From positions 1 to 64,000 of IMG/VR virus record IMGVR_UViG_3300036045_000005: 64,000 nt of DNA; one strand, given 5' to 3'. The notes beneath the pieces were generated by a model. That model was not told where the DNA came from. It saw nothing but the letters and a program-made list of their open reading frames with translations, and ran no database searches. This document shows, piece by piece, positions 1 to 64,000 of the stretch; the first letter of the stretch is position 1; each line of letters starts with the position of its first letter. The position numbers and the translations under genes are program-made. The DNA is from a virus.

Positions 1-19
1 GTTTGCCGAGACGGAAACG

Positions 20-214
20 ATGTTGGTGATCAACCATACCCGCAAGAATCAACTGAAGGAGATGACCCACTCCCCCTTCTTGCGCGATTGGGCAAAGGTG
101 GGACACATCGTCATTCGCCCGGACATCGCCGAAGGCCACGCCCAAATCGTCATTGACCGTGCGCCCATGACGGATGAAGAAGATGAGCAGTTGAATGAGG
201 CGTTGTTTAATTAG
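20..214 (+). CDS. Hypothetical protein, probably 5'-truncated by the window edge
   Basis: Frame is open back to position 2; same strand as neighbouring genes. Confidence 0.5.
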   Translation: MLVINHTRKNQLKEMTHSPFLRDWAKVGHIVIRPDIAEGHAQIVIDRAPMTDEEDEQLNEALFN

Positions 215-237
215 TGTGGTAACGGCCGTATGCCTGA

Positions 238-504
238 ATGGTAGACGGCCGTTACTCAATCCCCAACATGAACGAAACACCTGAACTTTTACCCTGCCCA
301 TTTTGCGCCCAGGCTGCCTGGCTCCGCGATGGCCTGCCTTTTGTGGTTGAGTGCCCAGCCTGTGGCGCGACTGGCCCGGAAGGGCTGACAGCAGCGCGGG
401 CAATTGAGAGGTGGAACACCCGGCCGTACCGCCTGGCAGTGGAAGCGGCCTTGAACAGCCTGACCCCTTCGCCCCTGGTGATTGCTTTCTTTCGGCCACG
501 TTAG
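238..504 (+). CDS. Lar-like restriction alleviation / zinc-ribbon protein
   Basis: LLPCPFC...VECPACGATGP...AIERWNTR pattern typical of the Lar family; true start may be ATG 268. Confidence 0.75.
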   Translation: MVDGRYSIPNMNETPELLPCPFCAQAAWLRDGLPFVVECPACGATGPEGLTAARAIERWNTRPYRLAVEAALNSLTPSPLVIAFFRPR

Positions 505-512
505 CGAGTTGG

Positions 513-559
513 TTGACACGGCCGTAAACATCGCTATAATTTAGTATGATTTAATTATA
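513..559 (+). promoter_or_regulatory. Sigma70-type promoter with operator
   Basis: TTGACA (513-518), 16 bp, TATAAT (535-540), then TATGAT-TTA-ATTATA (545-559). Confidence 0.8.
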
Positions 560-587
560 TCGTTTCAAATTTGTACAGGAGATCATC

Positions 588-827
588 ATGCAAACCAGTA
601 TTGTTAGCACCATTAGAGTAACCAGAGATCACGAATTTTATTTCCTAACCATTGCCCGTAACGGCGAACTGGCCACCCGTGAACGTATCCCCCAACAGCG
701 AGCCAAACAAATTGTTGAAGCCCACAACGGCAACGGCCGTACCATCGGCCACGAGCCAGTAGATTGGACACCGGGCGGGTCACGTCAGTTCACCTGGACG
801 GTGGATGTAGAGGACGAGGAGGAATGA
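588..827 (+). CDS. Hypothetical protein
   Basis: AGGAG SD; directly downstream of the promoter at 513. Confidence 0.7.
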   Translation: MQTSIVSTIRVTRDHEFYFLTIARNGELATRERIPQQRAKQIVEAHNGNGRTIGHEPVDWTPGGSRQFTWTVDVEDEEE

Positions 828-830
828 GCC

Positions 831-1325
831 ATGCCCAGATATAAAACTGTACACCAACCCGACGAATTTAACGCCCACTTCGCGGCCACCGTCGCCACTC
901 ACGCCAACGAACTGCTGGCGCAATGGCAGGCAGGCGTAAATACCTTCGCCCAGACTGCGCTGCAAGCCCGCCGTGAATACATCGAGTGCATCCGCAACTT
1001 GCACATTGACGGACTGGACGGCGCGGCCGTGCCCGATGCTGCTTACTACCTGACGGCCGACGTGACTGAAATCCTTGTTCGCCCAGCTGCACCCACGAGG
1101 GGACGGCCGATGGCTGATTACCGCGTCCGCCTGTTGTCGGGCGAGACACTGGACATTAGCCGGGAACTTGGCGAACACATCACCTGGGAAGGGCGCAATC
1201 TGCTCCACTATTCTGACCACATCCATCTGCCCGGCGACAAGCGTGGCCACGCCAAGTGGCGGCGTTTTCGGATGGACGGGAATGATTTTGGCCTGCTTCT
1301 GGAGGTGGAACGTGCGCTGGCATGA
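831..1325 (+). CDS. Hypothetical protein
   Basis: GGAGG SD; tight packing with neighbours. Confidence 0.65.
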   Translation: MPRYKTVHQPDEFNAHFAATVATHANELLAQWQAGVNTFAQTALQARREYIECIRNLHIDGLDGAAVPDAAYYLTADVTEILVRPAAPTRGRPMADYRVRLLSGETLDISRELGEHITWEGRNLLHYSDHIHLPGDKRGHAKWRRFRMDGNDFGLLLEVERALA

Positions 1326-2094
1326 TAATCCTCACCCGGAGTTGTGGGCGGACATGAAGCAAGCCGCTCACGTGTTGGGCATCCATGAATCGGCGGGCGG
1401 CAATGCCCTGGAACGGGCCGGGGTGCCCATCTTCAAACATCGCGGCAAGCGGTTCGTATTGCGGGCTGACCTGAAAGTGTTTGCCGCCACCTTTCCCAAA
1501 CAGAGCTGGACGGCCGACGAAGAAGCCATCTACCGCAACCTGTGGGGCTACCGGCCAGTTTCCGAGATTGCCAAAATCCTGAAGCGCAGTGAGACGGCAC
1601 TGATGGTGCAGGCGAACCGGCTCAGGCTGACGGCCGTTGCCGCCTGGCCGGGGGTGCTGACAGAATCCACCCTCGCCCCGCTTTTGGTCATGGACAGAAA
1701 GAGCGTCTGGCGATTGATGTTGCCAGGGAGTGGTGCATTGCCAGCCATCACCCTGTACAAGCGCAATAAGCCGGTGCAGGTGGTGTATGAAGACCAGATG
1801 TGTCGCTGGTTGAAACGGCCGGAGAATTGGGTCTACCTCACCGACACCGAGCGCATTACGCACCCGCCATTTGCTCAGGCAATCGCGGCGGGCAAGCGCA
1901 AGTGGAACGATGCCTGGCTCACGCCGGGGGAGGCGGCCAGCCTGTTGGGTATCCATCATAAAACGGTCAACAAGTACATTCACCGGGGTTCGCTCCGGGC
2001 GATTAAACACGGTAACTGGCGCATCCAGCGCAGCAGTGTGGAGCGGCTACGAGATTGTCTGAACTATCACCGGCAATTCGCGGCGGCCGATTAA
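1312..2094 (+). CDS. Multi-HTH DNA-binding protein with excisionase-like ends
   Basis: GTG 1312 with GGAGG SD; C-terminal WLTPGEAASLLGIHHKTVNKYIHRGSL..NWRI winged HTH, plus further HTH-like segments (MKQAAHVLGI, VSEIAKILKRS). Confidence 0.75.
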   Translation: MRWHDNPHPELWADMKQAAHVLGIHESAGGNALERAGVPIFKHRGKRFVLRADLKVFAATFPKQSWTADEEAIYRNLWGYRPVSEIAKILKRSETALMVQANRLRLTAVAAWPGVLTESTLAPLLVMDRKSVWRLMLPGSGALPAITLYKRNKPVQVVYEDQMCRWLKRPENWVYLTDTERITHPPFAQAIAAGKRKWNDAWLTPGEAASLLGIHHKTVNKYIHRGSLRAIKHGNWRIQRSSVERLRDCLNYHRQFAAAD

Positions 2095-2104
2095 GGAGGT
2101 CGAG

Positions 2105-2320
2105 ATGATTGGTATGTTATGGCTCGGCGAGAGCCGCCTGAGCCTGGAAGAGAATGTACAGAAAGCGGCCGATTATTACATCCAGAAGTACGGCCGTCGC
2201 CCCGCCTGGTGCTTTGCCAATCCAAAGGAAGTGGCTGGGGAGACCAGGGTAGGCGGGATGACAGTCAAGCCGATGGTGACGATCTTGCCGCGCCATCTTT
2301 GGCTGGGGGTGGGAAGCTAA
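2105..2320 (+). CDS. Hypothetical protein
   Basis: AAGGAGG SD; its stop overlaps the next start (TAATG). Confidence 0.7.
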   Translation: MIGMLWLGESRLSLEENVQKAADYYIQKYGRRPAWCFANPKEVAGETRVGGMTVKPMVTILPRHLWLGVGS

Positions 2321-2892
2321 TGGGCGCGAGTACCTGGGCCAAACAGCTATACGCCAGGGATTTCCTGGTGCTGGATGTAGAGACCACCGGCATGGGTAGC
2401 CGGGATGAGGTGGTGCAGATGGCGCTGGTGGATAAGGCGGGAATCGTATTGCTCAACTCGCTGGTACGGCCGTGTGCTGCACCCATCACCCGTGAAGCCT
2501 TGGGCATCCACCACATTACGTCGGCGATGGTGGCCGATGCGCCGACGATGGGCTTCTTTGCGGAGACGATCAGGGGATTGTTTTACGGCCGTGCCGTCAT
2601 CGCCTACAACGCCGATTTTGATGCCCGCCTGCTGCGCCAGTCATTGGCCGCCAACGGCCTAAAGCCAGAGGATGTCATCGGCAAAGCAGATTTTATAGAC
2701 CTGATGAACCCCTACGCCCGCTATTGGGGAGCCAGGGGCAGGCGTGGCGGTTATCGCTGGCAATCGCTAGATGATGCCTGTGCCCAACAGCGAATCAAGG
2801 TAGCGGCCGATGGACACAGCGCGTTAGGGGATTGTCTACGTACCCTGGCCTTGCTCAAGGTCATGGCAGGAGAGAACAATGGCAGAGGGTAG
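2320..2892 (+). CDS. DEDDh (DnaQ-like) 3'-5' exonuclease
   Basis: LDVETTG (ExoI), YNADFD (ExoII), HSALGDC (ExoIII). Confidence 0.9.
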   Translation: MGASTWAKQLYARDFLVLDVETTGMGSRDEVVQMALVDKAGIVLLNSLVRPCAAPITREALGIHHITSAMVADAPTMGFFAETIRGLFYGRAVIAYNADFDARLLRQSLAANGLKPEDVIGKADFIDLMNPYARYWGARGRRGGYRWQSLDDACAQQRIKVAADGHSALGDCLRTLALLKVMAGENNGRG

Positions 2893-2901
2893 CGCAATTC
2901 A

Positions 2902-3108
2902 ATGGGGGACTGTTCTGTGAAAGACCAGGACACAAGATACGATTTGGTGGCGGCGTATCAAAGAGCCATAGAAGCGAATGCCCCAGTACGTGCCCGGCGC
3001 ACGGTCGTCTACCGGTGCATCCTCGCCGGAGCGAATAAAGCAATTTGTGGGCAACAACCGCCGCCCACACAAACTGAGACGAACCCAACAGTGGAGATAG
3101 TGCCATGA
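2902..3108 (+). CDS. Hypothetical protein
   Basis: Fills the gap; ATGA overlap with the next gene. Confidence 0.45.
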   Translation: MGDCSVKDQDTRYDLVAAYQRAIEANAPVRARRTVVYRCILAGANKAICGQQPPPTQTETNPTVEIVP

Positions 3109-3305
3109 CCTACAAATCTAACTATCGGGTGCAGCGTACCCGGTTTTACCAGTGCGGCCGTAAAACCCTCTTTCTGGATGAGCAGTCGGCCAAAACCCGT
3201 GCTGGACAAATCAACAAGGCGGAAGGCTACCAGAAGATGGAAGCGTATCAATGCAATTGCCAGGGATGTCACGGCTGGCACTTGCGGCGAGTGAAGGGAA
3301 AATGA
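3105..3305 (+). CDS. Small basic Cys/His protein
   Basis: C..K..F...A and YQC...C.GWHL pattern of small phage zinc-finger proteins; ATGA overlaps at both ends. Confidence 0.65.
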   Translation: MTYKSNYRVQRTRFYQCGRKTLFLDEQSAKTRAGQINKAEGYQKMEAYQCNCQGCHGWHLRRVKGK

Positions 3306-4186
3306 TGAATATTGACCAAACTATCACCCGCCCCGCCTTACGTTATTATGGCGGCCAATGGAATAACGCTCCCTGGATCATCAGCCATTGGCCTGCTCAC
3401 GAAACACGCATTATCCCATTTATGGGTGGCTTGAATGACGAGCTACGCGCTCCACGTGCTAGGCTTACCAATGCCAGCGATTTAGATGACCGTGTAGTTA
3501 ATTTCTTTCAGGTATTACGCGACCATCCAGATGACCTGATAAGAGTTATTCGTTTGACCCCCTGGCATGAAGGAGAGTATGAAATCTCCCAATCCCCACA
3601 CCGCGAGCCACTAGAGGATGCCCGCCGCTTCTGGTGTGCTTGTTGGATGTCTGTGAGCGGGGGGCCAAAACCTGGTAAATCTGGTTTTCGCTGGACACGA
3701 GATAGGGACGGTCGTTGGTCAACACCGGCTACCGATAGCTTAAATATAAACCATCTACACCTCGTTGCGGAACGATTGCGACACATCCATTTTTTGAAGC
3801 GCGACGGCCTGGAACTGATAGATGACCATCTAGGCATAGAAAAATCCCTGATTTGGTGTGACCCACCCTTTATCAAAGAAACCCGTGCCAGCGGCGCAAA
3901 CTCATATGCTCACGAGACAAGCGAGCAACTCCATTTCGATCTGGCTGCATTGCTCCAACGAGCGAATGGGTACGTCGCCATTACCGGATATGCCTGGAAT
4001 CCAGATGGCTATAAAAATCAGATGTATGAATTGCTCTATGAGGCTCATGGTTGGGTCCGGGTTGACAGCAACCGCCGGGTGAATGGTGGCGGTACACGCC
4101 AACAATCTCTATGGTTGTCACCGCGCACTTGGGACGCACTGCAAATTGAACGCTACCCGCTCCTGGCAGGAATAAAAGGATATTGA
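3302..4186 (+). CDS. Dam-like (D12 class) DNA adenine methyltransferase, divergent
   Basis: PALRYYGG, IPFMGG (motif I), DLD..VVNFFQVLR, CDPPF (motif IV). Confidence 0.85.
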   Translation: MMNIDQTITRPALRYYGGQWNNAPWIISHWPAHETRIIPFMGGLNDELRAPRARLTNASDLDDRVVNFFQVLRDHPDDLIRVIRLTPWHEGEYEISQSPHREPLEDARRFWCACWMSVSGGPKPGKSGFRWTRDRDGRWSTPATDSLNINHLHLVAERLRHIHFLKRDGLELIDDHLGIEKSLIWCDPPFIKETRASGANSYAHETSEQLHFDLAALLQRANGYVAITGYAWNPDGYKNQMYELLYEAHGWVRVDSNRRVNGGGTRQQSLWLSPRTWDALQIERYPLLAGIKGY

Positions 4187-4587
4187 AAATGGACACCATA
4201 GCCATGAACACCCATGAAAAAGCTGGCCCATTTGAACAATGGATGAATCCAATCACCGGCGAAGAGACTGCCTTTGTCACCTTCCCGGTGGTCAACGGCC
4301 GCATGAATCGCACCGTCTGCCTGACGGATTATGAAGACGGCTATCGCCGCACCTGGGAGATTACCTATACGCCGGCCGTTGCCAATCGGTCAGCCATGCT
4401 GCATGTGTGGGGAGACGCGCCATTATTAGATACCATTGGTGAGGCAAAACCGGACACGGCCGAAGAAGGATTCTATTTGACAGAGGAGGAGTTTGGCGAC
4501 GGCCGTCGGTTAGTTGGGTGTGCGCTACTGGCAACCATGCTGACGGTATTATTGTTATGCCTTTTGGCGTTAATGGCGCGTCATTGA
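4183..4587 (+). CDS. Hypothetical protein with C-terminal transmembrane helix
   Basis: LVGCALLATMLTVLLLCLLALM at the C-terminus. Confidence 0.6.
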   Translation: MKMDTIAMNTHEKAGPFEQWMNPITGEETAFVTFPVVNGRMNRTVCLTDYEDGYRRTWEITYTPAVANRSAMLHVWGDAPLLDTIGEAKPDTAEEGFYLTEEEFGDGRRLVGCALLATMLTVLLLCLLALMARH

Positions 4588-4633
4588 TATTTTGGCCTTG
4601 ACGAAATGCAGAAGTCGCAATAATATCAACAGC

Positions 4634-4867
4634 ATGAACAGTTTGTTATTCCCAGCAGAGGCCACAATGGAAGAATACAGTTTCACCGATTTGGGTAAGC
4701 GGTGGAACGTAGACCGTACAACGGTATGGAGATGGTGGAATGACGGCCGTTTCCAACGTTGGCGGCGTAAGGGGCCAGGTCAGACAAGTGATGTACTCAT
4801 TCCTGTAGAAGAGGTTGAACGCTTTGAGCGGGAACACAACCTGGTCGCTCCACCACCGCATCCCTAA
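4634..4867 (+). CDS. Excisionase-like HTH protein
   Basis: YSFTDLGKRWNVDRTTVWRWW...IPVEEVERFE; converges on attP and int. Promoter TTGACG (4598), 17 bp, TAATAT (4621) would make ATG 4634 leaderless; alternative start 4667. Confidence 0.75.
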   Translation: MNSLLFPAEATMEEYSFTDLGKRWNVDRTTVWRWWNDGRFQRWRRKGPGQTSDVLIPVEEVERFEREHNLVAPPPHP

Positions 4868-4902
4868 AAAAGAAAGCCGCCCGGCACGGCGACTTTCCTT
4901 TT
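4866..4902. terminator. Bidirectional intrinsic terminator between xis and attP/int
   Basis: A-run, GAAAGcCGCC-loop-GGCGaCTTTC, then a T-run. Confidence 0.65.
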
Positions 4903-4977
4903 GGGCTTCTGCCCGGACTTTATTGAACCTTAACAACTGAAGCTATCGCTGACGCGGTGCTTGGAGCCGTTATGGTG

Positions 4978-5019
4978 TGGTGCCAACTGGATTTGAACCA
5001 GTGACCTAGGGCTTATGAG
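4978..5019 (-). other. attP core: 3' half of a tRNA with CAT anticodon (Ile2 or Met)
   Basis: Minus strand reads CTCATAA GCCCT AGGTC ACTGG TTCAAAT CCAGT TGGCACC A (anticodon loop, T-arm, acceptor strand). The 5' half is absent. About 90 bp downstream of int. Confidence 0.85.
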
Positions 5020-5106
5020 ATAATCGGTGAGAGGTGCTGACGAGCGGCTTTCAAAGCCCTCCGGTACAGCCGATTATGCACAACACGGCCCTCTTTGGTC
5101 AAATTT

Positions 5107-6324
5107 CTATATCTTCTCTCTATCTTGCTTCCAGTTAAATTGGGCGTGTCGTTGTTGAACATCACTACTGGCCCACCGCGCATAGGACTGGATAACGGTT
5201 TGCGGACTGTTGCCCAGGACGCGGGCAACGGTAGTGACATCAGCACCACGACGCAGTGCCTCAATGCTCCAGGCGTGTCGCCAGGCGTGGGGGTTGGCGT
5301 ATGCCTCTACACCCGCCTCAATCGCCAGACTGATCATGACCTGATAAATGCCGTCGCGGGTCATGGGGCCACGAATGCCAGGGAATAGGGCATCACCACC
5401 GGGATGAATCGTGAGCCAGCGAGACAATACGTCACACGCCTCTCCGTCCAGGTAAATCTGTCGGCTACGCGGGTAGCCGCCCCGTCCCTTCTCCCACACT
5501 GTCGCCGTACCCGCTTCCAGATTGAGGCGGTCAACCCGCATGGAGGCCACGCCACCAACGCGACAGGCAGAACTGGCAAGCACTTGCAGGATGGCCTCGT
5601 TGCGGACACCGAGGGCAAGTTTGCCCTTAAGCGGGATAGGGAATTGCCCGGTGCGGCCGGTGAAAAGCAGATCGCCTTCATCAACGGCCGTCACTACTGC
5701 GCGGACGCAACACCATTCAACCAGGGCTTCGCCAGACAGTCGGCCGTAGCTAGCTGGCCGGGGAATGTATTTATAGCGGGTGTAGTGGTGCAAGGTGACA
5801 CGGCCGTTCTGTGGGTCAACATCTTCGCGGCGCAACCGATCCAGTTCGCCCACTTTGGCCCCAGTCTCCTCCTTCAGCCAGTAGTAAGCCCAATCGCGCA
5901 GGGCGTACAGGCGGGCAACCCAAAGGATGTGCCGGGCATCCTCCACTGGAATGGCCTTTGGTTCTTCGGTGGAGGGTGGGGGGATGGATAGGCGGGCGGC
6001 GGGATTGTTGGGGATCAGCCCTTCGTCGTGCAGCCACTTGAAAAATTGGCGGCCAGCACGGATGTAGTTGCGGAGGCTATCTTGTGACAAGCCTCCTTCT
6101 GCGGTAGGGCGCACATCACTATCTGCCCAACGGCTCTCCCGTTCCAACAGTTCAGCCCGCCAACGGCGCAAATCGTTGATAGTGACTGCCGTTACCTCGA
6201 CATCACCAATGCTTTTTACCAGGGCCAACAGACGACCAGTGAACCACTGACGGGTACTTTCGGAGACTTCTCCCCTCCTTGAAAGGTCAAAGTGAGCGAT
6301 AGCTTCAGAGAGTTTCATAGCCAC
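5107..6324 (-). CDS. int: Tyrosine integrase
   Basis: N-terminal SAM-like region; catalytic R (SACR), K (EKG), HAWR, LGNS, Y (QSY); adjacent to a tRNA fragment. Confidence 0.93.
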   Translation of the reverse strand: MAMKLSEAIAHFDLSRRGEVSESTRQWFTGRLLALVKSIGDVEVTAVTINDLRRWRAELLERESRWADSDVRPTAEGGLSQDSLRNYIRAGRQFFKWLHDEGLIPNNPAARLSIPPPSTEEPKAIPVEDARHILWVARLYALRDWAYYWLKEETGAKVGELDRLRREDVDPQNGRVTLHHYTRYKYIPRPASYGRLSGEALVEWCCVRAVVTAVDEGDLLFTGRTGQFPIPLKGKLALGVRNEAILQVLASSACRVGGVASMRVDRLNLEAGTATVWEKGRGGYPRSRQIYLDGEACDVLSRWLTIHPGGDALFPGIRGPMTRDGIYQVMISLAIEAGVEAYANPHAWRHAWSIEALRRGADVTTVARVLGNSPQTVIQSYARWASSDVQQRHAQFNWKQDREKI

Positions 6325-6409
6325 GACAGACGGCCGTAATGAATACGGCTTACGGCGGTGTGTCTTCAGAGTTGCCTCTGTCGCGCTTTATGTGCGTTTT
6401 GTTGATATA

Positions 6410-6449
6410 GAGATGTGCCGGGACGAGTTGGCACCGCCCGGCACATCTC
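6410..6449. promoter_or_regulatory. 13-bp perfect hairpin between int and the divergent replication operon
   Basis: GAGATGTGCCGGG-14 nt-CCCGGCACATCTC. Confidence 0.55.
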
Positions 6450-6494
6450 GGAATTATGTATGAATAAATTATCTATGTCAAAAGGGAGACGAAT

Positions 6495-6818
6495 ATGGAT
6501 GAAAATCGTAGGGCAAACGGACGCTTTTGGTTGGTGATGTTGGGGCTGTTTGGTCTCAGCACCCTGTATGACGTGCTGGTGATTCGGCGAATGGACAGAG
6601 ATCGGCTGATGGAGCAGTGGACGTGGGCGACGGTTGTCTTTGGCGTGGCTTACACACTGGCGGCCGTTGCCCTGCTGGACTGGAAAGCGGCGCGGCTGGT
6701 ATTTATCGCCTTCTGCTTTTCTGGGACACCCATGAGCATCGGCGATCTGGTGCGTTACCTGGAGCGCAAACGGAATGGCGACCGGGTAATCCGTGAAGTA
6801 ACCCGCCAATGGGAATGA
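6495..6818 (+). CDS. Small membrane protein (2-3 TM)
   Basis: Hydrophobic stretches; AAGGGAG SD. Confidence 0.65.
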   Translation: MDENRRANGRFWLVMLGLFGLSTLYDVLVIRRMDRDRLMEQWTWATVVFGVAYTLAAVALLDWKAARLVFIAFCFSGTPMSIGDLVRYLERKRNGDRVIREVTRQWE

Positions 6819-7039
6819 ACCAGAACACCGTGATGCTTATCGTCCCTGTCCACATGTTGGACGAACTCGACCACAGTTTATCAGTGGCGGCCAATGCCAT
6901 GACCCCATTGGCGAACGGGGCGAAGATTTCACAGGAGGCACAGATCAGTTTGGCGGCCATCGGGCAGATTGCTTTGAATCAGGCGAGGACGGCCGTGCAG
7001 CGATTGAGAGAAAAAGAAGTGGACGTATTGCCAAATTAA
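6809..7039 (+). CDS. Hypothetical protein
   Basis: ATGA overlap at 6815-6818 suggests translational coupling. Confidence 0.55.
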   Translation: MGMNQNTVMLIVPVHMLDELDHSLSVAANAMTPLANGAKISQEAQISLAAIGQIALNQARTAVQRLREKEVDVLPN

Positions 7040-7050
7040 CGAGGATTGTA

Positions 7051-8046
7051 ATGAGCAAGATCGTACCGAACACAACTCAAACACCTAACCTGTATCTGGA
7101 CAGGCTGTTGATGCTGTTGGATGAGGGCGAGTTGAAAACGTTATTGTATGCAGTACGGCGCACATTGGGGTTTCACAAAGGAAGTGACCGCATTAGCACA
7201 AGCCAGTTTATGAACGGAAATGGGCACAGGGGGGAAGATGGTGAGTTGGTAGAGTATGGCACAGGTTTGACCAAAAGCACCCAACTGGCCGTGCTGGAAC
7301 GGCTGACAGCATTCGGGCTACTTGTTGAGGTAGCACCGAATGAAGCCAATAAGGGCATCGAGTGGGCTTTGCAATTGGACGAGCGCAAAGTGCAATGGGA
7401 TGTCCTGCGTGAACGGTATGAGCAACGCAAAGAGAAAGGCCGCTCCCGAACGAAACGCGGCCGTGTAGCGGCCTCCGCCAAACGGCAGCAAGGTGGTCTA
7501 TTCATTGAGCCACCTGGACGGTCTAACCAACAGACCACCAGTGGTTCAACCATTAGACCACCAGTGGTTCAACCATTAGACCACCAGGCGGTCTATCCGT
7601 TAGACCCACAAAAGAAAGATAGAAAGCCAGTAGGAAAACCAGTTAGAAAAGAAGAGGACGATCCAAACCTGAATGAAGCGTGGGGGATGTTGTTGGAATT
7701 TTGCGAGGAAGAAATGGAAACAGCCGTCAAAATCTGGCAGCTTCAAACCGCCTTTTCTGAGAAATCCAAGATTCCCCGCCCAAACATTGACAGCGAGAGC
7801 GGGCGTCAGGAACTTAAAGATTCCTGGTGGCCCACATTGCGCGAGGTGTTGCAGGTTTGCGAGGGAGACCTGGCGCGGGCGATTGCCGGGTTAGCGGAGG
7901 GGATTGCCAGCCAGAGCGAATGGAAGGCAGACAGTATTTCCACACCTACCTCCGTTCGCAAGAAAACATTAGCGAAAATTGCCGCCATGCAACGGGTGGC
8001 CAGTAATGGCAATGGGCAATATGCCTATGCCACCTACACCATTTAA
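7051..8046 (+). CDS. Phage replication initiator (O-like, N-terminal wHTH)
   Basis: PNTTQTPNLYLD...ELKTLLYAVRRTLGFHK..DRIS N-terminus; internal iterons; followed by a DnaC-like ATPase. Confidence 0.85.
   Translation: MSKIVPNTTQTPNLYLDRLLMLLDEGELKTLLYAVRRTLGFHKGSDRISTSQFMNGNGHRGEDGELVEYGTGLTKSTQLAVLERLTAFGLLVEVAPNEANKGIEWALQLDERKVQWDVLRERYEQRKEKGRSRTKRGRVAASAKRQQGGLFIEPPGRSNQQTTSGSTIRPPVVQPLDHQAVYPLDPQKKDRKPVGKPVRKEEDDPNLNEAWGMLLEFCEEEMETAVKIWQLQTAFSEKSKIPRPNIDSESGRQELKDSWWPTLREVLQVCEGDLARAIAGLAEGIASQSEWKADSISTPTSVRKKTLAKIAAMQRVASNGNGQYAYATYTI
7495..7606 (+). repeat. Replication-origin iterons (5 copies) inside the initiator gene
   Basis: Imperfect palindromes GGT(C/T)(T/C)A-N5-TAGACC at 7495, 7520, 7543, 7566 and 7590, followed by an A-rich tract (7608-7655). 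Confidence 0.8.
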
Positions 8047-8056
8047 GGAGATAACC

Positions 8057-8953
8057 ATGCAAACAGCGAGTTGGAATGTACGGAATGCACAGCAGCAATT
8101 AGCCCGGCAGCAGGCAGGTAACGGACGGCCGCTGCCAATCGGCCAGATCGAGGTAACACCCGGCCTGACCTGGGTAGAAGCTCCGCCAGAAGTTCCGCCA
8201 GCGCGAGCATACCAATTAACGCCCCTGGATGCCTTTACTTTTGACCACTTAAAAACCGAGGAGCAATGCACCCTATTACAAAGCGCATTGGACAAGGCGA
8301 GAGAGTGGAAGGCAGCTTACCGCCTGCAACCGGGGCTAAGTTTTGTATTGGCCGGGCCGGTGGGCGCGGGTAAAACCACCATCGCTGAAAACTTGATACA
8401 GCCTTTCCTTCGTCTGGTGGGGCCACAAATGGAGGAGGGTGATGTCCGGCATATCGCTCAGCTGCGTTTGATTTATGACCAGATGCAGGATCGGCAGTCG
8501 CGGGAGCGGCTAGACGCGGAGATTGCTGATTTTGAGGCGTATTTCCAGCCGCGAGAGGTGAGTAGCGGCCTGTTGCTCGAAGCAACCAGCCTGATGTGGC
8601 TGATGGCTGACCAGGGGCCGCTAGGCGTTTCGCTTGACCGTTACCAGGTGATCATCGTAGACGATGCTGGTTGTGAAGATTTTAGCACGGCTACCTACAC
8701 ACCTGATCCAGAAGCGGTCAAACCGGTGCGCCATAACCGGTACGGCCGTTTCTTTGACCATTGTTACCGCACCCGGAAACATCTTCTAATCACGAGCAAT
8801 ACACCGTTGCTAAGAGAGAGCGTGATCAATCCCGATTTTATTGACATCTTTGGCAAACGGGCATTCGATAGGCTCTACCAGATGGCAAAGGGGTTTATGG
8901 TTGACCTGTCTGGGTTGCCCTCTTATCGCCAGTATGTGGTGCAGGGGGTGTAG
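8057..8953 (+). CDS. DnaC/IstB-like helicase-loader ATPase
   Basis: GPVGAGKT, VIIVDDAG, LITSN, RAFDRL; AAGGAG SD before ATG 8057. Confidence 0.85.
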   Translation: MQTASWNVRNAQQQLARQQAGNGRPLPIGQIEVTPGLTWVEAPPEVPPARAYQLTPLDAFTFDHLKTEEQCTLLQSALDKAREWKAAYRLQPGLSFVLAGPVGAGKTTIAENLIQPFLRLVGPQMEEGDVRHIAQLRLIYDQMQDRQSRERLDAEIADFEAYFQPREVSSGLLLEATSLMWLMADQGPLGVSLDRYQVIIVDDAGCEDFSTATYTPDPEAVKPVRHNRYGRFFDHCYRTRKHLLITSNTPLLRESVINPDFIDIFGKRAFDRLYQMAKGFMVDLSGLPSYRQYVVQGV

Positions 8954-8955
8954 CG

Positions 8956-9201
8956 ATGCAAGATGATGGGGAAGCGGCCATCCCAAGAGCCTACTACCAA
9001 TGTATCGAGAATGTTCTGATGCGGAGAGGCGGCGACATTATCGGCATTAGCTTTACATCGGGGCAGGTATTTCCGCTTCTGCGCTTTGAAGGGGTGAGCG
9101 CCGTCATGCTCAACGACGTGGGCACCGAACACCTGATACCGTCGAAGATGTTGGCGCAACGCTTTCGCAAGGTAGAAAACGATGACCAGACTAAGCCCTA
9201 A
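8956..9201 (+). CDS. Hypothetical protein
   Basis: Operon packing. Confidence 0.5.
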   Translation: MQDDGEAAIPRAYYQCIENVLMRRGGDIIGISFTSGQVFPLLRFEGVSAVMLNDVGTEHLIPSKMLAQRFRKVENDDQTKP

Positions 9202-9643
9202 ACAATTGCAAACGGCCGTCGCCAATGGCAGCCAGGTGATTGAGTACGATAAACCTGTTGTGGCAACGGCCGTCATCAAGCGAATCCCCATGGCCCCCTT
9301 CGGCAAAGAACGGCCGCGAGTGACGGCCAATGGCACGTATATGCCCCGCGATTATGAACGGAAAAGGAAGTTGCTGCGCTGGCAGTTTGGCGAAGTGCCG
9401 GGCGGTCTGGTGCATTTGTCGGTGACGGCCGTGCGCCAGATGCCAAAGGATTGGAGCAAGGTAAAACGTGAGCGGATGCGTGGCCGGTATGCCGCGCCAG
9501 AGCCAGACACCGACAACATCCTGGGCGCGGTCATGGATTCGCTTTGGGAACGGGATAACGCGGTTATCTCTGTATTTTGTGAAAAGGTATGGGGCGACAA
9601 GCCGGAACTGGTGATTGAAGTCGCCCCAGTTCAGGAGGATTAA
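9182..9643 (+). CDS. rusA: RusA-family Holliday junction resolvase
   Basis: GKERPRV, PDTDNILGAVMDSL...D and VISVFCEKVWG. Confidence 0.88.
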   Translation: MTRLSPKQLQTAVANGSQVIEYDKPVVATAVIKRIPMAPFGKERPRVTANGTYMPRDYERKRKLLRWQFGEVPGGLVHLSVTAVRQMPKDWSKVKRERMRGRYAAPEPDTDNILGAVMDSLWERDNAVISVFCEKVWGDKPELVIEVAPVQED

Positions 9644-9708
9644 CCCCTGTGCGGGCTAGGCCCGTTTACCGGGCGCATGGATGAACCCAGCTTTCACCCG
9701 CGCAGGAG

Positions 9709-10386
9709 TTGATGGATTGTAACATGAGAATTGCTAACTGGACGAAGTTATCATCTAAGGAGTTGTGGCGTACCTGGCTGACGCGGTTTGAGGGTGAGGA
9801 GGATGCGATAGTCACGGCCGTTTTCATCGGCAACCGCCTGGTGAAGGATAAAGCCCGCTCAACTAAGCGCATCTTCTACAGCATCAAGGATGAGTTTCTG
9901 CGCCGCACTCAGGCCACGGGCCAACGTGTGCGCCATGAGGTAGACCACTGTTACCGTTGTGATGGCACAGGTAACGCCTATGAGGAAGAAGATGGAGTTT
10001 GTCAGCGTTGCTGTGGAGATGGTATCTGGCGAGACCGCTGGCTTTACGTCCATCGCTTTGAAGTCAACGGCCGTCCTTACTGTTTCCATTCCTACACCGA
10101 ACCGGCCGTACTGCTGACCGGGCAAGGCGAAGATTTGGAGAGCTACGGTGGGCAGTTCGGTGAGGAGGAATTGGCGGAACTGGCACTGCCCATGACCGGC
10201 CTGCTGCGAATGTTGCGTTATGTAGCGGCCGTGTATTGGGGTCTGGTTTTTGACGATGGACGGTACGTCCGCCCGCCACCCAAAAAGGAAACAGGTGCGG
10301 TGGAGGAAGAGACGGCCGGTTCACGGCCAATGAATCTCCGTTTCTTCTGGGTGGGGCAGCCAACGATAGGCGACATTCTATTTTGA
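9709..10386 (+). CDS. Hypothetical protein with a DnaJ-like zinc-finger pair
   Basis: CYRCDGTG and CQRCCGDG; start uncertain (9709, 9712 or 9724). Confidence 0.65.
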   Translation: MMDCNMRIANWTKLSSKELWRTWLTRFEGEEDAIVTAVFIGNRLVKDKARSTKRIFYSIKDEFLRRTQATGQRVRHEVDHCYRCDGTGNAYEEEDGVCQRCCGDGIWRDRWLYVHRFEVNGRPYCFHSYTEPAVLLTGQGEDLESYGGQFGEEELAELALPMTGLLRMLRYVAAVYWGLVFDDGRYVRPPPKKETGAVEEETAGSRPMNLRFFWVGQPTIGDILF

Positions 10387-10410
10387 CGTGATTTACAGGA
10401 GAAAACAAAG

Positions 10411-11007
10411 ATGAACGTTCCACAAATAACCATGCCGCCAGAGGCGGCACAATTAAAATTAGAGGCGTATCGGAAGCAATTGCGTCGTCGGGCAGATGAG
10501 GAGTATAAGGCGGCCGTTGCTGGTTATGCGGCACTGGCTGCGGGCAAGCCTCTGCTGAACCTAACGGACGCTTTTAACCATGCCGGGTTGGGGGAGGACG
10601 GCCGTCCCCGCCTGGCTATCGCCCGCGCCGACCGGAAACAGGTCATGCTAGATGTCTGGCGCGACCGACGCGAGGCGGTATTCGACTCTCGCAAAAACCC
10701 GCAAGTCTTTGGCTACGTGGGCACATTGCGGATGCGTATTCCGGTGGATTTCAGCATGAACGGTGCGAAAGATGGGTATGCCCTGGTGCCCCTCGTCCCA
10801 GCCGATGTGCGGCCGATGACGGGGAGCCTGAAGGATTTCTTCATCTTATGGGAAGTGGAGCAGTGGTCAGATCGGCCGTTGACAGCCGTACCCGATTATG
10901 ACCCCCTTCTGCTCCAACATATTGCCGGAGATTTATATGCGGTGATAGCCGAGTGGGATTTGACCCCACTTGAACGGGCCATTATGACCGGACGGCGGGT
11001 GGCGTAG
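10411..11007 (+). CDS. Conserved-type phage hypothetical protein
   Basis: AGGAG SD; FILWEV..W, DPLLL.HI.GDLYAVIAEWDLTPLE. Confidence 0.75.
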   Translation: MNVPQITMPPEAAQLKLEAYRKQLRRRADEEYKAAVAGYAALAAGKPLLNLTDAFNHAGLGEDGRPRLAIARADRKQVMLDVWRDRREAVFDSRKNPQVFGYVGTLRMRIPVDFSMNGAKDGYALVPLVPADVRPMTGSLKDFFILWEVEQWSDRPLTAVPDYDPLLLQHIAGDLYAVIAEWDLTPLERAIMTGRRVA

Positions 11008-11036
11008 AAAGAGAGATAGAGAAAGGGCACAGATAT

Positions 11037-11085
11037 TTGACGGCCTTGCCTCATTCAACATAGAATGGTGTGTGATTTAATCATA
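11037..11085 (+). promoter_or_regulatory. Promoter with operator
   Basis: TTGACG, 18 bp, TAGAAT, then TGTGAT-TTA-ATCATA. Confidence 0.7.
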
Positions 11086-11105
11086 CGAAGATGTGAGGCA
11101 AGACC

Positions 11106-11477
11106 ATGCAAGAGAAGTCTGGACGTGGGGGGAAACGCCAGGGTGCTGGCCGTCGCGCCCGATATGGCAGCCCAATGCCTCGTTCCGCTTTCACCGCCCG
11201 CCCCGATCAAGTTGTTTTCTACCTGCTTCTGTCTGGAAATGAGCGCACCGTTTCGGCAGGGGTGCAACGGGCAGTACGGCGGCTGGTGGAGTCGAATGAC
11301 CCGGAAGCGGCCGCACTATATGAGCAGGCGAAGTGGATGACCAAACAGGCTGAGGCGGAACTGGAGGCGGGCAAGACTGTAGGTGAGGAAGTGAAGCAAG
11401 AAGAGATATTACGCCATGTCTTAGAACACCACCTGCGGCTGGTGGCATTGTGGGAAAATCGTGAAGGGAATGGTTGA
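11106..11477 (+). CDS. Putative DNA-binding protein (RHH-like)
   Basis: RGGKRQGAGR N-terminus, SAGVQRAVRRL helix. Confidence 0.6.
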   Translation: MQEKSGRGGKRQGAGRRARYGSPMPRSAFTARPDQVVFYLLLSGNERTVSAGVQRAVRRLVESNDPEAAALYEQAKWMTKQAEAELEAGKTVGEEVKQEEILRHVLEHHLRLVALWENREGNG

Positions 11478-11522
11478 CGACCGTCCCCTTTTTTTGTTAT
11501 CATTCAGTATGATAAAATCGGA
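11474..11522 (+). promoter_or_regulatory. Promoter with operator
   Basis: TTGACG, 18 bp, TATCAT, then TATGAT-AAA-ATCGGA. Confidence 0.65.
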
Positions 11523-11540
11523 CTAAATCAAAGGTGAGAG

Positions 11541-11756
11541 ATGACGACAAAAACTACAACCATCAAGCGAGGGCGCAAGCCGCAGTTTGACGAACCGGGC
11601 AAGCGGGATACGGCTTATCTCCCGCAATCTAACCACGAGATTCTGGTGGCAATTGGTGACGACAATTTCAGCCGGGGAGTTCGTGTCGCCCTGGAAGCGT
11701 ATCGCCGGCAATTCGGCGATGCGCCTAACCAGGAACTCCTGGCTCAAGTAGTGTAG
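11541..11756 (+). CDS. Ribbon-helix-helix-like regulator
   Basis: KRGRKP...RDTAYLP...ILVAIGDDNFSRGVRVALE. Confidence 0.7.
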   Translation: MTTKTTTIKRGRKPQFDEPGKRDTAYLPQSNHEILVAIGDDNFSRGVRVALEAYRRQFGDAPNQELLAQVV

Positions 11757-11802
11757 GCAGCCGACCAAGCGGCTTCTTCATTCTTCTCTTCCTCTTCCTG
11801 GC

Positions 11803-11838
11803 GTAGACCCTGGCCCAAAACCAGGGTCTACTGCTTTA
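11803..11838 (+). terminator. Intrinsic terminator
   Basis: GTAGACCCTGG-7 nt-CCAGGGTCTAC followed by TGCTTTA. Confidence 0.6.
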
Positions 11839-11885
11839 TTGACAACGGCTTGAAAATCGCTATAATTAAGTATGATAAAATCATA
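11839..11885 (+). promoter_or_regulatory. Consensus promoter with perfect operator
   Basis: TTGACA, 16 bp, TATAAT, then TATGAT-AAA-ATCATA. Confidence 0.85.
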
Positions 11886-11909
11886 TATATTCAAAAGCGG
11901 GGCAAGACC

Positions 11910-12884
11910 ATGAGAGAGGCAACAGCAGCAGATATACCGGGTGTTAAGGGAGCATTTAATGGCACAAGCTGGACACCGGAGAAGCGGGAAGAATCGGCTA
12001 TCAAAAGCTACCTGGATCATATGGTGGCTGTGAAAATAGAGTTTGACCAGTGGCGTACTCCTGAGAACGGTACACAAATGGATGAGGCGTTAGAGGCGTA
12101 TCGGGTGAAATATGCCAGCCTATACAACGCTTATCTGTCAGCGCATGGGCGCGTGGCTTCTGCCGCCATTACAGGTGGCTCGAATTTCCCCACGCGGCGG
12201 ATGCAAAAGCGAGGGGCAACGGCCGACAAGCGGGTACACGAATGGATGGGATGGAGCGATAGGCGGCTTGCCCAATTACGCGATCTGTATGACCCCAAAC
12301 GGATCGCCCGCGCTGCGGCCAAAGCCCCCATTTCCTCAGACAACCCGGTGTTAGCTGTCGCCCAATTGCAAGACAGGATTGATAAGGCAGAGAAGGTTCA
12401 GGAGTTAATGAAAGCTGCCAATAAGATTGTCAGGAATGGCAAGTTGACGGCCGAGGAAAAGGTATTGAGACTGACCACTCTTGTTGGTTCAGAACATATA
12501 GCCCGGAAATTGCTACAACCTGATTCTTGCAACCGATTAGGATTTGCCGATTATCAACTGACCAACAACAACGCCAATATCCGCCGTATGAAAGCACGTA
12601 TTGCGGAGTTGGAGTTAGCGGCGAAGCGTGAAAGCGACAGCGACCAGCGCGGCGACATTACTATTGAGCGCAACGTAAATGAAAACCGCCTGCAAATCTT
12701 CTTCCCTGACAAGCCAGTAGCGGCCGTGCGTGACGTACTCAAGAGTAACGGCTTCCACTGGTCTCCTTCCATCGGCTGTTGGCAAAGACAGCTAAATGAT
12801 CATGCGACTTACGCTTTTGAGAACCATATTTGGCCGGTAATTGCCCGGCATTACGAAACCACTAACAAGGAGGAGCGGCCGTGA
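11910..12884 (+). CDS. Polyvalent-protein-associated / DUF3560-like protein
   Basis: AFNGTSWTPEKR, ITGGSNFP.RR, YQLTNNNANIRR, NRLQIFFPDKP...LKSNGFHWSPS.GCWQR. Confidence 0.7.
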   Translation: MREATAADIPGVKGAFNGTSWTPEKREESAIKSYLDHMVAVKIEFDQWRTPENGTQMDEALEAYRVKYASLYNAYLSAHGRVASAAITGGSNFPTRRMQKRGATADKRVHEWMGWSDRRLAQLRDLYDPKRIARAAAKAPISSDNPVLAVAQLQDRIDKAEKVQELMKAANKIVRNGKLTAEEKVLRLTTLVGSEHIARKLLQPDSCNRLGFADYQLTNNNANIRRMKARIAELELAAKRESDSDQRGDITIERNVNENRLQIFFPDKPVAAVRDVLKSNGFHWSPSIGCWQRQLNDHATYAFENHIWPVIARHYETTNKEERP

Positions 12885-13135
12885 ACAACAGATTTGTTGC
12901 GATAGCCACCACCGAAGGCAGAATCACTGCAATTACTATTCATCTGCCTGATACAACAGGCAACCACGCAACCCTTTGCGGTATGGATGGAAACGATCCA
13001 CACCCGTCAGTCAATCAATCGTCTGCCACTGCACCCGCCCGCGCAAAGGTGAACTGCCCGCAATGTTATGCCTTGTGGAAAGTAGCGCAGCAATACACAA
13101 AAGCGGACTTTATCTGGACGGAGGGACGGCTGTGA
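12881..13135 (+). CDS. Small zinc-binding hypothetical protein
   Basis: H...TLCG...VNCPQC; GTGA overlaps at both ends. Confidence 0.65.
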   Translation: MNNRFVAIATTEGRITAITIHLPDTTGNHATLCGMDGNDPHPSVNQSSATAPARAKVNCPQCYALWKVAQQYTKADFIWTEGRL

Positions 13136-14115
13136 AATCCATCACCGTCCCACCCATCATTGACACCGCCATGCGCCAGGGGGCAACGCTGGCTGTGAAC
13201 ATTTCCGGTGGCAAGGATGGGCAGGCAATGGCTAACACCCTCGGCCGCCTGCACCAGGAGCGCGGCTGGGCGGGCGGCATCTTCGCCTTGCACATGGACC
13301 TGGGCCGGGCTGAATGGCCGCAGACACCCGGCCACGTGGAGCGTATCGCCCACGAGAATGGTCTGCCCCTGGTGGTAGTCAATCGGCCGCAAGGCGATCT
13401 GGTGCAGGAGATTGCTGACCGCATGGAGAAGTTGCGCGGCACCGGCAAACCCTTCTGGCCTTCTTCTGCCAGCCGTTATTGCACGGCCGACCAGAAGCGC
13501 AGCCAGGCGGACAAGGTTTACCGCGACGTGGACGCGCACCTCGCTCCATTCTGGCCCTCAGCCTCCAGTCGCTATTGCACCGCACACCACAAAACGAACC
13601 AGGCCGATAAGGTTTATCGCCAGCACCGGATCGTCATCAGCGCCGAGGGCATCCGCGCCGCCGAGAGCAAGACCAGAGAGAAGAAAAACCCACTGCACAT
13701 GCGGGAGCAAATCACCGCCAAAGCCCTGGTCAACCTTTCCCTTGAGGATGCGCTGGCTTACCGCAACCCGGAGCAGCGGTTGGGCATCAACTGGTATCCG
13801 ATTTTCGATTGGTCAATTGATGACGTATGGGCAGCCTGCGGCACGTCTGCGGCCGACCTGGAAACACGACGGGCATTGTATGCCGACGGCCGTGAGGCGG
13901 AAGCCCTGGACGGCTGGCCCTGCCACCCCGCCTATGTCTTTGGCAACCAACGGTTAAGCTGTGCCCTGTGCGTCCTGGCAAGTGACAACGACATCCGCAA
14001 TGGGGCGAAGCATCACCCGGAGCTATATGCAACCTATCGCCAGATGGAAGAAGAAGGTGGGTCTACGTTTAAGCACGGCCGTTCATTGGCCGACATTGTG
14101 GAAGGCGATCTATGA
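13132..14115 (+). CDS. PAPS-reductase-family (PP-loop) protein with an internal duplication
   Basis: ISGGKDG, RYCT...K (twice), GIRAAES..R, PIFDWS, HPAY..G..RLSCALC; start GTG 13132. Confidence 0.88.
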   Translation: MKSITVPPIIDTAMRQGATLAVNISGGKDGQAMANTLGRLHQERGWAGGIFALHMDLGRAEWPQTPGHVERIAHENGLPLVVVNRPQGDLVQEIADRMEKLRGTGKPFWPSSASRYCTADQKRSQADKVYRDVDAHLAPFWPSASSRYCTAHHKTNQADKVYRQHRIVISAEGIRAAESKTREKKNPLHMREQITAKALVNLSLEDALAYRNPEQRLGINWYPIFDWSIDDVWAACGTSAADLETRRALYADGREAEALDGWPCHPAYVFGNQRLSCALCVLASDNDIRNGAKHHPELYATYRQMEEEGGSTFKHGRSLADIVEGDL

Positions 14116-14363
14116 GCAGAACCAAACATCAACCATCTCAAGCCGGGTTCTTTCCCAAAATAACTGTTGCTCACCAGCAGGAATGGTTGTGGACATACGA
14201 TTCAGCCGGGTGGGGGATGTTTTTCACACGCCCCGCAGGGTCAAAGGAGTTGTTTTACAACCGGTTCGCGGGCACACCCAAACACCCTCGGAGCGGGCAC
14301 GGGCCAGGAGAATATGTTGATGAATTTGGAAAGGTTTGTGTAGCACAGGAGCAACGGCAATGA
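14112..14363 (+). CDS. Hypothetical protein
   Basis: ATGA overlaps at both ends. Confidence 0.6.
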   Translation: MSRTKHQPSQAGFFPKITVAHQQEWLWTYDSAGWGMFFTRPAGSKELFYNRFAGTPKHPRSGHGPGEYVDEFGKVCVAQEQRQ

Positions 14364-15337
14364 ACAGGGTTAAGCAGCAATTTCTCCTGGACAAGCGGGT
14401 GCTGTTCAATTACAGCATCACCAACGGCCGTATTGATGGCCCGTTGGATGATGCGCCGGTCATTGTCTCCAATGGCGTTGGCACGGATTCCGTCGCGCTA
14501 CTCGTCGAGTTGCACCGTGCCGCAGTGGTGCCGGATGCCATCGTGACCGCGCTGGTGGGGCAGGGGGAATTTGGCAATGAGCATCGCCGCTTTTATCAGT
14601 ACATCCCGATTTTGGAGAAGTGGTTGACTGACGTTGGCTTCCCGCCCATCACCTTTGTCTGGTATGAGATGAAGCGGCAGGCCAAACACTTTGAGTATCG
14701 AAGTCTGGCGGGGAACTGTCTGGCGAATCGGATGCTGCCCAGCATCTCCTACCGACGCAATCACAGTTGCAGCCTGAAGTACAAGGGCGCGGAGATTGAC
14801 CGGTGGGTGACGGCGCGGTACGGGGAACGGCCGTGTTATCGGCTGGTGGGTTACGACTGTGGCGAAGGGCACCGCAACGCCCGTTTTAGTGCCAGGCCAA
14901 CCAACAGTGCGCGAGGCAAAGACCTGTTCATTTATCCATTGCAATATCTAGGAATGACGCGGCAGGACTGCGAGGAGGCCATCACGGCCGCCGGGTTGCC
15001 ACTGCCGGGCAAATCTTCCTGTACCTTCTGTGCTTCGATGCACCCAGAAGAGATAGACGAATTGCTCCCCGATGAGTTGTGGCGCATTGTCATCCTGGAA
15101 GCCCACGCTTCGCCCAACCTGAAAACCATCAAGGGGTTGTGGGGGCATGACGGCCGGATGACAGATTACATCGTCATGCGCGGCCTGTTGCCCGCCGTCC
15201 TGGTGGCTGAGGTATGGGCGAAGTGGGCGGCCGACGAACGGCCGTCGGAGTTGCGTGATAACCCGGATGCAATTGCAGATGTCGTGCTTTTCGAGGAATC
15301 GAGAAGGCTGGCCGATATTGTGGAGGCAGAACTGTGA
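14360..15337 (+). CDS. Second PAPS-reductase-like adenine nucleotide alpha-hydrolase protein
   Basis: VSNGVGTDS PP-loop variant, CSLKYK, VGYD..E..R, YPL, PGKSSCTFC. Confidence 0.8.
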   Translation: MNRVKQQFLLDKRVLFNYSITNGRIDGPLDDAPVIVSNGVGTDSVALLVELHRAAVVPDAIVTALVGQGEFGNEHRRFYQYIPILEKWLTDVGFPPITFVWYEMKRQAKHFEYRSLAGNCLANRMLPSISYRRNHSCSLKYKGAEIDRWVTARYGERPCYRLVGYDCGEGHRNARFSARPTNSARGKDLFIYPLQYLGMTRQDCEEAITAAGLPLPGKSSCTFCASMHPEEIDELLPDELWRIVILEAHASPNLKTIKGLWGHDGRMTDYIVMRGLLPAVLVAEVWAKWAADERPSELRDNPDAIADVVLFEESRRLADIVEAEL

Positions 15338-15894
15338 ACGAAACATTGATCTATCGGGAGAAGGCGGTCTATATCAAACCCGGCACATTTTCCGGGTACG
15401 TCGCAATCGTCCCCAACCAAAGCGGAATCTCGCGGAAGAAATTACAACACGAAGATTGTGACGTGGTAACCGCCCTGGCGAAAGGGTGGATTGATGAGCA
15501 GTTGGATCGAGAGCTGCCGGTAACTCTCTACACCTTCGGCTACCAAAAGCAACACCCCCAAACGCTGTATGACCACTTGAAGCGTCTAGGCGCGGTACTG
15601 GTGGATATTCGTTATAGCCCGCACTCCCGCAACCCGGTTTGGAATGGGGGCAACCTGAGCATCGTTCTCGGAAATAGGTACGTCTACCTTCGCAGCCTGG
15701 GCAATGTCAATTACAACTCCGAGGAAGGCATCCGGATCGCCGACATCGAAACAGGCGGTGCGAAGGTTGCCGCGATGATGCAGGTTGCGCCGGTCATTCT
15801 GTTGTGCGTCTGCCCGAATCCTGAGACTTGCCACCGCAAGGTGGTAGCCGATGCCCTGGCCGTGCGCTATGGCTGGCAGGTGGAGCATTTGTAG
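15334..15894 (+). CDS. DUF488-like protein
   Basis: LYTFGY, LVDIRYSPHSR, LGN, LLCVC....CHRKVVA. Confidence 0.8.
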   Translation: MNETLIYREKAVYIKPGTFSGYVAIVPNQSGISRKKLQHEDCDVVTALAKGWIDEQLDRELPVTLYTFGYQKQHPQTLYDHLKRLGAVLVDIRYSPHSRNPVWNGGNLSIVLGNRYVYLRSLGNVNYNSEEGIRIADIETGGAKVAAMMQVAPVILLCVCPNPETCHRKVVADALAVRYGWQVEHL

Positions 15895-16104
15895 ATGGGT
15901 ATTGAACTCTATGCGATTACCCACTACCGGGTTTTTATCGAAGTGGAGAGGCGGCTGGCAACACCCAAATGGTATTCGGTTCAGGCTGCCATTGCTTGGG
16001 TCATTAGTAATCAACTTGGCCGGAGCAAGGTTATTGGAGAGTTGGGCACAACCTCTTGTATCCATGTTGCCACCGTGATTGCAGAACAACAATGCACCAG
16101 TTAG
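15895..16104 (+). CDS. Hypothetical protein
   Basis: Abuts the previous stop codon. Confidence 0.45.
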   Translation: MGIELYAITHYRVFIEVERRLATPKWYSVQAAIAWVISNQLGRSKVIGELGTTSCIHVATVIAEQQCTS

Positions 16105-16745
16105 CCATTACCCTCGGCACTAAAGCCGATCTGCATTGGGCGCAGCAGACCGTCACCGCGCATCACTGTTTGCACCAGCCCGTACACAACCAGGCACGGC
16201 CGATGGTTTACGTCCTCACCATCAACGGCTTGCGCGCTGGCTTGATGATGGTTGGTTTACCCCATGCCACCAAAAACAGAGGGTGGTGGGGCTACGATGG
16301 CCTGCCAACACAGTGGCAAGTAGTAGACCTGTGCCGTATCTGGATTGCGCCGGAGTTGCAACCAGGTGGGTATTGGGCATCACGGCGACGCGTACCCGGC
16401 TTCACTGACCGGCGCGGCATCTTCCGGCCAACCGTTGCCACCTGGTTTATCCATGAAGTGCTGGCGCGGGTGCAGCGCGACCGCGTTTCCCTCTGGCCGC
16501 CGGTCTATCTGGACAAGCCCTATCACATTCGGCTGGTCATCAGCTACCACGATCCAGCTCTGCACCGGGGAACTATCTACAAACTGGCGGGGGCGGAGCC
16601 GATGTATACGGATGAAGCAGGTACGGCCGTGCCTGGGCCATCGGGTAAATATGGCTGGTGCTGGCGATTGCCGGAACCAGATTGGAATTGGAATGAGATT
16701 GATATAGCAGGGCCGCGCACGTTGCGGCTGCCGTTGGAGGTGTAA
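16092..16745 (+). CDS. Mom-like (GNAT-fold) DNA-modification protein
   Basis: VTAHHCLH, VDLCRIWI, LVISYHDP..HRGTIYKLAG resemble Mu Mom-family motifs. Confidence 0.7.
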   Translation: MHQLAITLGTKADLHWAQQTVTAHHCLHQPVHNQARPMVYVLTINGLRAGLMMVGLPHATKNRGWWGYDGLPTQWQVVDLCRIWIAPELQPGGYWASRRRVPGFTDRRGIFRPTVATWFIHEVLARVQRDRVSLWPPVYLDKPYHIRLVISYHDPALHRGTIYKLAGAEPMYTDEAGTAVPGPSGKYGWCWRLPEPDWNWNEIDIAGPRTLRLPLEV

Positions 16746-16746
16746 G

Positions 16747-17166
16747 GTGAAGGCGATACTTGAAGAACGAATTAAGATAAGCCAGGAGAATATAGGGCGA
16801 ATGGGCAAAGACGGCCGTCCGCCCAAAATGTCCATCCCTGTTCAGGCAACGGACGAGGATGTGTTTATTACTGAGACATTCAATATGACGGTGGCAGAGT
16901 TGGAGCGATTGCGCCAACACCGTGATGCTCTATTGGCGGCCGTCCAGGAATTAAAATCAGAGTTGATAGCGGCTCGCTGCGGGATTACGCCGCTTGCCAC
17001 CAACTTTGCGGGGCCGTGTATTGCCCACGTAGGCGGAGCAGAAAAGGAATTTGCCAGTTATGCGGAAGCCCGCGCCTGGATACAGGCTAGTTTCGACGCG
17101 ATGTTTCCGGCCGTTTTAGCTGCTGTTACCGGGACGGATACACGAGGAGCAGCCAATGCCGCGTAA
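16747..17166 (+). CDS. Hypothetical protein
   Basis: GGAGG SD; operon packing. Confidence 0.6.
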   Translation: MKAILEERIKISQENIGRMGKDGRPPKMSIPVQATDEDVFITETFNMTVAELERLRQHRDALLAAVQELKSELIAARCGITPLATNFAGPCIAHVGGAEKEFASYAEARAWIQASFDAMFPAVLAAVTGTDTRGAANAA

Positions 17167-18970
17167 AAGTTCAACACTCTCAATTACCGATATGTTTTGT
17201 GGGGCGGGCGGGAGCAGCCAGGGGGCGCGTCGCCTGGGGCTGGATGTGCAGCTTGCCATGAATCATTGGCGGCTGGCCGTCGAAACTCACAACTCGAATT
17301 TCCCTGACACCCATCACGACGTGGCCGATTTACGCATCGTCCACCCCGGCCGTTACTGGTCAACCAACATATTACTGGCTTCGCCTGAGTGTACCAATCA
17401 CTCCATTGCCAAAGGCGCGAAGCGTCGCCGGGGCCAGCTTTCGCTGCTTGAAGATGAGCAGGTGGACCCCTCGGCCGTGCGCTCTCGTGCCACCATGTGG
17501 AACGTGCCGGAATACGCCGAACACCATAATTACGACATCATCATCGTGGAAAACGTCGTGGATGCCCGCCACTGGCGGCCGTGGGATGGCTGGCTAACGG
17601 CGATGCGCAACCTGGGTTACGAGCATGAGGTTGTCTATCTCAACAGCATGTTCGCCCACATGCGGCCGTTGCCCAACCCGCGCTATGGGGATTTTGCGCC
17701 GCAGTCACGCGACCGGCTGTACGTTGTTTTCTGGAAGAGGGGGAACAAGAAGCCGGACTTAGAGATACGGCCGTTGGCCCACTGCCCCCAACATGGCAAT
17801 GTGGAGGCGGTGCAAAGCTGGAAGAAACGGCCAGGCGATCCCTTCTGGCGCTGGGGCAGGTATGGAGCGCAGTACGTCTATCGCTGCCCGCATTGCGGGC
17901 AGGAGATTACGCCCTACTACTACGCCGCCGCCAATGCCATTGATTGGTGTTTACCAGCCGAGCGTATTGGTGACCGGGCACGGCCGCTTAAGGAGCGCAC
18001 TCTGCAACGCATCCAGCGTGGGCTGGAGATGTTTGCCGGGCAGCACCTGGTGGTTGACCTGGCCTACACACACGGCCACAACAATCGGAGTGTGCCCCTC
18101 TTCCGGGCATCCCTGCCCACCCAAACAACAGCAAGTACGGCCGCGTTGCTCATGCTGCCCTTCACCGTTGAGACATTGTTCACCGATGGCGAACGGCTGC
18201 CCCGGCCGGTTGACGAGGCCCTGGCCACCCAGACAACGCGCCAGAGTACGGCCGTTGTTACTCCGCCGTTTCTGACCAGTGTCAACTATTACGACGACAT
18301 TGTGCGGGGGGTGGATGGGGCTTTGCCGACACAAACAACAAGCGAGAAACTGGCGGTAACGTTGCCACCTTTCCTGACCATCAACTACAGCCCTGGCTAT
18401 AGCAAGGCGGTTGATGAGGCTCTGGCAACCGTGACAGCGCAAGACCATCACGGGTTGGTGATACCACCCTTCCTCCTGGGGTATGCCAACCAGGAAGGCC
18501 CGGCGAAGGGAGTGGACGAACCTCTCCGTACTTTCCATACGGAGAATGGGCAGGCATTGGTTATGCCCTTCATCGCCAGTTTGCACGGAACAACCAACGG
18601 CATGGCTCTCCCCAAAGGCGTGGATGATCCTCTCGCCACCTTTGCGGCCGGTGGCAACCATCACGGCCTTGTTGTCCCATTCACCCTCAGCTACTACGGG
18701 GCGAATGGCAATGAGCGGCCGGTTGACCGGGAGATGGGCACGGTGACAACGACTGACCGCCACGCGCTGGTGCAGCCGGGGCAGGAAATACGAGTTGAGG
18801 ACTGTGGCTTCCGCATGTTGGAGCCGGGCGAGATTGGCCGGGGGATGGCTTTCGATAACGAATATATCGTTCTAGGTAACAAGCGGGAGCAGGTGCGGCA
18901 ATACGGCAATGCGGTTACGCCCATTGCCGAGGAACTATTATTGGAGCGTTGCGTGGCGACGCTGTTGTAA
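17156..18970 (+). CDS. DNA (cytosine-5) methyltransferase with a repeated variable region
   Basis: DMFCGAGG, ASPECT, ENV, QSRDR, QYGNAV; about 7 repeats of the type PF...VDE(P/A)L.T.T. Confidence 0.92.
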   Translation: MPRKSSTLSITDMFCGAGGSSQGARRLGLDVQLAMNHWRLAVETHNSNFPDTHHDVADLRIVHPGRYWSTNILLASPECTNHSIAKGAKRRRGQLSLLEDEQVDPSAVRSRATMWNVPEYAEHHNYDIIIVENVVDARHWRPWDGWLTAMRNLGYEHEVVYLNSMFAHMRPLPNPRYGDFAPQSRDRLYVVFWKRGNKKPDLEIRPLAHCPQHGNVEAVQSWKKRPGDPFWRWGRYGAQYVYRCPHCGQEITPYYYAAANAIDWCLPAERIGDRARPLKERTLQRIQRGLEMFAGQHLVVDLAYTHGHNNRSVPLFRASLPTQTTASTAALLMLPFTVETLFTDGERLPRPVDEALATQTTRQSTAVVTPPFLTSVNYYDDIVRGVDGALPTQTTSEKLAVTLPPFLTINYSPGYSKAVDEALATVTAQDHHGLVIPPFLLGYANQEGPAKGVDEPLRTFHTENGQALVMPFIASLHGTTNGMALPKGVDDPLATFAAGGNHHGLVVPFTLSYYGANGNERPVDREMGTVTTTDRHALVQPGQEIRVEDCGFRMLEPGEIGRGMAFDNEYIVLGNKREQVRQYGNAVTPIAEELLLERCVATLL

Positions 18971-18979
18971 GGAGCAACA

Positions 18980-19258
18980 ATGTACACATCTAAACAAAAA
19001 CAATACATAGATAGCGTAGACGGCCGTGCCCACCAAAGCGCGGTGGAAATTATCGGCCAACTTGAGGCAGAGATTGCGGCAATACGGCCGGTAGCAGAAG
19101 CGGCGGCAAGCCTTCGCGCTCACAACATGAAGACCCGTCAAAAATACGGGGCAAGTCCGATAGATTCTGTGAACAAAGTCATTGGCGATCTTGTTGTTGG
19201 CCTCGAGGAAGCGGTGGATGCTGCCAGCATTGCCGGTTATTTGGAGATACGGCCGTGA
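18980..19258 (+). CDS. Hypothetical protein
   Basis: AAGGAG SD. Confidence 0.6.
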   Translation: MYTSKQKQYIDSVDGRAHQSAVEIIGQLEAEIAAIRPVAEAAASLRAHNMKTRQKYGASPIDSVNKVIGDLVVGLEEAVDAASIAGYLEIRP

Positions 19259-19279
19259 CCCGAATCCACTGATAGAAGG

Positions 19280-19612
19280 ATGGCAAGCATGATCTTCGAG
19301 ACGCTAAACGAATCCAACGAACAGGGCGAATTACTGCTGGTGGATGGGGGGATGTGTCACTTCCACCTGCGGCGTGATGGGCAACTGACCATTCGGGAAA
19401 TCATTGTACAGCACGGCCGTCAGGGGCAGGGCATTGGCGCGGCGATGCTAACCCGACTGGCCTCTCTGCCAGGAGCGACCAACCTTTTTGCTAAATGCCC
19501 GGCTAACCTGCGGGCGAATGATTGGTACAAGAGAATGGGCTTTGTTCTGGAAGGGCAGGAAACCACCAAGAACGGCCGTGTGCTGAACCTATGGCGACTG
19601 CAATTGAACTAA
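19280..19612 (+). CDS. GNAT-family acetyltransferase
   Basis: QGQGIGAAML acetyl-CoA motif, ANDWYKRMGF. Confidence 0.85.
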   Translation: MASMIFETLNESNEQGELLLVDGGMCHFHLRRDGQLTIREIIVQHGRQGQGIGAAMLTRLASLPGATNLFAKCPANLRANDWYKRMGFVLEGQETTKNGRVLNLWRLQLN

Positions 19613-20346
19613 TCTACTGCGGCGGTGGTAATCCGCGCTTTTATGAAATCGCCAGAGATGCAGGCTTTCTTTATGGCGCACAGTTGCCGGATACTGTCTA
19701 TGGCCCCCTGCACTTTGCTGACCAGGATTGGAAGAAGCCCAACCGGGATGCTTATATGGCAGCTCTGGCGCAGCACCGTCCACACATGGCTTCGGTGCTG
19801 GATTGGGAGCAACCAGAGCAATTGTCCGAAGTCCTGGATTGGGCAGAGCAAGCCACCCAGTACGTTAATGTAATCATGCTCATCCCCAAAGTGGTTGGCG
19901 GTGTTGCCCGGTTGCCCCGTATGATAGGCGGCAAAGAGGTTCGCCTAGGCTACAGTGTACCAACCAATCACGGTGGCACGGCCGTACCAGTTTGGGAGTT
20001 TCATGGCTGGCCGGTACACCTGCTTGGCGGTAGTCCGCAAGAGCAGATGGCTCTTGCCGGTGGCTATCACCGGAAGCGGAAAGCGAACCAACGCGATTTA
20101 TTCCGCTCTCACCTGCATGTAATCAGCGTCGACGGAAACATGATGCAAAAAATGGCGACGCGATTTTGTGCCTTTTGGGATAGCTCGAAAACATCGCTGC
20201 GTGGGTACTGGCCCACGATTCAGGAGTTTGACGGCCGTGCCTGGGGAGATGGTGGAGCCGGTGCTGATGCCCCCTATGAGGCGTTTCGTCGGTCATGCCT
20301 GAATATCATGCAGGCATGGAAGGAGATACAAGGGAGGCAAGCATGA
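19591..20346 (+). CDS. DUF6610-like protein (possible TGT-related TIM barrel)
   Basis: FADQDW, P..ASVLD, IPK, GYSVPT.HGG, VHLLGGSP..Q, SVDGN; overlaps the GNAT gene. Confidence 0.65.
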   Translation: MATAIELIYCGGGNPRFYEIARDAGFLYGAQLPDTVYGPLHFADQDWKKPNRDAYMAALAQHRPHMASVLDWEQPEQLSEVLDWAEQATQYVNVIMLIPKVVGGVARLPRMIGGKEVRLGYSVPTNHGGTAVPVWEFHGWPVHLLGGSPQEQMALAGGYHRKRKANQRDLFRSHLHVISVDGNMMQKMATRFCAFWDSSKTSLRGYWPTIQEFDGRAWGDGGAGADAPYEAFRRSCLNIMQAWKEIQGRQA

Positions 20347-20567
20347 AGCCAACCAATACCATCTCCCTTCAATACGCCATGATCGCTGACGAACTTGGCT
20401 CGATCAAATTCCGACAGAAGCGAGCCTCTATTTTAGGTGAAAGGCTGCTTGCTGATGACGAATACGAGGCGGTGGTTGAGCATCTGCAAACCGAAATACA
20501 GCGTCTACGCGCTCTGGGCAATGGCCGTCCCTGGCCGCAGCAGATGAGTTTGTTTTTAGGAGCATGA
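20343..20567 (+). CDS. Hypothetical protein
   Basis: GGAGG SD; ATGA overlap. Confidence 0.6.
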   Translation: MKPTNTISLQYAMIADELGSIKFRQKRASILGERLLADDEYEAVVEHLQTEIQRLRALGNGRPWPQQMSLFLGA

Positions 20568-20568
20568 G

Positions 20569-21075
20569 ATGAAACACGAACCAGGAATGAAAGTTTTGAT
20601 AATTGAAGATTGCAGACCGGACGGCAAGGCCGCTGGTCAAATCGGGACTTATGAAGGCGATCAGCCATATTCCGTTAATGTTTCGATCTATAGCGTAGAT
20701 AGGGAGTTTGACTATAAATCGTTTATGAAGTGGAACGATGAACAAGACAATCCGCTCCCGGCATTGGGCGATGTGAATTTTGATGATGACCCTTGCCCAC
20801 AACCGGAAGGAAACGATCTCCACGCTGCTTTTGAACACTTTGAAAAATGGACGGAGTGGGCTGAACGAAATAAATACAGAATGGCTTACTACGTGGTGCG
20901 GGAGAATCCACAGATCCACCTTGATGACGGGTCTGTGATTTGGGGTATTGAATGTTGGTGGACACCAGTAGATGGTGCCCCACCATTAGAAGAAGCACAG
21001 CGTCAAACCGAAGAAACCAAGAGCTTGTTCAGGAAACTATTAGCGGGTGAGGGTGAGGAGGAGCGGTATGAGTAA
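20569..21075 (+). CDS. Hypothetical protein
   Basis: AGGAG SD; NPQI.LDDGSVIWGIECWW motif. Confidence 0.7.
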   Translation: MKHEPGMKVLIIEDCRPDGKAAGQIGTYEGDQPYSVNVSIYSVDREFDYKSFMKWNDEQDNPLPALGDVNFDDDPCPQPEGNDLHAAFEHFEKWTEWAERNKYRMAYYVVRENPQIHLDDGSVIWGIECWWTPVDGAPPLEEAQRQTEETKSLFRKLLAGEGEEERYE

Positions 21076-21328
21076 GAAAAACCCCAACAAAACCAGATGG
21101 AAAAGGCCGCGCAATAGACCAGCCAAACGTCTGGCTGAGGCTGATGAGGAACAGGTGCGCCGTTGGCACAACTTGTATGCAATAGGCATGGGTATCCGTG
21201 AAGTGGCGGCTCGTGGCGGTGTCAACCCACAGGCTCTTATTGCCCGATTTCACGAACTTGGCTACGAAGTGCGGCCGGGAGGTGGTAGCCTGCTCCGCCG
21301 CTTTAACGAACAGGAGGAACGGCCGTGA
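21068..21328 (+). CDS. Small HTH protein
   Basis: GMGIREVAARGGVNPQALIARF. Confidence 0.65.
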   Translation: MSKKNPNKTRWKRPRNRPAKRLAEADEEQVRRWHNLYAIGMGIREVAARGGVNPQALIARFHELGYEVRPGGGSLLRRFNEQEERP

Positions 21329-21633
21329 CTATCTACGTAGGCGACTTATGCCAATACCCTACACGGCACGGCCGTTGGTGCCACATGATGACCGATCAGG
21401 ACGATCTGACGGAGTTACATGAGATGGCAAAGCAGTTAGGCATCCGTGCCTTCTTCCGGTCTCACCGGCTGCACCCGCATTACGACCTGGTGGCCAGCAA
21501 ACGGGAGCGGGCGATTACGTTGGGCGCGGTAGCGGTGAGCAGCGAGGAAATGGTGAAGAAGTGTAGCCGGTTATTCACCCATACTTTAGATGCCCTAAAC
21601 CCTATACTGGAATCAGAGGGGGAACGGCCGTGA
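21325..21633 (+). CDS. DUF4031-like protein
   Basis: IYV, WCHMMTD...ELHEMA..LGI, HYDL...KR..AI.LGAV. Confidence 0.85.
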   Translation: MTIYVGDLCQYPTRHGRWCHMMTDQDDLTELHEMAKQLGIRAFFRSHRLHPHYDLVASKRERAITLGAVAVSSEEMVKKCSRLFTHTLDALNPILESEGERP

Positions 21634-21878
21634 ACGAGCAACAATTCATGATAACGCTGGGGCAGCGCATCAGGTACGCTCGTATGCGAGCCGGGCTAAC
21701 TCAGCAAAAATTATCCAAGCGAGTCGGAGTATCACGTGCCCAAATTACCAACATCGAGCGAGGCGTGGGCGGGGCCTCACTGTGGACGATTGCTCGGATT
21801 GCTGCGGGCTGCGAGATTGATTTACATACGTTGCTCAATCCCAGTGTTTTACCGCACAGAGAGGAGGAACGGCCGTGA
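21630..21878 (+). CDS. XRE-family HTH regulator
   Basis: LGQRIRYARMRAGLTQQKLS..VGVSRAQITNIERG. Confidence 0.9.
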   Translation: MNEQQFMITLGQRIRYARMRAGLTQQKLSKRVGVSRAQITNIERGVGGASLWTIARIAAGCEIDLHTLLNPSVLPHREEERP

Positions 21879-22453
21879 GCTACACTATCATCTACGCCGA
21901 TCCTCCCTGGGTATTCAATAACAAAAACACTGGCGGGTCTATGATTTCTGGTGCGTCGGCACAGTACAAAGTGATGTCGGCAAGTGACATTGCGCGTTTG
22001 CCAGTCGCCTCTATTGCGGCTGACAACAGTATCCTGTTCATGTGGTGGGTTGCCAGCCAGCCACAAGAAGCCCTAGATGTGGTGCGGGGGTGGGGGTTTA
22101 CGCTAAAGACCATGACCGGCTTTGTCTGGAACAAACAGACAAAAAACGGGTTGCCCTTCTTTGGCATGGGCTTCTATACCCGGCAAGGCAGCGAGAACTG
22201 CCTGATCGCCGTCCGGGGCAAGCCACAACGGATTGATGCTAGTGTCCGCGCAGTGGTATCTGCTCCAGTGGGTAAACACTCAGAAAAGCCGGGCATCTTC
22301 CGTGAGCGGATTGTAGAACTGATGGGCGATGTTCCGAGAGTTGAATTGTTCGCCAGATGCAAACTGCCTGGCTGGGACGTTTGGGGAAACGAGGTGAGAA
22401 GCGACATCGAATTAGAGAAAGCTGTGCCAATTGCGCCGGGGTGGAAGGAATAA
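21875..22453 (+). CDS. MT-A70-family adenine methyltransferase
   Basis: IYADPPW, LFMW, WGF, GMGFYTR, HSEKP, ELFAR, GWDVWGNE. Confidence 0.92.
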   Translation: MSYTIIYADPPWVFNNKNTGGSMISGASAQYKVMSASDIARLPVASIAADNSILFMWWVASQPQEALDVVRGWGFTLKTMTGFVWNKQTKNGLPFFGMGFYTRQGSENCLIAVRGKPQRIDASVRAVVSAPVGKHSEKPGIFRERIVELMGDVPRVELFARCKLPGWDVWGNEVRSDIELEKAVPIAPGWKE

Positions 22454-22523
22454 TGCCCCATTGCGCCAGAAAATTAAATATAATAAAATCAAACTAATTC
22501 AAAACCAGACTGTGAGGGAATCC

Positions 22524-22850
22524 ATGAACAAGAGACATCTCCCCGCTCTGATCGCCTTTTTGATTCTGTTGTCGGTGACAACGGCCGTCGCTGCCAAAAC
22601 TGTGCCCGGTAAGGCGCGGCAAATCACACAAACTGGTCGGTTAACGGTGGAAGTGATTGCCGGGCAAGATACGCTGACCGCCTTATCCCTATCTGGCTTT
22701 ACAGAGCCGCCGGTGGTTGTTTGTGGCGGCACAGACCAGGTAGTGTTGGTGATGTGCCAATCGCTGGGGTCGGACGTGGCCGGAGTGTGGGTGCGTTCGG
22801 TGGAGTTCACCGGGCAGATGACCATTAACTGGATTGCTGAGGGGGAGTAA
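22524..22850 (+). CDS. Secreted hypothetical protein
   Basis: Signal peptide MNKRHLPALIAFLILLSVTTAVAA; TATAAT at 22479 upstream. Confidence 0.65.
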   Translation: MNKRHLPALIAFLILLSVTTAVAAKTVPGKARQITQTGRLTVEVIAGQDTLTALSLSGFTEPPVVVCGGTDQVVLVMCQSLGSDVAGVWVRSVEFTGQMTINWIAEGE

Positions 22851-22854
22851 CCAT

Positions 22855-23478
22855 ATGGATTACGAGATTACAAAGATCGGCCACCGTCTGACTATAAAGG
22901 TTATTGACATAGGTCTCGCGGGTAGAGAGACATTACACGGGATCGTCTTGAACCCGACCGAACGGGGTGTTGACCGGTCTGTAGTTGAGAAGTATCTCCA
23001 ATCCCTCATCAATCACATCACCTATGTCCGCGAGGCTGGCCTGCAAATAGGGGTCAACCCACAACAACTAGCAGAACATGATGCCTCTAAATTCTCCCTG
23101 CAGGAGTTTCCCCAATACGCCCGTCAATACGCAGGAGATAGCGGTGATCCAGACGGCTGGGCCAACGCCTGGCTGCACCATATCCACCACAACCCCCATC
23201 ATTGGCAGTATTACATCTTCCCTGACGGCTACAGCCCGAAGGGGAGCAAGGTAGAGAATGGGGCCGTGCCAATGCCGCCCCACTTCGCCCTGGAAATGGT
23301 CGCTGATTGGATGGGCGCAAGTATGGCTTACACTGGTTCGTTCGATATGACCGACTGGCTGGTTAAAAACATGTCACGTATTCGCCTGCACAGCGAAACA
23401 GCCGATTTTGTGAACAACACCCTGGATATGCTGGGCTACGCCGATGTGGTGTGGATGCAACGGTGGGCAGGTGCATGA
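22855..23478 (+). CDS. HD-superfamily (DUF5662-like) protein
   Basis: HI..V, EHDASKF, WLHH..HNPHHWQY, EMVADW. Confidence 0.8.
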   Translation: MDYEITKIGHRLTIKVIDIGLAGRETLHGIVLNPTERGVDRSVVEKYLQSLINHITYVREAGLQIGVNPQQLAEHDASKFSLQEFPQYARQYAGDSGDPDGWANAWLHHIHHNPHHWQYYIFPDGYSPKGSKVENGAVPMPPHFALEMVADWMGASMAYTGSFDMTDWLVKNMSRIRLHSETADFVNNTLDMLGYADVVWMQRWAGA

Positions 23479-23885
23479 GCCGAACCTCTCCTCTCTTGAC
23501 ATGCCCTCATTGCGGGCAATCCATGAGGCGAACAGAACCGGAACTGACAACGGCCGCCAATCATCGCTATCGTTGTCAGTGCGGCCGTTTTTATGAATGG
23601 ACACCAAGCGATTCTGCTACGGATAGTAACCGATTGATCCAGATTAACTATGTTTTTGACACCACAGGTACAGCCCACCAGGAGACCATGAAAGGACCTG
23701 GTTATAGACCACGAAACCATCCCTGCCATTTCCCTGTGGCAGCCCTGGGCGAGCCTGGCGGCGGTTGCTTGATGTGCAAAGAGTGGAAACAAAATGGATA
23801 CGGCAAATGGCGGCCGTATGCTATGCGCTTTTCCGATTACCGCCACAAAACAGCGGCAGCAGCACAGCAGGAGTATTGGCAGTGA
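23475..23885 (+). CDS. Zinc-ribbon hypothetical protein
   Basis: CPHCG...YRCQCG, CLMC. Confidence 0.6.
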   Translation: MSRTSPLLTCPHCGQSMRRTEPELTTAANHRYRCQCGRFYEWTPSDSATDSNRLIQINYVFDTTGTAHQETMKGPGYRPRNHPCHFPVAALGEPGGGCLMCKEWKQNGYGKWRPYAMRFSDYRHKTAAAAQQEYWQ

Positions 23886-23897
23886 CTTTGAGGCAAC

Positions 23898-24083
23898 ATG
23901 GTAAATTGTACCCAGGCGAGTGGCAACGGCCGTTCGCCTATCCCCGATAAACAAATGGAAAAAGAATTGATGCACTTGCGACGGCAACTCTCGAACATCG
24001 TCAAGCTGGCCATCCCGGCTCTTGAAAATGTTGAGGATTTGTTGCAATTGCCGGAAGATAAACGCATCAAAATCGAACGCTAA
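23898..24083 (+). CDS. Hypothetical protein
   Basis: GAGG SD; last gene before the terminase leader. Confidence 0.5.
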   Translation: MVNCTQASGNGRSPIPDKQMEKELMHLRRQLSNIVKLAIPALENVEDLLQLPEDKRIKIER

Positions 24084-24108
24084 CGGCGCAGAGGACTGCG
24101 CTTAACTC

Positions 24109-24172
24109 GCCCCTCTCGTAATTGACAGCGGCACATTTGATGGACAAATGTCCTGATGGTGTGCCGCTTTTT
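24109..24172 (+). promoter_or_regulatory. Late-operon leader/attenuator, copy 1 (before terS)
   Basis: GCCCCTCT...ACAGCGGCAC-loop-GTGCCGC-TTTTT. Confidence 0.65.
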
Positions 24173-24244
24173 ATTTGCCTTCGGATAGTGATATTTGCAG
24201 GCGAATGATACAGAAGGGACTTGTGAGACGCATAGGAGCGAGAC

Positions 24245-24829
24245 GTGGCACAGCAAAACACGGCCGCAAAAATCAAACTGGCAGAGCGTCGGCAAATGGC
24301 GGCGGATTTACGCAAGACCGGCCTCTCCTTCCAGGCCATTGCCGACATGATGAGCCAGAGCCTGGGCATCCCCTATAACAAGGCGATGGCTCACCGGGAT
24401 GTGGTGCATGTGCTGGACGAACTGGTGGCGAAAACGTCGGAGACGGCCGAACAGATTTTATCGCTTGAGTTGCTGCGCCTGGATGATTTAACAGCCGCCT
24501 GGTGGCCGACGGCTGTTGGGTTAAAGCCGTTGGTGGGGGTTGACCTGGCAGACCCGGAGGCGGTCAGGCGGTGGCTTGATGCCAACCGGGAAACGCTCGA
24601 TAAGGACGCTGCCAAAATCATCCTGGATGTGATGGCACGGCGGGCCAAGATGCTGGGGCTGGATAAGGAGAATGTCAACCTGTTTACCCCTAAGCCTATC
24701 GTCATGGCTCATGCTGATTTAAGCGACGTTGAGGAAGATGACCTTGACCGTATCATCGCTAACCTACAAGCAGCAGTTGGCTTCCGCCCTGGTGGAGAAG
24801 CAACGGCGGACAACGCGGCCAGCAGTTAG
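24245..24829 (+). CDS. Putative terminase small subunit
   Basis: HTH (LRKTGLSFQAIA), LELLRLD, RRAKMLGLD; immediately upstream of terL. Confidence 0.75.
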   Translation: MAQQNTAAKIKLAERRQMAADLRKTGLSFQAIADMMSQSLGIPYNKAMAHRDVVHVLDELVAKTSETAEQILSLELLRLDDLTAAWWPTAVGLKPLVGVDLADPEAVRRWLDANRETLDKDAAKIILDVMARRAKMLGLDKENVNLFTPKPIVMAHADLSDVEEDDLDRIIANLQAAVGFRPGGEATADNAASS

Positions 24830-26405
24830 TAGCCGTCACACCCCTGGCCTTGATCTACTCTCCTGGACGGCCGTCTATCGCCGCGCCTTAAAACCCGGTG
24901 TGCCATTTGATCTGGTCAGCTACCCCTACCAAGCCGCGCTCTATGCTTGCACTGCTCAACGGATGGTGGTGATGAAGTGTGCCCAGGAGGGTATTAGCGA
25001 GTATGCGGTGAGCTACGCCATTCATGGCTGTGATCAGCGACGGGCTACGGTGTTGTATGTTTTCCCCACTGATACGGCCGTCAGCGACTTTTCTTCTGCC
25101 CGCATTGGCCCGGCGATTGAAGCCTCCAGCTATCTGGCGCGGGTTGTGGTGGATGGGGCAGGCAAGGAGAAAAGCGGCGCAGACCGAATCACCCTCAAGC
25201 GGATTCGTGACAACTTCCTGTATCTGCGTGGTGGGCACGTCAAACCGAACGGTCAGGCCCCGCAATTGAAATCGGTGGATGCGGACATCATCGTCCTGGA
25301 TGAGTGGGATGAGATGGACGGCCGTGCGCCAGCGATAGCCCGCAAACGGTTGGGCCATAGTGCCATTGCTGAGGAGCGGGACATCAGCACCCCAACCTAC
25401 GTTGGTCGGGGAATTCATGCTGAGTACCTGAAATCTGACCAGCGCGAATGGCACGTGCCTTGCCCCCATTGTGGCGAACGCCAGCCCATCACCATCAACC
25501 AGGTTGTGACGGAGTGGGATCAGCTGGAACGGCCGGTTGTCTGGCATGGGATGAAAGACGGCCGTGCCTTTGCTGCCTGCCGCAAGTGCGATGGGGAATT
25601 AGACCGCCTCGCTCCCGGAGAGTGGATTGCTGGCCAACCAGGTCAGCCAGTTGCAGGCTTCCACCTTTCCAAGTTGTTCAGTCCCACCGGAAACCTGGAC
25701 GCGATAGTGGCGGGTTTGCAGGAGGTGGACGAGACGAAGCGGCGGGAGACGGTAAACCAGGATTTGGGGCTACCTTACAAACCACGCGGGGCGAACATTA
25801 CCGATGTGGTGCTTGATGAGTGTCGCCGCGATTATGCCCATGGGCCGGTGCGGGGTGAGCGGCCGTTTATGGGAGTAGATGTGGGGCGGGTGCTGCATGT
25901 GGTCATTCGTGGGCCGCGTAATTCTGACGGTGAACGGCCGCAACGGTTTGCCGGGCATGCGGATAGCTTTGAAGAAGTCGGTCGTCTCGTTCACCAATAT
26001 AACGTGCAGACGGCCGTGATTGACGCTTTGCCGGAGACCCGTAAGGCGCGAGACTTGCAAGCCAGCTTCACAGACGGCCGTGTCTGGTTGGCTTATTACA
26101 CTGGCAGCGACGTGGGCACAAAGAAAGTAGAACCGGCTGATTGGAACGGCCGTGAGGGAGTGGTTAGTCTGGATAGAACCCGAATGATGGACATGACCCT
26201 GGCGCGGTTTATCGGCGGTGCGCCAGAGAACACCCTGCCTGCCTATGCTACCGACATCCCAGATTACTACGCCCAACTGAAAGCCCCGGTGCGCCAATTG
26301 GAAGATGGTATTGCCCGCTACGTGGAGAACGGGCCGGATCACTTCGCCCATGCGGAGAATTACTGCACGGCCGCCGCCCTGCGCGAAAGCTGGCTGTCAT
26401 GGTAG
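24738..26405 (+). CDS. terL: Terminase large subunit, GpA-like
   Basis: VVMKCAQEGISE, VLDEWDE, ISTPT, SDQREWHVPCPHCG, GFHLSKL, MGVDVG, DHFAHA. Confidence 0.92.
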   Translation: MTLTVSSLTYKQQLASALVEKQRRTTRPAVSSRHTPGLDLLSWTAVYRRALKPGVPFDLVSYPYQAALYACTAQRMVVMKCAQEGISEYAVSYAIHGCDQRRATVLYVFPTDTAVSDFSSARIGPAIEASSYLARVVVDGAGKEKSGADRITLKRIRDNFLYLRGGHVKPNGQAPQLKSVDADIIVLDEWDEMDGRAPAIARKRLGHSAIAEERDISTPTYVGRGIHAEYLKSDQREWHVPCPHCGERQPITINQVVTEWDQLERPVVWHGMKDGRAFAACRKCDGELDRLAPGEWIAGQPGQPVAGFHLSKLFSPTGNLDAIVAGLQEVDETKRRETVNQDLGLPYKPRGANITDVVLDECRRDYAHGPVRGERPFMGVDVGRVLHVVIRGPRNSDGERPQRFAGHADSFEEVGRLVHQYNVQTAVIDALPETRKARDLQASFTDGRVWLAYYTGSDVGTKKVEPADWNGREGVVSLDRTRMMDMTLARFIGGAPENTLPAYATDIPDYYAQLKAPVRQLEDGIARYVENGPDHFAHAENYCTAAALRESWLSW

Positions 26406-26441
26406 GAGTGGCGGGGTGGGTGCAGCCCAAAGGAGAACATC

Positions 26442-26672
26442 ATGCAAATTAAACAGTGGGTTGAACAGAAGACAGAGCGTATTACGGCGAAGGCGAGTGA
26501 AGTGCAAAGACAGGTGGCGGCAGAGACGGCCGTTGCCCGTGCTTTGGGCATCTCCGTGCGCCAACTTCGCCGCCGAATCAATCGGGAAGCGGCGAACACG
26601 GTTAGAGCCACCAAACCAGAACCACATTTCCGGGCGGGGTTGGTGGCTCGCCAGAAGAAGGCGCGGCCATGA
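26442..26672 (+). CDS. Small basic HTH-like protein
   Basis: VARALGISVRQLRR; AAGGAG SD. Confidence 0.6.
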   Translation: MQIKQWVEQKTERITAKASEVQRQVAAETAVARALGISVRQLRRRINREAANTVRATKPEPHFRAGLVARQKKARP

Positions 26673-26905
26673 ACCGCACAGATAACCGAGCGACAAGAGC
26701 GATTAACGTCAATGATTGGGATGCCTATATTGCCCAACGCAATGCGGCGCGGCGGCGTGGGCGAAGTTTGCCGGCCGTACTGCTCGGCGCATTAACGGGG
26801 TTTGCCAGTGCCATTGTTGGCCTGGCTTTTGTGTCGTTGTTATGGGAGGCAGCGGCATGGTTACGAGGATGCTATGAAGATAGCTTCGGGCCGCGACGGC
26901 CGTAA
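26669..26905 (+). CDS. Small membrane protein
   Basis: One TM helix; ATGA overlap. Confidence 0.55.
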   Translation: MNRTDNRATRAINVNDWDAYIAQRNAARRRGRSLPAVLLGALTGFASAIVGLAFVSLLWEAAAWLRGCYEDSFGPRRP

Positions 26906-28400
26906 ACTGAACGCTTACTTGTTGGATGGCGATGGCATGAAGGATATTCCTCTGACGGCCGTCTCTTCCAGCGACATTGAACGGTGGTTCCGCAATGGCA
27001 CGACTACCGCCAAAGACCCGACACAGTATTACGAACGGGTGGTGACGCTCTTTCGTTGCGTGGAGCATCGTGCTTCTTCGCTGGCCACCATGCCGCGCCA
27101 GATCGAAAGCGTGGAAACCGGGCAGAAGGTTGCTACTGCCAATTTCCCCTCACCGCAATTTGATGACGACGGCAAGCCGTTGACTGAGGAAAACCTGCCC
27201 TTTGAGATTGACCTGGACGATCTGCTGTGGCGCACGGAGTTAGCGCAATGTCTGTTGGCCGCATCCTACTGGCATGTGTTAAAGAATCGGGTGAAGGTGA
27301 CGGAAGTACGCTGGTTAGACCCGCGCACTATCAGCCCTAATTACACCCGCTACAAAGGTCTGGTCAGTTTCGGCCGTACCGCCAACGGTATCAACAAAAC
27401 GATTCCCGTGGAGGAGATGGCTTACGTCTGGCGGCCGGGCTTGCAGGAGTTGGGGCCAGGTGTTGCCCCTGGTCAGGTGGCGGCGCGGAAAGCGGGCATT
27501 GCCGATAACATGGACAGCTTCATCGAAATCTTCTTCGAGAAGGGGGCGATGCCGACGATGGTGGTGTTTGCCGAGACACGGCCGGAGGAGCCAGAGCGTA
27601 AGCGAATTAAGAGCTACCTGGAAAAGATCATGACGGGGATTGGTAACGCTTTTGGGATTGAAGTGCTGAATTCCTCGCTCAAATTCCAGACGCTCACCCC
27701 GCCGCTCAAGGACATGATCATCCCGAATATCGAGGACAGTGCCCAGAAGGGTATTGTAGTGGCTTTGTTGGGTGGGGCGGGTTCGGCCGTTATCGGTGGT
27801 TCGGCGAATTTCGCAACGGCCGAAGTGGAAGACATCAACTTTTACAACAAAATCATGATCCCGGAGGCAAACCTTATCTTCCAGAAGCTGAACAAAACCT
27901 TCTTCAAATCTCAGGGGTTGAGGCTGGTGGCCCGGCCAGACCTGCTGGAGGTTTTCCAGCGGCAGGAAAGCCGGAAGGTGCTGGATGCTACCCGCCTGTT
28001 TGACCGGGGAGCGATTACGGCCGATGAGCTGCGCCAGGCGGCGGGCTACCAACCGAGCACAGCGCAAGAGAAACAAGAGGCATTAACCGGGCTGGTGGAT
28101 TTGGCTCAGGCTACCGAAACACAAACTGGTGCGCTCGGCGAAGCCGAGCGCACCAGGGAAAAAGAGCAGGAAGTACGCCGTTGGGAGCGTAAGGTACTTA
28201 AGCGTTTCCCAGATGTACCACCTTACGCCATCCCCTTTGCGCCAGAGCATTTGACCTCACAGGAAGCGATTGCCATTCGCCAGGCGTTGCTGACGGCGGG
28301 GACGGCGGAGGAGGTGAAGGCGGCGTTTGCTGCCCCCTTTCGCCCCGAAAGGCCCTTTCGCGTCCACGCTCGCGTTAAAAGCGGAAGTTCATCGGGATGA
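26874..28400 (+). CDS. Portal protein (HK97-like)
   Basis: LFRCV...A..LA.MP, WLDP..I, FF.KGAMP, ANFATA, GAITADELR. Confidence 0.9.
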   Translation: MKIASGRDGRKLNAYLLDGDGMKDIPLTAVSSSDIERWFRNGTTTAKDPTQYYERVVTLFRCVEHRASSLATMPRQIESVETGQKVATANFPSPQFDDDGKPLTEENLPFEIDLDDLLWRTELAQCLLAASYWHVLKNRVKVTEVRWLDPRTISPNYTRYKGLVSFGRTANGINKTIPVEEMAYVWRPGLQELGPGVAPGQVAARKAGIADNMDSFIEIFFEKGAMPTMVVFAETRPEEPERKRIKSYLEKIMTGIGNAFGIEVLNSSLKFQTLTPPLKDMIIPNIEDSAQKGIVVALLGGAGSAVIGGSANFATAEVEDINFYNKIMIPEANLIFQKLNKTFFKSQGLRLVARPDLLEVFQRQESRKVLDATRLFDRGAITADELRQAAGYQPSTAQEKQEALTGLVDLAQATETQTGALGEAERTREKEQEVRRWERKVLKRFPDVPPYAIPFAPEHLTSQEAIAIRQALLTAGTAEEVKAAFAAPFRPERPFRVHARVKSGSSSG

Positions 28401-29148
28401 CAACGATGACCTGGGTGACATTGAACAGACGGCCGTCACCGATATTCATGTGGCTCTGCAAAAGCAACTGCGGGCAATTCGCAACGGGCACGGCCGTTCT
28501 GAAGATGAAATCATCGCCAGTATTGAGACCATCCTGGCGGCGAACTCCGAAGATTTACTGACGGCCGTCGCTACCCTGCTCACCAGTGGCACCGAAGCGG
28601 GTGGGGCAATGGTGGCCGACACCCTGATCGGTACGGGTATCAGCGTAGATTGGGCATTAGCAGATGCGGCCGCCAGCGAGTTTGTCCAGGGCTATAGCTT
28701 TGACCTGGTGACGGGCATTAACAATACAACGGCCACCCGTCTGCGGGGGGTGCTGCGTAGCTGGATTGAGCAGGGTGGGGACATGGAGGAGCTGGCTAAC
28801 AGCATCCGCCCCATCTTCGCCAATGAGCCAGCCACCGCCCGGATTGAGGCAATCTTCAATGTAGACCGGGCGCAGATGATTGCCGAGACGGAAGCGACGC
28901 GGGCTTATGCTGAGGGCAAGGTGGCCGGTTACATGGCGAGTGGCCTGGCTGACCTCCCGCCGGAGCGCAAGCCGCCGGATGATAGCCATGTGCGCTGCCG
29001 CTGCGATGTGACGTTGGAGAAGCAGGAGAATGGCGAGTGGCATTGGATATGGCTGACGGCGAATGATGAACTTGTATGTGATATTTGCGGCCCGCTTCAC
29101 GAACAATCTGTTGGGTTGGCGAAAGAGGCGTATGTGGTTGCTGCTTGA
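28327..29148 (+). CDS. Minor head protein (MuF / SPP1 gp7-like)
   Basis: GINNTTATRLR, RAQMIAETE..RAY, H.RCRC, W.TANDELVC.IC; start uncertain (see findings). Confidence 0.85.
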   Translation: MLPPFAPKGPFASTLALKAEVHRDDNDDLGDIEQTAVTDIHVALQKQLRAIRNGHGRSEDEIIASIETILAANSEDLLTAVATLLTSGTEAGGAMVADTLIGTGISVDWALADAAASEFVQGYSFDLVTGINNTTATRLRGVLRSWIEQGGDMEELANSIRPIFANEPATARIEAIFNVDRAQMIAETEATRAYAEGKVAGYMASGLADLPPERKPPDDSHVRCRCDVTLEKQENGEWHWIWLTANDELVCDICGPLHEQSVGLAKEAYVVAA

Positions 29149-29199
29149 TTCGTGATGACGATGCCAATATAATGTATGATTAAATCTGATTTAATCAAG
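29145..29199 (+). promoter_or_regulatory. Promoter with tandem operator
   Basis: TTGATT, 17 bp, TATAAT, then TATGAT-TAA-ATCTGAT-TTA-ATCAAG. Confidence 0.6.
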
Positions 29200-29302
29200 T
29201 TGAGTAAAAACGCAGCCACCGACCAGGCAGGACGGCCGTACCGCCTCATTTACCTGGACGGCGTGGGGCATATCCTGACACCGGCCGATTTGGAGGAACT
29301 CT

Positions 29303-29614
29303 ATGCACATTACTGCCAACGAACCGATAGCGCAACAGGTGAGGGTTGTGCTGCTGAATGGAACGGATGTGACGGCGTTGACGACGGAGGTGGACACGAA
29401 GGAGGGGTGGGTGAAGTTGCTGTTGATGGGGGCGAACGGCCGTATCCTGTTGGACAGTGGGTCTAACCCCATTACCTTGCAGGTTCACGGTCGGGTGGTG
29501 GTTGGCTTTCACTCCGTCTACGTTTGCCCCTCCTGTGGCCTGGGCTTTGAGTTTGCCCGTGATTGGGTGCGGCATATTGCTGCGCCCCACTTTGTAGCTG
29601 ATGAGCGAATATAA
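29303..29614 (+). CDS. Hypothetical protein with a C2H2-like finger
   Basis: GGAGG SD; YVCPSCG..F.....WVRH....H. Confidence 0.65.
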   Translation: MHITANEPIAQQVRVVLLNGTDVTALTTEVDTKEGWVKLLLMGANGRILLDSGSNPITLQVHGRVVVGFHSVYVCPSCGLGFEFARDWVRHIAAPHFVADERI

Positions 29615-29996
29615 GATTGAACTGATTGGCGATGAGGAAATCGCCGCGCTATTGGAGGTGTTGAGCAAGCCTTACTTCCTCCAGCCAGCGTTCAACCGGA
29701 TTGGGGCGCGGCTTCGCACGGAGATGGCGAAGTACCCACCACCGCCGCCCGACAGCAAATACCGGCGCACTGGCAAGCTCGGCCGTAGCTGGGCGCATGA
29801 AGTGAAAAGTAGCCTGTTTGCGATGGAGGCGATTATCGGCAACAACACGCCTTACGCCCCAGATGTGCAGGGTGAGGGGCAGCAAGCGGGCATCCACCAG
29901 GGACGCTGGCAGACGGATCAGGAAGTGCTGGATGCCAATACCCATTTTGTGCTTGAGGAGATTGGGGAGGAAGTGGATAAGGTTTTGCGGTCGTGA
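29601..29996 (+). CDS. Virion morphogenesis / neck protein (HK97 gp10-like)
   Basis: YRRTGKLGRSW, IGNNTPYAP.V. Confidence 0.8.
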   Translation: MSEYKIELIGDEEIAALLEVLSKPYFLQPAFNRIGARLRTEMAKYPPPPPDSKYRRTGKLGRSWAHEVKSSLFAMEAIIGNNTPYAPDVQGEGQQAGIHQGRWQTDQEVLDANTHFVLEEIGEEVDKVLRS

Positions 29997-30011
29997 CGGC
30001 CGTGAGGAGAC

Positions 30012-30281
30012 ATGATGTTTATCCAAGTGGGAAAACTAACGATCAACACAGACCAAATTGTTTATGTGGAAGAGCATGATTACCAGGGGGTGGCGATGCT
30101 CACCGTCACGTTTACGCATGGTCTACCCAAGAAATTAGTCGGGGAGGAGGCAGCGGAGTTCAAGGAGAAACTGGCGAAGGTGACAACCGATACTGTTATC
30201 CACTCTCATATAACGTTTCAGGTACCCAAAACGAAAGGGCTGACGGATAGGCTGGCCGCCTATGTGGGGAAGATAAAATGA
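30012..30281 (+). CDS. Hypothetical protein
   Basis: GAGGAG SD; INTDQIVYVEE. Confidence 0.6.
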   Translation: MMFIQVGKLTINTDQIVYVEEHDYQGVAMLTVTFTHGLPKKLVGEEAAEFKEKLAKVTTDTVIHSHITFQVPKTKGLTDRLAAYVGKIK

Positions 30282-30634
30282 GCGACATGATCAGTGCCAA
30301 AGAAGCGGGTGAGTTGATTGGCGTTCACGCTTCCACCATCGGCATCTGGATTCAGACGAGGCAGATAGAGGGCGCGAAGGTGGACGGCTACTGGCAGGTG
30401 CCACGGGCGGCGGCCGAGGCGAAAGCGGCTACTTACAAACGCCCTGTCCCCACACCGGATGAACGGAGCCGAATCACCGTGAGCCGCAAACCACCGGCCA
30501 GACCGGGCATTATTGATGCAGATGCGATGCGCCGGGCCAGGGAAAAGGTGATTGCGGTTTGGTCAGAGTGTATGCCGGAGGCTGAAGCACGGCGATGGTT
30601 TGCCGAGTTATTGGAGGCGATGAAGTCTGATTGA
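30278..30634 (+). CDS. Excisionase-like HTH protein
   Basis: ISAKEAGELIGVHASTIGIWI...GAKV..YWQV. Confidence 0.75.
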   Translation: MSDMISAKEAGELIGVHASTIGIWIQTRQIEGAKVDGYWQVPRAAAEAKAATYKRPVPTPDERSRITVSRKPPARPGIIDADAMRRAREKVIAVWSECMPEAEARRWFAELLEAMKSD

Positions 30635-30731
30635 CTTTTTGTTTTGTTTCTGTAAAATTAAATCAAACAAATTCATGCCCCTCTTGGGAAACCGACAGCG
30701 GCTTGTGAGACCCCTCACAAGCCGCTTTTTT
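30631..30731 (+). promoter_or_regulatory. Late promoter plus leader/attenuator, copy 2 (before capsid)
   Basis: TTGACT, 16 bp, TAAAAT, TAAATCAAA, GCCCCTCTTGGGAAAC, ACAGCGGCTTGTGAG-ACCC-CTCACAAGCCGC-T6. Confidence 0.85.
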
Positions 30732-30748
30732 GTTGTTTGGAGGTCAGT

Positions 30749-33169
30749 ATGCCTTCAGAAGAAGAAATGAAAATCGCCGCTGTGAATGACAGCACGAATG
30801 CCGTCACCACCGGCAGCGACGCGAAAGTAACCGCTATCACCATCACCGGCACGGCCGACAGCGGCACACAAGCGACTGAGCCGACGGCCGTAGAAGCAAC
30901 AACCCCAGTCGAACCAATCCCTGCGACTGAACCAGAACCGGAAGCTGGCAACGAACCGTTGAAAGCCACCGCCCTCAATGACGTAGTAAGCGCGGTGTTT
31001 AGTGCCATCTGGCGCGTGCTAGAAGCCAGCCGTGAATATGATGCCTGGACTTCCCATGTTTACGACGGCTTTGCCATTGTCCAGAAGGGGGCCGGGTATT
31101 GGCGGGTGGATTACACCATCGTGGACGGGCAGGTGGTCTTGCAACCCCGCGAGGCGTGGACGCTGGTGGAAGCGGAGTGGGTGGAAGCCGAGCGGCTAGA
31201 GAACACCACCGTCAGCTTTGGCGGTGAGGTGAAGGCTCTAGGCGCGGGCATCGTCGGTGGCTATCTGGTGAAGTTTAGCGACGCGGACACCCCTGATCTG
31301 GAAGATGATTTCTTCGATGCGGAGACGGATTTCGGCCCGCATGAGAAGTGCCTGGTCTATTACCAGCACGGGCTGGATGCCACGTTAGGCGTGAAGCGTC
31401 TGGGCGGCAAATTCGCCAAAGGGCTGGCAAGCCTGAAGGTTGACAAGGTGGGTGTCTGGATTCAGGCACAACTTGACCTGGCCGACGAATACGAAGCGGC
31501 CGTCTACCAGCTAACGGAAATGGGTAAGATGGGCTGGTCGTCTGGCACGGCCACCCACCTGGTGCGGCGCGAATTGAAGTCAGGGAGCAACGGCCGTAAG
31601 TCGTACCACATCACCACCTGGCCGTTGGGATTGGATGCCAGCCTGACCCCCACACCGGCCGCAGGCCCGGAACAAACCAAAGTTGTACCCCTCAAGTCTT
31701 ATGCCCAGGAGCAGGCAGCCAGGCTGCCCGGCCTAAAGGCGTTGTTACAGGAGGTGAAGACTATGGCTGTCTCCACTTCAACCGCAACCGCGACGGCCGT
31801 ACAACCAACCCCTGCCCCTGGTAAAGAAACAGTAATAACCCAATCGAATAAATCGGAGGATTTCAACATGCCCCCTGAAGAACTTGAAAAATTGATTACC
31901 AACGCAGTGAAAACCGGCGTTGCCGCAGTCGGAGAAAAGGTAACGGCCTTAGAAGCCAAACTCGCTAAAGAACCGGCCGTCAATGACAGCGGCTACAACG
32001 TACCCGGCGAGGATGAAGAAAAGAAGTTTACGGACATCCTGTACAACGTGCGCTACGGCGGTAAGAGCGATGACGAGGTGAAACACCTGGTCATGGACGA
32101 AATAGCTGGCGGTAATTACAAGGCGTTCGTCATGGCCCAGAACATCGCCTTCGCCAAATACATCCGCTTCGGTACTGGCGAGATGGATGCGAAAGAGGTG
32201 AAGTTGCTCAAGCGGCAGGTCTTTGCCCCGGCTTACGTCATCAAAGCGTTGCAAGACGGCATGGACATGCGCGAATTGAAGGACGCGATGGTAGAAGCGC
32301 AGGGTAGCCTGGGTGGGTACGCGGTGCCACCGAACATGCAGGAGAACATCGCCCGGCGTCTACCTGGCCTGACGGCCGTACGCGGTGGCGGCGCTCGTGT
32401 CATCACCCTGGTGCGTGGCAACTCCATCGAAGTGCCCGTCTATAGCGGTGGCAATGACCGCTACGTGGGCAACCTGCGCGGTCAGTGGGGAACAGAAACC
32501 CAGGCCCCAGCCGAACAAAACGCCACGCTCGGCATGGAAACGGTTATCGCCGACATCTACACCTACAAAATCCCGATGTCTACTTCGCTGGTTGAGGATG
32601 CTTCCAACCTGACGACACTGGTAGAAGACGACGTCGTGATGACGGTAGCCATTGATGAGGATGAGGTGTTCCTGATAGGCGACGGTGTGGGAAAGCCGCT
32701 GGGCTGGTTGCCGGGTGCGGCAAACAGCCTGAGCCTGACGGAAGTCAACTCCGGTGGCGCGTCCGCTCTTACGACGGCCGGCATTAAAGCCTTAAAGCGC
32801 GGTGTGGCCTCCCAATATCGTGGCCGGGGCAGCTTTGTTGCCAATAGCGACACCTACGGCGACATCGAAGCCCTCACCGTCAGCGGCACTGGCTCAGATT
32901 TTGCCTTCGGCGACTTGAGCGAAGAGGGTACTTTGCTGCGCCGTCCCGCTTTGGAATCTGAGGCGATGCCTGACGTAGCGGCCAACGCCTTCGCCATCCT
33001 GTTCGCGGACATGAGCGGCTACTACATTGTAGACCGGGCTGGCCTGACAGTGATGCGGATGCAGGACAGTTACACAGGGATCAACAAGGTGGAGTTGCAC
33101 GTGCGCAAGCGCGTTGGTGGCCGACCGGTTGAGACCTGGAAAGCGGCCGTGCAAAAGGTGGCGGCATAG
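30749..33169 (+). CDS. Fused prohead protease / scaffold / HK97-fold major capsid protein
   Basis: GYLVKF...D..D.F, YQHG, GWSSG (protease); GGYAVP, GDGVGKPLG, FADMSGYYIVDR, RKRVGG (capsid); GGAGG SD before ATG 30749. Confidence 0.92.
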   Translation: MPSEEEMKIAAVNDSTNAVTTGSDAKVTAITITGTADSGTQATEPTAVEATTPVEPIPATEPEPEAGNEPLKATALNDVVSAVFSAIWRVLEASREYDAWTSHVYDGFAIVQKGAGYWRVDYTIVDGQVVLQPREAWTLVEAEWVEAERLENTTVSFGGEVKALGAGIVGGYLVKFSDADTPDLEDDFFDAETDFGPHEKCLVYYQHGLDATLGVKRLGGKFAKGLASLKVDKVGVWIQAQLDLADEYEAAVYQLTEMGKMGWSSGTATHLVRRELKSGSNGRKSYHITTWPLGLDASLTPTPAAGPEQTKVVPLKSYAQEQAARLPGLKALLQEVKTMAVSTSTATATAVQPTPAPGKETVITQSNKSEDFNMPPEELEKLITNAVKTGVAAVGEKVTALEAKLAKEPAVNDSGYNVPGEDEEKKFTDILYNVRYGGKSDDEVKHLVMDEIAGGNYKAFVMAQNIAFAKYIRFGTGEMDAKEVKLLKRQVFAPAYVIKALQDGMDMRELKDAMVEAQGSLGGYAVPPNMQENIARRLPGLTAVRGGGARVITLVRGNSIEVPVYSGGNDRYVGNLRGQWGTETQAPAEQNATLGMETVIADIYTYKIPMSTSLVEDASNLTTLVEDDVVMTVAIDEDEVFLIGDGVGKPLGWLPGAANSLSLTEVNSGGASALTTAGIKALKRGVASQYRGRGSFVANSDTYGDIEALTVSGTGSDFAFGDLSEEGTLLRRPALESEAMPDVAANAFAILFADMSGYYIVDRAGLTVMRMQDSYTGINKVELHVRKRVGGRPVETWKAAVQKVAA

Positions 33170-33183
33170 TTGCATAAAAATCC

Positions 33184-33217
33184 GGCGGGGCTGACTATCC
33201 AGCCCCGCCCCTTTCTT
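33184..33217 (+). terminator. Terminator after the capsid gene
   Basis: GGCGGGGCTG-6 nt-CAGCCCCGCC followed by CCTTTCTT. Confidence 0.65.
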
Positions 33218-33230
33218 GGAGGATTCTCTC

Positions 33231-33680
33231 ATGAGCATGTTACTCAATTCTATAGGCAAAGACCTGTACATCCAGGTTTTAGAGCCGGGTCTGACTGCCC
33301 TCACCAACGCGAAATTTCCCGCCTCTGGCTCTTTCATTGATGTCTCTCGCTTCGAGCGGTTCGCGTTTCTGGTCGGTCTGGACGTGATTGCCGATGCCCT
33401 GGATTTCAAGGTACAGCAGGCGACAGCGGTCAACGGCACACCGAAAGACATCACGGGGGCAGCCGATACTGATTCAGCGGGCACTGATGACCAGAAGTGG
33501 ATTGTTATCGAGGTGCAAACCCGCAAGCTGGACATCAACAACGATTACCGATACGTCACGCTGGATGTGAGCGGTGTCAGTGGTACCGACAACGCCTGCA
33601 TCGTTTTTATCGGTGTTCCGACGAAACGGCCGGTCACGCAGCACGCCGACTTCCTGGATCACGTTATCGTCGCTGGGTAG
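33231..33680 (+). CDS. Putative capsid decoration/cement protein
   Basis: Directly after the capsid gene; beta-rich; FIDVSRF...YRYVTL. Confidence 0.6.
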   Translation: MSMLLNSIGKDLYIQVLEPGLTALTNAKFPASGSFIDVSRFERFAFLVGLDVIADALDFKVQQATAVNGTPKDITGAADTDSAGTDDQKWIVIEVQTRKLDINNDYRYVTLDVSGVSGTDNACIVFIGVPTKRPVTQHADFLDHVIVAG

Positions 33681-33749
33681 TCGCCGCCTATTGGTGGCCC
33701 ATGAGGACGGCCGGCGGCACCTGGCCGTCCTCTTATCGGGAGATAACAC

Positions 33750-34097
33750 ATGGCACGTACAGCACTAACCGTAAACGAAATTGATAAGGACGGCCTGATC
33801 GTCAGCCTTTCGGCTGCCAATGCCGATGGGCATTCTGTGGCCGCAGACCGCAATGCGGCTAGTTATATTGAAGTGCTGAACGGTAGTGGCTCGTCCATCA
33901 CCGTCACCATTCAAACCCCGGCCACCGCAGGCGGGCTGGCCATTGCGGATCGTACCGTCTCCATCGGCGCAGGGGTGCGGCAAAAGATTTCATTGGAAGA
34001 TCGAGACCTGTATGTTCGGGACGATGGCACGATCTATGTGGACTTTTCGGCCGTTACCACTGTGACCTGCGGCGCGTTCAAAATCTCGAAGGACTGA
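33750..34097 (+). CDS. Putative minor virion protein
   Basis: MARTALT, V.NGSGSSITVT; head-tail position. Confidence 0.6.
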   Translation: MARTALTVNEIDKDGLIVSLSAANADGHSVAADRNAASYIEVLNGSGSSITVTIQTPATAGGLAIADRTVSIGAGVRQKISLEDRDLYVRDDGTIYVDFSAVTTVTCGAFKISKD

Positions 34098-34099
34098 TA

Positions 34100-34723
34100 A
34101 TGGCCTACGCCACGCTGGAAGAGGTGATGCAGGAGATGGGTGTGCTGGAAGAGGGCATCAATACTGATCTGTTGCAGGCCAAGATTGATGCTGCCCAGGA
34201 CATCGTTGAAAACGTCACCCATCGCTGTTTTGAGGCGGATGCGGATGAAACCCGGCTGATTGATTACAGCGAGGAAACGGTGGACGGCCGCACCCTGCAC
34301 CTGCCCTACGACATTTGCCAGATCGCCGAAGTGCTGAATGGTGATGGTGAGGAAGTCACGGTGAATGAGTACGTGACCACGCCGCGATTACGCACCGTCT
34401 CTAGCGGCTCTTCGGTGATGCCGGCCGTGCGTGATGCCTGGCCCTGGTACGCGCTGACCATCAAATCTTCGGTGTCCAAAGCCTGGACGTATGAGGATGA
34501 CCGGGAGGAGGCGATCAGTATCACCGGCCGGTGGGCTTTTAGCGTGACCCCGCCAGCAGCGATTAAGGCGGCCACCATTCGCCTGGCTCATTGGCTCTAC
34601 ATGCAGAAGGATGACCTGCGCGACCGGGAAGAGAGCGAGGTTTCGCAAGATGGGATTCTCCTGTTGATGGGCGATTTGCCCAATGACGTGCAGGCGCGGC
34701 TGCTGCCGTTTGTGAGGTTGTAA
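34100..34723 (+). CDS. Head-tail adaptor
   Basis: MAYATLEEV, T.R.F, ITGRWAF..PPAAIKAATIRLA. Confidence 0.8.
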   Translation: MAYATLEEVMQEMGVLEEGINTDLLQAKIDAAQDIVENVTHRCFEADADETRLIDYSEETVDGRTLHLPYDICQIAEVLNGDGEEVTVNEYVTTPRLRTVSSGSSVMPAVRDAWPWYALTIKSSVSKAWTYEDDREEAISITGRWAFSVTPPAAIKAATIRLAHWLYMQKDDLRDREESEVSQDGILLLMGDLPNDVQARLLPFVRL

Positions 34724-35184
34724 TGTCAGACCTGGTGGGAATTCACAATGCGTTAGCCGCCCAAACCATCACGCTCACGAACGGCCGTGAGGTTCCGGCG
34801 TGGGCGTTGGATGAGGTGAAGAATAGCGTTATCTCTGACCGACTGCCGATTCGTCTGCTGCTGCCACCGGGCGCGGAAGGGGGTTCGGCCGTTGAGGGTT
34901 TTGAGATGGTCAGCTTCAAGAACGCGCAGGTCGTCTGGCGGGTGGTGGATTTGCTGCTGTACCAAACGATTGGCAAAGCGGGCGGGGTGGCGAATGTGTG
35001 GGAAGTGTTGACGGATTACGTCGCCCAATATGTCCGCTATTTTTCGACGCACCGCAAGCTCACACCCAGCGCAACGATCACCGGCTTTGCTCCACAAGCG
35101 GGTGTGTTTCAATGGCCGCGTGGCAGTGAGAACCAGTATCACGGCGTTCTGATGGCGGTGCTGGTGAGCGAAACGATTTGTTGA
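34723..35184 (+). CDS. Putative tail terminator
   Basis: Position and size. Confidence 0.55.
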   Translation: MSDLVGIHNALAAQTITLTNGREVPAWALDEVKNSVISDRLPIRLLLPPGAEGGSAVEGFEMVSFKNAQVVWRVVDLLLYQTIGKAGGVANVWEVLTDYVAQYVRYFSTHRKLTPSATITGFAPQAGVFQWPRGSENQYHGVLMAVLVSETIC

Positions 35185-35212
35185 CCGCAGAGAATCTGCG
35201 ACCGGAGGACGT

Positions 35213-35608
35213 ATGAACAAAGTCATTGTTACCGAAGCGGGCGATGGGTTTAAGTTTTTAGACCCGTTTGCTAAGGCGTTTAAGGTGAAAGCGGGCGAGA
35301 CGGCCGTCGTTCTGAGCCAGACGTATGCCCATTCGCTGGTGAGGGATGGCTATGCTGAATGGGCAGAGGAGCCAGAACCACCACTAGCGGAAACGGAAGC
35401 GGCTGTATCCGATGAGGAAGCGACTGCTGCGCTGGTGGAAGTGGATGGCATTGGCCCCAAGACGGCCGAGAAGCTGGTAGCGGCTGGCATCCGTTCGCTG
35501 GCTGAATTGGTGGCGGCTGACCCGGCCGCTTTAGCGACAACATTGGACGTGACTGAAAGCAAGGTCGCAGCCTGGCAGGAAGCGTCCGCACAGCTTCAAG
35601 GAGAATAA
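35213..35608 (+). CDS. Helix-hairpin-helix protein
   Basis: LVEVDGIGPKTAEKLVAAGIRSLAELVAAD. Confidence 0.85.
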   Translation: MNKVIVTEAGDGFKFLDPFAKAFKVKAGETAVVLSQTYAHSLVRDGYAEWAEEPEPPLAETEAAVSDEEATAALVEVDGIGPKTAEKLVAAGIRSLAELVAADPAALATTLDVTESKVAAWQEASAQLQGE

Positions 35609-35610
35609 TC

Positions 35611-36084
35611 ATGGCAATATGTGAAGGTTCAAGCGGCGCAGACCTGCTGGTAGAGTATTCCGACGATCCGAGCCTGACCTGGAATGATGTCGGGCACACC
35701 TGGAACGAAGTGAATGGTGTGGTGGGTATGCTCGACGTGACGGGCGGCGACAAGGAAGCGGCGATGAAACGCACCTTTGGCGGCAACGTCATCGCGGGTA
35801 TGACTGGGGCTGGTTTGCAAAATGTCGTTCTGGATGTGGTTTTTGAGAACGATGCCAACAGCTTCCTGGAATTCCTGACTGACACGTGGGATGGCACGGG
35901 TGAACGGTGCTATTACATTCGCTGGTCTTATAACGAGGGTGCCTCTGGCGCGTTACGACGCACGGCCAAAGTCGCCTTGCTGACCAACCCGTTTACGGGC
36001 GGTAATGCGGGTGATGCGAACCCGGTGAGCAAGCAGTTGACGCATGTGGTTGACGGTATTATTCATCGGGATGCAGTTCCTTGA
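35611..36084 (+). CDS. Putative major tail tube protein
   Basis: Position before the tail chaperone and tape measure; 157 aa; AAGGAG SD. Confidence 0.65.
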   Translation: MAICEGSSGADLLVEYSDDPSLTWNDVGHTWNEVNGVVGMLDVTGGDKEAAMKRTFGGNVIAGMTGAGLQNVVLDVVFENDANSFLEFLTDTWDGTGERCYYIRWSYNEGASGALRRTAKVALLTNPFTGGNAGDANPVSKQLTHVVDGIIHRDAVP

Positions 36085-36131
36085 TCGTAAGGGGCGGATC
36101 TCAGACCCGCCCCTATAATAGGAGATGTGCC

Positions 36132-36953
36132 GTGGGCAATCGGGAGGTCTACGTACCGCAACACGTTTTTCATACGGCCGCTGCTGAGGATTATCCGGGG
36201 GTGACGGCCGTTTCCGCCAAACTCATCTTCCCCAACCCGTTTACATTAGGTGATTACAAACGTTGGTACCGGGCACTCATGCCGAACCTGGCGAACAAGG
36301 AAGACCCGGATAACGATGCTTTGCTGCGCGAATACCGGGCAGCGATGACGATTGCGGCGTTGGAGGAGATAATGCCAGAGGGTGATGTTGAGCCCAACCT
36401 GCATAACCCGGATGCGTTTAATCTGCGTAATGTGGTGATTGTGGACGGCCGTGTGCCAGACGATCTACCCATCCCTTTTGCTACCTGGGTTTGTGATTGT
36501 GCCGAGGCGTATTTTGGCAGCTACGTCGTCCTGGAGAATCGCCAGACGAAGATCGCCCGGTTGACCCGCTTCCGGCTGTCATCCAACACCATTGACGTGG
36601 CCGAACCGATGCTTGCCGGTTTGTTGCCGGATTTGCAGACTTACACTGGCAGCGTGACCTTTGCAAAGGTGATGACGAAGACGAGTTATTCGCGTTGGCA
36701 AAAGTCGTTACGTGCTTTGCCCGGCGTGGAAGCCACCGACATTGACAACACCTTCTTCATGCGCCAATACCGGGCGGCGTTGGAACTGATTGAGAGTTGG
36801 GCGGTGGGAGATATACCGTTAAAGCTGATGAAGCACAAAGATGGGGAGGAAGCCCCTTTGCTGCTGGCCTCGTTCCTGGTGCTGGCGGCCGAGGCATATC
36901 TTGCCAAGACGATGACCTTAAAAAAAATGCCCGCGCTGTATGGGGTCACATAA
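36132..36953 (+). CDS. Tail assembly chaperone (G)
   Basis: Between tube and tape measure; ends just after a slippery A-run; AGGAG SD before GTG 36132. Confidence 0.7.
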   Translation: MGNREVYVPQHVFHTAAAEDYPGVTAVSAKLIFPNPFTLGDYKRWYRALMPNLANKEDPDNDALLREYRAAMTIAALEEIMPEGDVEPNLHNPDAFNLRNVVIVDGRVPDDLPIPFATWVCDCAEAYFGSYVVLENRQTKIARLTRFRLSSNTIDVAEPMLAGLLPDLQTYTGSVTFAKVMTKTSYSRWQKSLRALPGVEATDIDNTFFMRQYRAALELIESWAVGDIPLKLMKHKDGEEAPLLLASFLVLAAEAYLAKTMTLKKMPALYGVT

Positions 36954-37243
36954 TTCGGAAGGGTCGGGATGGCCCACCGCCCTGGTCGCTGGCGTTGGCG
37001 CGGGAGTGCCTGGATTATTACGGGAATTGGTTGCACTTCCCGCGCCCCGATGGCCCGTTGGCGCAAGATGAATATGAGATGGATTGTGTACATAATGCCT
37101 GGGCGATTGAGCGGATTTATTCTTCGGAGAAGGATAATGAGTTCAAGCGGCGAAACGGCCGTTTCCGGCTTTGGGTAATGTCTAAATCGCCAGAGGATGA
37201 GCAAGGCGTTTGGCTATGTCCCTGGCTCGAAGATGAAGAATAA
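36920..37243 (+). CDS. Tail chaperone -1 frameshift extension (GT)
   Basis: A AAA AAA at 36920-36926; the -1 frame stays open to 37243 (KKNARAVWGH...HFPRPDGPLAQD). Confidence 0.75.
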   Translation, partial: KKNARAVWGHIIRKGRDGPPPWSLALARECLDYYGNWLHFPRPDGPLAQDEYEMDCVHNAWAIERIYSSEKDNEFKRRNGRFRLWVMSKSPEDEQGVWLCPWLEDEE

Positions 37244-37247
37244 AAGC

Positions 37248-37279
37248 AAAAGCCCTGCTGGGAACAGACAGGGCTTTTG
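37248..37279. terminator. Bidirectional terminator
   Basis: AAAAGCCCTG...CAGGGCTTTT between convergent genes. Confidence 0.8.
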
Positions 37280-37339
37280 TGTCTCTTGCGAGACAAGACC
37301 GACTGCATTATATGCAATTCGCCGGAGAGCTACAACCCT

Positions 37340-37717
37340 CTATTCTACAGCGTTACCGGCCGTTGGTGTGCCTACTGCTTCTTCCTGGTAGCGCAGGTGC
37401 ATCACTTGAAAGTCTTTGGTCATCACCACGTCAAACGGCTCCCACCCGCCTTCACACAACTCCCTGAACAACCAGCGAGATATTCGCTCATCATTCCCAT
37501 CTAGCCGATGTAGTTGCAAAAAACAAGTTGTGCCGGTGACATCATGTTGAACATGGCGTAACTCCACTTTGGGCGCATGTATTTTAGCCTTGTCTATCAG
37601 CCAGTCTAAAACGTCTACGTGGGTACAATATAGGTTGAGGCTGGTGTAGTTGATGAAGCCCTGCTTATCCCCCCACATCGTTTCAACGGTCATGCTCAAG
37701 TATTTGTAACGCTTCAT
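37340..37717 (-). CDS. Moron protein of unknown function
   Basis: Own promoter (TTGACG 37788-37783, 18 bp, TATACT 37764-37759), CAGGAGG SD and terminator; LCEGGWEPF motif. Confidence 0.75.
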   Translation of the reverse strand: MKRYKYLSMTVETMWGDKQGFINYTSLNLYCTHVDVLDWLIDKAKIHAPKVELRHVQHDVTGTTCFLQLHRLDGNDERISRWLFRELCEGGWEPFDVVMTKDFQVMHLRYQEEAVGTPTAGNAVE

Positions 37718-37810
37718 GGGGTTCCTCCTGTTTGGTGAAACAACGCTAAGATGGGGTTAGTATAAGTGCGGTAGGGGACGGCCGTCAAACAATTCCCTTC
37801 CCCCTGCTAA

Positions 37811-37915
37811 TTGACCCCTATCCTTTGATAATGTAAAATTAAATCAAATCGAATTTAGCCCCTCTGGGAAACTTCCACAGCGGCTCGTGAGAACCCACTC
37901 ACGAGCCGCCTTTTT
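37811..37915 (+). promoter_or_regulatory. Late promoter plus leader/attenuator, copy 3 (before tape measure)
   Basis: TTGACC, 17 bp, TAAAAT, TAAATCAAA, GCCCCTCTGGGAAAC, ACAGCGGCTCGTGAG-AACCCA-CTCACGAGCCGC-C-T5. Confidence 0.85.
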
Positions 37916-37921
37916 GTTTGA

Positions 37922-40405
37922 ATGAATGAAAAACGGCTAGGAATCCGAATCATCACCCAATACGACGGCAAGGGCGCAGGTCAAGCCGAGCAATCGGTCA
38001 AGGGCCTAAGCGGCGCCCTGGGCAATTTAGGGAAGATTAGCGCGGCCGTTGGCGGGGCGGGGCTGCTCCTCAAGATTGGGCGGGATGCCATTCAGACAGC
38101 CAGCAATATCGAGGAGATGCAGAGCAAGTTTAACGTCGTCTTTGGCTCCTCCGGCGATAGTGTCACCAGCCAGCTTGAACAATTTGGCGAGCAGGCTAAC
38201 CGTTCACTCTACGATTTACAGGGGTTTGCAGCCAGTTTCCAGGATACGTTTGTGCCGTTGGGCTTTGCCCGTGAACAGGCGGCGGAACTCTCTGTTGGCC
38301 TGACCAAACTGACCGAGGATTTAGCCAGCTTCAACAACCTGGCCTCTTCCGATGTAGCGGCCAACCTAAGCAGTGCGCTAGTGGGCAACCATGAGGCGGT
38401 GCGCTCCTTTGGTATTGTCATCACCGAGACAACGCTCAAAGCGGAACTGGCGGCCAACGGTTGGGATAATCTGACCGGCGCGGCGTTGGAGCAGGCCAAA
38501 GTCCAGGCGCGGCTGAACATCATCATGCGTTCCACAACGGACGCGCAAGGTGATGCGATTCGTACCTCTGATAGTTACGCCAACCAGGTGCGGGGTATGC
38601 AGGCGGCGTGGCAAGAGTTCCTGGCAACATTGGGCACGGCCGCTCTGCCAGTAGCAACGGCCGCCGTGCAAAATCTCGCTGAAGCAGCCAGACAGGTATC
38701 CACCGACATTAAACCATCCATCGCTGCCCTCACTGGCGAATATGGCAACGCTGTTGAGGAGATGATCGCCGACAACATCCAGGGCGCAAAGACGCTGGAG
38801 GATTTGGCGGCTGAGGGCGCGAAGCTATCCAGCACCTACAACATGCTGGGTGGCTTTGCTGGGCATGTGACTGGCACCCATCACCAGATGCGGGAGGGGA
38901 TTCTGGCGACCGGTCGTGCGATGGCGGCGCAGGCAGGTTCGTTTGGTGAGTTTGAGACGGCTGTTTCTTCCTTCACCGGTGTTGCCCGGCGCGAGTTTGA
39001 ACTGTATGTGGAGACGCTGGGAATGACGGTTGAGGAGTATTACAACCTGGTTCATGCGGCGGCGGCTGTCGAATCCAGCGACAAGGCCATGCTCACGGCC
39101 GCCCAGAATGTCGGCTACCAGATGGAGCAGAACAGTGAAACCCTGGCAACGGGTAGCGGTATGGCCCAGATGTATGCAGACAAAGCCATTGCTGCCGATG
39201 AAGCCTCCCGTAAGTTTGCCATTGGGCTGGAACAGCAGCGGCTGGCGACGATTGCCGCTAACACCGCTCTGGTGAGTGCATTTAACGCAACGGCCGAGCC
39301 CGTCCAGGCTTTCCTGGCAGCGCAACAACAATCCCTGGATGCTCAAGGTGAGTGGGTGACTTATACCCGGAATAACGCGGGGGAGATTGCCGACATTTCC
39401 GAGCAGTTGGCGGCCGACCTGACGGAAGACCAGCGCACAGCCTGGGAAGAAACCCTCAAGAACACAACCGAAGGTAGCGCGGAATGGCTGACTGCCTGGA
39501 AAGCGTTGCAAGCTGACCTGACCGCCACGCAACGAGCCGAACTGATCGCCCAACGTGCCGATCTAGAAGCGGCCGGTGAGACCGTCGGCTCTGCTTACAC
39601 CGGCAGCATTGAGGACATGCAGGCGGCCAAAGACGCGGCCATTGAAGCGAACAACGCGATTATCGCTTCTTACCAGCAGCTGGCCCTGGAGGGCAGCCTG
39701 GCCCTGGCGGAAGCATCGCCAGACCCGGAGGCGTTGCAGCGTACCTTAGATTATGCGGTGGCGATTGGGGCGATGAGCCAGGCGGAGGCGGACTTGCGAC
39801 TGGAAGCGGCGAATACCCGCCTGGAGATTGAGGCCCTGAATCAAAAGGTGGTGGAAGGCTCAATCACTACCGCAGACGCGGCCGTGATGTACGACGAGCT
39901 AACGTCCAGTCAGGGGCGGGCGGCGGATGCCTCCGGTCGGTTGACGGAAGAAGGGGCAAAAATCGGGGCTGGCTTTCTGGAATCACTGCCGGGCATTGAT
40001 CAGGTCATTGAACGCCTGAACGCCCTGGACGGCCGTCACGTGCGAACGACCGTAGAAACCAATTACGTTAGCACTGGCGAACCGGGAAAGGCGGCGGGCG
40101 GGGATAAAGATGAGGAGGTTGGCTCAACCACCGGTGGGGGCGGCCGGGCATTTGGTGGGCTGGTTTATCCCAACCGCTTATACACAGTTGGCGAACGTGG
40201 GCCGGAAGTGTTCATGCCTTCAACGGCTGGACACATCATCCCAAATCACAAATTGGGCGGGTTAGACATGGGCAGCATTAACGTCAACGGGCCGTTGATT
40301 GGTACCGTCATTCAACAACCAGGCGAATCAGCTACCGAACTGGCAAACCGCATTAGCCAGATATTGGCTAAACGTTCCCGGCAAATTCGGGTGGCAGGAG
40401 GGTAG
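37922..40405 (+). CDS. Tape measure protein
   Basis: Ala-rich helical; SKFNVVFG, DLASFNN, GDA.RTSDSYANQ, RAFGG.V.....Y.VGERGPE.F.P. Confidence 0.92.
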   Translation: MNEKRLGIRIITQYDGKGAGQAEQSVKGLSGALGNLGKISAAVGGAGLLLKIGRDAIQTASNIEEMQSKFNVVFGSSGDSVTSQLEQFGEQANRSLYDLQGFAASFQDTFVPLGFAREQAAELSVGLTKLTEDLASFNNLASSDVAANLSSALVGNHEAVRSFGIVITETTLKAELAANGWDNLTGAALEQAKVQARLNIIMRSTTDAQGDAIRTSDSYANQVRGMQAAWQEFLATLGTAALPVATAAVQNLAEAARQVSTDIKPSIAALTGEYGNAVEEMIADNIQGAKTLEDLAAEGAKLSSTYNMLGGFAGHVTGTHHQMREGILATGRAMAAQAGSFGEFETAVSSFTGVARREFELYVETLGMTVEEYYNLVHAAAAVESSDKAMLTAAQNVGYQMEQNSETLATGSGMAQMYADKAIAADEASRKFAIGLEQQRLATIAANTALVSAFNATAEPVQAFLAAQQQSLDAQGEWVTYTRNNAGEIADISEQLAADLTEDQRTAWEETLKNTTEGSAEWLTAWKALQADLTATQRAELIAQRADLEAAGETVGSAYTGSIEDMQAAKDAAIEANNAIIASYQQLALEGSLALAEASPDPEALQRTLDYAVAIGAMSQAEADLRLEAANTRLEIEALNQKVVEGSITTADAAVMYDELTSSQGRAADASGRLTEEGAKIGAGFLESLPGIDQVIERLNALDGRHVRTTVETNYVSTGEPGKAAGGDKDEEVGSTTGGGGRAFGGLVYPNRLYTVGERGPEVFMPSTAGHIIPNHKLGGLDMGSINVNGPLIGTVIQQPGESATELANRISQILAKRSRQIRVAGG

Positions 40406-42904
40406 ATGGGCTACATCGCATACCTAAAGCGCGGCGCAAAAACACTCCGGCTGGATGAAGCACCTTTCGAGGTGGATGCGGAGAGCTTCGTCCCGCCCGC
40501 CACGCAGGAAGAACCCTTGCTCGCCTTTGGCACAAGTGCGAACCGTTACGGTGGCAGCAACAAGGTGTCTGAACGGGCGTTTGATGTGGAGTTCAATTTG
40601 CCAGTGGTGGTGACAGGGCGGAGCGAAGCGGCCGTGCGCCTGAATGGGCAGCAGTTGGCTGCCTTCCTCGAGTCGGGCACAAAGGCTGATCCCGTTTTCT
40701 TCTGCTGGAAGGGCAATGATGATGTCTCGGTGGAGCCTCTTTGGGGGCAATACGGTGCGCCTGTTCGCTACGAGATTATTCACGCGGGCACACCTCAGGT
40801 AGATGATTTTTACCGCATGGGCGACCAGCGGAAGTATGCAGCGGGGTACAACGCAACGCTGCGGGTGAAGCCGTATGCTCAGGGCTTGCCGCAGCGATTT
40901 GGTAGTGCGGCAGGCGGGATTGTAGAAGACAATTTTGGCACGGCCGATGGCCGTTCGCGGGGGCTGATCATTCCAGAGGCCATCACGAATAAGTTCACAA
41001 ACTCAGTGTTTGGGCACTCAACATGGAACAACGGATGGACGGCCGGGAGTAGCCTGACGGCGACAGAGAACAATGACCCGGAATTTGTTCTACCGGGGAC
41101 GCGGGCCAGCGCCACACTGTTTAGCAACAGCACGTCCAACAATACATTTACCCAGTCCATTAACGTGGGCAACACCAACACCCATTGCCTCAGCGTTTAC
41201 GCCAAGAGACATGATGGCGGGGCGATTGATAGCAACCCTACGGAATTTTGGTTGTATTACAACAACCAGAAGCCAAGCTATACCTACACCTATCAGGCGA
41301 TAGGTAATGGCTGGTATCGGGTTTCCGTGACGGTAACAGGGATCAATTCGGCCGTTAATACTGGTGTTCAGGTGGTAAATGGGCAGAGCATCACCGTTGC
41401 CGGTTTCCAATTGGAGCAATTGGAATATCCAACCCCGCTTTGTTACGGCGATTTACTTGGCTGCGCCTGGTCGGGAACGGCCCACGCCAGTACATCTACC
41501 CGCACAGTTGCGCGGTGGCGAATTCCCGCACCCACTCTACTGTCTACCAATGCAGGCACATTGCGGGTTGTTGTTAAGATGTCTCAGGCTGATGATCGGC
41601 CGTTAGATGCCACATATTTCCATGACACGATTGGCGGTATGATCTTCGGTTTCAACAGCGGCGCAGCCACCTTTTTTTTCACGGATGGCACAAATACAGC
41701 CACCTCGTCGGCACAATCCTTTGACCAGGGGGATGTGCTAATTTTCCATTGCGTTTACAGCACCGGTCTGTTCGGAAGTGGTGGATTGCAGATTTACCGT
41801 GATGGCACGGAGATTGCCAGCGACAATACTTACACACCACGAGAGTTTGGCGATTATTTCTACCTCGGCACAACGGAAGTGGGGGGGTTCCCTGGCAACG
41901 ACACGTTCTCTGATTTCGCCATTTTCGACCGGGCGTTGACGGCCGGAGAGATTTTAGCCGATGCTACCAATATCAGTGCCTTCGTCAACGGCGGCGACGG
42001 CCTGGGGCAGTGCCTCTCGCCCATCCCCTGGTTGTGGACGGATGACGGCGACGATGTGCTAGAGGGCTGCGACGACAACTGGTGTGTTATTGGGGGAATA
42101 CCTGGCAACACACCCTCGTCGCGCCTGCAATTTGCTGCTAGCTACTCTACTCAGCTCTCAAATGCCCGTACATTTTGGCTAGACAACCTGCCCTTAGAAC
42201 AGTTTGTAAGCCCAATGGATAACAAGTTTTACGACCTATCTGGCGTGGCAGAAGCAGGCACGTGTGGAGGGGAGGCTGTGGCCGCCAATGTGGGTTCATC
42301 TGAGGGTGTGGTGGGTAATGCACAGGTGGCACGACCTGACCTGCTGAGGGGGAGAGACATTCAGGTGATTGCCCGGATGAGGGACATTGGTACGGCCGTT
42401 TGGGTCAAGTTCAGGCAAGGGCTGGGTAATGATGGCCTGGACACGGATTTTAAGCCCCTAACCACCGATACCACCTACCGGCTTTACGAGATCGGTCGTT
42501 CTTATTTTGCCAGTCCAGCAAAGATGATGGATGGGGTTATTGAGGAGGTGTTGGGCGGGGCCTCTAATACCGTTAAGATTGTTGCCAGGCGTGATTCTGG
42601 TTCGCCTGCGTTGTATATTGATTACCTTGCCCTGTTGTTTAACGCCATGAAGTTGGTGGACAGGGTAGGCAACAACATCACCATCTTTTACGACAACGGT
42701 AAGGCGGTTACAAGTTCATCCACATCTTTGCCCCTGACTTTTAACGGTAACAGTGTGGAGGTATACGGCCGTTCTCTGGAGCTGCATCCCCATAAATACA
42801 ACATTATCAATTGGTATCCTGGCGACAACACTACCGCGCCAGCGATTACCGTGACCTGGACTTTCCGGGGAATTTGGATAACGCCCCTTTGGTCAATTCA
42901 CTAA
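40406..42904 (+). CDS. Distal tail-like protein with inserted carbohydrate-binding / LamG-like domains
   Basis: Follows the tape measure; GNGWYRVSVT, QLEQ..YPTP, FAIFDRALTA.EI. Confidence 0.7.
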   Translation: MGYIAYLKRGAKTLRLDEAPFEVDAESFVPPATQEEPLLAFGTSANRYGGSNKVSERAFDVEFNLPVVVTGRSEAAVRLNGQQLAAFLESGTKADPVFFCWKGNDDVSVEPLWGQYGAPVRYEIIHAGTPQVDDFYRMGDQRKYAAGYNATLRVKPYAQGLPQRFGSAAGGIVEDNFGTADGRSRGLIIPEAITNKFTNSVFGHSTWNNGWTAGSSLTATENNDPEFVLPGTRASATLFSNSTSNNTFTQSINVGNTNTHCLSVYAKRHDGGAIDSNPTEFWLYYNNQKPSYTYTYQAIGNGWYRVSVTVTGINSAVNTGVQVVNGQSITVAGFQLEQLEYPTPLCYGDLLGCAWSGTAHASTSTRTVARWRIPAPTLLSTNAGTLRVVVKMSQADDRPLDATYFHDTIGGMIFGFNSGAATFFFTDGTNTATSSAQSFDQGDVLIFHCVYSTGLFGSGGLQIYRDGTEIASDNTYTPREFGDYFYLGTTEVGGFPGNDTFSDFAIFDRALTAGEILADATNISAFVNGGDGLGQCLSPIPWLWTDDGDDVLEGCDDNWCVIGGIPGNTPSSRLQFAASYSTQLSNARTFWLDNLPLEQFVSPMDNKFYDLSGVAEAGTCGGEAVAANVGSSEGVVGNAQVARPDLLRGRDIQVIARMRDIGTAVWVKFRQGLGNDGLDTDFKPLTTDTTYRLYEIGRSYFASPAKMMDGVIEEVLGGASNTVKIVARRDSGSPALYIDYLALLFNAMKLVDRVGNNITIFYDNGKAVTSSSTSLPLTFNGNSVEVYGRSLELHPHKYNIINWYPGDNTTAPAITVTWTFRGIWITPLWSIH

Positions 42905-45396
42905 TGAGCGACTTAACCCTGGCTGCCTTCCAGAAGTTCAGCACTACGCCTCGCCTCGAGCCGGCCAACGACCTGGACGATGCCTCTATCACCCATTTGG
43001 CGCGGGGGCTGCAAGGGCCAGCCGAAGCGGAACTGTTTATCCCGCGTGAGGTAGAGACACCCTTGCTGCTAAACGGAAGTGACCGGCTGGTGATTTATGA
43101 CGGGCAGACGGCCGTGCATGAAGGCATGGTGACTGGGCGCGGCTTCCAAATGGGGCAGGGGGCAGAACAAGGCGTGAGCATCGAAGCCCCTGGCTTTTGG
43201 GGGGCACTGCTGGCACGGCGCACGATTGATAAACGCTGGGCGGATAACAGACTGACGGAAGAAATCTGGACGGAAGACCTAAATGCGCAGACGAGCAAGT
43301 TTCGCCTGAACCGCCAGCATTTTCGGCTGGTCTTTACGCCTGTAAATGGCGAGAGCTACGTGGACGGAGATATGTACGCGGTGAGTTACGGTATGCCGTC
43401 CGGCGAAACTATTAAGAAGGTGGTTTTTTCTTACGAATTTAGCGAGGTGGCCGTCTTGTCGCCTGCGGCCGCCCGCCATAACGACGACGCGGATAATGCC
43501 AACACGTTCACCGATTTGCCCACCGCTATTGACGGCGATCCAGGTACTGGCCCCAATGTCACCCTTTCTTCGGACGATTATTTGTATATCCGGGTGCCTA
43601 AAGATGTAGAGGCTGATGGTCTCCGGTTCAATGTGGGCAGTAGTGTCAACAACAACGCGGCCACTATGGGCCTGGAGAAATATACGGGCAAGCCACGAGA
43701 CAACACCCCGCTTTCCGCCCAACATAACAACGGCGGCGCGTTCACCGTGTTAACCAACGCCTTTGACAACAACGCAGGCACGAGTGTCAACGTCACCCTG
43801 ACCAAAGATGATTATCTCTATATCCGTTCCCACACGGCGCAAATTCGCGGCCTACGTTTCGATCTAGGAGGAACGGTAAACACCAACGAAGCCCGTCTAC
43901 GGGTGCAGCGATACAACGCGGATACTGGCGGTTGGACATCTATTACACCGGAAGAGAATCAGGTGGAGAGTAAAGGCACCAATGACATGATGCCGTTCAC
44001 CAAAGACGGTTCGCTTCTGTGGTCTGAGGATGTGGTTACTGGGGCAACAACGGTGAATGGCATGGCCGGATTGTGGTGGCGGATCACGCCATCGGCTGAC
44101 CTGACGGCCGTCACCATCAACGAGATTTATGTGCTGACGGGTTGGGAGAGTGTGACGATTGCCGATGGCACGGCCTCAGGCGGGGCAACGCTGGCCCAAG
44201 ACGGTGACATTACCTTTACTTATGCAGCGGACTGGAAAGAGATTCGGATCAACGACGAGCGCGGGTTCTGGTTGCGCTTACGGCCGTCGGCCACGCTGGA
44301 TGCCGTCACCTTCCTGGAAATCGAACTGCTAGATCGGCAAGAATGGGAGTTGCGCCTGCGTGATCGGGGTGCAGGCACTACGATATGGAATGTGACGGCC
44401 GATGATTCAGACACGGCCACTCTAACCATTATTGCTCCCACAACCCCCCTGTATTTTGAGTTTATCTCACGAGGCAACCAACGTGGCTATGGCAATGGCA
44501 CCGTTTTTGCCAGCCTGGTTAGCCTCACCGTTTACTCGGAAACATCAGACATTAACCTGACCGAGATTGCGCGGGACTGTATTGATACCCTGTCGGCCGA
44601 AGGTGTGTTGAATAGCACCGAGGTGTATCTCAATGCACCAGCCTCTCCCCTGGCTCTGGAACCATTTCATACGGTGGGGCCAGAAAGTTGGGCCTCTATT
44701 TTATCTCGTGCTGCCTCATTCGGTGACGAAGATGGCAATGAATGGCGAGTTTATCTCCGGCCGTCTGATGATGCACCTACCCCTGACGGCCGTCCCGTGC
44801 TGGCGGTGTCGCAATACCCGGCATTGACTGAAGCAGCTTACGCGGTGACACCAGAGGAACTGGAGGCATCAGTTGAAATTATCCAGGACTTTGCCTCACT
44901 GGTGAATATGGTGGTCGTGCGCTACACAGAAGATGGTGAGGGTAGCGGCTACGTTGAATTTGAGGATGAGGCCAGCATTGAGAAATGGGGAGAGTTTCAC
45001 CTGGATAGTCCATTGGATATTGGGTTTGCTTCCGACTCTACTGCCATCGGGATTGGCACTCGTTATCTGGCGGCGCACAAAGACCCGAAGTTCATTGTTT
45101 CTGGGCCACTGCGAATGAAGGGTTACATCCGCAATGAGGGTGGTGGGCAAACGCCTGTCGCCCAAATCAAGGCGGGGGTGAACATTCGCCTGGAGAACTT
45201 CCTGGAAGACGTGGCCCAGGTCAGCGGGGCGGGGCTGACCTTCCGCATTACGCGAGTGACGTATGACGATGTGACGGAGACGGCCGAGATTTATACCGGG
45301 TTGGTGCCAGATGCAATTGAGATATTACTGGCGCAGCAGGCATTGGGGCTGGCGGCCGTTGTTGGCGGTCAGCCAGACCAAAGGGCATGGCGATAA
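42904..45396 (+). CDS. Baseplate hub / tail-tip protein with inserted beta-sandwich domains
   Basis: Position; N.VVVRY...D.ASI.KWG; internal repeated DDYLYIR...GLRF. Confidence 0.7.
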   Translation: MSDLTLAAFQKFSTTPRLEPANDLDDASITHLARGLQGPAEAELFIPREVETPLLLNGSDRLVIYDGQTAVHEGMVTGRGFQMGQGAEQGVSIEAPGFWGALLARRTIDKRWADNRLTEEIWTEDLNAQTSKFRLNRQHFRLVFTPVNGESYVDGDMYAVSYGMPSGETIKKVVFSYEFSEVAVLSPAAARHNDDADNANTFTDLPTAIDGDPGTGPNVTLSSDDYLYIRVPKDVEADGLRFNVGSSVNNNAATMGLEKYTGKPRDNTPLSAQHNNGGAFTVLTNAFDNNAGTSVNVTLTKDDYLYIRSHTAQIRGLRFDLGGTVNTNEARLRVQRYNADTGGWTSITPEENQVESKGTNDMMPFTKDGSLLWSEDVVTGATTVNGMAGLWWRITPSADLTAVTINEIYVLTGWESVTIADGTASGGATLAQDGDITFTYAADWKEIRINDERGFWLRLRPSATLDAVTFLEIELLDRQEWELRLRDRGAGTTIWNVTADDSDTATLTIIAPTTPLYFEFISRGNQRGYGNGTVFASLVSLTVYSETSDINLTEIARDCIDTLSAEGVLNSTEVYLNAPASPLALEPFHTVGPESWASILSRAASFGDEDGNEWRVYLRPSDDAPTPDGRPVLAVSQYPALTEAAYAVTPEELEASVEIIQDFASLVNMVVVRYTEDGEGSGYVEFEDEASIEKWGEFHLDSPLDIGFASDSTAIGIGTRYLAAHKDPKFIVSGPLRMKGYIRNEGGGQTPVAQIKAGVNIRLENFLEDVAQVSGAGLTFRITRVTYDDVTETAEIYTGLVPDAIEILLAQQALGLAAVVGGQPDQRAWR

Positions 45397-45593
45397 TGAA
45401 ACGATGTAGATGGCCACTACTGTCATTGATTGCGTTGATAGCGATATTGGTTCTGCTCCTGGCTCAGGCACAGGCAAGTGTACGGCCGCGACTGTGGCTG
45501 ATTGATCCCGGCGAAACGCGGCAGATTGGTTGTGCGGATGGCAGCCGGCCGGCCGTTGAGCAGAACGGCCGACTGTTTGCGAGTTGTCCATGA
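45387..45593 (+). CDS. Small exported or membrane protein
   Basis: Signal-like N-terminus WPLLSLIALIAILVLLLAQAQA. Confidence 0.55.
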   Translation: MAIMKRCRWPLLSLIALIAILVLLLAQAQASVRPRLWLIDPGETRQIGCADGSRPAVEQNGRLFASCP

Positions 45594-45682
45594 CTTTGAT
45601 CGTTTGCCCTTTCCTCCTTCTGCTTTTCTTGAGCAGCACATACCTGTTCTGGCGATTTGGGAAATGGCTATTCAGGGCATGA
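45590..45682 (+). CDS. 30-aa membrane peptide (not in the ORF track)
   Basis: ATGA overlap; MTLIVCPFLLLLFLSSTYLFWRFGKWLFRA. Confidence 0.45.
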   Translation: MTLIVCPFLLLLFLSSTYLFWRFGKWLFRA

Positions 45683-45706
45683 GGTAATTGACAACCGGAG
45701 ATTATT

Positions 45707-46792
45707 ATGGCGTTTACGATTCCAAATGAAGCCGACGCTTTTAATGCAGACCAGGCTGAACCGGACAAGGTAGACCTGGACATATTAGTGGCAGGCTACA
45801 TCAATAACGGTGTGATCAACGGCTGTGCTGTTTCTGCACAAGGCTCACCCAATATGACGGTGGCGGTGGCGGCCGGGCAGGTTTGCGTGGATGGTTATTT
45901 TCCGTTTATCGCAGCGGCTAATGTCACCATTACGACGGCTCACAGTACCAACCCGCGCATTGATTTAATTTGTGCTGATTACAATGCCGGACTTTCGGCC
46001 GTGGCGGGAACGGCGGCCGCTTCGCCTGTGCTTCCGGCCGTGCCTGCTAATAATATCTGTCTGGCGGCCGTTTACGTTCCTGCCGCAGACACGACCATTG
46101 AAAATAATCAGATAACCGACAAACGAGTTTTTGTCCTCAATAGATTTGATGAGCAGGCAGAGTTTAATGCCGGATCAACAGAGACGGGCGAGATAGGCGA
46201 ATTGTGCTGGGGCGCGACGGCCGCAGGTACATCGAATAATTCGCCGATCACGGGCACGGCAAAACATCCAGGCGTACTCAGGTTGCAGACGGGAACTACA
46301 TCCGGGAACAACTCCCGCATCCATCCAGCAAACAGCGCAACAACGGCAACACTTATACCAACTGATATAGCCCGCATGAGATGGATCATCTCACCGGGCA
46401 CAGTAACCACTTCCACGATCAAACTTGGTTTTGGTGTTGATCTTTCAGTGGCCACGGCTGGGGCCCTGGGATCGGCCGGGGCCTGGTTTGAGTATGATTC
46501 GGCCACCAATGCAAACTGGCGCACGGTCACGCGCCAGGCCAGCACCAGCACCACGAATACCAGCAGTGTGGCCGTCACTGCCTCAAATTGGTACGACCTG
46601 GAGATGGTGCGCTTACAGAACGGAAACTGGCAATTTGTGATCAACAAAACAATTGTCGCTACGCACAGCGCGAATTTACCGACAACGGCCAGCCTGGCCG
46701 GTGCTCTCGTGCAGACAGGTACAAGCGCGGCCCGAATCGTAGATGTTGACTTCTACGGCGCGAATTTCAAATTGGGGCAACGGTATACATAA
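45707..46792 (+). CDS. Tail fibre / receptor-binding protein
   Basis: GC.VSAQGSPNMTVAVAAG, NPRIDLI, LAAVYVPA..T.I....ITDKR anchor domain plus a lectin-like C-terminus. Confidence 0.75.
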   Translation: MAFTIPNEADAFNADQAEPDKVDLDILVAGYINNGVINGCAVSAQGSPNMTVAVAAGQVCVDGYFPFIAAANVTITTAHSTNPRIDLICADYNAGLSAVAGTAAASPVLPAVPANNICLAAVYVPAADTTIENNQITDKRVFVLNRFDEQAEFNAGSTETGEIGELCWGATAAGTSNNSPITGTAKHPGVLRLQTGTTSGNNSRIHPANSATTATLIPTDIARMRWIISPGTVTTSTIKLGFGVDLSVATAGALGSAGAWFEYDSATNANWRTVTRQASTSTTNTSSVAVTASNWYDLEMVRLQNGNWQFVINKTIVATHSANLPTTASLAGALVQTGTSAARIVDVDFYGANFKLGQRYT

Positions 46793-47619
46793 TGGCTACT
46801 TTTGTCTTACGCAAGTCGGGAGGTGGCTCTACTCTGCGCGGTGGGGACGGGCTGAGAGGGGCGGCTGGAGGTGGTGATGTGTCCATCACCCTGGACACGC
46901 TCACGTTGGCGGGTACGGCCGTCTCACTGACAGTTGTGCCCGGCGCAGTTTCCTTAGCGATGGATACCTTGACGCTGGCCGGTTCTGTGGAAGATTTAAG
47001 CGTCATTCCTGGTGCCGTTTCTGTGCTGCTGGATGTGCTGACGCTGGCGGGCAACGTAGAGAATTTGACCGTCTTGCCCGGTGCGGTGGCTATTCTCCTG
47101 GACGTGCTGACCTTAGCCAGTTCGGTGCCGGACTTGGTGGTGAGTACCGCCGTCTCCATTCTTTTAGACCCCCTTACGCTTGCTAGTAGCGTGGAAGACC
47201 TGAATGTATTGGCCGTTACCATTATCTTCCTGAACAGCCTGTTGCTGACCAGTACCCTGCCTGATTTGACCGTTGTGCCAGGCGGCATTGCCACTTTACT
47301 GGATGTGTTGACTTTAGCCAGCACTTTACCAGACCTAACGGTGAGTACGGCCGTTTCTATTCTGCTGGATTCCCTTACCCTGGCGGGCACGCTGCCAGAC
47401 CTGACCGTTGCGCCCGGCGCGGTGGCGGTCTTGCTGGATAGCCTAACGCTGGCAAGCAGCGTTGAGGATTTAACAGTAGCCATAGGCGTGATGGCCGTCA
47501 TTACCGCTTTTGGCACGGTGACATCGCCGCGACGGACAGGCATGGTTATTTCACCGGCCAGAAGTGGCGAAGTGGAATCGCCGCGACGAGTGGGCACGGT
47601 GATTACCCAGGAGCATTAA
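46792..47619 (+). CDS. Repetitive virion-associated protein
   Basis: Nine 21-24-aa repeats like VSILLDxLTLASxxxDLTVxPGA. Confidence 0.7.
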   Translation: MATFVLRKSGGGSTLRGGDGLRGAAGGGDVSITLDTLTLAGTAVSLTVVPGAVSLAMDTLTLAGSVEDLSVIPGAVSVLLDVLTLAGNVENLTVLPGAVAILLDVLTLASSVPDLVVSTAVSILLDPLTLASSVEDLNVLAVTIIFLNSLLLTSTLPDLTVVPGGIATLLDVLTLASTLPDLTVSTAVSILLDSLTLAGTLPDLTVAPGAVAVLLDSLTLASSVEDLTVAIGVMAVITAFGTVTSPRRTGMVISPARSGEVESPRRVGTVITQEH

Positions 47620-47979
47620 ATGGCAGACAAACCAGTAGACCAGGTGGTTGGATTGCAGACGTTGACATTGCGCGGGCAGGTGATGGCGGTGGGGTCACGG
47701 CCGCCGGTGTTGGTTGACACGGCCGTTCGCGCCTACAAAAAGCGCGTCTTCACCGATGAGCAGTGGGCGTACCTGAACACACGTAGTACGGTCGATTTGC
47801 AGCACCGTATCAGGCAGGGTTTCCTGCTAATCTGGCTGCTGCGACGGCCGGAGATGATGAATATGGTGAAGGGTGAGGCGGATCGGGTTAGCTCTAACCT
47901 GTGTTACCAGATTGAGGCGATCTGCCAGATTATCAAAAGTCGTGGAGGACAAGATGAACATCAACGATTTATCAGTTGA
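47620..47979 (+). CDS. Hypothetical protein
   Basis: AGGAG SD. Confidence 0.6.
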   Translation: MADKPVDQVVGLQTLTLRGQVMAVGSRPPVLVDTAVRAYKKRVFTDEQWAYLNTRSTVDLQHRIRQGFLLIWLLRRPEMMNMVKGEADRVSSNLCYQIEAICQIIKSRGGQDEHQRFIS

Positions 47980-48148
47980 GGAGTTAGGGGCGTACCGCGA
48001 TCAGCTTCAGGCAGAGATCGAGAACCTGCGAGCCAAGTACAGAGATGCGGGTTTGTTGATTGAGCAGAAGCGCAATGAGACAAAGACGGCCGAACTGAAC
48101 GCGGAGATTGCCCGATTGAAGAAAGAAAAGGCGGCATTGAAGAAGTAG
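47954..48148 (+). CDS. Small coiled-coil protein
   Basis: GGAGG SD; heptad pattern. Confidence 0.65.
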   Translation: MNINDLSVEELGAYRDQLQAEIENLRAKYRDAGLLIEQKRNETKTAELNAEIARLKKEKAALKK

Positions 48149-48202
48149 CCAGCCGCAAACTAGCACGGCTGTCTGATGGACGACGGCCGATGGAGGTGAA
48201 TC

Positions 48203-48658
48203 ATGGCGCAAGGAGACGGCGCGATTTACAACAACTTCAAAGAGCAGGTAATGGAGGGGGTGTTTAACCTGGCCTCTGGTGGGCACAGCTTGCAGCAAAC
48301 CCTTCACACTGGCTATACACCCAACATTGATTCCCACGCCTTGTGGGGTGATTCGGGCGTGTCGTCCACAGAGTATGGTTCTGGCTCAGGTTATACGGCC
48401 GGTGGGGTGACGCTCAGTAGCCAGGACGCGACCCAGGATAACACCAATGACCGGGGCGTGTTTGACGCGGCCGATGTGCTGTGGAGTTCGTTGGGGGCAC
48501 TCTCGCCAGCCACACCCAGCCATACGCTGCTGTGGGATACCACGCCCAGCTCACCGGCCGACCCGCTCATTTGTTATTGGGAGTTGGGCAGTACGGCCAC
48601 GAATGGCGGGAACTATACCCTACAGTTCGGCGCGAGCGGGATTATCTTGCTTACCTAA
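48203..48658 (+). CDS. Putative virion structural protein
   Basis: YNNFK, GYTAGG.TL, FDAADV.W, LICY, ATNGGNYTLQF..SGI. Confidence 0.7.
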   Translation: MAQGDGAIYNNFKEQVMEGVFNLASGGHSLQQTLHTGYTPNIDSHALWGDSGVSSTEYGSGSGYTAGGVTLSSQDATQDNTNDRGVFDAADVLWSSLGALSPATPSHTLLWDTTPSSPADPLICYWELGSTATNGGNYTLQFGASGIILLT

Positions 48659-48670
48659 CAGGAGGCTTCC

Positions 48671-49414
48671 ATGAGCCTGGCAAATGCAGTTAAAGGGGCA
48701 CGGCACAGCGGGCAGGAAATCACCTGGACAGATGAGAGCGGGCTGGCCGTTGACCTGACCGGGGCGACGCTCACCGGCTTTATCCAGAATCAGGCGACCG
48801 GCCGTATCCGGGTGATTGATGGCGATCTAGATTTGGTGACGGCCGACGAGGGCGTGTTTTCCTGGGACTATGGCGTAAATGATGTGCTGACGGCCGGAAA
48901 GTTCATCGTGCAGTTTGTGGCGACCTATGGAGATGGCTCAAAGGAAAAGACCGTCATTAACGAAGACCACGAGTGGACGGTTTCCGAAGCCTATGATGCC
49001 ATTTCTAACGGCGATGTGATCACCATGTATATCGCCGACACCTGGAACTTTACCATCCACAATCTGGAAGATATTAGTTCCTACGAAGTGCTGACCCTGA
49101 TTGTCCGCAGTCCATCACAATTGACCGACAACGACACCCTGCTTTACGTCCGTTCTGATGATGGCCTTATCCGCATTGGCGGCGCGGCTCCGGCTGCTGC
49201 TTCTGGCGGTTCGCTCACGATTGGCACGGGGCAGGTAACGGCTTTGATTTCTATGAGCGAGACGGCTGTGCTGACCCCATCACAGGCCAGTAGCACCAAA
49301 TATCGCTGGTATGTGAAGGCATTTGATATTACACCCAACCCAGATCGAGCGTTGACGCTGGCTACCGGTCAGTTTGTCCTAAACGCGGGCGGTGTGCTGT
49401 CGGTTACGCCATAG
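48671..49414 (+). CDS. BppU-like baseplate / adaptor-domain protein
   Basis: AVDLTGATL, D...AG.F.VQF..TY.DG. Confidence 0.65.
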   Translation: MSLANAVKGARHSGQEITWTDESGLAVDLTGATLTGFIQNQATGRIRVIDGDLDLVTADEGVFSWDYGVNDVLTAGKFIVQFVATYGDGSKEKTVINEDHEWTVSEAYDAISNGDVITMYIADTWNFTIHNLEDISSYEVLTLIVRSPSQLTDNDTLLYVRSDDGLIRIGGAAPAAASGGSLTIGTGQVTALISMSETAVLTPSQASSTKYRWYVKAFDITPNPDRALTLATGQFVLNAGGVLSVTP

Positions 49415-49418
49415 CAAT

Positions 49419-50270
49419 ATGAAACGGGTTATTGGCCTTCTCTTGTTTTTGGTGTTATCTGGCGTGGATACGACCGATGGGGTGGGGGAGTATCACACCT
49501 TCCTGCCGCTTGTGGTTGGGCCAGAACCGAAGGCGGGCGTGGTTTGGCTGGACACCGAACCGGCCGATGTGAACATCCTGCATTTTGAGTGGTGGTATGA
49601 CTACTCGTTGCGCGGCCGTGATGTGCCAGGCGTAGAGTTCGTACCGTTCTTCTGGTGTGACAAGTGGCCGCCTCATGCTTACGGCCGTAAAAGCCAGGAC
49701 TATTTCGAGTTGGCCGAACGTCACCTGACACCTGATTACAATAGCTACCTGCTCTTCCTAAATGAGCCAGACCTGACCGGCGACGACACAGGCGGCCAGT
49801 GCGATATGGAGCCACGCCGGGCGGCGTACCTGTACAAGGCTATCCGCGAACAACTTCCACACGCCAAATTGGTAGGCCCGGCCGTTTCTCACCGCGATTA
49901 TTGGAGTAACTGGCTCTGGCTGCGGACGTGGTACGGGCTGATTGACGAGATGGGGTTACGGCCGCCAGAAGTGGCCGCTATCCACACCTACATGAGCGAG
50001 AACCCGCAGTGGATTGTGGATTCTCTGTTCACGATGCTGGCCGAGTTTCCCGGCTCGCCGGGCACAGTTTGGGTCACTGAGTTTGGGAACTGCGATCCGG
50101 CCGTTGTGCAATGGATGTTAGACACCTGGCAGGCGGACGGCCGTGTGTCCCGCTACGCTTACTTCACGGTGCGCGATTTTGAGCCGCACTGCGAGAACCT
50201 GTTTTATAACACGCCTGGCTACTCGCTCACGCCTGCTGGCCGTGTGTGGGTGAAGGAGCATCCTCGATGA
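49419..50270 (+). CDS. Secreted clan GH-A glycoside hydrolase (GH128/Asl1-like)
   Basis: Signal peptide, FLPLV motif, WWYDY, EFVP, FLNEPD (acid/base), IHTY, VWVTEFG (nucleophile), RYAYF. Confidence 0.82.
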   Translation: MKRVIGLLLFLVLSGVDTTDGVGEYHTFLPLVVGPEPKAGVVWLDTEPADVNILHFEWWYDYSLRGRDVPGVEFVPFFWCDKWPPHAYGRKSQDYFELAERHLTPDYNSYLLFLNEPDLTGDDTGGQCDMEPRRAAYLYKAIREQLPHAKLVGPAVSHRDYWSNWLWLRTWYGLIDEMGLRPPEVAAIHTYMSENPQWIVDSLFTMLAEFPGSPGTVWVTEFGNCDPAVVQWMLDTWQADGRVSRYAYFTVRDFEPHCENLFYNTPGYSLTPAGRVWVKEHPR

Positions 50271-50827
50271 GACGAACCCCCGGCTATATTGCCTTCCTGG
50301 TGCTTCTCCTATTAGTGGTCTGCCTGGCGCTGGTCTTGTGGATATTGCCGGCCGATCCTGGCGTGATAACGCCCACGCCCATCACGCCGCAACCGGAGAC
50401 GGCCGCGCCGACGGATACAATGGAGAGCTACCCAACGGCCACCAACCCTTCAGCCACGTCTACCTCCTCACCAACGGCCGTTGTTTTGCTGACGTTCACG
50501 GCGACACCCGCCCCGCCGACATTGACACCACCATCGTTCCCGACGGCCGTGCCTACAATGACAGCCACCTTGTCGCCGACCGCAACACAACTCCCGTTTC
50601 CCTCAGCCACACCTACGGCCACGCTGACGCGCCTGCCAGAGAGCTACGTGGTGCAGCGTGATGATTGGCTGATCAAGATAGCCATTCGGCTGTATGGCGG
50701 CCGGTGGGGTTGGGAGTGGCGGTGTTTGTATGAGCGGAACCGGGCGGTGATCGGGGATAACCCACACCTGATTTTTCGCGGCCAGGTCTTGCGGGGAATA
50801 CGGCCGTGTGGAGGGCAAGGCGAATGA
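50267..50827 (+). CDS. Membrane-anchored Pro/Thr-linker LysM protein
   Basis: TM helix, PTAT-rich linker, YVVQRDDWLIKIA...N..VIGDNPHLIFRGQVL. Confidence 0.85.
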   Translation: MRRTPGYIAFLVLLLLVVCLALVLWILPADPGVITPTPITPQPETAAPTDTMESYPTATNPSATSTSSPTAVVLLTFTATPAPPTLTPPSFPTAVPTMTATLSPTATQLPFPSATPTATLTRLPESYVVQRDDWLIKIAIRLYGGRWGWEWRCLYERNRAVIGDNPHLIFRGQVLRGIRPCGGQGE

Positions 50828-51027
50828 TGCAGCGATTGATTGACCGGCTACTCGCGCCGCGCATCGCCCGCATCCAGGAAGCGGAGCGTGACCGCTTCCG
50901 CCGTCTGATTGGGCAGGTGATGGAGCGACATGAATCACCGGCTGTGCTGCTGGCGGTGGGGCAGTTATTGGAATTACTCGACGAGGAATACAACCATGAT
51001 GGTGACGATGGAGAGGACGGTTGTTGA
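50824..51027 (+). CDS. Hypothetical protein
   Basis: ATGA overlap with the LysM gene. Confidence 0.55.
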   Translation: MMQRLIDRLLAPRIARIQEAERDRFRRLIGQVMERHESPAVLLAVGQLLELLDEEYNHDGDDGEDGC

Positions 51028-52210
51028 AGCAACAACTGTTGAAACGACAACGGTTGGCTGGCTGGCTGCCGCTACCAGGAGGGAGATCATCATTAACAGC
51101 TTGCTAGACCTTCAGGCAATTGTAGAACATGCCCTGGCCGGGATCACCATCGCCGACCGGGAAACCGGCGAGATCATCTACGCCAATCACGAAGCGGCCG
51201 AAATCCTCGGTCTGTCGCGTGATGATGTCAGGATGGCTGCTGGCACGTTGGTGGAACTTATCTATCTCAACGGCGATCCCTTTCCTATCTCTGAGACGGC
51301 CGTGATGAAGGCGCGACGATCCGGCCAGCGCGAACGTGCCACATTCGGCGTGAAGTATCCTGACGGCTCTGTGCGTTGGGTTTCATCGAAGGCTGAGCCG
51401 CGCATACTGCCCGATGGCACGGCCGTGATTGTTGCCAATCTGATGGGGATTACGGACGAAATCAAAGGGCAGCAAGAGCAACTGGAAGCGCAGCGTGAAC
51501 GGCTGGAGTTGGCCGAGTTGCAACAAAACGCCATTGATAATTTGAGCCACGAGATACGCACCCCGCTTAACCTGATTATGGGCTATGCGGATTTGCTGCT
51601 ACACGGGACAGTACCGGATGACCGGATAGCCCACACGTTGGGCATCATCCACCGCGAGGCTAAAGCGGTGGAGTGGATGGCCGAGACGCTCTTGTGGCTG
51701 GGCAAATTGGAATCTGGCAGCGAACTCGCATTTGAGCCATTAGACCTGACGGCCGTTGTCCGGTACCGGGCAGACGCGATCAGTCTGCTGGCTGAGCGTG
51801 AGCAAGTCGCGCTGATAATCGCTGGCGAACTGCCCGCTTGTCGCGTCTCCGGCCATGAAACCCTCCTTTCCCTGGCGATAGGCAACCTGGTTGGCAACGC
51901 CATCAAATTCACCAAGTACAGCGAAACTAGGCAGGTAACGGTCAGCCTGGAAGTGGGGGAGGGGGAGGCGACGGTCTCCGTCACCGATACCGGCATTGGT
52001 ATCAAGCCTGAACATCTATCGCTCATCTTCGAGAAATTCCGCCAGTTGGACGGTGGCAGCACCCGCAAATTCAGGGGGACGGGTATTGGGCTGCACTTTG
52101 TAAAACTCGTTGCGCAGGCCCATGGCGGCCGTGTGGAAGTGGAAAGTGAATTTGGCAAGGGGTCAACGTTCCGGTTGGTGTTGCCCCTGGAGGTCCCCCC
52201 TAGTGCATGA
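50996..52210 (+). CDS. Soluble PAS-domain sensor histidine kinase
   Basis: PAS/PAC (IIYANHEAAEILG, DGSVRWV), H box SHEIRTPL, N box NLVGNAIKFT, G1 DTGIGI, F box IFEKF, G2 GTGIGL. Confidence 0.95.
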   Translation: MMVTMERTVVEATTVETTTVGWLAAATRREIIINSLLDLQAIVEHALAGITIADRETGEIIYANHEAAEILGLSRDDVRMAAGTLVELIYLNGDPFPISETAVMKARRSGQRERATFGVKYPDGSVRWVSSKAEPRILPDGTAVIVANLMGITDEIKGQQEQLEAQRERLELAELQQNAIDNLSHEIRTPLNLIMGYADLLLHGTVPDDRIAHTLGIIHREAKAVEWMAETLLWLGKLESGSELAFEPLDLTAVVRYRADAISLLAEREQVALIIAGELPACRVSGHETLLSLAIGNLVGNAIKFTKYSETRQVTVSLEVGEGEATVSVTDTGIGIKPEHLSLIFEKFRQLDGGSTRKFRGTGIGLHFVKLVAQAHGGRVEVESEFGKGSTFRLVLPLEVPPSA

Positions 52211-52463
52211 AGCAGCCCGGCAGTTAGCGCAACTGGAAGAAACATCTCGTGCCAACGGGGTGGAGATTGCGGCCGTGCATGAAGACCTGCGCGAACTCAA
52301 GGATGAATTTCGGGGACTGTTTAAGCAGCTTCGGGGCGATCTGGCCTACATGCAGAGCCTCCAATTGAAGGATGCCGAAGGGACAAAAAAAAATTGGCAA
52401 GGGTGGCCGCCTTTGTTGGAGACACTTTACTTCCCAGGCTCAACCAGATTGAGCGACAGCTAA
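52203..52463 (+). CDS. Coiled-coil protein (frame-0 part of a putative frameshifted gene)
   Basis: GGAGG SD before GTG 52203, which overlaps the kinase stop; heptad pattern up to the A9 run. Confidence 0.6.
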   Translation: MHEAARQLAQLEETSRANGVEIAAVHEDLRELKDEFRGLFKQLRGDLAYMQSLQLKDAEGTKKNWQGWPPLLETLYFPGSTRLSDS

Positions 52464-52831
52464 CGGAACTGGAGCGACTAAGGTTTGAATCTCTTGAACA
52501 GCGTTTGGTGGAATTGGAGAAGCGCATTGACAGGCAGGACACGCGATGGGAACGAGTAACGGCCGCGACCGGCACAGGCCGCCTGGATGCTCGTGCCGCC
52601 TTGCACCAGATGATGGTGAAGGCGTTCAGCCTGGCGGACATGGCAACCCTCTGTTTGGAGATGGACATTGAGTACGACGAGCTACCAGGCGACACCATTT
52701 CTCACAAGGTCACGTCGCTCATTGCTTACATCGGTCGGCGGAACCAACGCTCTGATGGTGAGTGGGATTTGTCAAATCTGGTGAAAAAATTGAAGGAGAA
52801 ACGGCCGTCTTACAAGTGGCCGGATGTGTGA
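52394..52831 (+). CDS. Coiled coil plus EAD7-like domain (-1 frame part)
   Basis: LHQMMVKAFSLADMATLCLEMDIEYDELPGDTISHKVTSLIAYIGRR...LVKKLKEKRP..W resembles the EAD7 pattern; begins right after the A9 run. Confidence 0.75.
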   Translation: MARVAAFVGDTLLPRLNQIERQLTELERLRFESLEQRLVELEKRIDRQDTRWERVTAATGTGRLDARAALHQMMVKAFSLADMATLCLEMDIEYDELPGDTISHKVTSLIAYIGRRNQRSDGEWDLSNLVKKLKEKRPSYKWPDV

Positions 52832-53295
52832 TGAAAGAGATTATTCAAATGATGGTCACGGCCGTGATGCTGGCAATTTCTCAGCCAGCAGACCCCACGC
52901 CGATTTTTACCCCGCCACCTGATAATTACACAGGCTCTTTGTCTCGCTACGATCCGCAGGTGATGGAGCGGGTGATTGAGTGGCGATATGAACATAATGT
53001 TCCAGCCGGATTTGACCCCTGGCCGACATACGCCACCTATGTGGCGGTGGTGGATTGCCGCAACGTGGGCCGTTCCGGCTGGATGACCCTGACCATTGAG
53101 GGGGAGACACGGCCGCCGGAGCGAATCTATGTCACCGATTGCGCGACACCTGGAACACCAGCTGCGGAGTGGATGGAGCGTGAGCAAATAGCGGCAGAGA
53201 TAGATTACGGTTCCTGGGTGCGATTTGGCATTGAAGATGGAAAGGGAGCATGGGCTGAGATCGTGCTGGATGACGATACCATGCTCAGTAATTAG
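52831..53295 (+). CDS. Exported protein, possible RlpA-like double-psi beta-barrel
   Basis: Signal-like N-terminus; S.Y...VAV.DC..VG...VTDC...EID pattern. Confidence 0.55.
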   Translation: MKEIIQMMVTAVMLAISQPADPTPIFTPPPDNYTGSLSRYDPQVMERVIEWRYEHNVPAGFDPWPTYATYVAVVDCRNVGRSGWMTLTIEGETRPPERIYVTDCATPGTPAAEWMEREQIAAEIDYGSWVRFGIEDGKGAWAEIVLDDDTMLSN

Positions 53296-53304
53296 TGCGG
53301 TTTC

Positions 53305-53411
53305 CGCGCAACCCACCTTTCTCCCTTCCCCCAGGGGTTGCGCGTTTACCGGCGGCGACGGCTTCCTCCTGGCCGTCGCCGCTCTCCATTTTACAGACGA
53401 TGTAAATGGGG
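53305..53411. ncRNA. Candidate structured RNA (three adjacent hairpins)
   Basis: Stems 53305-53344, 53352-53382 and 53384-53411, the first two with C/T-rich loops. Confidence 0.4.
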
Positions 53412-53426
53412 TAGGGGGATGAGTGT

Positions 53427-53642
53427 ATGGTCTACGCAATTACCAAAAACAGGGTTGCTCATGTTTTGCGATTGCCCGCAGGTTTCGCCTGCGGCCGTCG
53501 CCCACATGCGTATGTAGTCACCGAGGAGATGCCTGCCGATTGTCGGCCGTGTGGTCAGTGTCGTGGTGTGATGGTGGGGGAGGGGAAACGGCCGAGGCAG
53601 CACGGCGGGCCAGGGCGGGGCGGTCTCCGGGTTAAGAAGTAA
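53427..53642 (+). CDS. Small Cys/His hypothetical protein
   Basis: H...ACG...CRPCGQC; GGGGG SD-like element. Confidence 0.5.
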   Translation: MVYAITKNRVAHVLRLPAGFACGRRPHAYVVTEEMPADCRPCGQCRGVMVGEGKRPRQHGGPGRGGLRVKK

Positions 53643-53791
53643 TTGTATACTCGTAATAATTTGCATTAACAGGAGTATAAATAAAGGAGGGGGGGACGGG
53701 AAGCAAACCACTCCCCCAGGGGCGACGGTCGTTTATCGCAGTTGGCAAACGGCCACTTCGGATGCCTCAGCGCAGGCTGTATAATTTACGC

Positions 53792-53941
53792 ATGGAACCA
53801 GGGACAACAACCCAGGCGGAGGCGATTGCGTTTCTCATTTGTTTTGTGGGGATAGCCTGGATTTATTGGTGCATAGCCGTGCTGTTGCTTCTGGAATGGC
53901 TTGGCCTTATCCCCCCTGCCCCGCCCCTTGAAGAAGAGTAA
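53792..53941 (+). CDS. 49-aa single-TM peptide, probably leaderless (not in the ORF track)
   Basis: TATAAT 53780-53785, ATG 6 nt later; MEPGTTTQAEAIAFLICFVGIAWIYWCIAVLLLLEWLGLIPPAPPLEEE. Confidence 0.55.
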   Translation: MEPGTTTQAEAIAFLICFVGIAWIYWCIAVLLLLEWLGLIPPAPPLEEE

Positions 53942-53945
53942 TACG

Positions 53946-54006
53946 ATTGTAATACAATGGTGAAACAACTTTGGGATTGACGGCCGTTGTAACGTTGTGT
54001 TACAAT
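53946..54006 (+). promoter_or_regulatory. Promoter with two palindromic operators
   Basis: ATTGTA-A-TACAAT (53946-53958); TTGACG, 18 bp, TACAAT overlapped by TTGTAAC-N5-GTTACAA (53987-54005). Confidence 0.75.
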
Positions 54007-54013
54007 GCGGCGC

Positions 54014-54202
54014 ATGAGCGACACCAAAGAGGATACAGTTCCCGTTAGAATAAGCACCGAGAAGCACAAAGAGCTACAGATTATCAGCCAGCAAACAGAA
54101 TTATCACTACGCTCTCTGGTGGACAGAGCGGCTGATTTGCTGATAGAGCATTGGGGGCAGACGGGGACTGTGCCGCCTAAGACAGAGCGTCGTTCTAAGT
54201 AG
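54014..54202 (+). CDS. Ribbon-helix-helix repressor, leaderless
   Basis: VPVRISTEKHKELQIIS...SLRSLVDRAADLL; ATG 7 nt after the -10 box. Confidence 0.75.
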   Translation: MSDTKEDTVPVRISTEKHKELQIISQQTELSLRSLVDRAADLLIEHWGQTGTVPPKTERRSK

Positions 54203-54338
54203 ATAGCAAGTCGGCCGTGCGGGTGCTGTAACACCACACACGGCCTGAACCGCCAGCCTGATTCACTTTGCAGCGGCCAGGTTGGTGGTCTATATCTATA
54301 GTACCTAACTTCGTACTATACGCAAAAGGTTTATTGCG

Positions 54339-54384
54339 AAGCCCGCTGTGTGGCGATCTGAGGATTGCCGACAGCGGGCTTTTT
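54339..54384 (+). terminator. Leader terminator before the membrane-gene cluster
   Basis: AAGCCCGCTGT...ACAGCGGGCTT-TTT with an inner stem GGCGATC/GATTGCC. Confidence 0.7.
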
Positions 54385-54399
54385 GTTTAGGAGAGCGGC

Positions 54400-54606
54400 A
54401 TGAAAAGGCAGACAAAGAAAGGCGGGCAATATCACCTGACATCCGAAGAGGTGGAGGCGTTGACCAAAATACGCCGGCAGCACAAGCGTCGCAAGCCTCC
54501 GCAGCGGAAGGCTGCCGGGCGTGAGCGGCATCCTCTGAATAGAGATAATGTTATCGTCATCCTGCTCATCTTTATTTTTCTGTATCTCGTCCTTCAGGGG
54601 GTGTAG
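54400..54606 (+). CDS. Small basic protein with C-terminal TM helix
   Basis: AGGAG SD; VIVILLIFIFLYLVL. Confidence 0.65.
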   Translation: MKRQTKKGGQYHLTSEEVEALTKIRRQHKRRKPPQRKAAGRERHPLNRDNVIVILLIFIFLYLVLQGV

Positions 54607-54607
54607 C

Positions 54608-54898
54608 ATGATAAATTGGATACCACTTCTCGCAAACACCAACGCGCTCCAAAAGCAGGATGAATACTACACCCAACTCAGGCAGGCTCTCACCGCTCCG
54701 GCCCGCCGTTGCTTGCTGTGCGGCCGTGCCCAACCAGCCAGCACCAAAGACTGGTATGAGATTGACATTGATGCGGATGGGACGCAGTTTCTTGTCTGCC
54801 CCGACGAGGTGTCAGACAAGAGCAACGACCTGGAAGTAGCCAGAGTTTTCATCAATGTGGGGATGAAGATTCAGGAGATGCGAATGCGAAATGGATAA
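54608..54898 (+). CDS. Zinc-binding hypothetical protein
   Basis: CLLCG...VCPD. Confidence 0.6.
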   Translation: MINWIPLLANTNALQKQDEYYTQLRQALTAPARRCLLCGRAQPASTKDWYEIDIDADGTQFLVCPDEVSDKSNDLEVARVFINVGMKIQEMRMRNG

Positions 54899-55304
54899 AC
54901 CAATCATCTTTCTTGCGGTGTTGGCACTTGCCCTATGTGGTCTGGCGACGCTTGCCCTACGGCCGACGGTGGACAAGGTGGCGACGGCCGTCATCGAGGA
55001 GCAGACGCGCACCGATCCCATGGAGAGCCTGATCACCTATTCCGCCGAAACGGAGCGCAAGACTAGCCCGATCATCTACATCTTCTGTGGCATGTTGCCG
55101 CTGGTAGTATTATTTACGGCCGTGTTCTTCATGGAACACGCCACCGACTTTCTGCGGGAGCGTCGGCTGTCAAGGCGGAAAGGTCGGCGACACTCCCCCA
55201 CCCTGCCACTCCCTCACCGGCCGGACGTATCACATCTATACGAACCATCTCGTGTCCCCCTACCTGCCCCGCCACATGACAGTCAAGGAGATCGCCAATG
55301 GTAA
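54891..55304 (+). CDS. Two-TM membrane protein
   Basis: Two hydrophobic helices and a Pro-rich tail; AGGAG SD. Confidence 0.7.
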   Translation: MDKPIIFLAVLALALCGLATLALRPTVDKVATAVIEEQTRTDPMESLITYSAETERKTSPIIYIFCGMLPLVVLFTAVFFMEHATDFLRERRLSRRKGRRHSPTLPLPHRPDVSHLYEPSRVPLPAPPHDSQGDRQW

Positions 55305-56869
55305 AAGTGACGGCTGTCTTGCTGCTCTTCCTGCTGCTGACCGCCTGCGCCACCCCACCTGCTCAACCGGGCGCAGGGGGTTATAGTTATGATCCAGCGG
55401 TCAACGCCACTATTGCTGCGCGTGGTGCCCAGGATGCGGCGGCGACCTATGAGGCAGTGCAACGGGCAACAACCGTATCGGTGCAGCAAACGGCTGTTGC
55501 TGCTCAGAACGCCACAGGAACGGTGCAGGCGGCGGCCACCCGGACAGCAGCGGTTGCTACCAGCACGGCCGAAAGCCTGAGCATCCAAGCTACCAGTATT
55601 GCGCTGGCGGCCGTGCAGACAGGCAACGCCATCAACGCCCAGGCCACGCAGATCGCAGTGGTGGCCGAGCAGACTCGATTGGCCCAGGAAGCGGCTAATA
55701 TCGAGATGGCTCGCGCCGACCAGCAACGACGGCTAGAAAACCAGCGCGACCGGGAGGAGATGTGGAACACCATTATCTTCCCAGCCCTGGTGTTGGTGGC
55801 GGTGTTGGTGGCTGTTGGCGGCATCGTGTATGCCGCCGTCTATATCTGGCGCCGGACGCAGCCGGTCATCCATGTGACCATCAACGGCCGTGATGTGCCG
55901 ATGATCCTGGATGGACAGCGCGGTGGCTACAAATTGCTGCCGCAAAATGTGATAGGTGATGTGCTGGCGCCGCCTGCCCCGGCGAGTGCGGCCGTGCAGC
56001 CCGAACCACTACCTGCCTTGCCGGAAGGCCACGTAGTGATTGCTGGCCCAACGCGTAGCGGGAAGACAACCACCCTCCTGGCAATTTTGCAACACCGGCA
56101 AGACGTGGTGGCGATAGACCCGCACGGGGCACCAGGCAAATGGGGCGATGCCCGTATGCTTGGTGCGGGGCGCAATTTTCAGGAAATTGCAGCCTTCATG
56201 CAATGGATGGAAGCGGAATTGAATCGCCGTGCGCAAGCATTGGCGGCCGACGCAAACACCAAGTTTCCTGAGATGACAGTGGTGGCCGATGAATTACCGG
56301 CCATAGCCGATGAGCTGGGTGGAGATCGTGCCTACAGCAGTTGGAAGAAGTGGGTGCGCGAAGGATGGAAATTCGGATTGTACTTTGTCTTTTCGTCTCA
56401 AAGTCTCCAGGTAAAGCCATTGGGACTAGAAGGCGAAAAGGACATACTGCGGAACTTCGTGGCCGCTATCGCTCTGGGCGGGGAGGCGGTTGAACGGTAT
56501 CCAGATTTGGCGCGGGGGATGGAACGTCCGGCTGTGCTGCGCACACTGCGCGGGACTGCCCGTGTCATCATCCCGCAAGTGGGATCGCCATCCTCCACCT
56601 CACCGACCAATGGCTATGTCGCCCCACCGGTCATCAACCTGCCCAATCCGCGCAGCCAGGCGGAGGTAGACGGCCGTGCCATGGATGGTGTTATCGCCGA
56701 GTGCGATTCGCTCAATGACGTAGGTCGTGTGCTGATGGATGCTGGCCCGGATGATATGGAAACACGGCCGTCTGGTCAGATGTTGCGGGAACGGGTGCGG
56801 CCGGCGTTGGCCTGGCGCATTAACTATCTGAGTTGCCCAGATTCAAGTCGGATATTGATCGGACGATAA
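55298..56869 (+). CDS. Lipoprotein / TM-anchored FtsK-HerA-superfamily ATPase
   Basis: Lipobox LLTAC, Ala/Thr-rich coil, TM helix, GPTRSGKT, AIDPH, ELNRR, VVADE, REGWKFG...SSQS. Confidence 0.8.
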   Translation: MVKVTAVLLLFLLLTACATPPAQPGAGGYSYDPAVNATIAARGAQDAAATYEAVQRATTVSVQQTAVAAQNATGTVQAAATRTAAVATSTAESLSIQATSIALAAVQTGNAINAQATQIAVVAEQTRLAQEAANIEMARADQQRRLENQRDREEMWNTIIFPALVLVAVLVAVGGIVYAAVYIWRRTQPVIHVTINGRDVPMILDGQRGGYKLLPQNVIGDVLAPPAPASAAVQPEPLPALPEGHVVIAGPTRSGKTTTLLAILQHRQDVVAIDPHGAPGKWGDARMLGAGRNFQEIAAFMQWMEAELNRRAQALAADANTKFPEMTVVADELPAIADELGGDRAYSSWKKWVREGWKFGLYFVFSSQSLQVKPLGLEGEKDILRNFVAAIALGGEAVERYPDLARGMERPAVLRTLRGTARVIIPQVGSPSSTSPTNGYVAPPVINLPNPRSQAEVDGRAMDGVIAECDSLNDVGRVLMDAGPDDMETRPSGQMLRERVRPALAWRINYLSCPDSSRILIGR

Positions 56870-56878
56870 GGAGCAGAG

Positions 56879-57079
56879 ATAAGCAGCACAACGAAAGACT
56901 GGTGGCTGGAGTGTCCACATTGTGGCGGCAAGTTGGGGTTTGTGGAAAGCGCGGTGAAGAGGGGTGACCCGTTGCGAGCCAGTCTCAAAGAGGCGTGTGA
57001 TTGTGGTCACTGCAAAAAACGTGTGCCAGCCAGGGCGATGCTATGGAAAACCCGCCCGCCCCAAAAAAGGCAGTGGTAG
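56879..57079 (+). CDS. 66-aa zinc-ribbon protein with apparent ATA start (not in the ORF track)
   Basis: AAGGAG SD 5 nt before ATA; ECPHCGG...CGHCKK. Confidence 0.55.
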   Translation: MSSTTKDWWLECPHCGGKLGFVESAVKRGDPLRASLKEACDCGHCKKRVPARAMLWKTRPPQKRQW

Positions 57080-57098
57080 TTTCCCCTGTTGGCAGACA

Positions 57099-57126
57099 AA
57101 AAACCGCTGGGACACGGCGGTTTTTT
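57099..57126. terminator. Bidirectional terminator
   Basis: AAAAACCGCTG...CGGCGGTTTTTT. Confidence 0.8.
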
Positions 57127-57128
57127 GT

Positions 57129-57253
57129 TGCGACGCACTGCGATAAATCTCGTCGCAATCCCCCTCCCCCATCGCACTGCGACCAGAGGTACGCACTGCG
57201 ACGCATTGCGACTGCGACGCGGAAAAACAGCAACCCCCACATAGTCGCAACGC
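57129..57253. repeat. Intergenic TGCGAC / CGCA(C/T)TGCGA repeat cluster
   Basis: TGCGAC at 57129, 57178, 57197, 57207, 57213 (+) and 57152, 57244 (-). Confidence 0.8.
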
Positions 57254-57352
57254 ACAAAACAGCGAATAATCTCTCGCCCCATTAGCATAAAAATCTGTTT
57301 GTTGTTGCGGAAACGGCTGTGTTCCCTGCTGCGTTTTGCCTGTGTCAATTGA

Positions 57353-57382
57353 TTGACAAAATCAAACACTTTGATTTATAAT
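57353..57382 (+). promoter_or_regulatory. Consensus promoter with a palindromic operator in the spacer
   Basis: TTGACA, 18 bp, TATAAT; AAATCAAA-CAC-TTTGATTT. Confidence 0.85.
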
Positions 57383-57426
57383 TCAAAACACCTTGATCAT
57401 TTGGTTGTAAAAAAGGAGTGTGGATC

Positions 57427-58083
57427 GTGGATAAAATCACCTGGAAAAAGAGCAAAGTTGAGGGAAGAACTGGCGTTTCCGTGCCGTACAATGCGGTATT
57501 CAACGAGCAACTGCAAGCAGCCGTGCCTTCGGCCAAATTCGAGCGGCAACCCTCGGCCTGGTTTATAGACGAAGAAGCGAAGGAGGAGGTCATCCCCCTG
57601 CTGGAAAAATTCTACCTGAACACGTCGCGCTACCGCGTGACCTGGGACATTAAGCAGGCGGGCAACATCCTGATTGATGGCGCGCGACTGATGTGGGTCA
57701 ATCGGGACCATTATAAATTCAGCCACGATCATGGCCTGGCGTTTAAGGTCGTGGAGAATACGCTGGACACCAGTGGTAGCCGCGCCAACCCTTATATTTA
57801 CGGCCGTCTGGTGCTGGAAATCTCCCTGCGCGAAGGTGCGGTGATTGAGCCAGCGCCGACTGAGATGGTTGCTATGGTGGAGGATGAGACGGCCGTGCGC
57901 CCCAACCAGCTAGCCGCCTTCCCCACCAGTGACCTGGTGGCAGAGTTGGAGCGACGTGGGCAGGCCAGCGAGACGGCTGCACAGGAGGCGATTAAGGCCA
58001 TCCTGACGGCCGTTGAGAAATCGAGTCGGGTACTTTTTGAAGAAGCGATTGAAAAAGCAAAGCACGTCATTGAGTACGCATAA
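57427..58083 (+). CDS. Hypothetical protein
   Basis: AAGGAG SD before GTG 57427; PYN..F N-terminal motif. Confidence 0.7.
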   Translation: MDKITWKKSKVEGRTGVSVPYNAVFNEQLQAAVPSAKFERQPSAWFIDEEAKEEVIPLLEKFYLNTSRYRVTWDIKQAGNILIDGARLMWVNRDHYKFSHDHGLAFKVVENTLDTSGSRANPYIYGRLVLEISLREGAVIEPAPTEMVAMVEDETAVRPNQLAAFPTSDLVAELERRGQASETAAQEAIKAILTAVEKSSRVLFEEAIEKAKHVIEYA

Positions 58084-58094
58084 GGAAGGGCGAA

Positions 58095-58445
58095 ATGGAG
58101 CATTTACAGGTATTCATAGAGTGGGCACAAAAAGATTATTCCCGCCTTGTTTCGGCGAAGCAGCGCAAATTTTTCGCGGATAAATTGCGGCGGGCGATGG
58201 CTGCCCACACGTTGCCTACAAACGACATGAGCGGCAGGTTTCCCTGCATCGCTTTTTTCTTCGATGCGGGCGTGGACGTGATCACCTCTACTGATTACAT
58301 TTTGGTGGAGATGCCTACACCGACGGCCGCCACGCCATACGGCCGTCTCTGCGTCAACTTTGGTGAGGCGGCTTGCCAACGGTTGGGGCTGCGGTGGGGA
58401 ATAAACGGTAAATACGTGGATGATAAGTCCGCTCGCCCATCATGA
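58095..58445 (+). CDS. Hypothetical protein
   Basis: AAGGAAGG SD; ATGA overlap. Confidence 0.6.
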   Translation: MEHLQVFIEWAQKDYSRLVSAKQRKFFADKLRRAMAAHTLPTNDMSGRFPCIAFFFDAGVDVITSTDYILVEMPTPTAATPYGRLCVNFGEAACQRLGLRWGINGKYVDDKSARPS

Positions 58446-59113
58446 GCGAGTTACTTCTTGTCCGCCCCCCTACCCCAAAGACGGCCAGCATTGCCCGTAT
58501 CTCGTTTGACGGCGCGATGCTGCGTTGCTTCTTCCCGGAGAAGCGGGAGGACTTCAACCAGATCGTGAAGTGTCACAATCTGCGGTGGCAATCGCCGTAT
58601 TTCGTGCGTGAGATTACAGACGACACTGACCGCCTGAATTGGACGGCCGAACTCATCCACGCGCTGCTGGCTGGCGGCTTTTGCGTGAAAGCGGATGAGA
58701 GCCTCGTCCACACGGCCGTCAATCAGAGCTACACGAAAGAACCGCGTCGCACGGTATCGGCCGTTCGGACTGACCACTCGCAGTATGGTGGCTGGTTCCG
58801 CATCTGGTGGCATCGGGACGAGGACTGCTATCAGGTAGCCAAACGGCTGCCCGGAGCGCGGTACGCCAAGCCAGTTGTGGTGGTGCCGCCCGACAGTTTC
58901 GCCGAAGTACTGGATTTTGCGGAGCGGCACGAGTTTTTGGTACGGCCGTCGGCGTTGCGTGTGGCCGATGCTGCGCGGGCCGAACTGGAAGCGGCTCTGG
59001 TGGTGAGTGTGGCTGCGCCGGTAGAGCCAGAGGTGGTACGGCCGTCCACCAAACCACCCAAACTAGAAGTTCCCGATAAGGTGGCGATAGATGAATCGCT
59101 TCTCGATGATTAG
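58442..59113 (+). CDS. Helicase-associated hypothetical protein
   Basis: Overlaps the SNF2 gene; AKRLPGARY...EVLDFAERHEF. Confidence 0.65.
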   Translation: MSELLLVRPPTPKTASIARISFDGAMLRCFFPEKREDFNQIVKCHNLRWQSPYFVREITDDTDRLNWTAELIHALLAGGFCVKADESLVHTAVNQSYTKEPRRTVSAVRTDHSQYGGWFRIWWHRDEDCYQVAKRLPGARYAKPVVVVPPDSFAEVLDFAERHEFLVRPSALRVADAARAELEAALVVSVAAPVEPEVVRPSTKPPKLEVPDKVAIDESLLDD

Positions 59114-60506
59114 TTCCCCCTACCCTCACCAGATTCCCGCCATTGAAAAGTTGTCCCGGCCGCGTGTCGGGGCGGCTTTTATGGAGATGGGCACGGGCAA
59201 GACGTTCGTGGCCTTGAACCTGGTACACAGCCGTCAGTCTCGCATCAATCGTGTCATCATCTATTGCCCGGTGTCTGGCAAGGAAACGTGGTATGAGGAA
59301 ATACGCAAACACACGGATGTACGGCCGTGTGACATCTGCCTGTTCGACGAGCGCACGAATATACGAAGCGTTCCCCGCTCTGCTTCCTGGCTAGTGATTG
59401 GCATTGAGAGCATGAGCAGTTCCGACCGCGTGGCCCTGGCCGCCCACGATCTGACGACGAGCGAGACGTTTGTCATCGCCGACGAGGGCAGCTACATCAA
59501 GGGTCATCGGGCCAGGCGGACGCAGCGCATCACTCGCTACAGCGAGGATTCGCGCTACCGGCTGCTGCTGAACGGCACACCGATTAGCCAGGGGTACGAA
59601 GACCTGTACGCCCAAATGAACTTCCTCAGCCCCAAAATCCTGGGGTACGGGTCATTCTACAGCTTCGCCGCCAACCACCTGGAATACTCCGAGAAATACA
59701 AGGGGTTGGTGGTCAGGGCGCACAACACCTCCTGGCTGGCGGCGAAGATGAACCCCTACATCTATCAGATAACCAAAGAGGAGGCGGGGCTGAACCTGCC
59801 ACCGAAGCTATATGACAGCCGCTATTTCCCGCTTGCCCGTGAGCAGCGGGAGGCATATGAGCAGGCGAAATACGAAATCCTGATGGATGCGGAGGAGGTG
59901 GATAGCTACGTCATCTTCCACCTGTTCACGGTGTTGCAGCAGATCGCCAGTGGCTTTTGGAAGCGGGACGGCTGTTTGTTGGAATTCCCTCACCGGCGCG
60001 TGGAGATGTTGCTGGATTACATGGAGGATGTCGGGGATCAGGAAAAGGTCATCATCTGGACGAAGTTCCGCCACTCCGTGCGCCAGATAACGGAAGAGTT
60101 GGCCGGGAAATACGGCCGTGATTCAGTGGCGCAGTATTACGGCGACCTGAACGAGAAGGAACGGGCGGCGGAGTTGGCCCGGTGGCGGCGAGAGGCTCGG
60201 TTCATTGTGGCAACAATGGAGACAGGTGGGCATGTGCAGACCTGGAACGAAGCGGCGTACAGCCTGTTCTATGAAAACGAATTCAAATACGCCAACCGGC
60301 TCCAGGCGGAGGACAGGAATCATCGCATCGGCCAGGGGCGACGACCGACCTATACCAACCTCTGGGCGCAGTGTGGGATTGAGGAGCGGATTGCGGCCAG
60401 CCACGCGAAGAAGGGGGACACGGTGCGAGATTTCCGGCGCGAAGTTGACAGGCTGAAGGATTTGAAGGGGAAGGAGTTGAAGAAGGCAGTCTTGGAATTA
60501 CTATAA
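59091..60506 (+). CDS. SNF2-family helicase
   Basis: YPHQ, MEMGTGKT, IADEG, LNGTP, KVIIWTKF, QAEDRNHRIGQ. Confidence 0.92.
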   Translation: MNRFSMISSPYPHQIPAIEKLSRPRVGAAFMEMGTGKTFVALNLVHSRQSRINRVIIYCPVSGKETWYEEIRKHTDVRPCDICLFDERTNIRSVPRSASWLVIGIESMSSSDRVALAAHDLTTSETFVIADEGSYIKGHRARRTQRITRYSEDSRYRLLLNGTPISQGYEDLYAQMNFLSPKILGYGSFYSFAANHLEYSEKYKGLVVRAHNTSWLAAKMNPYIYQITKEEAGLNLPPKLYDSRYFPLAREQREAYEQAKYEILMDAEEVDSYVIFHLFTVLQQIASGFWKRDGCLLEFPHRRVEMLLDYMEDVGDQEKVIIWTKFRHSVRQITEELAGKYGRDSVAQYYGDLNEKERAAELARWRREARFIVATMETGGHVQTWNEAAYSLFYENEFKYANRLQAEDRNHRIGQGRRPTYTNLWAQCGIEERIAASHAKKGDTVRDFRREVDRLKDLKGKELKKAVLELL

Positions 60507-60513
60507 TTTGGGG

Positions 60514-60541
60514 TTGACTAATCAAAGTCTTTGATTATACT
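60514..60541 (+). promoter_or_regulatory. Promoter with a palindromic operator in the spacer
   Basis: TTGACT, 16 bp, TATACT; TAATCAAA-GTC-TTTGATTA. Confidence 0.8.
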
Positions 60542-60588
60542 AATAGTAGTATTACTAACGTTTATTGGACATACGTCCAAAAGGAAAG

Positions 60589-61338
60589 ATGATGAACGAC
60601 ATTTACAAAACAATTGGTCAGAACGAAATGGCGGAACGTCTGGGGTTGTCAGTAGAGGAGTTGCTGGCGTTGATCCCTCAAGGGATTCCCGCCCATGCTC
60701 ACCCATCATCCCATTATGGGGAGTACCGGTTCCATGAATCTGGGGTCGAGCAGGTCAGGGCGATTGTCAATTGCCTGACTGGTGGTGGGCACGAATGGCA
60801 ATTTGACCACTATTATGATACACGGCTGAAGCTGCCCGTGATGGTGTGTAAAAATTGCGGCCTGGACAGCTTCCCGTCTACGCCCTATACAGGCAACGAT
60901 GCTCCCAAACTGTCAACCCCACGTGTAACAGGTGAACCGGCCACCGAAAAACAATTGGCTTACCTGCAAAAACTGAATGCCTGGTACGCACCAGACATTA
61001 CCAAACGCGAAGCCAGCGATCTGATTGACGAAGCCAAACAGCGCGTCGTCTCCCCCACCCTCTACTACGTTAAACCTATCCAGGCCACCTGTGAACGATG
61101 TGGCGTGGAATCGCCGGTTGAGGAGATGGTAGACGGTAAGGGTGGCTACGACTGGGATAATCCCGATGAGGATTTCCAGGGCAGCATCCACCTGATGAGC
61201 TATCGTTGCGCTGATGGGCATGGCTGCCAGGCTAATCGGCAGGCAAACGCAGAGGCGGCACGAATCACAGCGGAGGTGGAGCATTACGGCCGTTATGATG
61301 ACAATTCCCCTGGACAGATTGGAGGTGGAAAAATCTAA
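60589..61338 (+). CDS. Multidomain hypothetical protein (HTH-like, Cys motifs, ATEKQ domain)
   Basis: MAERLGLS, CKNCG, PATEKQLAYL...ITKREASDLID, CERCG. Confidence 0.65.
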   Translation: MMNDIYKTIGQNEMAERLGLSVEELLALIPQGIPAHAHPSSHYGEYRFHESGVEQVRAIVNCLTGGGHEWQFDHYYDTRLKLPVMVCKNCGLDSFPSTPYTGNDAPKLSTPRVTGEPATEKQLAYLQKLNAWYAPDITKREASDLIDEAKQRVVSPTLYYVKPIQATCERCGVESPVEEMVDGKGGYDWDNPDEDFQGSIHLMSYRCADGHGCQANRQANAEAARITAEVEHYGRYDDNSPGQIGGGKI

Positions 61339-61451
61339 TAATAATCGGCCGTGCCAAGCACGGTCAATCCCGCAGACGGCCGTCACGCTGGTGGCGCGGG
61401 GTAAGCCTCCATTCGGAGGCAGGCGGCGGCCAAAAACCTTACACAAGGAGA

Positions 61452-62240
61452 ATGGAAATGTCTGAGGTAATTTACGAATCAAGTGTATTAGTGTCCAGGG
61501 AGCGCGGGGTGTTCCGGGTGGTTGTAGTCCCGGATGGCGGAAAGTTCTCCGTCGTCCAGATCGATCTAGACAGCGATCACAACCCCACGAACGAAACAAC
61601 TGTAGCCAGGTTCCGCAAGGCGAGCAACGCTGTAGAAGCAGTTACGTATCTGGAGGCCAACGGGGATTTCCCGGAGCGTCTAAAGATTTCTGTGCGCCAG
61701 ACGCAGCGTGGCGATTGGCTGGTTGTCGCTGCTCTGCAAAACAAATGCGGTATCGGTATCCACCGGTTAGGCAGCCCTGCCCCTGGATACACCACTGGGC
61801 AGCAGTACGGCCGTTATGCCAGCGAGGTAGAAGCGTGGCGGGAGGCTGCGCGACTGGCGGAGGAAAAAGATGGGGTTGTGGTTGAATGGGTGTATCCGCG
61901 ACCCAACCCTCAGTTTGTAGACCTCCCCCGCCAATACCCAAACGAAACCCATTACGCCTCATTTGAGGAGGCGGAAGCGGACGGCTGGATTTACATCAAT
62001 CCGTCGAAAACGATTGAGCATTATAACGGAGGCGTGATGTTTGCTCAGGACATTACACCAGGGAGGGCGCAAGGCTATGAGTTGGCGTTGATGATCAAAC
62101 ATGGTGGTCAATTGCAGCCCCGCCAGTTTGCGACCAACCAGATAATTTGGGCTGGTGGCAGATTCTCTTACCGATTCCGAACGGGCGACGTGGTGGATGC
62201 CATTAGGACGGCCCGGCGGTTTATTGATTCGCTTGCTTGA
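61452..62240 (+). CDS. Hypothetical protein
   Basis: AAGGAG SD; long ORF on the coding strand. Confidence 0.65.
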   Translation: MEMSEVIYESSVLVSRERGVFRVVVVPDGGKFSVVQIDLDSDHNPTNETTVARFRKASNAVEAVTYLEANGDFPERLKISVRQTQRGDWLVVAALQNKCGIGIHRLGSPAPGYTTGQQYGRYASEVEAWREAARLAEEKDGVVVEWVYPRPNPQFVDLPRQYPNETHYASFEEAEADGWIYINPSKTIEHYNGGVMFAQDITPGRAQGYELALMIKHGGQLQPRQFATNQIIWAGGRFSYRFRTGDVVDAIRTARRFIDSLA

Positions 62241-62246
62241 TGATGT

Positions 62247-62277
62247 GGACGGCCGTCACGATGACGGCCGTCCTTCT
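62247..62277 (+). terminator. Hairpin built from two ACGGCCGT copies
   Basis: GGACGGCCGTCA-CGA-TGACGGCCGTCC followed by TTCT. Confidence 0.5.
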
Positions 62278-62283
62278 ATAGCC

Positions 62284-63216
62284 ATGTACGACCTACACAT
62301 ATTCGACCTCGACAACACCCTGGCTTCCCGCGACCGAGACACCCTCTCCTCCGCCCCAGCCGCCTGGCTGCGCGAGCATCGGCCGCAGCGCGTGGCCATT
62401 GCCACCAATCAAGGTGGCGTGGGAATGCGCTACTGGATGGACAGTGGTGGTTTTGGTGAGCCGGAGAAGTTTCCTACGGAGACGGCCGTGCGCACCCGAC
62501 TGGCCGCTATCGCCGATGCTGTTCGCGCCCTCACCGGCGGCCAGGTGCGGGTCTACATGGCCTTCAGCTACCTCTCGCAGAAAGGCAATTGGTCGCCCAC
62601 TCCGCCCGGCCGCGAGGCTGAGCCTGAGTGGAGCCAGGCGTGGCGCAAGCCTAATCCTGGTATGTTGCTGCAAGCGGCGGCTGATTTTGGCGTGTCGCCA
62701 GAGCAGTGCATCTACGTTGGTGATTCCATCTCCAATGGCAGCGATGAAGTGGCAGCAGTGGCCGCAGGTATGGCCTATATAGATGAAAAGCAACTGTTCG
62801 GCCGTGTGGTCACGGTTTCCTACCGGCGTAGCTGGCCGATTGAGTGGCTACGGCCGCATGAACGCATTGGTCTGGATGTGGCGGCTACCTATCGCCGCTT
62901 CGAGCAGGCTCTCCGCGACAACCTGATGGTTTATCACTACATCCTGGGTATTGAGTTTGAGCCGATGGATGAGGCGGATCATGATTTCCATTTCGATGAA
63001 GCGAGCGCGGCCGTGCTGGAACACGAGATCGCATTACGCTGGATTCGGGACATGGATATTAACAGGAGATGGCTGGTGTACCTGACGGCCGAGGAACATG
63101 CCGAAGCATTAGCCAACCACCCACAGTATTTCCCATCACTCACTGGTGAGTTGATGGATATATATGGCCTGAGCGCGAAGGAGGCGATTGCGCTCAGGGA
63201 CAAAGCGAGGCAATGA
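62284..63216 (+). CDS. HAD-IIIA phosphatase (GmhB / polynucleotide-phosphatase-like) with C-terminal extension
   Basis: FDLDNTL, ATNQGGV, RKPNPGML, YVGD...D..AA.AAG. Confidence 0.88.
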   Translation: MYDLHIFDLDNTLASRDRDTLSSAPAAWLREHRPQRVAIATNQGGVGMRYWMDSGGFGEPEKFPTETAVRTRLAAIADAVRALTGGQVRVYMAFSYLSQKGNWSPTPPGREAEPEWSQAWRKPNPGMLLQAAADFGVSPEQCIYVGDSISNGSDEVAAVAAGMAYIDEKQLFGRVVTVSYRRSWPIEWLRPHERIGLDVAATYRRFEQALRDNLMVYHYILGIEFEPMDEADHDFHFDEASAAVLEHEIALRWIRDMDINRRWLVYLTAEEHAEALANHPQYFPSLTGELMDIYGLSAKEAIALRDKARQ

Positions 63217-63419
63217 TGTTACTCACAAAAGCAATGGCGTTGGAAAAATTGAAACAATACTTGTCATTTGCTCCTGGCTCTGTGGGGACACCGGAGGAGC
63301 AGGCGGAGCAACTGGTCTATCGTCAACAGGTGGTTGATCGCATCTTCGGCGAGCGGATATTTGTCAATGATGCCGAGTTCGAGGAGGCATTAGACCGGCT
63401 GGAGAGTGGTGATGAGTGA
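63213..63419 (+). CDS. Hypothetical protein
   Basis: ATGA overlap. Confidence 0.6.
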   Translation: MMLLTKAMALEKLKQYLSFAPGSVGTPEEQAEQLVYRQQVVDRIFGERIFVNDAEFEEALDRLESGDE

Positions 63420-64000
63420 GACACCAAGTTTGTTTGCCGCTACCGTCGCGGCGATTGAAGAAATGGCCGTACATCTGGCAGAACAAATTGCCAGCCTGCC
63501 TCTGGCTGACCGGGTGGACGCGCTAAATCGTGCCCGTTACGCACTGCACCAGGTCAGCCCCTTCCGCGACGAACCTGTAGACTTGGTGCTGTGGCTGGAG
63601 GAAACAGCCGTAGAGCCAAACGACTACAACCCCAACTTCGTCCACCGGCCGGAAATGGAATTGTTGAATACCTCTATTGAGGTAGACCACCTGACGATGC
63701 CTATTCCGACACACGTGCCGAAGCGCGATGTGCTGGCCCTCATCGCCAGAAAAATAACAGGCATTATCGTGGATGGTGCTCATCGCCGCATTGTGGGCAC
63801 TAGCAACAAAAAAATCGCCAAACGGTTGCATGGGTATCTTCCTGTGACCATCACCCACACCTATACAGACAATGACCGCAAGGCATCCACTGTGCGCCAC
63901 AATCGGGCGCGAGGAGTACATAAGCTGGATGGCATGACTGACATCGTTTTGTCTATGCTGCGTAATGGCTGGACGGATGACGAAGTGGCAGCGGCAATGG
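63412..64000 (+). CDS. IbrB-like ParB/Srx-domain protein, 3'-truncated (not in the ORF track)
   Basis: Hand translation: LHQVSPFRDEPVDLVLW, PNDYNPN, IVDGAHR, GYLPV, ASTVRHNRARG.H. Confidence 0.85.
   Translation, partial: MSETPSLFAATVAAIEEMAVHLAEQIASLPLADRVDALNRARYALHQVSPFRDEPVDLVLWLEETAVEPNDYNPNFVHRPEMELLNTSIEVDHLTMPIPTHVPKRDVLALIARKITGIIVDGAHRRIVGTSNKKIAKRLHGYLPVTITHTYTDNDRKASTVRHNRARGVHKLDGMTDIVLSMLRNGWTDDEVAAAM

Follow-up and report, generated by a model that had tools for sequence, protein, structure and literature searches.

A complete temperate phage encodes, at the 3′ end of its late operon and ahead of a terminator-like hairpin, a protein made only of a helical stalk and an effector-associated domain (EAD7), beside a soluble sensor histidine kinase that has no response regulator in the phage. 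The record (IMGVR_UViG_3300036045_000005) spans 73,635 bp with terminal repeats and contains terminase, portal, capsid and tape-measure genes as well as an integrase; its first 64,000 nucleotides are the stretch that was analysed, hereafter the window. In the best explanation of these features, which we believe and doubt in about equal measure, the genes form an accessory tail-end of the late operon and would supply an adaptor-only EAD7 mimic jamming a host network, next to an orphan kinase acting on a host regulator.

A first-pass annotation had reported a PAS-HisKA-HATPase kinase and an EAD7 gene at 50824-52831. Both are there, with corrections: this interval holds three chained genes, not two, among the following features.

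49392..50270, + strand: secreted glycosyl hydrolase (Glyco_hydro_cc, PF11790, E = 6.2e-22) with a hydrophobic N-terminus; opens the overlapping chain
50267..50827, + strand: membrane-anchored Pro/Thr-rich protein with a LysM-like C-terminus; transmembrane segment at residues 8-26 (KD19 3.38)
50824..51027, + strand: 67-aa helical ORF with an acidic tail, ATGA-chained to the stop of the LysM-like gene
50996..52210, + strand: soluble orphan sensor histidine kinase, 404 aa (P0002; Pfam and gene call)
51107-51424, 51524-51718 and 51854-52192, + strand: PAS, HisKA and HATPase_c domains of the kinase (Pfam)
51545-51571, 51881-51910, 51986-52003, 52028-52045 and 52076-52093, + strand: H, N, G1, F and G2 boxes of the kinase
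52203..52391, + strand: frame-0 coiled-coil N-terminal part of the adaptor, 63 codons, GTG start with GGAGG 10 nt upstream
52385..52393, + strand: A9 run, candidate -1 ribosomal or transcriptional slip site; the coding signal switches exactly there
52394..52831, + strand: frame -1 part of the adaptor, with a helical stalk (residues 2-58) followed by the EAD7 bundle at the C-terminus (52601-52756 in Pfam; helices modelled up to residue 136)
52831..53295, + strand: final gene of the chain, a candidate RlpA-like DPBB protein whose N-terminus is hydrophobic (ESM Atlas lead only)
53351-53383, + strand: terminator-like hairpin of 13 pairs, 10 of them G-C, closing the late operon

Direct reading of the sequence shows that neighbouring genes share an ATGA at 50267/50270 and again at 50824/50827. 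The kinase start (50996) falls within the 3′ end of the 67-aa ORF, the GTG start of the adaptor lies 8 nt inside the kinase end, overlapping its stop codon (52208-52210), and the ATG at 52831 overlaps the stop of the EAD7 gene. The kinase is thus chained by overlaps between the LysM-like and DPBB-like genes, as had been proposed, with the 67-aa ORF intervening and both flanking labels weak. 'LysM' rests solely on a match of residues 118-176, at the C-terminus, to the endolysin family phrog_380 (1.2e-8), Pfam giving no match. For 'DPBB-like' there is only the ESM Atlas lead (viral clusters at 0.90-0.91, of which one includes DPBB_1 in 11% of its members, and a TM of 0.51 to a DPBB_1 cluster), Pfam and PHROG searches being without match; the glycosyl hydrolase likewise had no match in PHROG. 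Because neither a holin nor a classical endolysin was recognised in the neighbourhood of the module by Pfam, PHROG or ESM Atlas, the name 'lysis cassette' is weak. Late expression, also claimed earlier, agrees with the observed position at the operon end, from which late timing would follow. The 67-aa ORF carries a coding signal (0.48 per codon, while the two other frames score -0.51 and -0.53); it had no match in Pfam, PHROG or PADLOC, and its Atlas model is weak (pLDDT 0.61). Position 50824 is the start of this separate ORF and not of the kinase, whose frame is non-coding upstream of 50996.

The kinase is intact, as first described. Its PAS (5.3e-10), HisKA (1.3e-10) and HATPase_c (3.7e-28) domains score above the Pfam cut-offs, and all boxes of a classical HisKA/HATPase_c kinase are present (H, SHEIRTPLN; N, GNLVGNAIKF; G1, DTGIGI; F, FEKFRQ; G2, GTGIGL), with H185 at 51548-51550. 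It is soluble, because it has no hydrophobic stretch (maximum KD19 1.29). The lack of a response regulator noted for the window extends to the entire phage: a search for the receiver domain PF00072 gave no match at E ≤ 1 across the whole record, with 14 of 14 control genomes positive. The kinase is therefore an orphan in the phage, with no cognate regulator encoded nearby. It matches phrog_10912 ('kinase', 7.1e-49), and its nearest relatives, P0003 and P0004, are 47-51% identical, PAS included, with PAS and core residues conserved. The HisKA/HATPase_c core is common to other phage histidine kinases (phrog_10912 and seven more PHROG families; the 'sensor histidine kinase' of Bacillus phage proCM3), but the present kinase differs as a soluble, PAS-only enzyme that lacks a receiver and is chained with an EAD7 gene. 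None of the 166 matching GenBank phage records reaches 60% identity, and only four attain at least 80% query coverage. Many of these records resemble host fragments.

The C-terminal domain of the neighbouring gene, described earlier as resembling EAD7 (52601-52831), matches PF19960 at 52601-52756 with 59.6 bits (E = 2.6e-16), well above the gathering cut-off of 32; the match covers profile positions 1-52 of 62, and a six-frame search gave 58.1 bits. It is the only EAD7 in the 73.6 kb searched. The AF2 model of the frame -1 part (pLDDT 90.7) consists of a stalk and a helical bundle, whose helices (62-77, 80-89, 102-116 and 126-136) form a small, all-alpha-helical, terminal and non-enzymatic domain typical of EAD7. 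The protein is soluble, without transmembrane segment, and carries neither an effector nor a sensor domain; PADLOC and PHROG searches had no match. The EAD7 part has 484 homologues at E ≤ 1e-3. EAD7 was present in 117 of 118 scanned homologues, namely those of up to 800 aa among the 149 non-self matches listed, and the fusion partners include EAD1, EAD8, STAND (nSTAND1), NACHT, AAA_16, TIR and KAP. Foldseek found no match to the model at E ≤ 0.001. Of the top 15 VIA-align matches, 14 are Death-fold chains and the remaining one is a helical protein designed de novo. The matches to CARD, Death (DD), DED and PYD domains (rmsd 2.3-3.7 over 70-80 residues), among them the viral FLIP MC159 (2f1s_A, Z 6.5) and a bacterial death-like domain, are weak, with Z values of 6.4-7.4 that are common for helical bundles.

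The adaptor was rejected as one continuous ORF, being split between frame 0 (52203-52391) and frame -1 (52394-52831). The coding score is 0.48 for the frame-0 part and 0.30 for the frame -1 part, and falls to -0.27 in the frame-0 tail past the A-run (52392-52463). This run, the longest homopolymer in the genome, contains the slippery heptamer A_AAA_AAA in the zero frame at 52385-52391, conforming to the X_XXY_YYZ pattern, and the coding -1 frame is open from 52325. The identical heptamer, in the same phase, occurs at 36920-36926 in a putative tail-chaperone gene whose -1 ORF is coding. The A9 run is unaltered in two contigs of one sample, possibly the source sample. Programmed -1 frameshifting or transcriptional slippage on A-runs is known from the tail-chaperone genes G/GT of tailed phages and from dnaX. 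The present gene has in common with them the zero-frame A_AAA_AAA and a short and a long predicted product from one start; it differs in having no significant downstream stimulator, the RNA structure after the A9 run being no better than shuffles (z -0.02), with a weak G-U-rich hairpin. We infer that a -1 slip at the A9 run would probably produce a stalk-EAD7 protein of ~209 aa, and that translation without slip would end in an 86-aa stalk-only product. Alternatively, GAAGGG 10-11 nt upstream of the TTG at 52394 could permit independent initiation, giving a 145-aa product. Gene callers propose products of 107 and 142 aa.

The phage genome contains 139 copies of the iterated palindrome ACGGCCGT, against 1.7 expected from base composition, with three in the kinase gene and one in the EAD7 gene. 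These copies had been taken as an argument against a recent stray, for which they are non-discriminating because candidate host genomes bear the same palindrome at 1.5-3.5 per kb. A better argument comes from the kinase, which has no cellular match at E ≤ 1e-50 among 167 genomes of the predicted host order. A triple-palindrome scan returned 25 named loci in which ACGGCCGT reaches 1.4 per kb or more, 24 of them from Chloroflexota, and the host is most likely, on this sequence signature, a filamentous member of the Anaerolineae from the order containing Ardenticatenaceae. Five palindrome-rich genomes yielded 29, 22, 15, 25 and 38 EAD7 matches (controls, 0/14), and EAD7 occurs in 158 of the 167 genomes of the order, a tally that takes in one unpublished genome (G535), often in 15-38 copies. 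In the candidate hosts, EAD7 is carried by STAND/NACHT NTPases as well as by CHAT proteases and further effectors. An effector-EAD7 fusion of the kind sought, a CHAT-EAD7 protein, is present there; the host EAD7 domains nearest to that of the phage (43-44% identity) belong to an EAD7-NACHT and an AAA_16-EAD7 protein. No EAD7 in the five candidate genomes exceeds 44% identity to the phage domain. Immune proteins sharing the adaptor would be a property of the predicted, not an established, host lineage. The homotypic decoy or hijack of host EAD7 complexes suggested earlier is plausible because this predicted lineage is packed with EAD7 proteins; binding to them would be the inferred step.

EADs are proposed to be homotypic adaptors, EAD7 being of the effector-recruiting kind (PMC7159879), and in multicellular bacteria EAD7 is part of NTP-dependent conflict systems (Kaur, Burroughs, Iyer, Aravind 2020, PMC7159879; 2021, PMC8195603). 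The phage domain falls in the same HMM family and is likewise terminal, all-helical and non-enzymatic. The systems that Kaur et al. describe have a second EAD7 copy on a core component in the same operon or genome, whereas the phage has a single EAD7 and no NTPase, vWA or effector, that is, an orphan adaptor in a virus. Because of this single copy, the phage would be a user of the adaptor and not a member of an EAD-coupled conflict system, and the partners would be host proteins. We found no description of a phage-encoded EAD7 in the EAD/phage and EAD7 literature, where the supplementary tables of PMC7159879 and PMC8195603 might list viral instances.

The closest published parallel is pCARD, a 141-aa protein of Acinetobacter phage 133 that blocks a bacterial gasdermin defence dependent on CARD (Wein et al., PMC10312443). 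In view of this CARD-only inhibitor, the initial suggestion of an undescribed system was too strong. Both are small phage proteins with an adaptor domain and no effector; for the present one, the homotypic Death-fold-type character and the use of the adaptor by host immunity are putative, and the shared logic would be interference with adaptor-adaptor coupling, here by analogy from sequence. They differ in that the present adaptor is an EAD7 (PF19960), not a CARD, on a helical stalk of ~60-120 residues, encoded by an A9-split gene in a late operon beside an orphan kinase, in a phage whose predicted Chloroflexota host has 15-38 EAD7 copies. vFLIP MC159 and the poxvirus pyrin-only proteins (the latter cited in PMC10312443) are also adaptor-only viral proteins and block homotypic immune signalling; they come from eukaryotic viruses and other Death-fold subfamilies, and the likeness is weak and structural only.

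In the preferred explanation, the 67-aa protein, the PAS kinase and the adaptor-only protein would be made alongside the structural proteins, and the EAD7 tip of the stalk would dock homotypically on host EAD7 domains. Because it has no effector, the phage protein would cap or sequester the host adaptors, and this would uncouple host sensors from suicide effectors while the late phage proteins that usually trigger STAND sensors build up. The PAS domain may read a cytoplasmic cue, and the kinase may phosphorylate a response regulator of the host, or dephosphorylate it. Small EAD7-only proteins on two further IMG/VR phage contigs favour this explanation. Against it count the late position of the adaptor gene, early genes being the commoner place for anti-defence functions, and the identity of no more than 44% between the phage EAD7 and those of the candidate hosts. 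The weak Death-fold matches, the RNA structure no better than shuffles and the absence of kinase-EAD7 pairs at the other loci given below weigh in the same direction.

The first-pass interpretation stands for the domain, the orphan kinase and the late-operon position, falls for the palindrome argument, is too strong on novelty and is not supported for the coupling of kinase and adaptor, whose link is adjacency and shared operon position only. No EAD7 lies near 160 other kinase loci, no kinase lies near the two other phage EAD7 loci, and no syntenic relatives of the module were found. These absences weigh on a reading that we consider rather unlikely, in which the stalk-EAD7 protein is the output adaptor of the kinase, recruiting it to host EAD7 assemblies or host EAD7 proteins to it; docking would then stand in for the absent receiver, and a host immune complex would be modified by the kinase or control it. 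The 8-nt gene overlap with a good Shine-Dalgarno, the receiver-less phage and the role of EADs in joining signalling domains to core components (PMC7159879) would all suit such coupling, but the text of Kaur et al. reports no histidine kinase among vWA-associated effectors (PMC7159879). In 5/5 candidate host genomes a CHAT-EAD7 gene is located 3-5 kb from the best match to the phage kinase, an arrangement that also speaks for coupling; however, this is one orthologous locus, convergently transcribed and with housekeeping neighbours (methyltransferase, PD-(D/E)XK nuclease, ABC transporter), such proximity has a roughly estimated chance of ~4%, and the similarity to the phage kinase reaches only 35-39% across the core.

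It is also possible, though we doubt it, that the module promotes death: as infection ends, an oligomeric stalk would cluster suicide effectors of the host that bear EAD7 (CHAT proteases, TIR) and so contribute to killing and opening the cell, at a time set by the kinase. Its late-operon location between cell-wall-related genes (GH_cc, LysM-like, DPBB-like), with no classical holin or endolysin recognised, would agree with this, as would one of the two further IMG/VR phage contigs, where the gene for the small EAD7-only protein directly follows an endolysin-like peptidase, ahead of terS/terL. Against it, the adaptor is soluble, lysis dependent on variable host defence effectors would be fragile, and the adaptor-only proteins known from viruses are inhibitors, not activators (PMC10312443). 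Decaying cargo is very unlikely; here a genuine one-base frameshift would have disrupted the adaptor gene, and the kinase would be a host-type gene that was captured and does nothing for the phage. The two frames, the discordant gene calls and the lack of relatives that could show conservation would be its traces, but both halves are phage-like in coding score and switch exactly at the slippery run, the kinase boxes are intact with PAS and core conserved in P0003 and P0004, the genes are chained by overlapping starts and stops, the 167 host-order genomes have no close cellular kinase, and a second sample and study contain fragments that show 0 differences. Quite improbable, finally, is a phage-built device in which EAD7 docking replaces the response regulator and plugs the kinase into host STAND/CHAT EAD7 assemblies, the PAS-sensed state switching the suicide machinery off, or on for lysis, and the A9 slip setting the ratio of stalk-only to stalk-EAD7 protein; if true, it would be a new wiring of two-component chemistry to Death-fold-like immune adaptors.

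To our knowledge, EADs are so far only predicted adaptors, little tested apart from CARD-like cases, and almost nothing is known of phage-host conflict in Chloroflexota. For phages of this kind, the iterated palindrome shared with candidate hosts is a practical marker for host assignment, and the receiver-less kinase and the A9 frame switch are two further testable oddities. As an adaptor-only EAD7 mimic, the phage protein would bring Chloroflexota and a second family of bacterial adaptors into the theme of adaptor-only viral decoys (vFLIP, POPs, pCARD), and a bare viral adaptor in a lineage with 15-38 copies may offer a handle on EAD7-EAD7 binding and on the key host complexes.

The window covers the first 64 kb of a 73,635-bp IMG/VR virus record, which has direct terminal repeats and is rated 100% complete. 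Its long ORFs lie nearly all on the + strand, and the genes recognised were a DNA methyltransferase, large terminase (TerL), portal, major head protein and tape measure, together with a tyrosine integrase (PF00589, 70.8 bits) encoded on the - strand at 5107-6324. The terminal repeats, the terminase, portal, head and tape-measure genes and the integrase mark it as a tailed phage that is both complete and temperate. It yielded no tRNA genes. Direct reading, combined with a coding score derived from the codon usage of 13 long phage genes, gave the following anatomy for the region 49.4-53.4 kb.

Gene chain around the kinase/EAD7 module
49392-50270, + strand: GH_cc hydrolase (PF11790, 6.2e-22)
50267-50827, + strand: membrane-anchored Pro/Thr-rich protein with a LysM-like end (PHROG endolysin family, 1.2e-8)
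50824-51027, + strand: 67-aa helical ORF (coding score 0.48 in its own frame versus about -0.5 in the other frames)
50996-52210, + strand: sensor histidine kinase (PAS, HisKA, HATPase_c)
GTG start at 52203, + strand: coiled-coil ORF, frame 0 of the adaptor gene
stop at 52831, + strand: EAD7 ORF, frame -1 of the adaptor gene
52831-53295, + strand: DPBB-like candidate, 154 aa
53351-53383, + strand: terminator-like hairpin of 13 pairs, 3' of the chain

All junctions along the 49392-53295 chain overlap (ATGA, ATGA, 32 nt, 8 nt and TGATG), as the first-pass annotation had described for the kinase between the LysM-like gene, whose product had no Pfam match, and the DPBB-like gene. Its placement of the kinase start at 50824 had to be revised: this position opens the 67-aa ORF, and the kinase frame scores -0.32 before 50996. 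No sigma-70-like promoter was found on the + strand between 46794 and 53631, with the proviso that Chloroflexota promoters may differ from the consensus. Given the overlapping junctions, the downstream hairpin and this lack of an internal sigma-70-like promoter, the module (67-aa ORF, kinase and adaptor gene) is the 3' end of a late operon. Further along the + strand, an FtsK/HerA-like ATPase (55298-56869) has a lipobox-like N-terminal region, matches PADLOC mad8 (2.8e-7) and, weakly, FtsK_SpoIIIE, and has a relative with 35% identity on contig G341:C632.

The PAS, HisKA and HATPase_c domains of the kinase each exceed the Pfam cut-off, all five boxes (H, N, G1, F and G2) are present and no transmembrane segment was found. 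The initial description of an intact soluble kinase lacking a response regulator in the window can be extended to the whole phage, where a receiver-domain search returned nothing at E<=1 (the same search was positive in 14 of 14 control genomes). Its target is most likely a host regulator. Of its relatives among 5.8 billion proteins, only P0003 and P0004 (with P0271) share the PAS domain; these proteins of 340-362 aa, encoded on 31-33-kb assembly contigs, are 47-51% identical to the phage kinase, and the next one, P0006, is membrane-anchored and 47% identical over the core. In alignments of the phage kinase with its closest relatives, the catalytic residues and many of those in PAS do not vary. 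The mere presence of a kinase in a phage has precedents: eight PHROG families (the best, labelled 'kinase', at 7.1e-49) and 166 GenBank phage records, every one below 60% identity, match it. PADLOC found in the module only a weak HATPase match, to the kinase.

The adaptor gene changes frame at a run of nine A (A9, 52385-52393). From GTG 52203, with GGAGG 10 nt upstream, frame 0 is coding up to A9 (score 0.48) and non-coding from there to its stop at 52463 (-0.27), and frame -1 passes from non-coding (-0.42) to coding (0.30) at the same point. In frame 0 the run reads ACA AAA AAA AAT and thus contains the canonical slippery heptamer A_AAA_AAA. A9 is the longest homopolymer in the phage genome, although 48 of 200 Markov-1 simulations have one, so it is not rare as such. 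The second longest A-run (A8, 36920-36927) presents A_AAA_AAA in the same phase (zero frame). It lies close to the 3' end of the gene that precedes the tape measure and is accompanied by a -1 ORF, also coding, that continues to 37243; we take this to be the classic position of a tail-chaperone frameshift and annotate 36054-37243 as a putative tail-assembly-chaperone -1 frameshift. We favour a programmed -1 slip or transcriptional slippage at A9, which would yield a product of ~209 aa. RNA folding 3' of A9 gave no significant structure, being no better than for shuffled sequences, and none of the four runs holding phage sequence is listed as RNA. There may instead be two overlapping genes, and GAAGGG does lie 10-11 nt before TTG 52394; or the adaptor gene may be broken at A9. 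The length of the run is unchanged in contigs of 46 and 1.8 kb from two runs of one sample, possibly the source of the record. A second sample, from another study, gave fragments identical to the phage, on contigs that end either side of 52327-52424 without bridging A9.

The 145-aa frame-2 ORF carries EAD7 (PF19960), a predicted Death-domain-like homotypic adaptor of bacterial conflict systems, at residues 70-121; the resemblance noted at first reading is borne out by an HMM score of 59.6 bits against a Pfam cut-off of 32. Exhaustive phmmer comparison with 1.84 billion representatives gave 484 matches at E<=1e-3, with 24-54% identity for non-self matches. EAD7 was detected in 117 of the 118 homologues scanned for domains (those of <=800 aa among 149 listed non-self matches, 31 longer ones being left out). 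Their partner domains include EAD1, AAA_16, NACHT, nSTAND1, TIR and KAP, with no HisKA or receiver domain in the best 25 of 75 families. The most orthologue-like EAD7 protein, P0180, is encoded on a 4.6-kb contig, and no GenBank phage matched. In the AF2 model (pLDDT 90.7), a long helix (residues 2-58) precedes a compact helical bundle (62-136). Foldseek found no match to this model in the PDB at E<=0.001. An aligner independent of Foldseek, applied to residues 61-145, ranked Death-fold domains at the top, with Z of 6.4-7.4, a range common for helical bundles: the CARDs of caspase-1, NOD1, NLRC4, RIP2 and Apaf-1, the Fas/FADD and MyD88 death domains, the PEA-15 DED, the AIM2 pyrin domain, viral FLIP MC159 and a bacterial death-like domain. 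The modelled bundle is consistent with a Death-like fold, short of proof.

Scans of IMG/VR with the EAD7 protein, TerL, P0006, P0003 and the kinase alignment A3 found no relative. A second kinase alignment, A1, retrieved 80 kinase loci from IMG/VR at <=46% identity (all but one, a 100-residue segment, <=35%), and A3 retrieved at least 80 from metagenomes, at <=41% identity among the matches listed. Among these listed matches, EAD7 occurs near the kinase in 0 of 160 loci (80 from each source). Two other IMG/VR phage contigs encode small EAD7-only proteins with an N-terminal EAD7: one of 147 aa near an integrase (L334:2973-3413) and one of 150 aa that is flanked by an endolysin-like metallopeptidase on one side and terS/terL on the other (L339:4285-4737); no kinase was found in their 8.6 and 10.1 kb. 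Adaptor-only EAD7 proteins thus recur in phages, and the proposed recurrence of kinase and EAD7 together was seen from neither side (0/160 listed kinase loci, 0/2 phage EAD7 loci). Predicting the complex of a kinase dimer with the 145-aa protein (score 0.01) gave no answer either way; the tie seen between them is operon adjacency, nothing physical. Homologues 54-65% identical to TerL turned up in 5 of the 401 class genomes (loci L312-L316 and L326-L330), on contigs sharing no other protein with the phage and containing 0 copies of its iterated octamer palindrome, ACGGCCGT, which points to mosaic exchange of TerL. The kinase, EAD7, FtsK-like and GH queries gave no syntenic matches in the class genomes.

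The palindrome itself provided clues about the host. The 73.6-kb phage has 139 copies of ACGGCCGT (for example at 50474, 50543, 50800, 51296, 51419, 51749 and 52801) against 1.7 copies expected from base composition, and a literature search for it returned only primers and the like. None of the 160 listed kinase loci shares it. Three copies at short gaps, sought in 185,579 species genomes, gave at least 120 stretches, and at least 35 loci longer than 2 kb had at least 1.4 copies per kb. Among the matches listed, 24 of 25 named loci belong to Chloroflexota (Ardenticatenaceae MAGs, Ca. Leptovillus affinis, Anaerolinea sp., and Anaerolineae or 'Chloroflexi' MAGs), the exception being an Acidimicrobiales contig with 4 copies. 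Densities reach 1.5-3.5 per kb in genomes of Ardenticatenaceae, Ca. Leptovillus and other Anaerolineae, and five rich genomes, our candidate hosts G001-G005, all belong to one order, that of Ardenticatenaceae. These Chloroflexota bacteria are filamentous. The enrichment is a usable marker of host lineage; for the same reason, the palindromes in the kinase gene do not, as the first-pass annotation had it, argue against its being a recent stray, since a gene newly acquired from one of these hosts would come with them.

The candidate hosts contain 29, 22, 15, 25 and 38 EAD7 matches, versus 0 in 14 control genomes. Scoring the best 35 candidates per genome, and including one unpublished genome, we found EAD7 in 158 of 167 genomes of the order, many with at least 15-35 copies; the phage kinase and P0006 had no close match among the best 11-13 candidates per genome. 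The host domains nearest that of the phage (43-44% identity) belong to EAD7-NACHT (730 aa; G001:C1, about 2681.8-2684.0 kb) and AAA_16-EAD7 (514 aa; L292) proteins, and a CHAT-EAD7 protease is encoded as well. They show the same sensor/effector arrangement as the conflict systems of Kaur et al., who propose homotypic EAD coupling and place EAD7 among the effector-recruiting EADs (PMC7159879, PMC8195603). In each of the five genomes, the phage kinase is matched best by a PAS/GAF histidine kinase of giant size (1200-1480 aa) at a conserved locus (L307-L311), convergent with an operon encoding a methyltransferase, a PD-(D/E)XK nuclease and an EAD7 protein, identified as the CHAT-EAD7 protease in L307, the one scanned with Pfam. 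Rather than a functional link, this neighbourhood probably reflects synteny retained at a single orthologous locus. Short contigs from the same sediment metagenomes match, at 3-6 differences, only three conserved cores: 52609-52643 (EAD7 motif), 51874-51917 (kinase N box) and 51979-52014 (kinase G1 box). Other EAD7 and kinase genes therefore abound in the community.

Because the stalk-borne adaptor is the only component of such systems that the phage encodes, and its probable hosts use EAD7 massively, the most economical reading is an adaptor-only mimic that would occupy host EAD7 surfaces. A direct precedent is the CARD-only protein of Acinetobacter phage 133, which reduces gasdermin cleavage and weakens CARD-dependent defence, and for which poxviral pyrin-only proteins are cited as a model (PMC10312443). 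Late co-expression of the adaptor with structural proteins would fit a decoy, since portal, terminase, capsid and tail proteins are described as triggers of many STAND sensors (PMC13581612). The effect may also have the opposite sign, the adaptor clustering host suicide effectors and aiding lysis, which would fit the position of the module among cell-wall genes. The kinase/EAD7 module noted at first reading is thus real, with corrected gene boundaries, and its interpretation is supported in part: the pair did not recur in the loci searched, and the kinase may be coupled to the adaptor and may have a role in lysis timing; the idea that the adaptor would act as a decoy of host EAD7 is well grounded and has an analogue in the published CARD-only protein.
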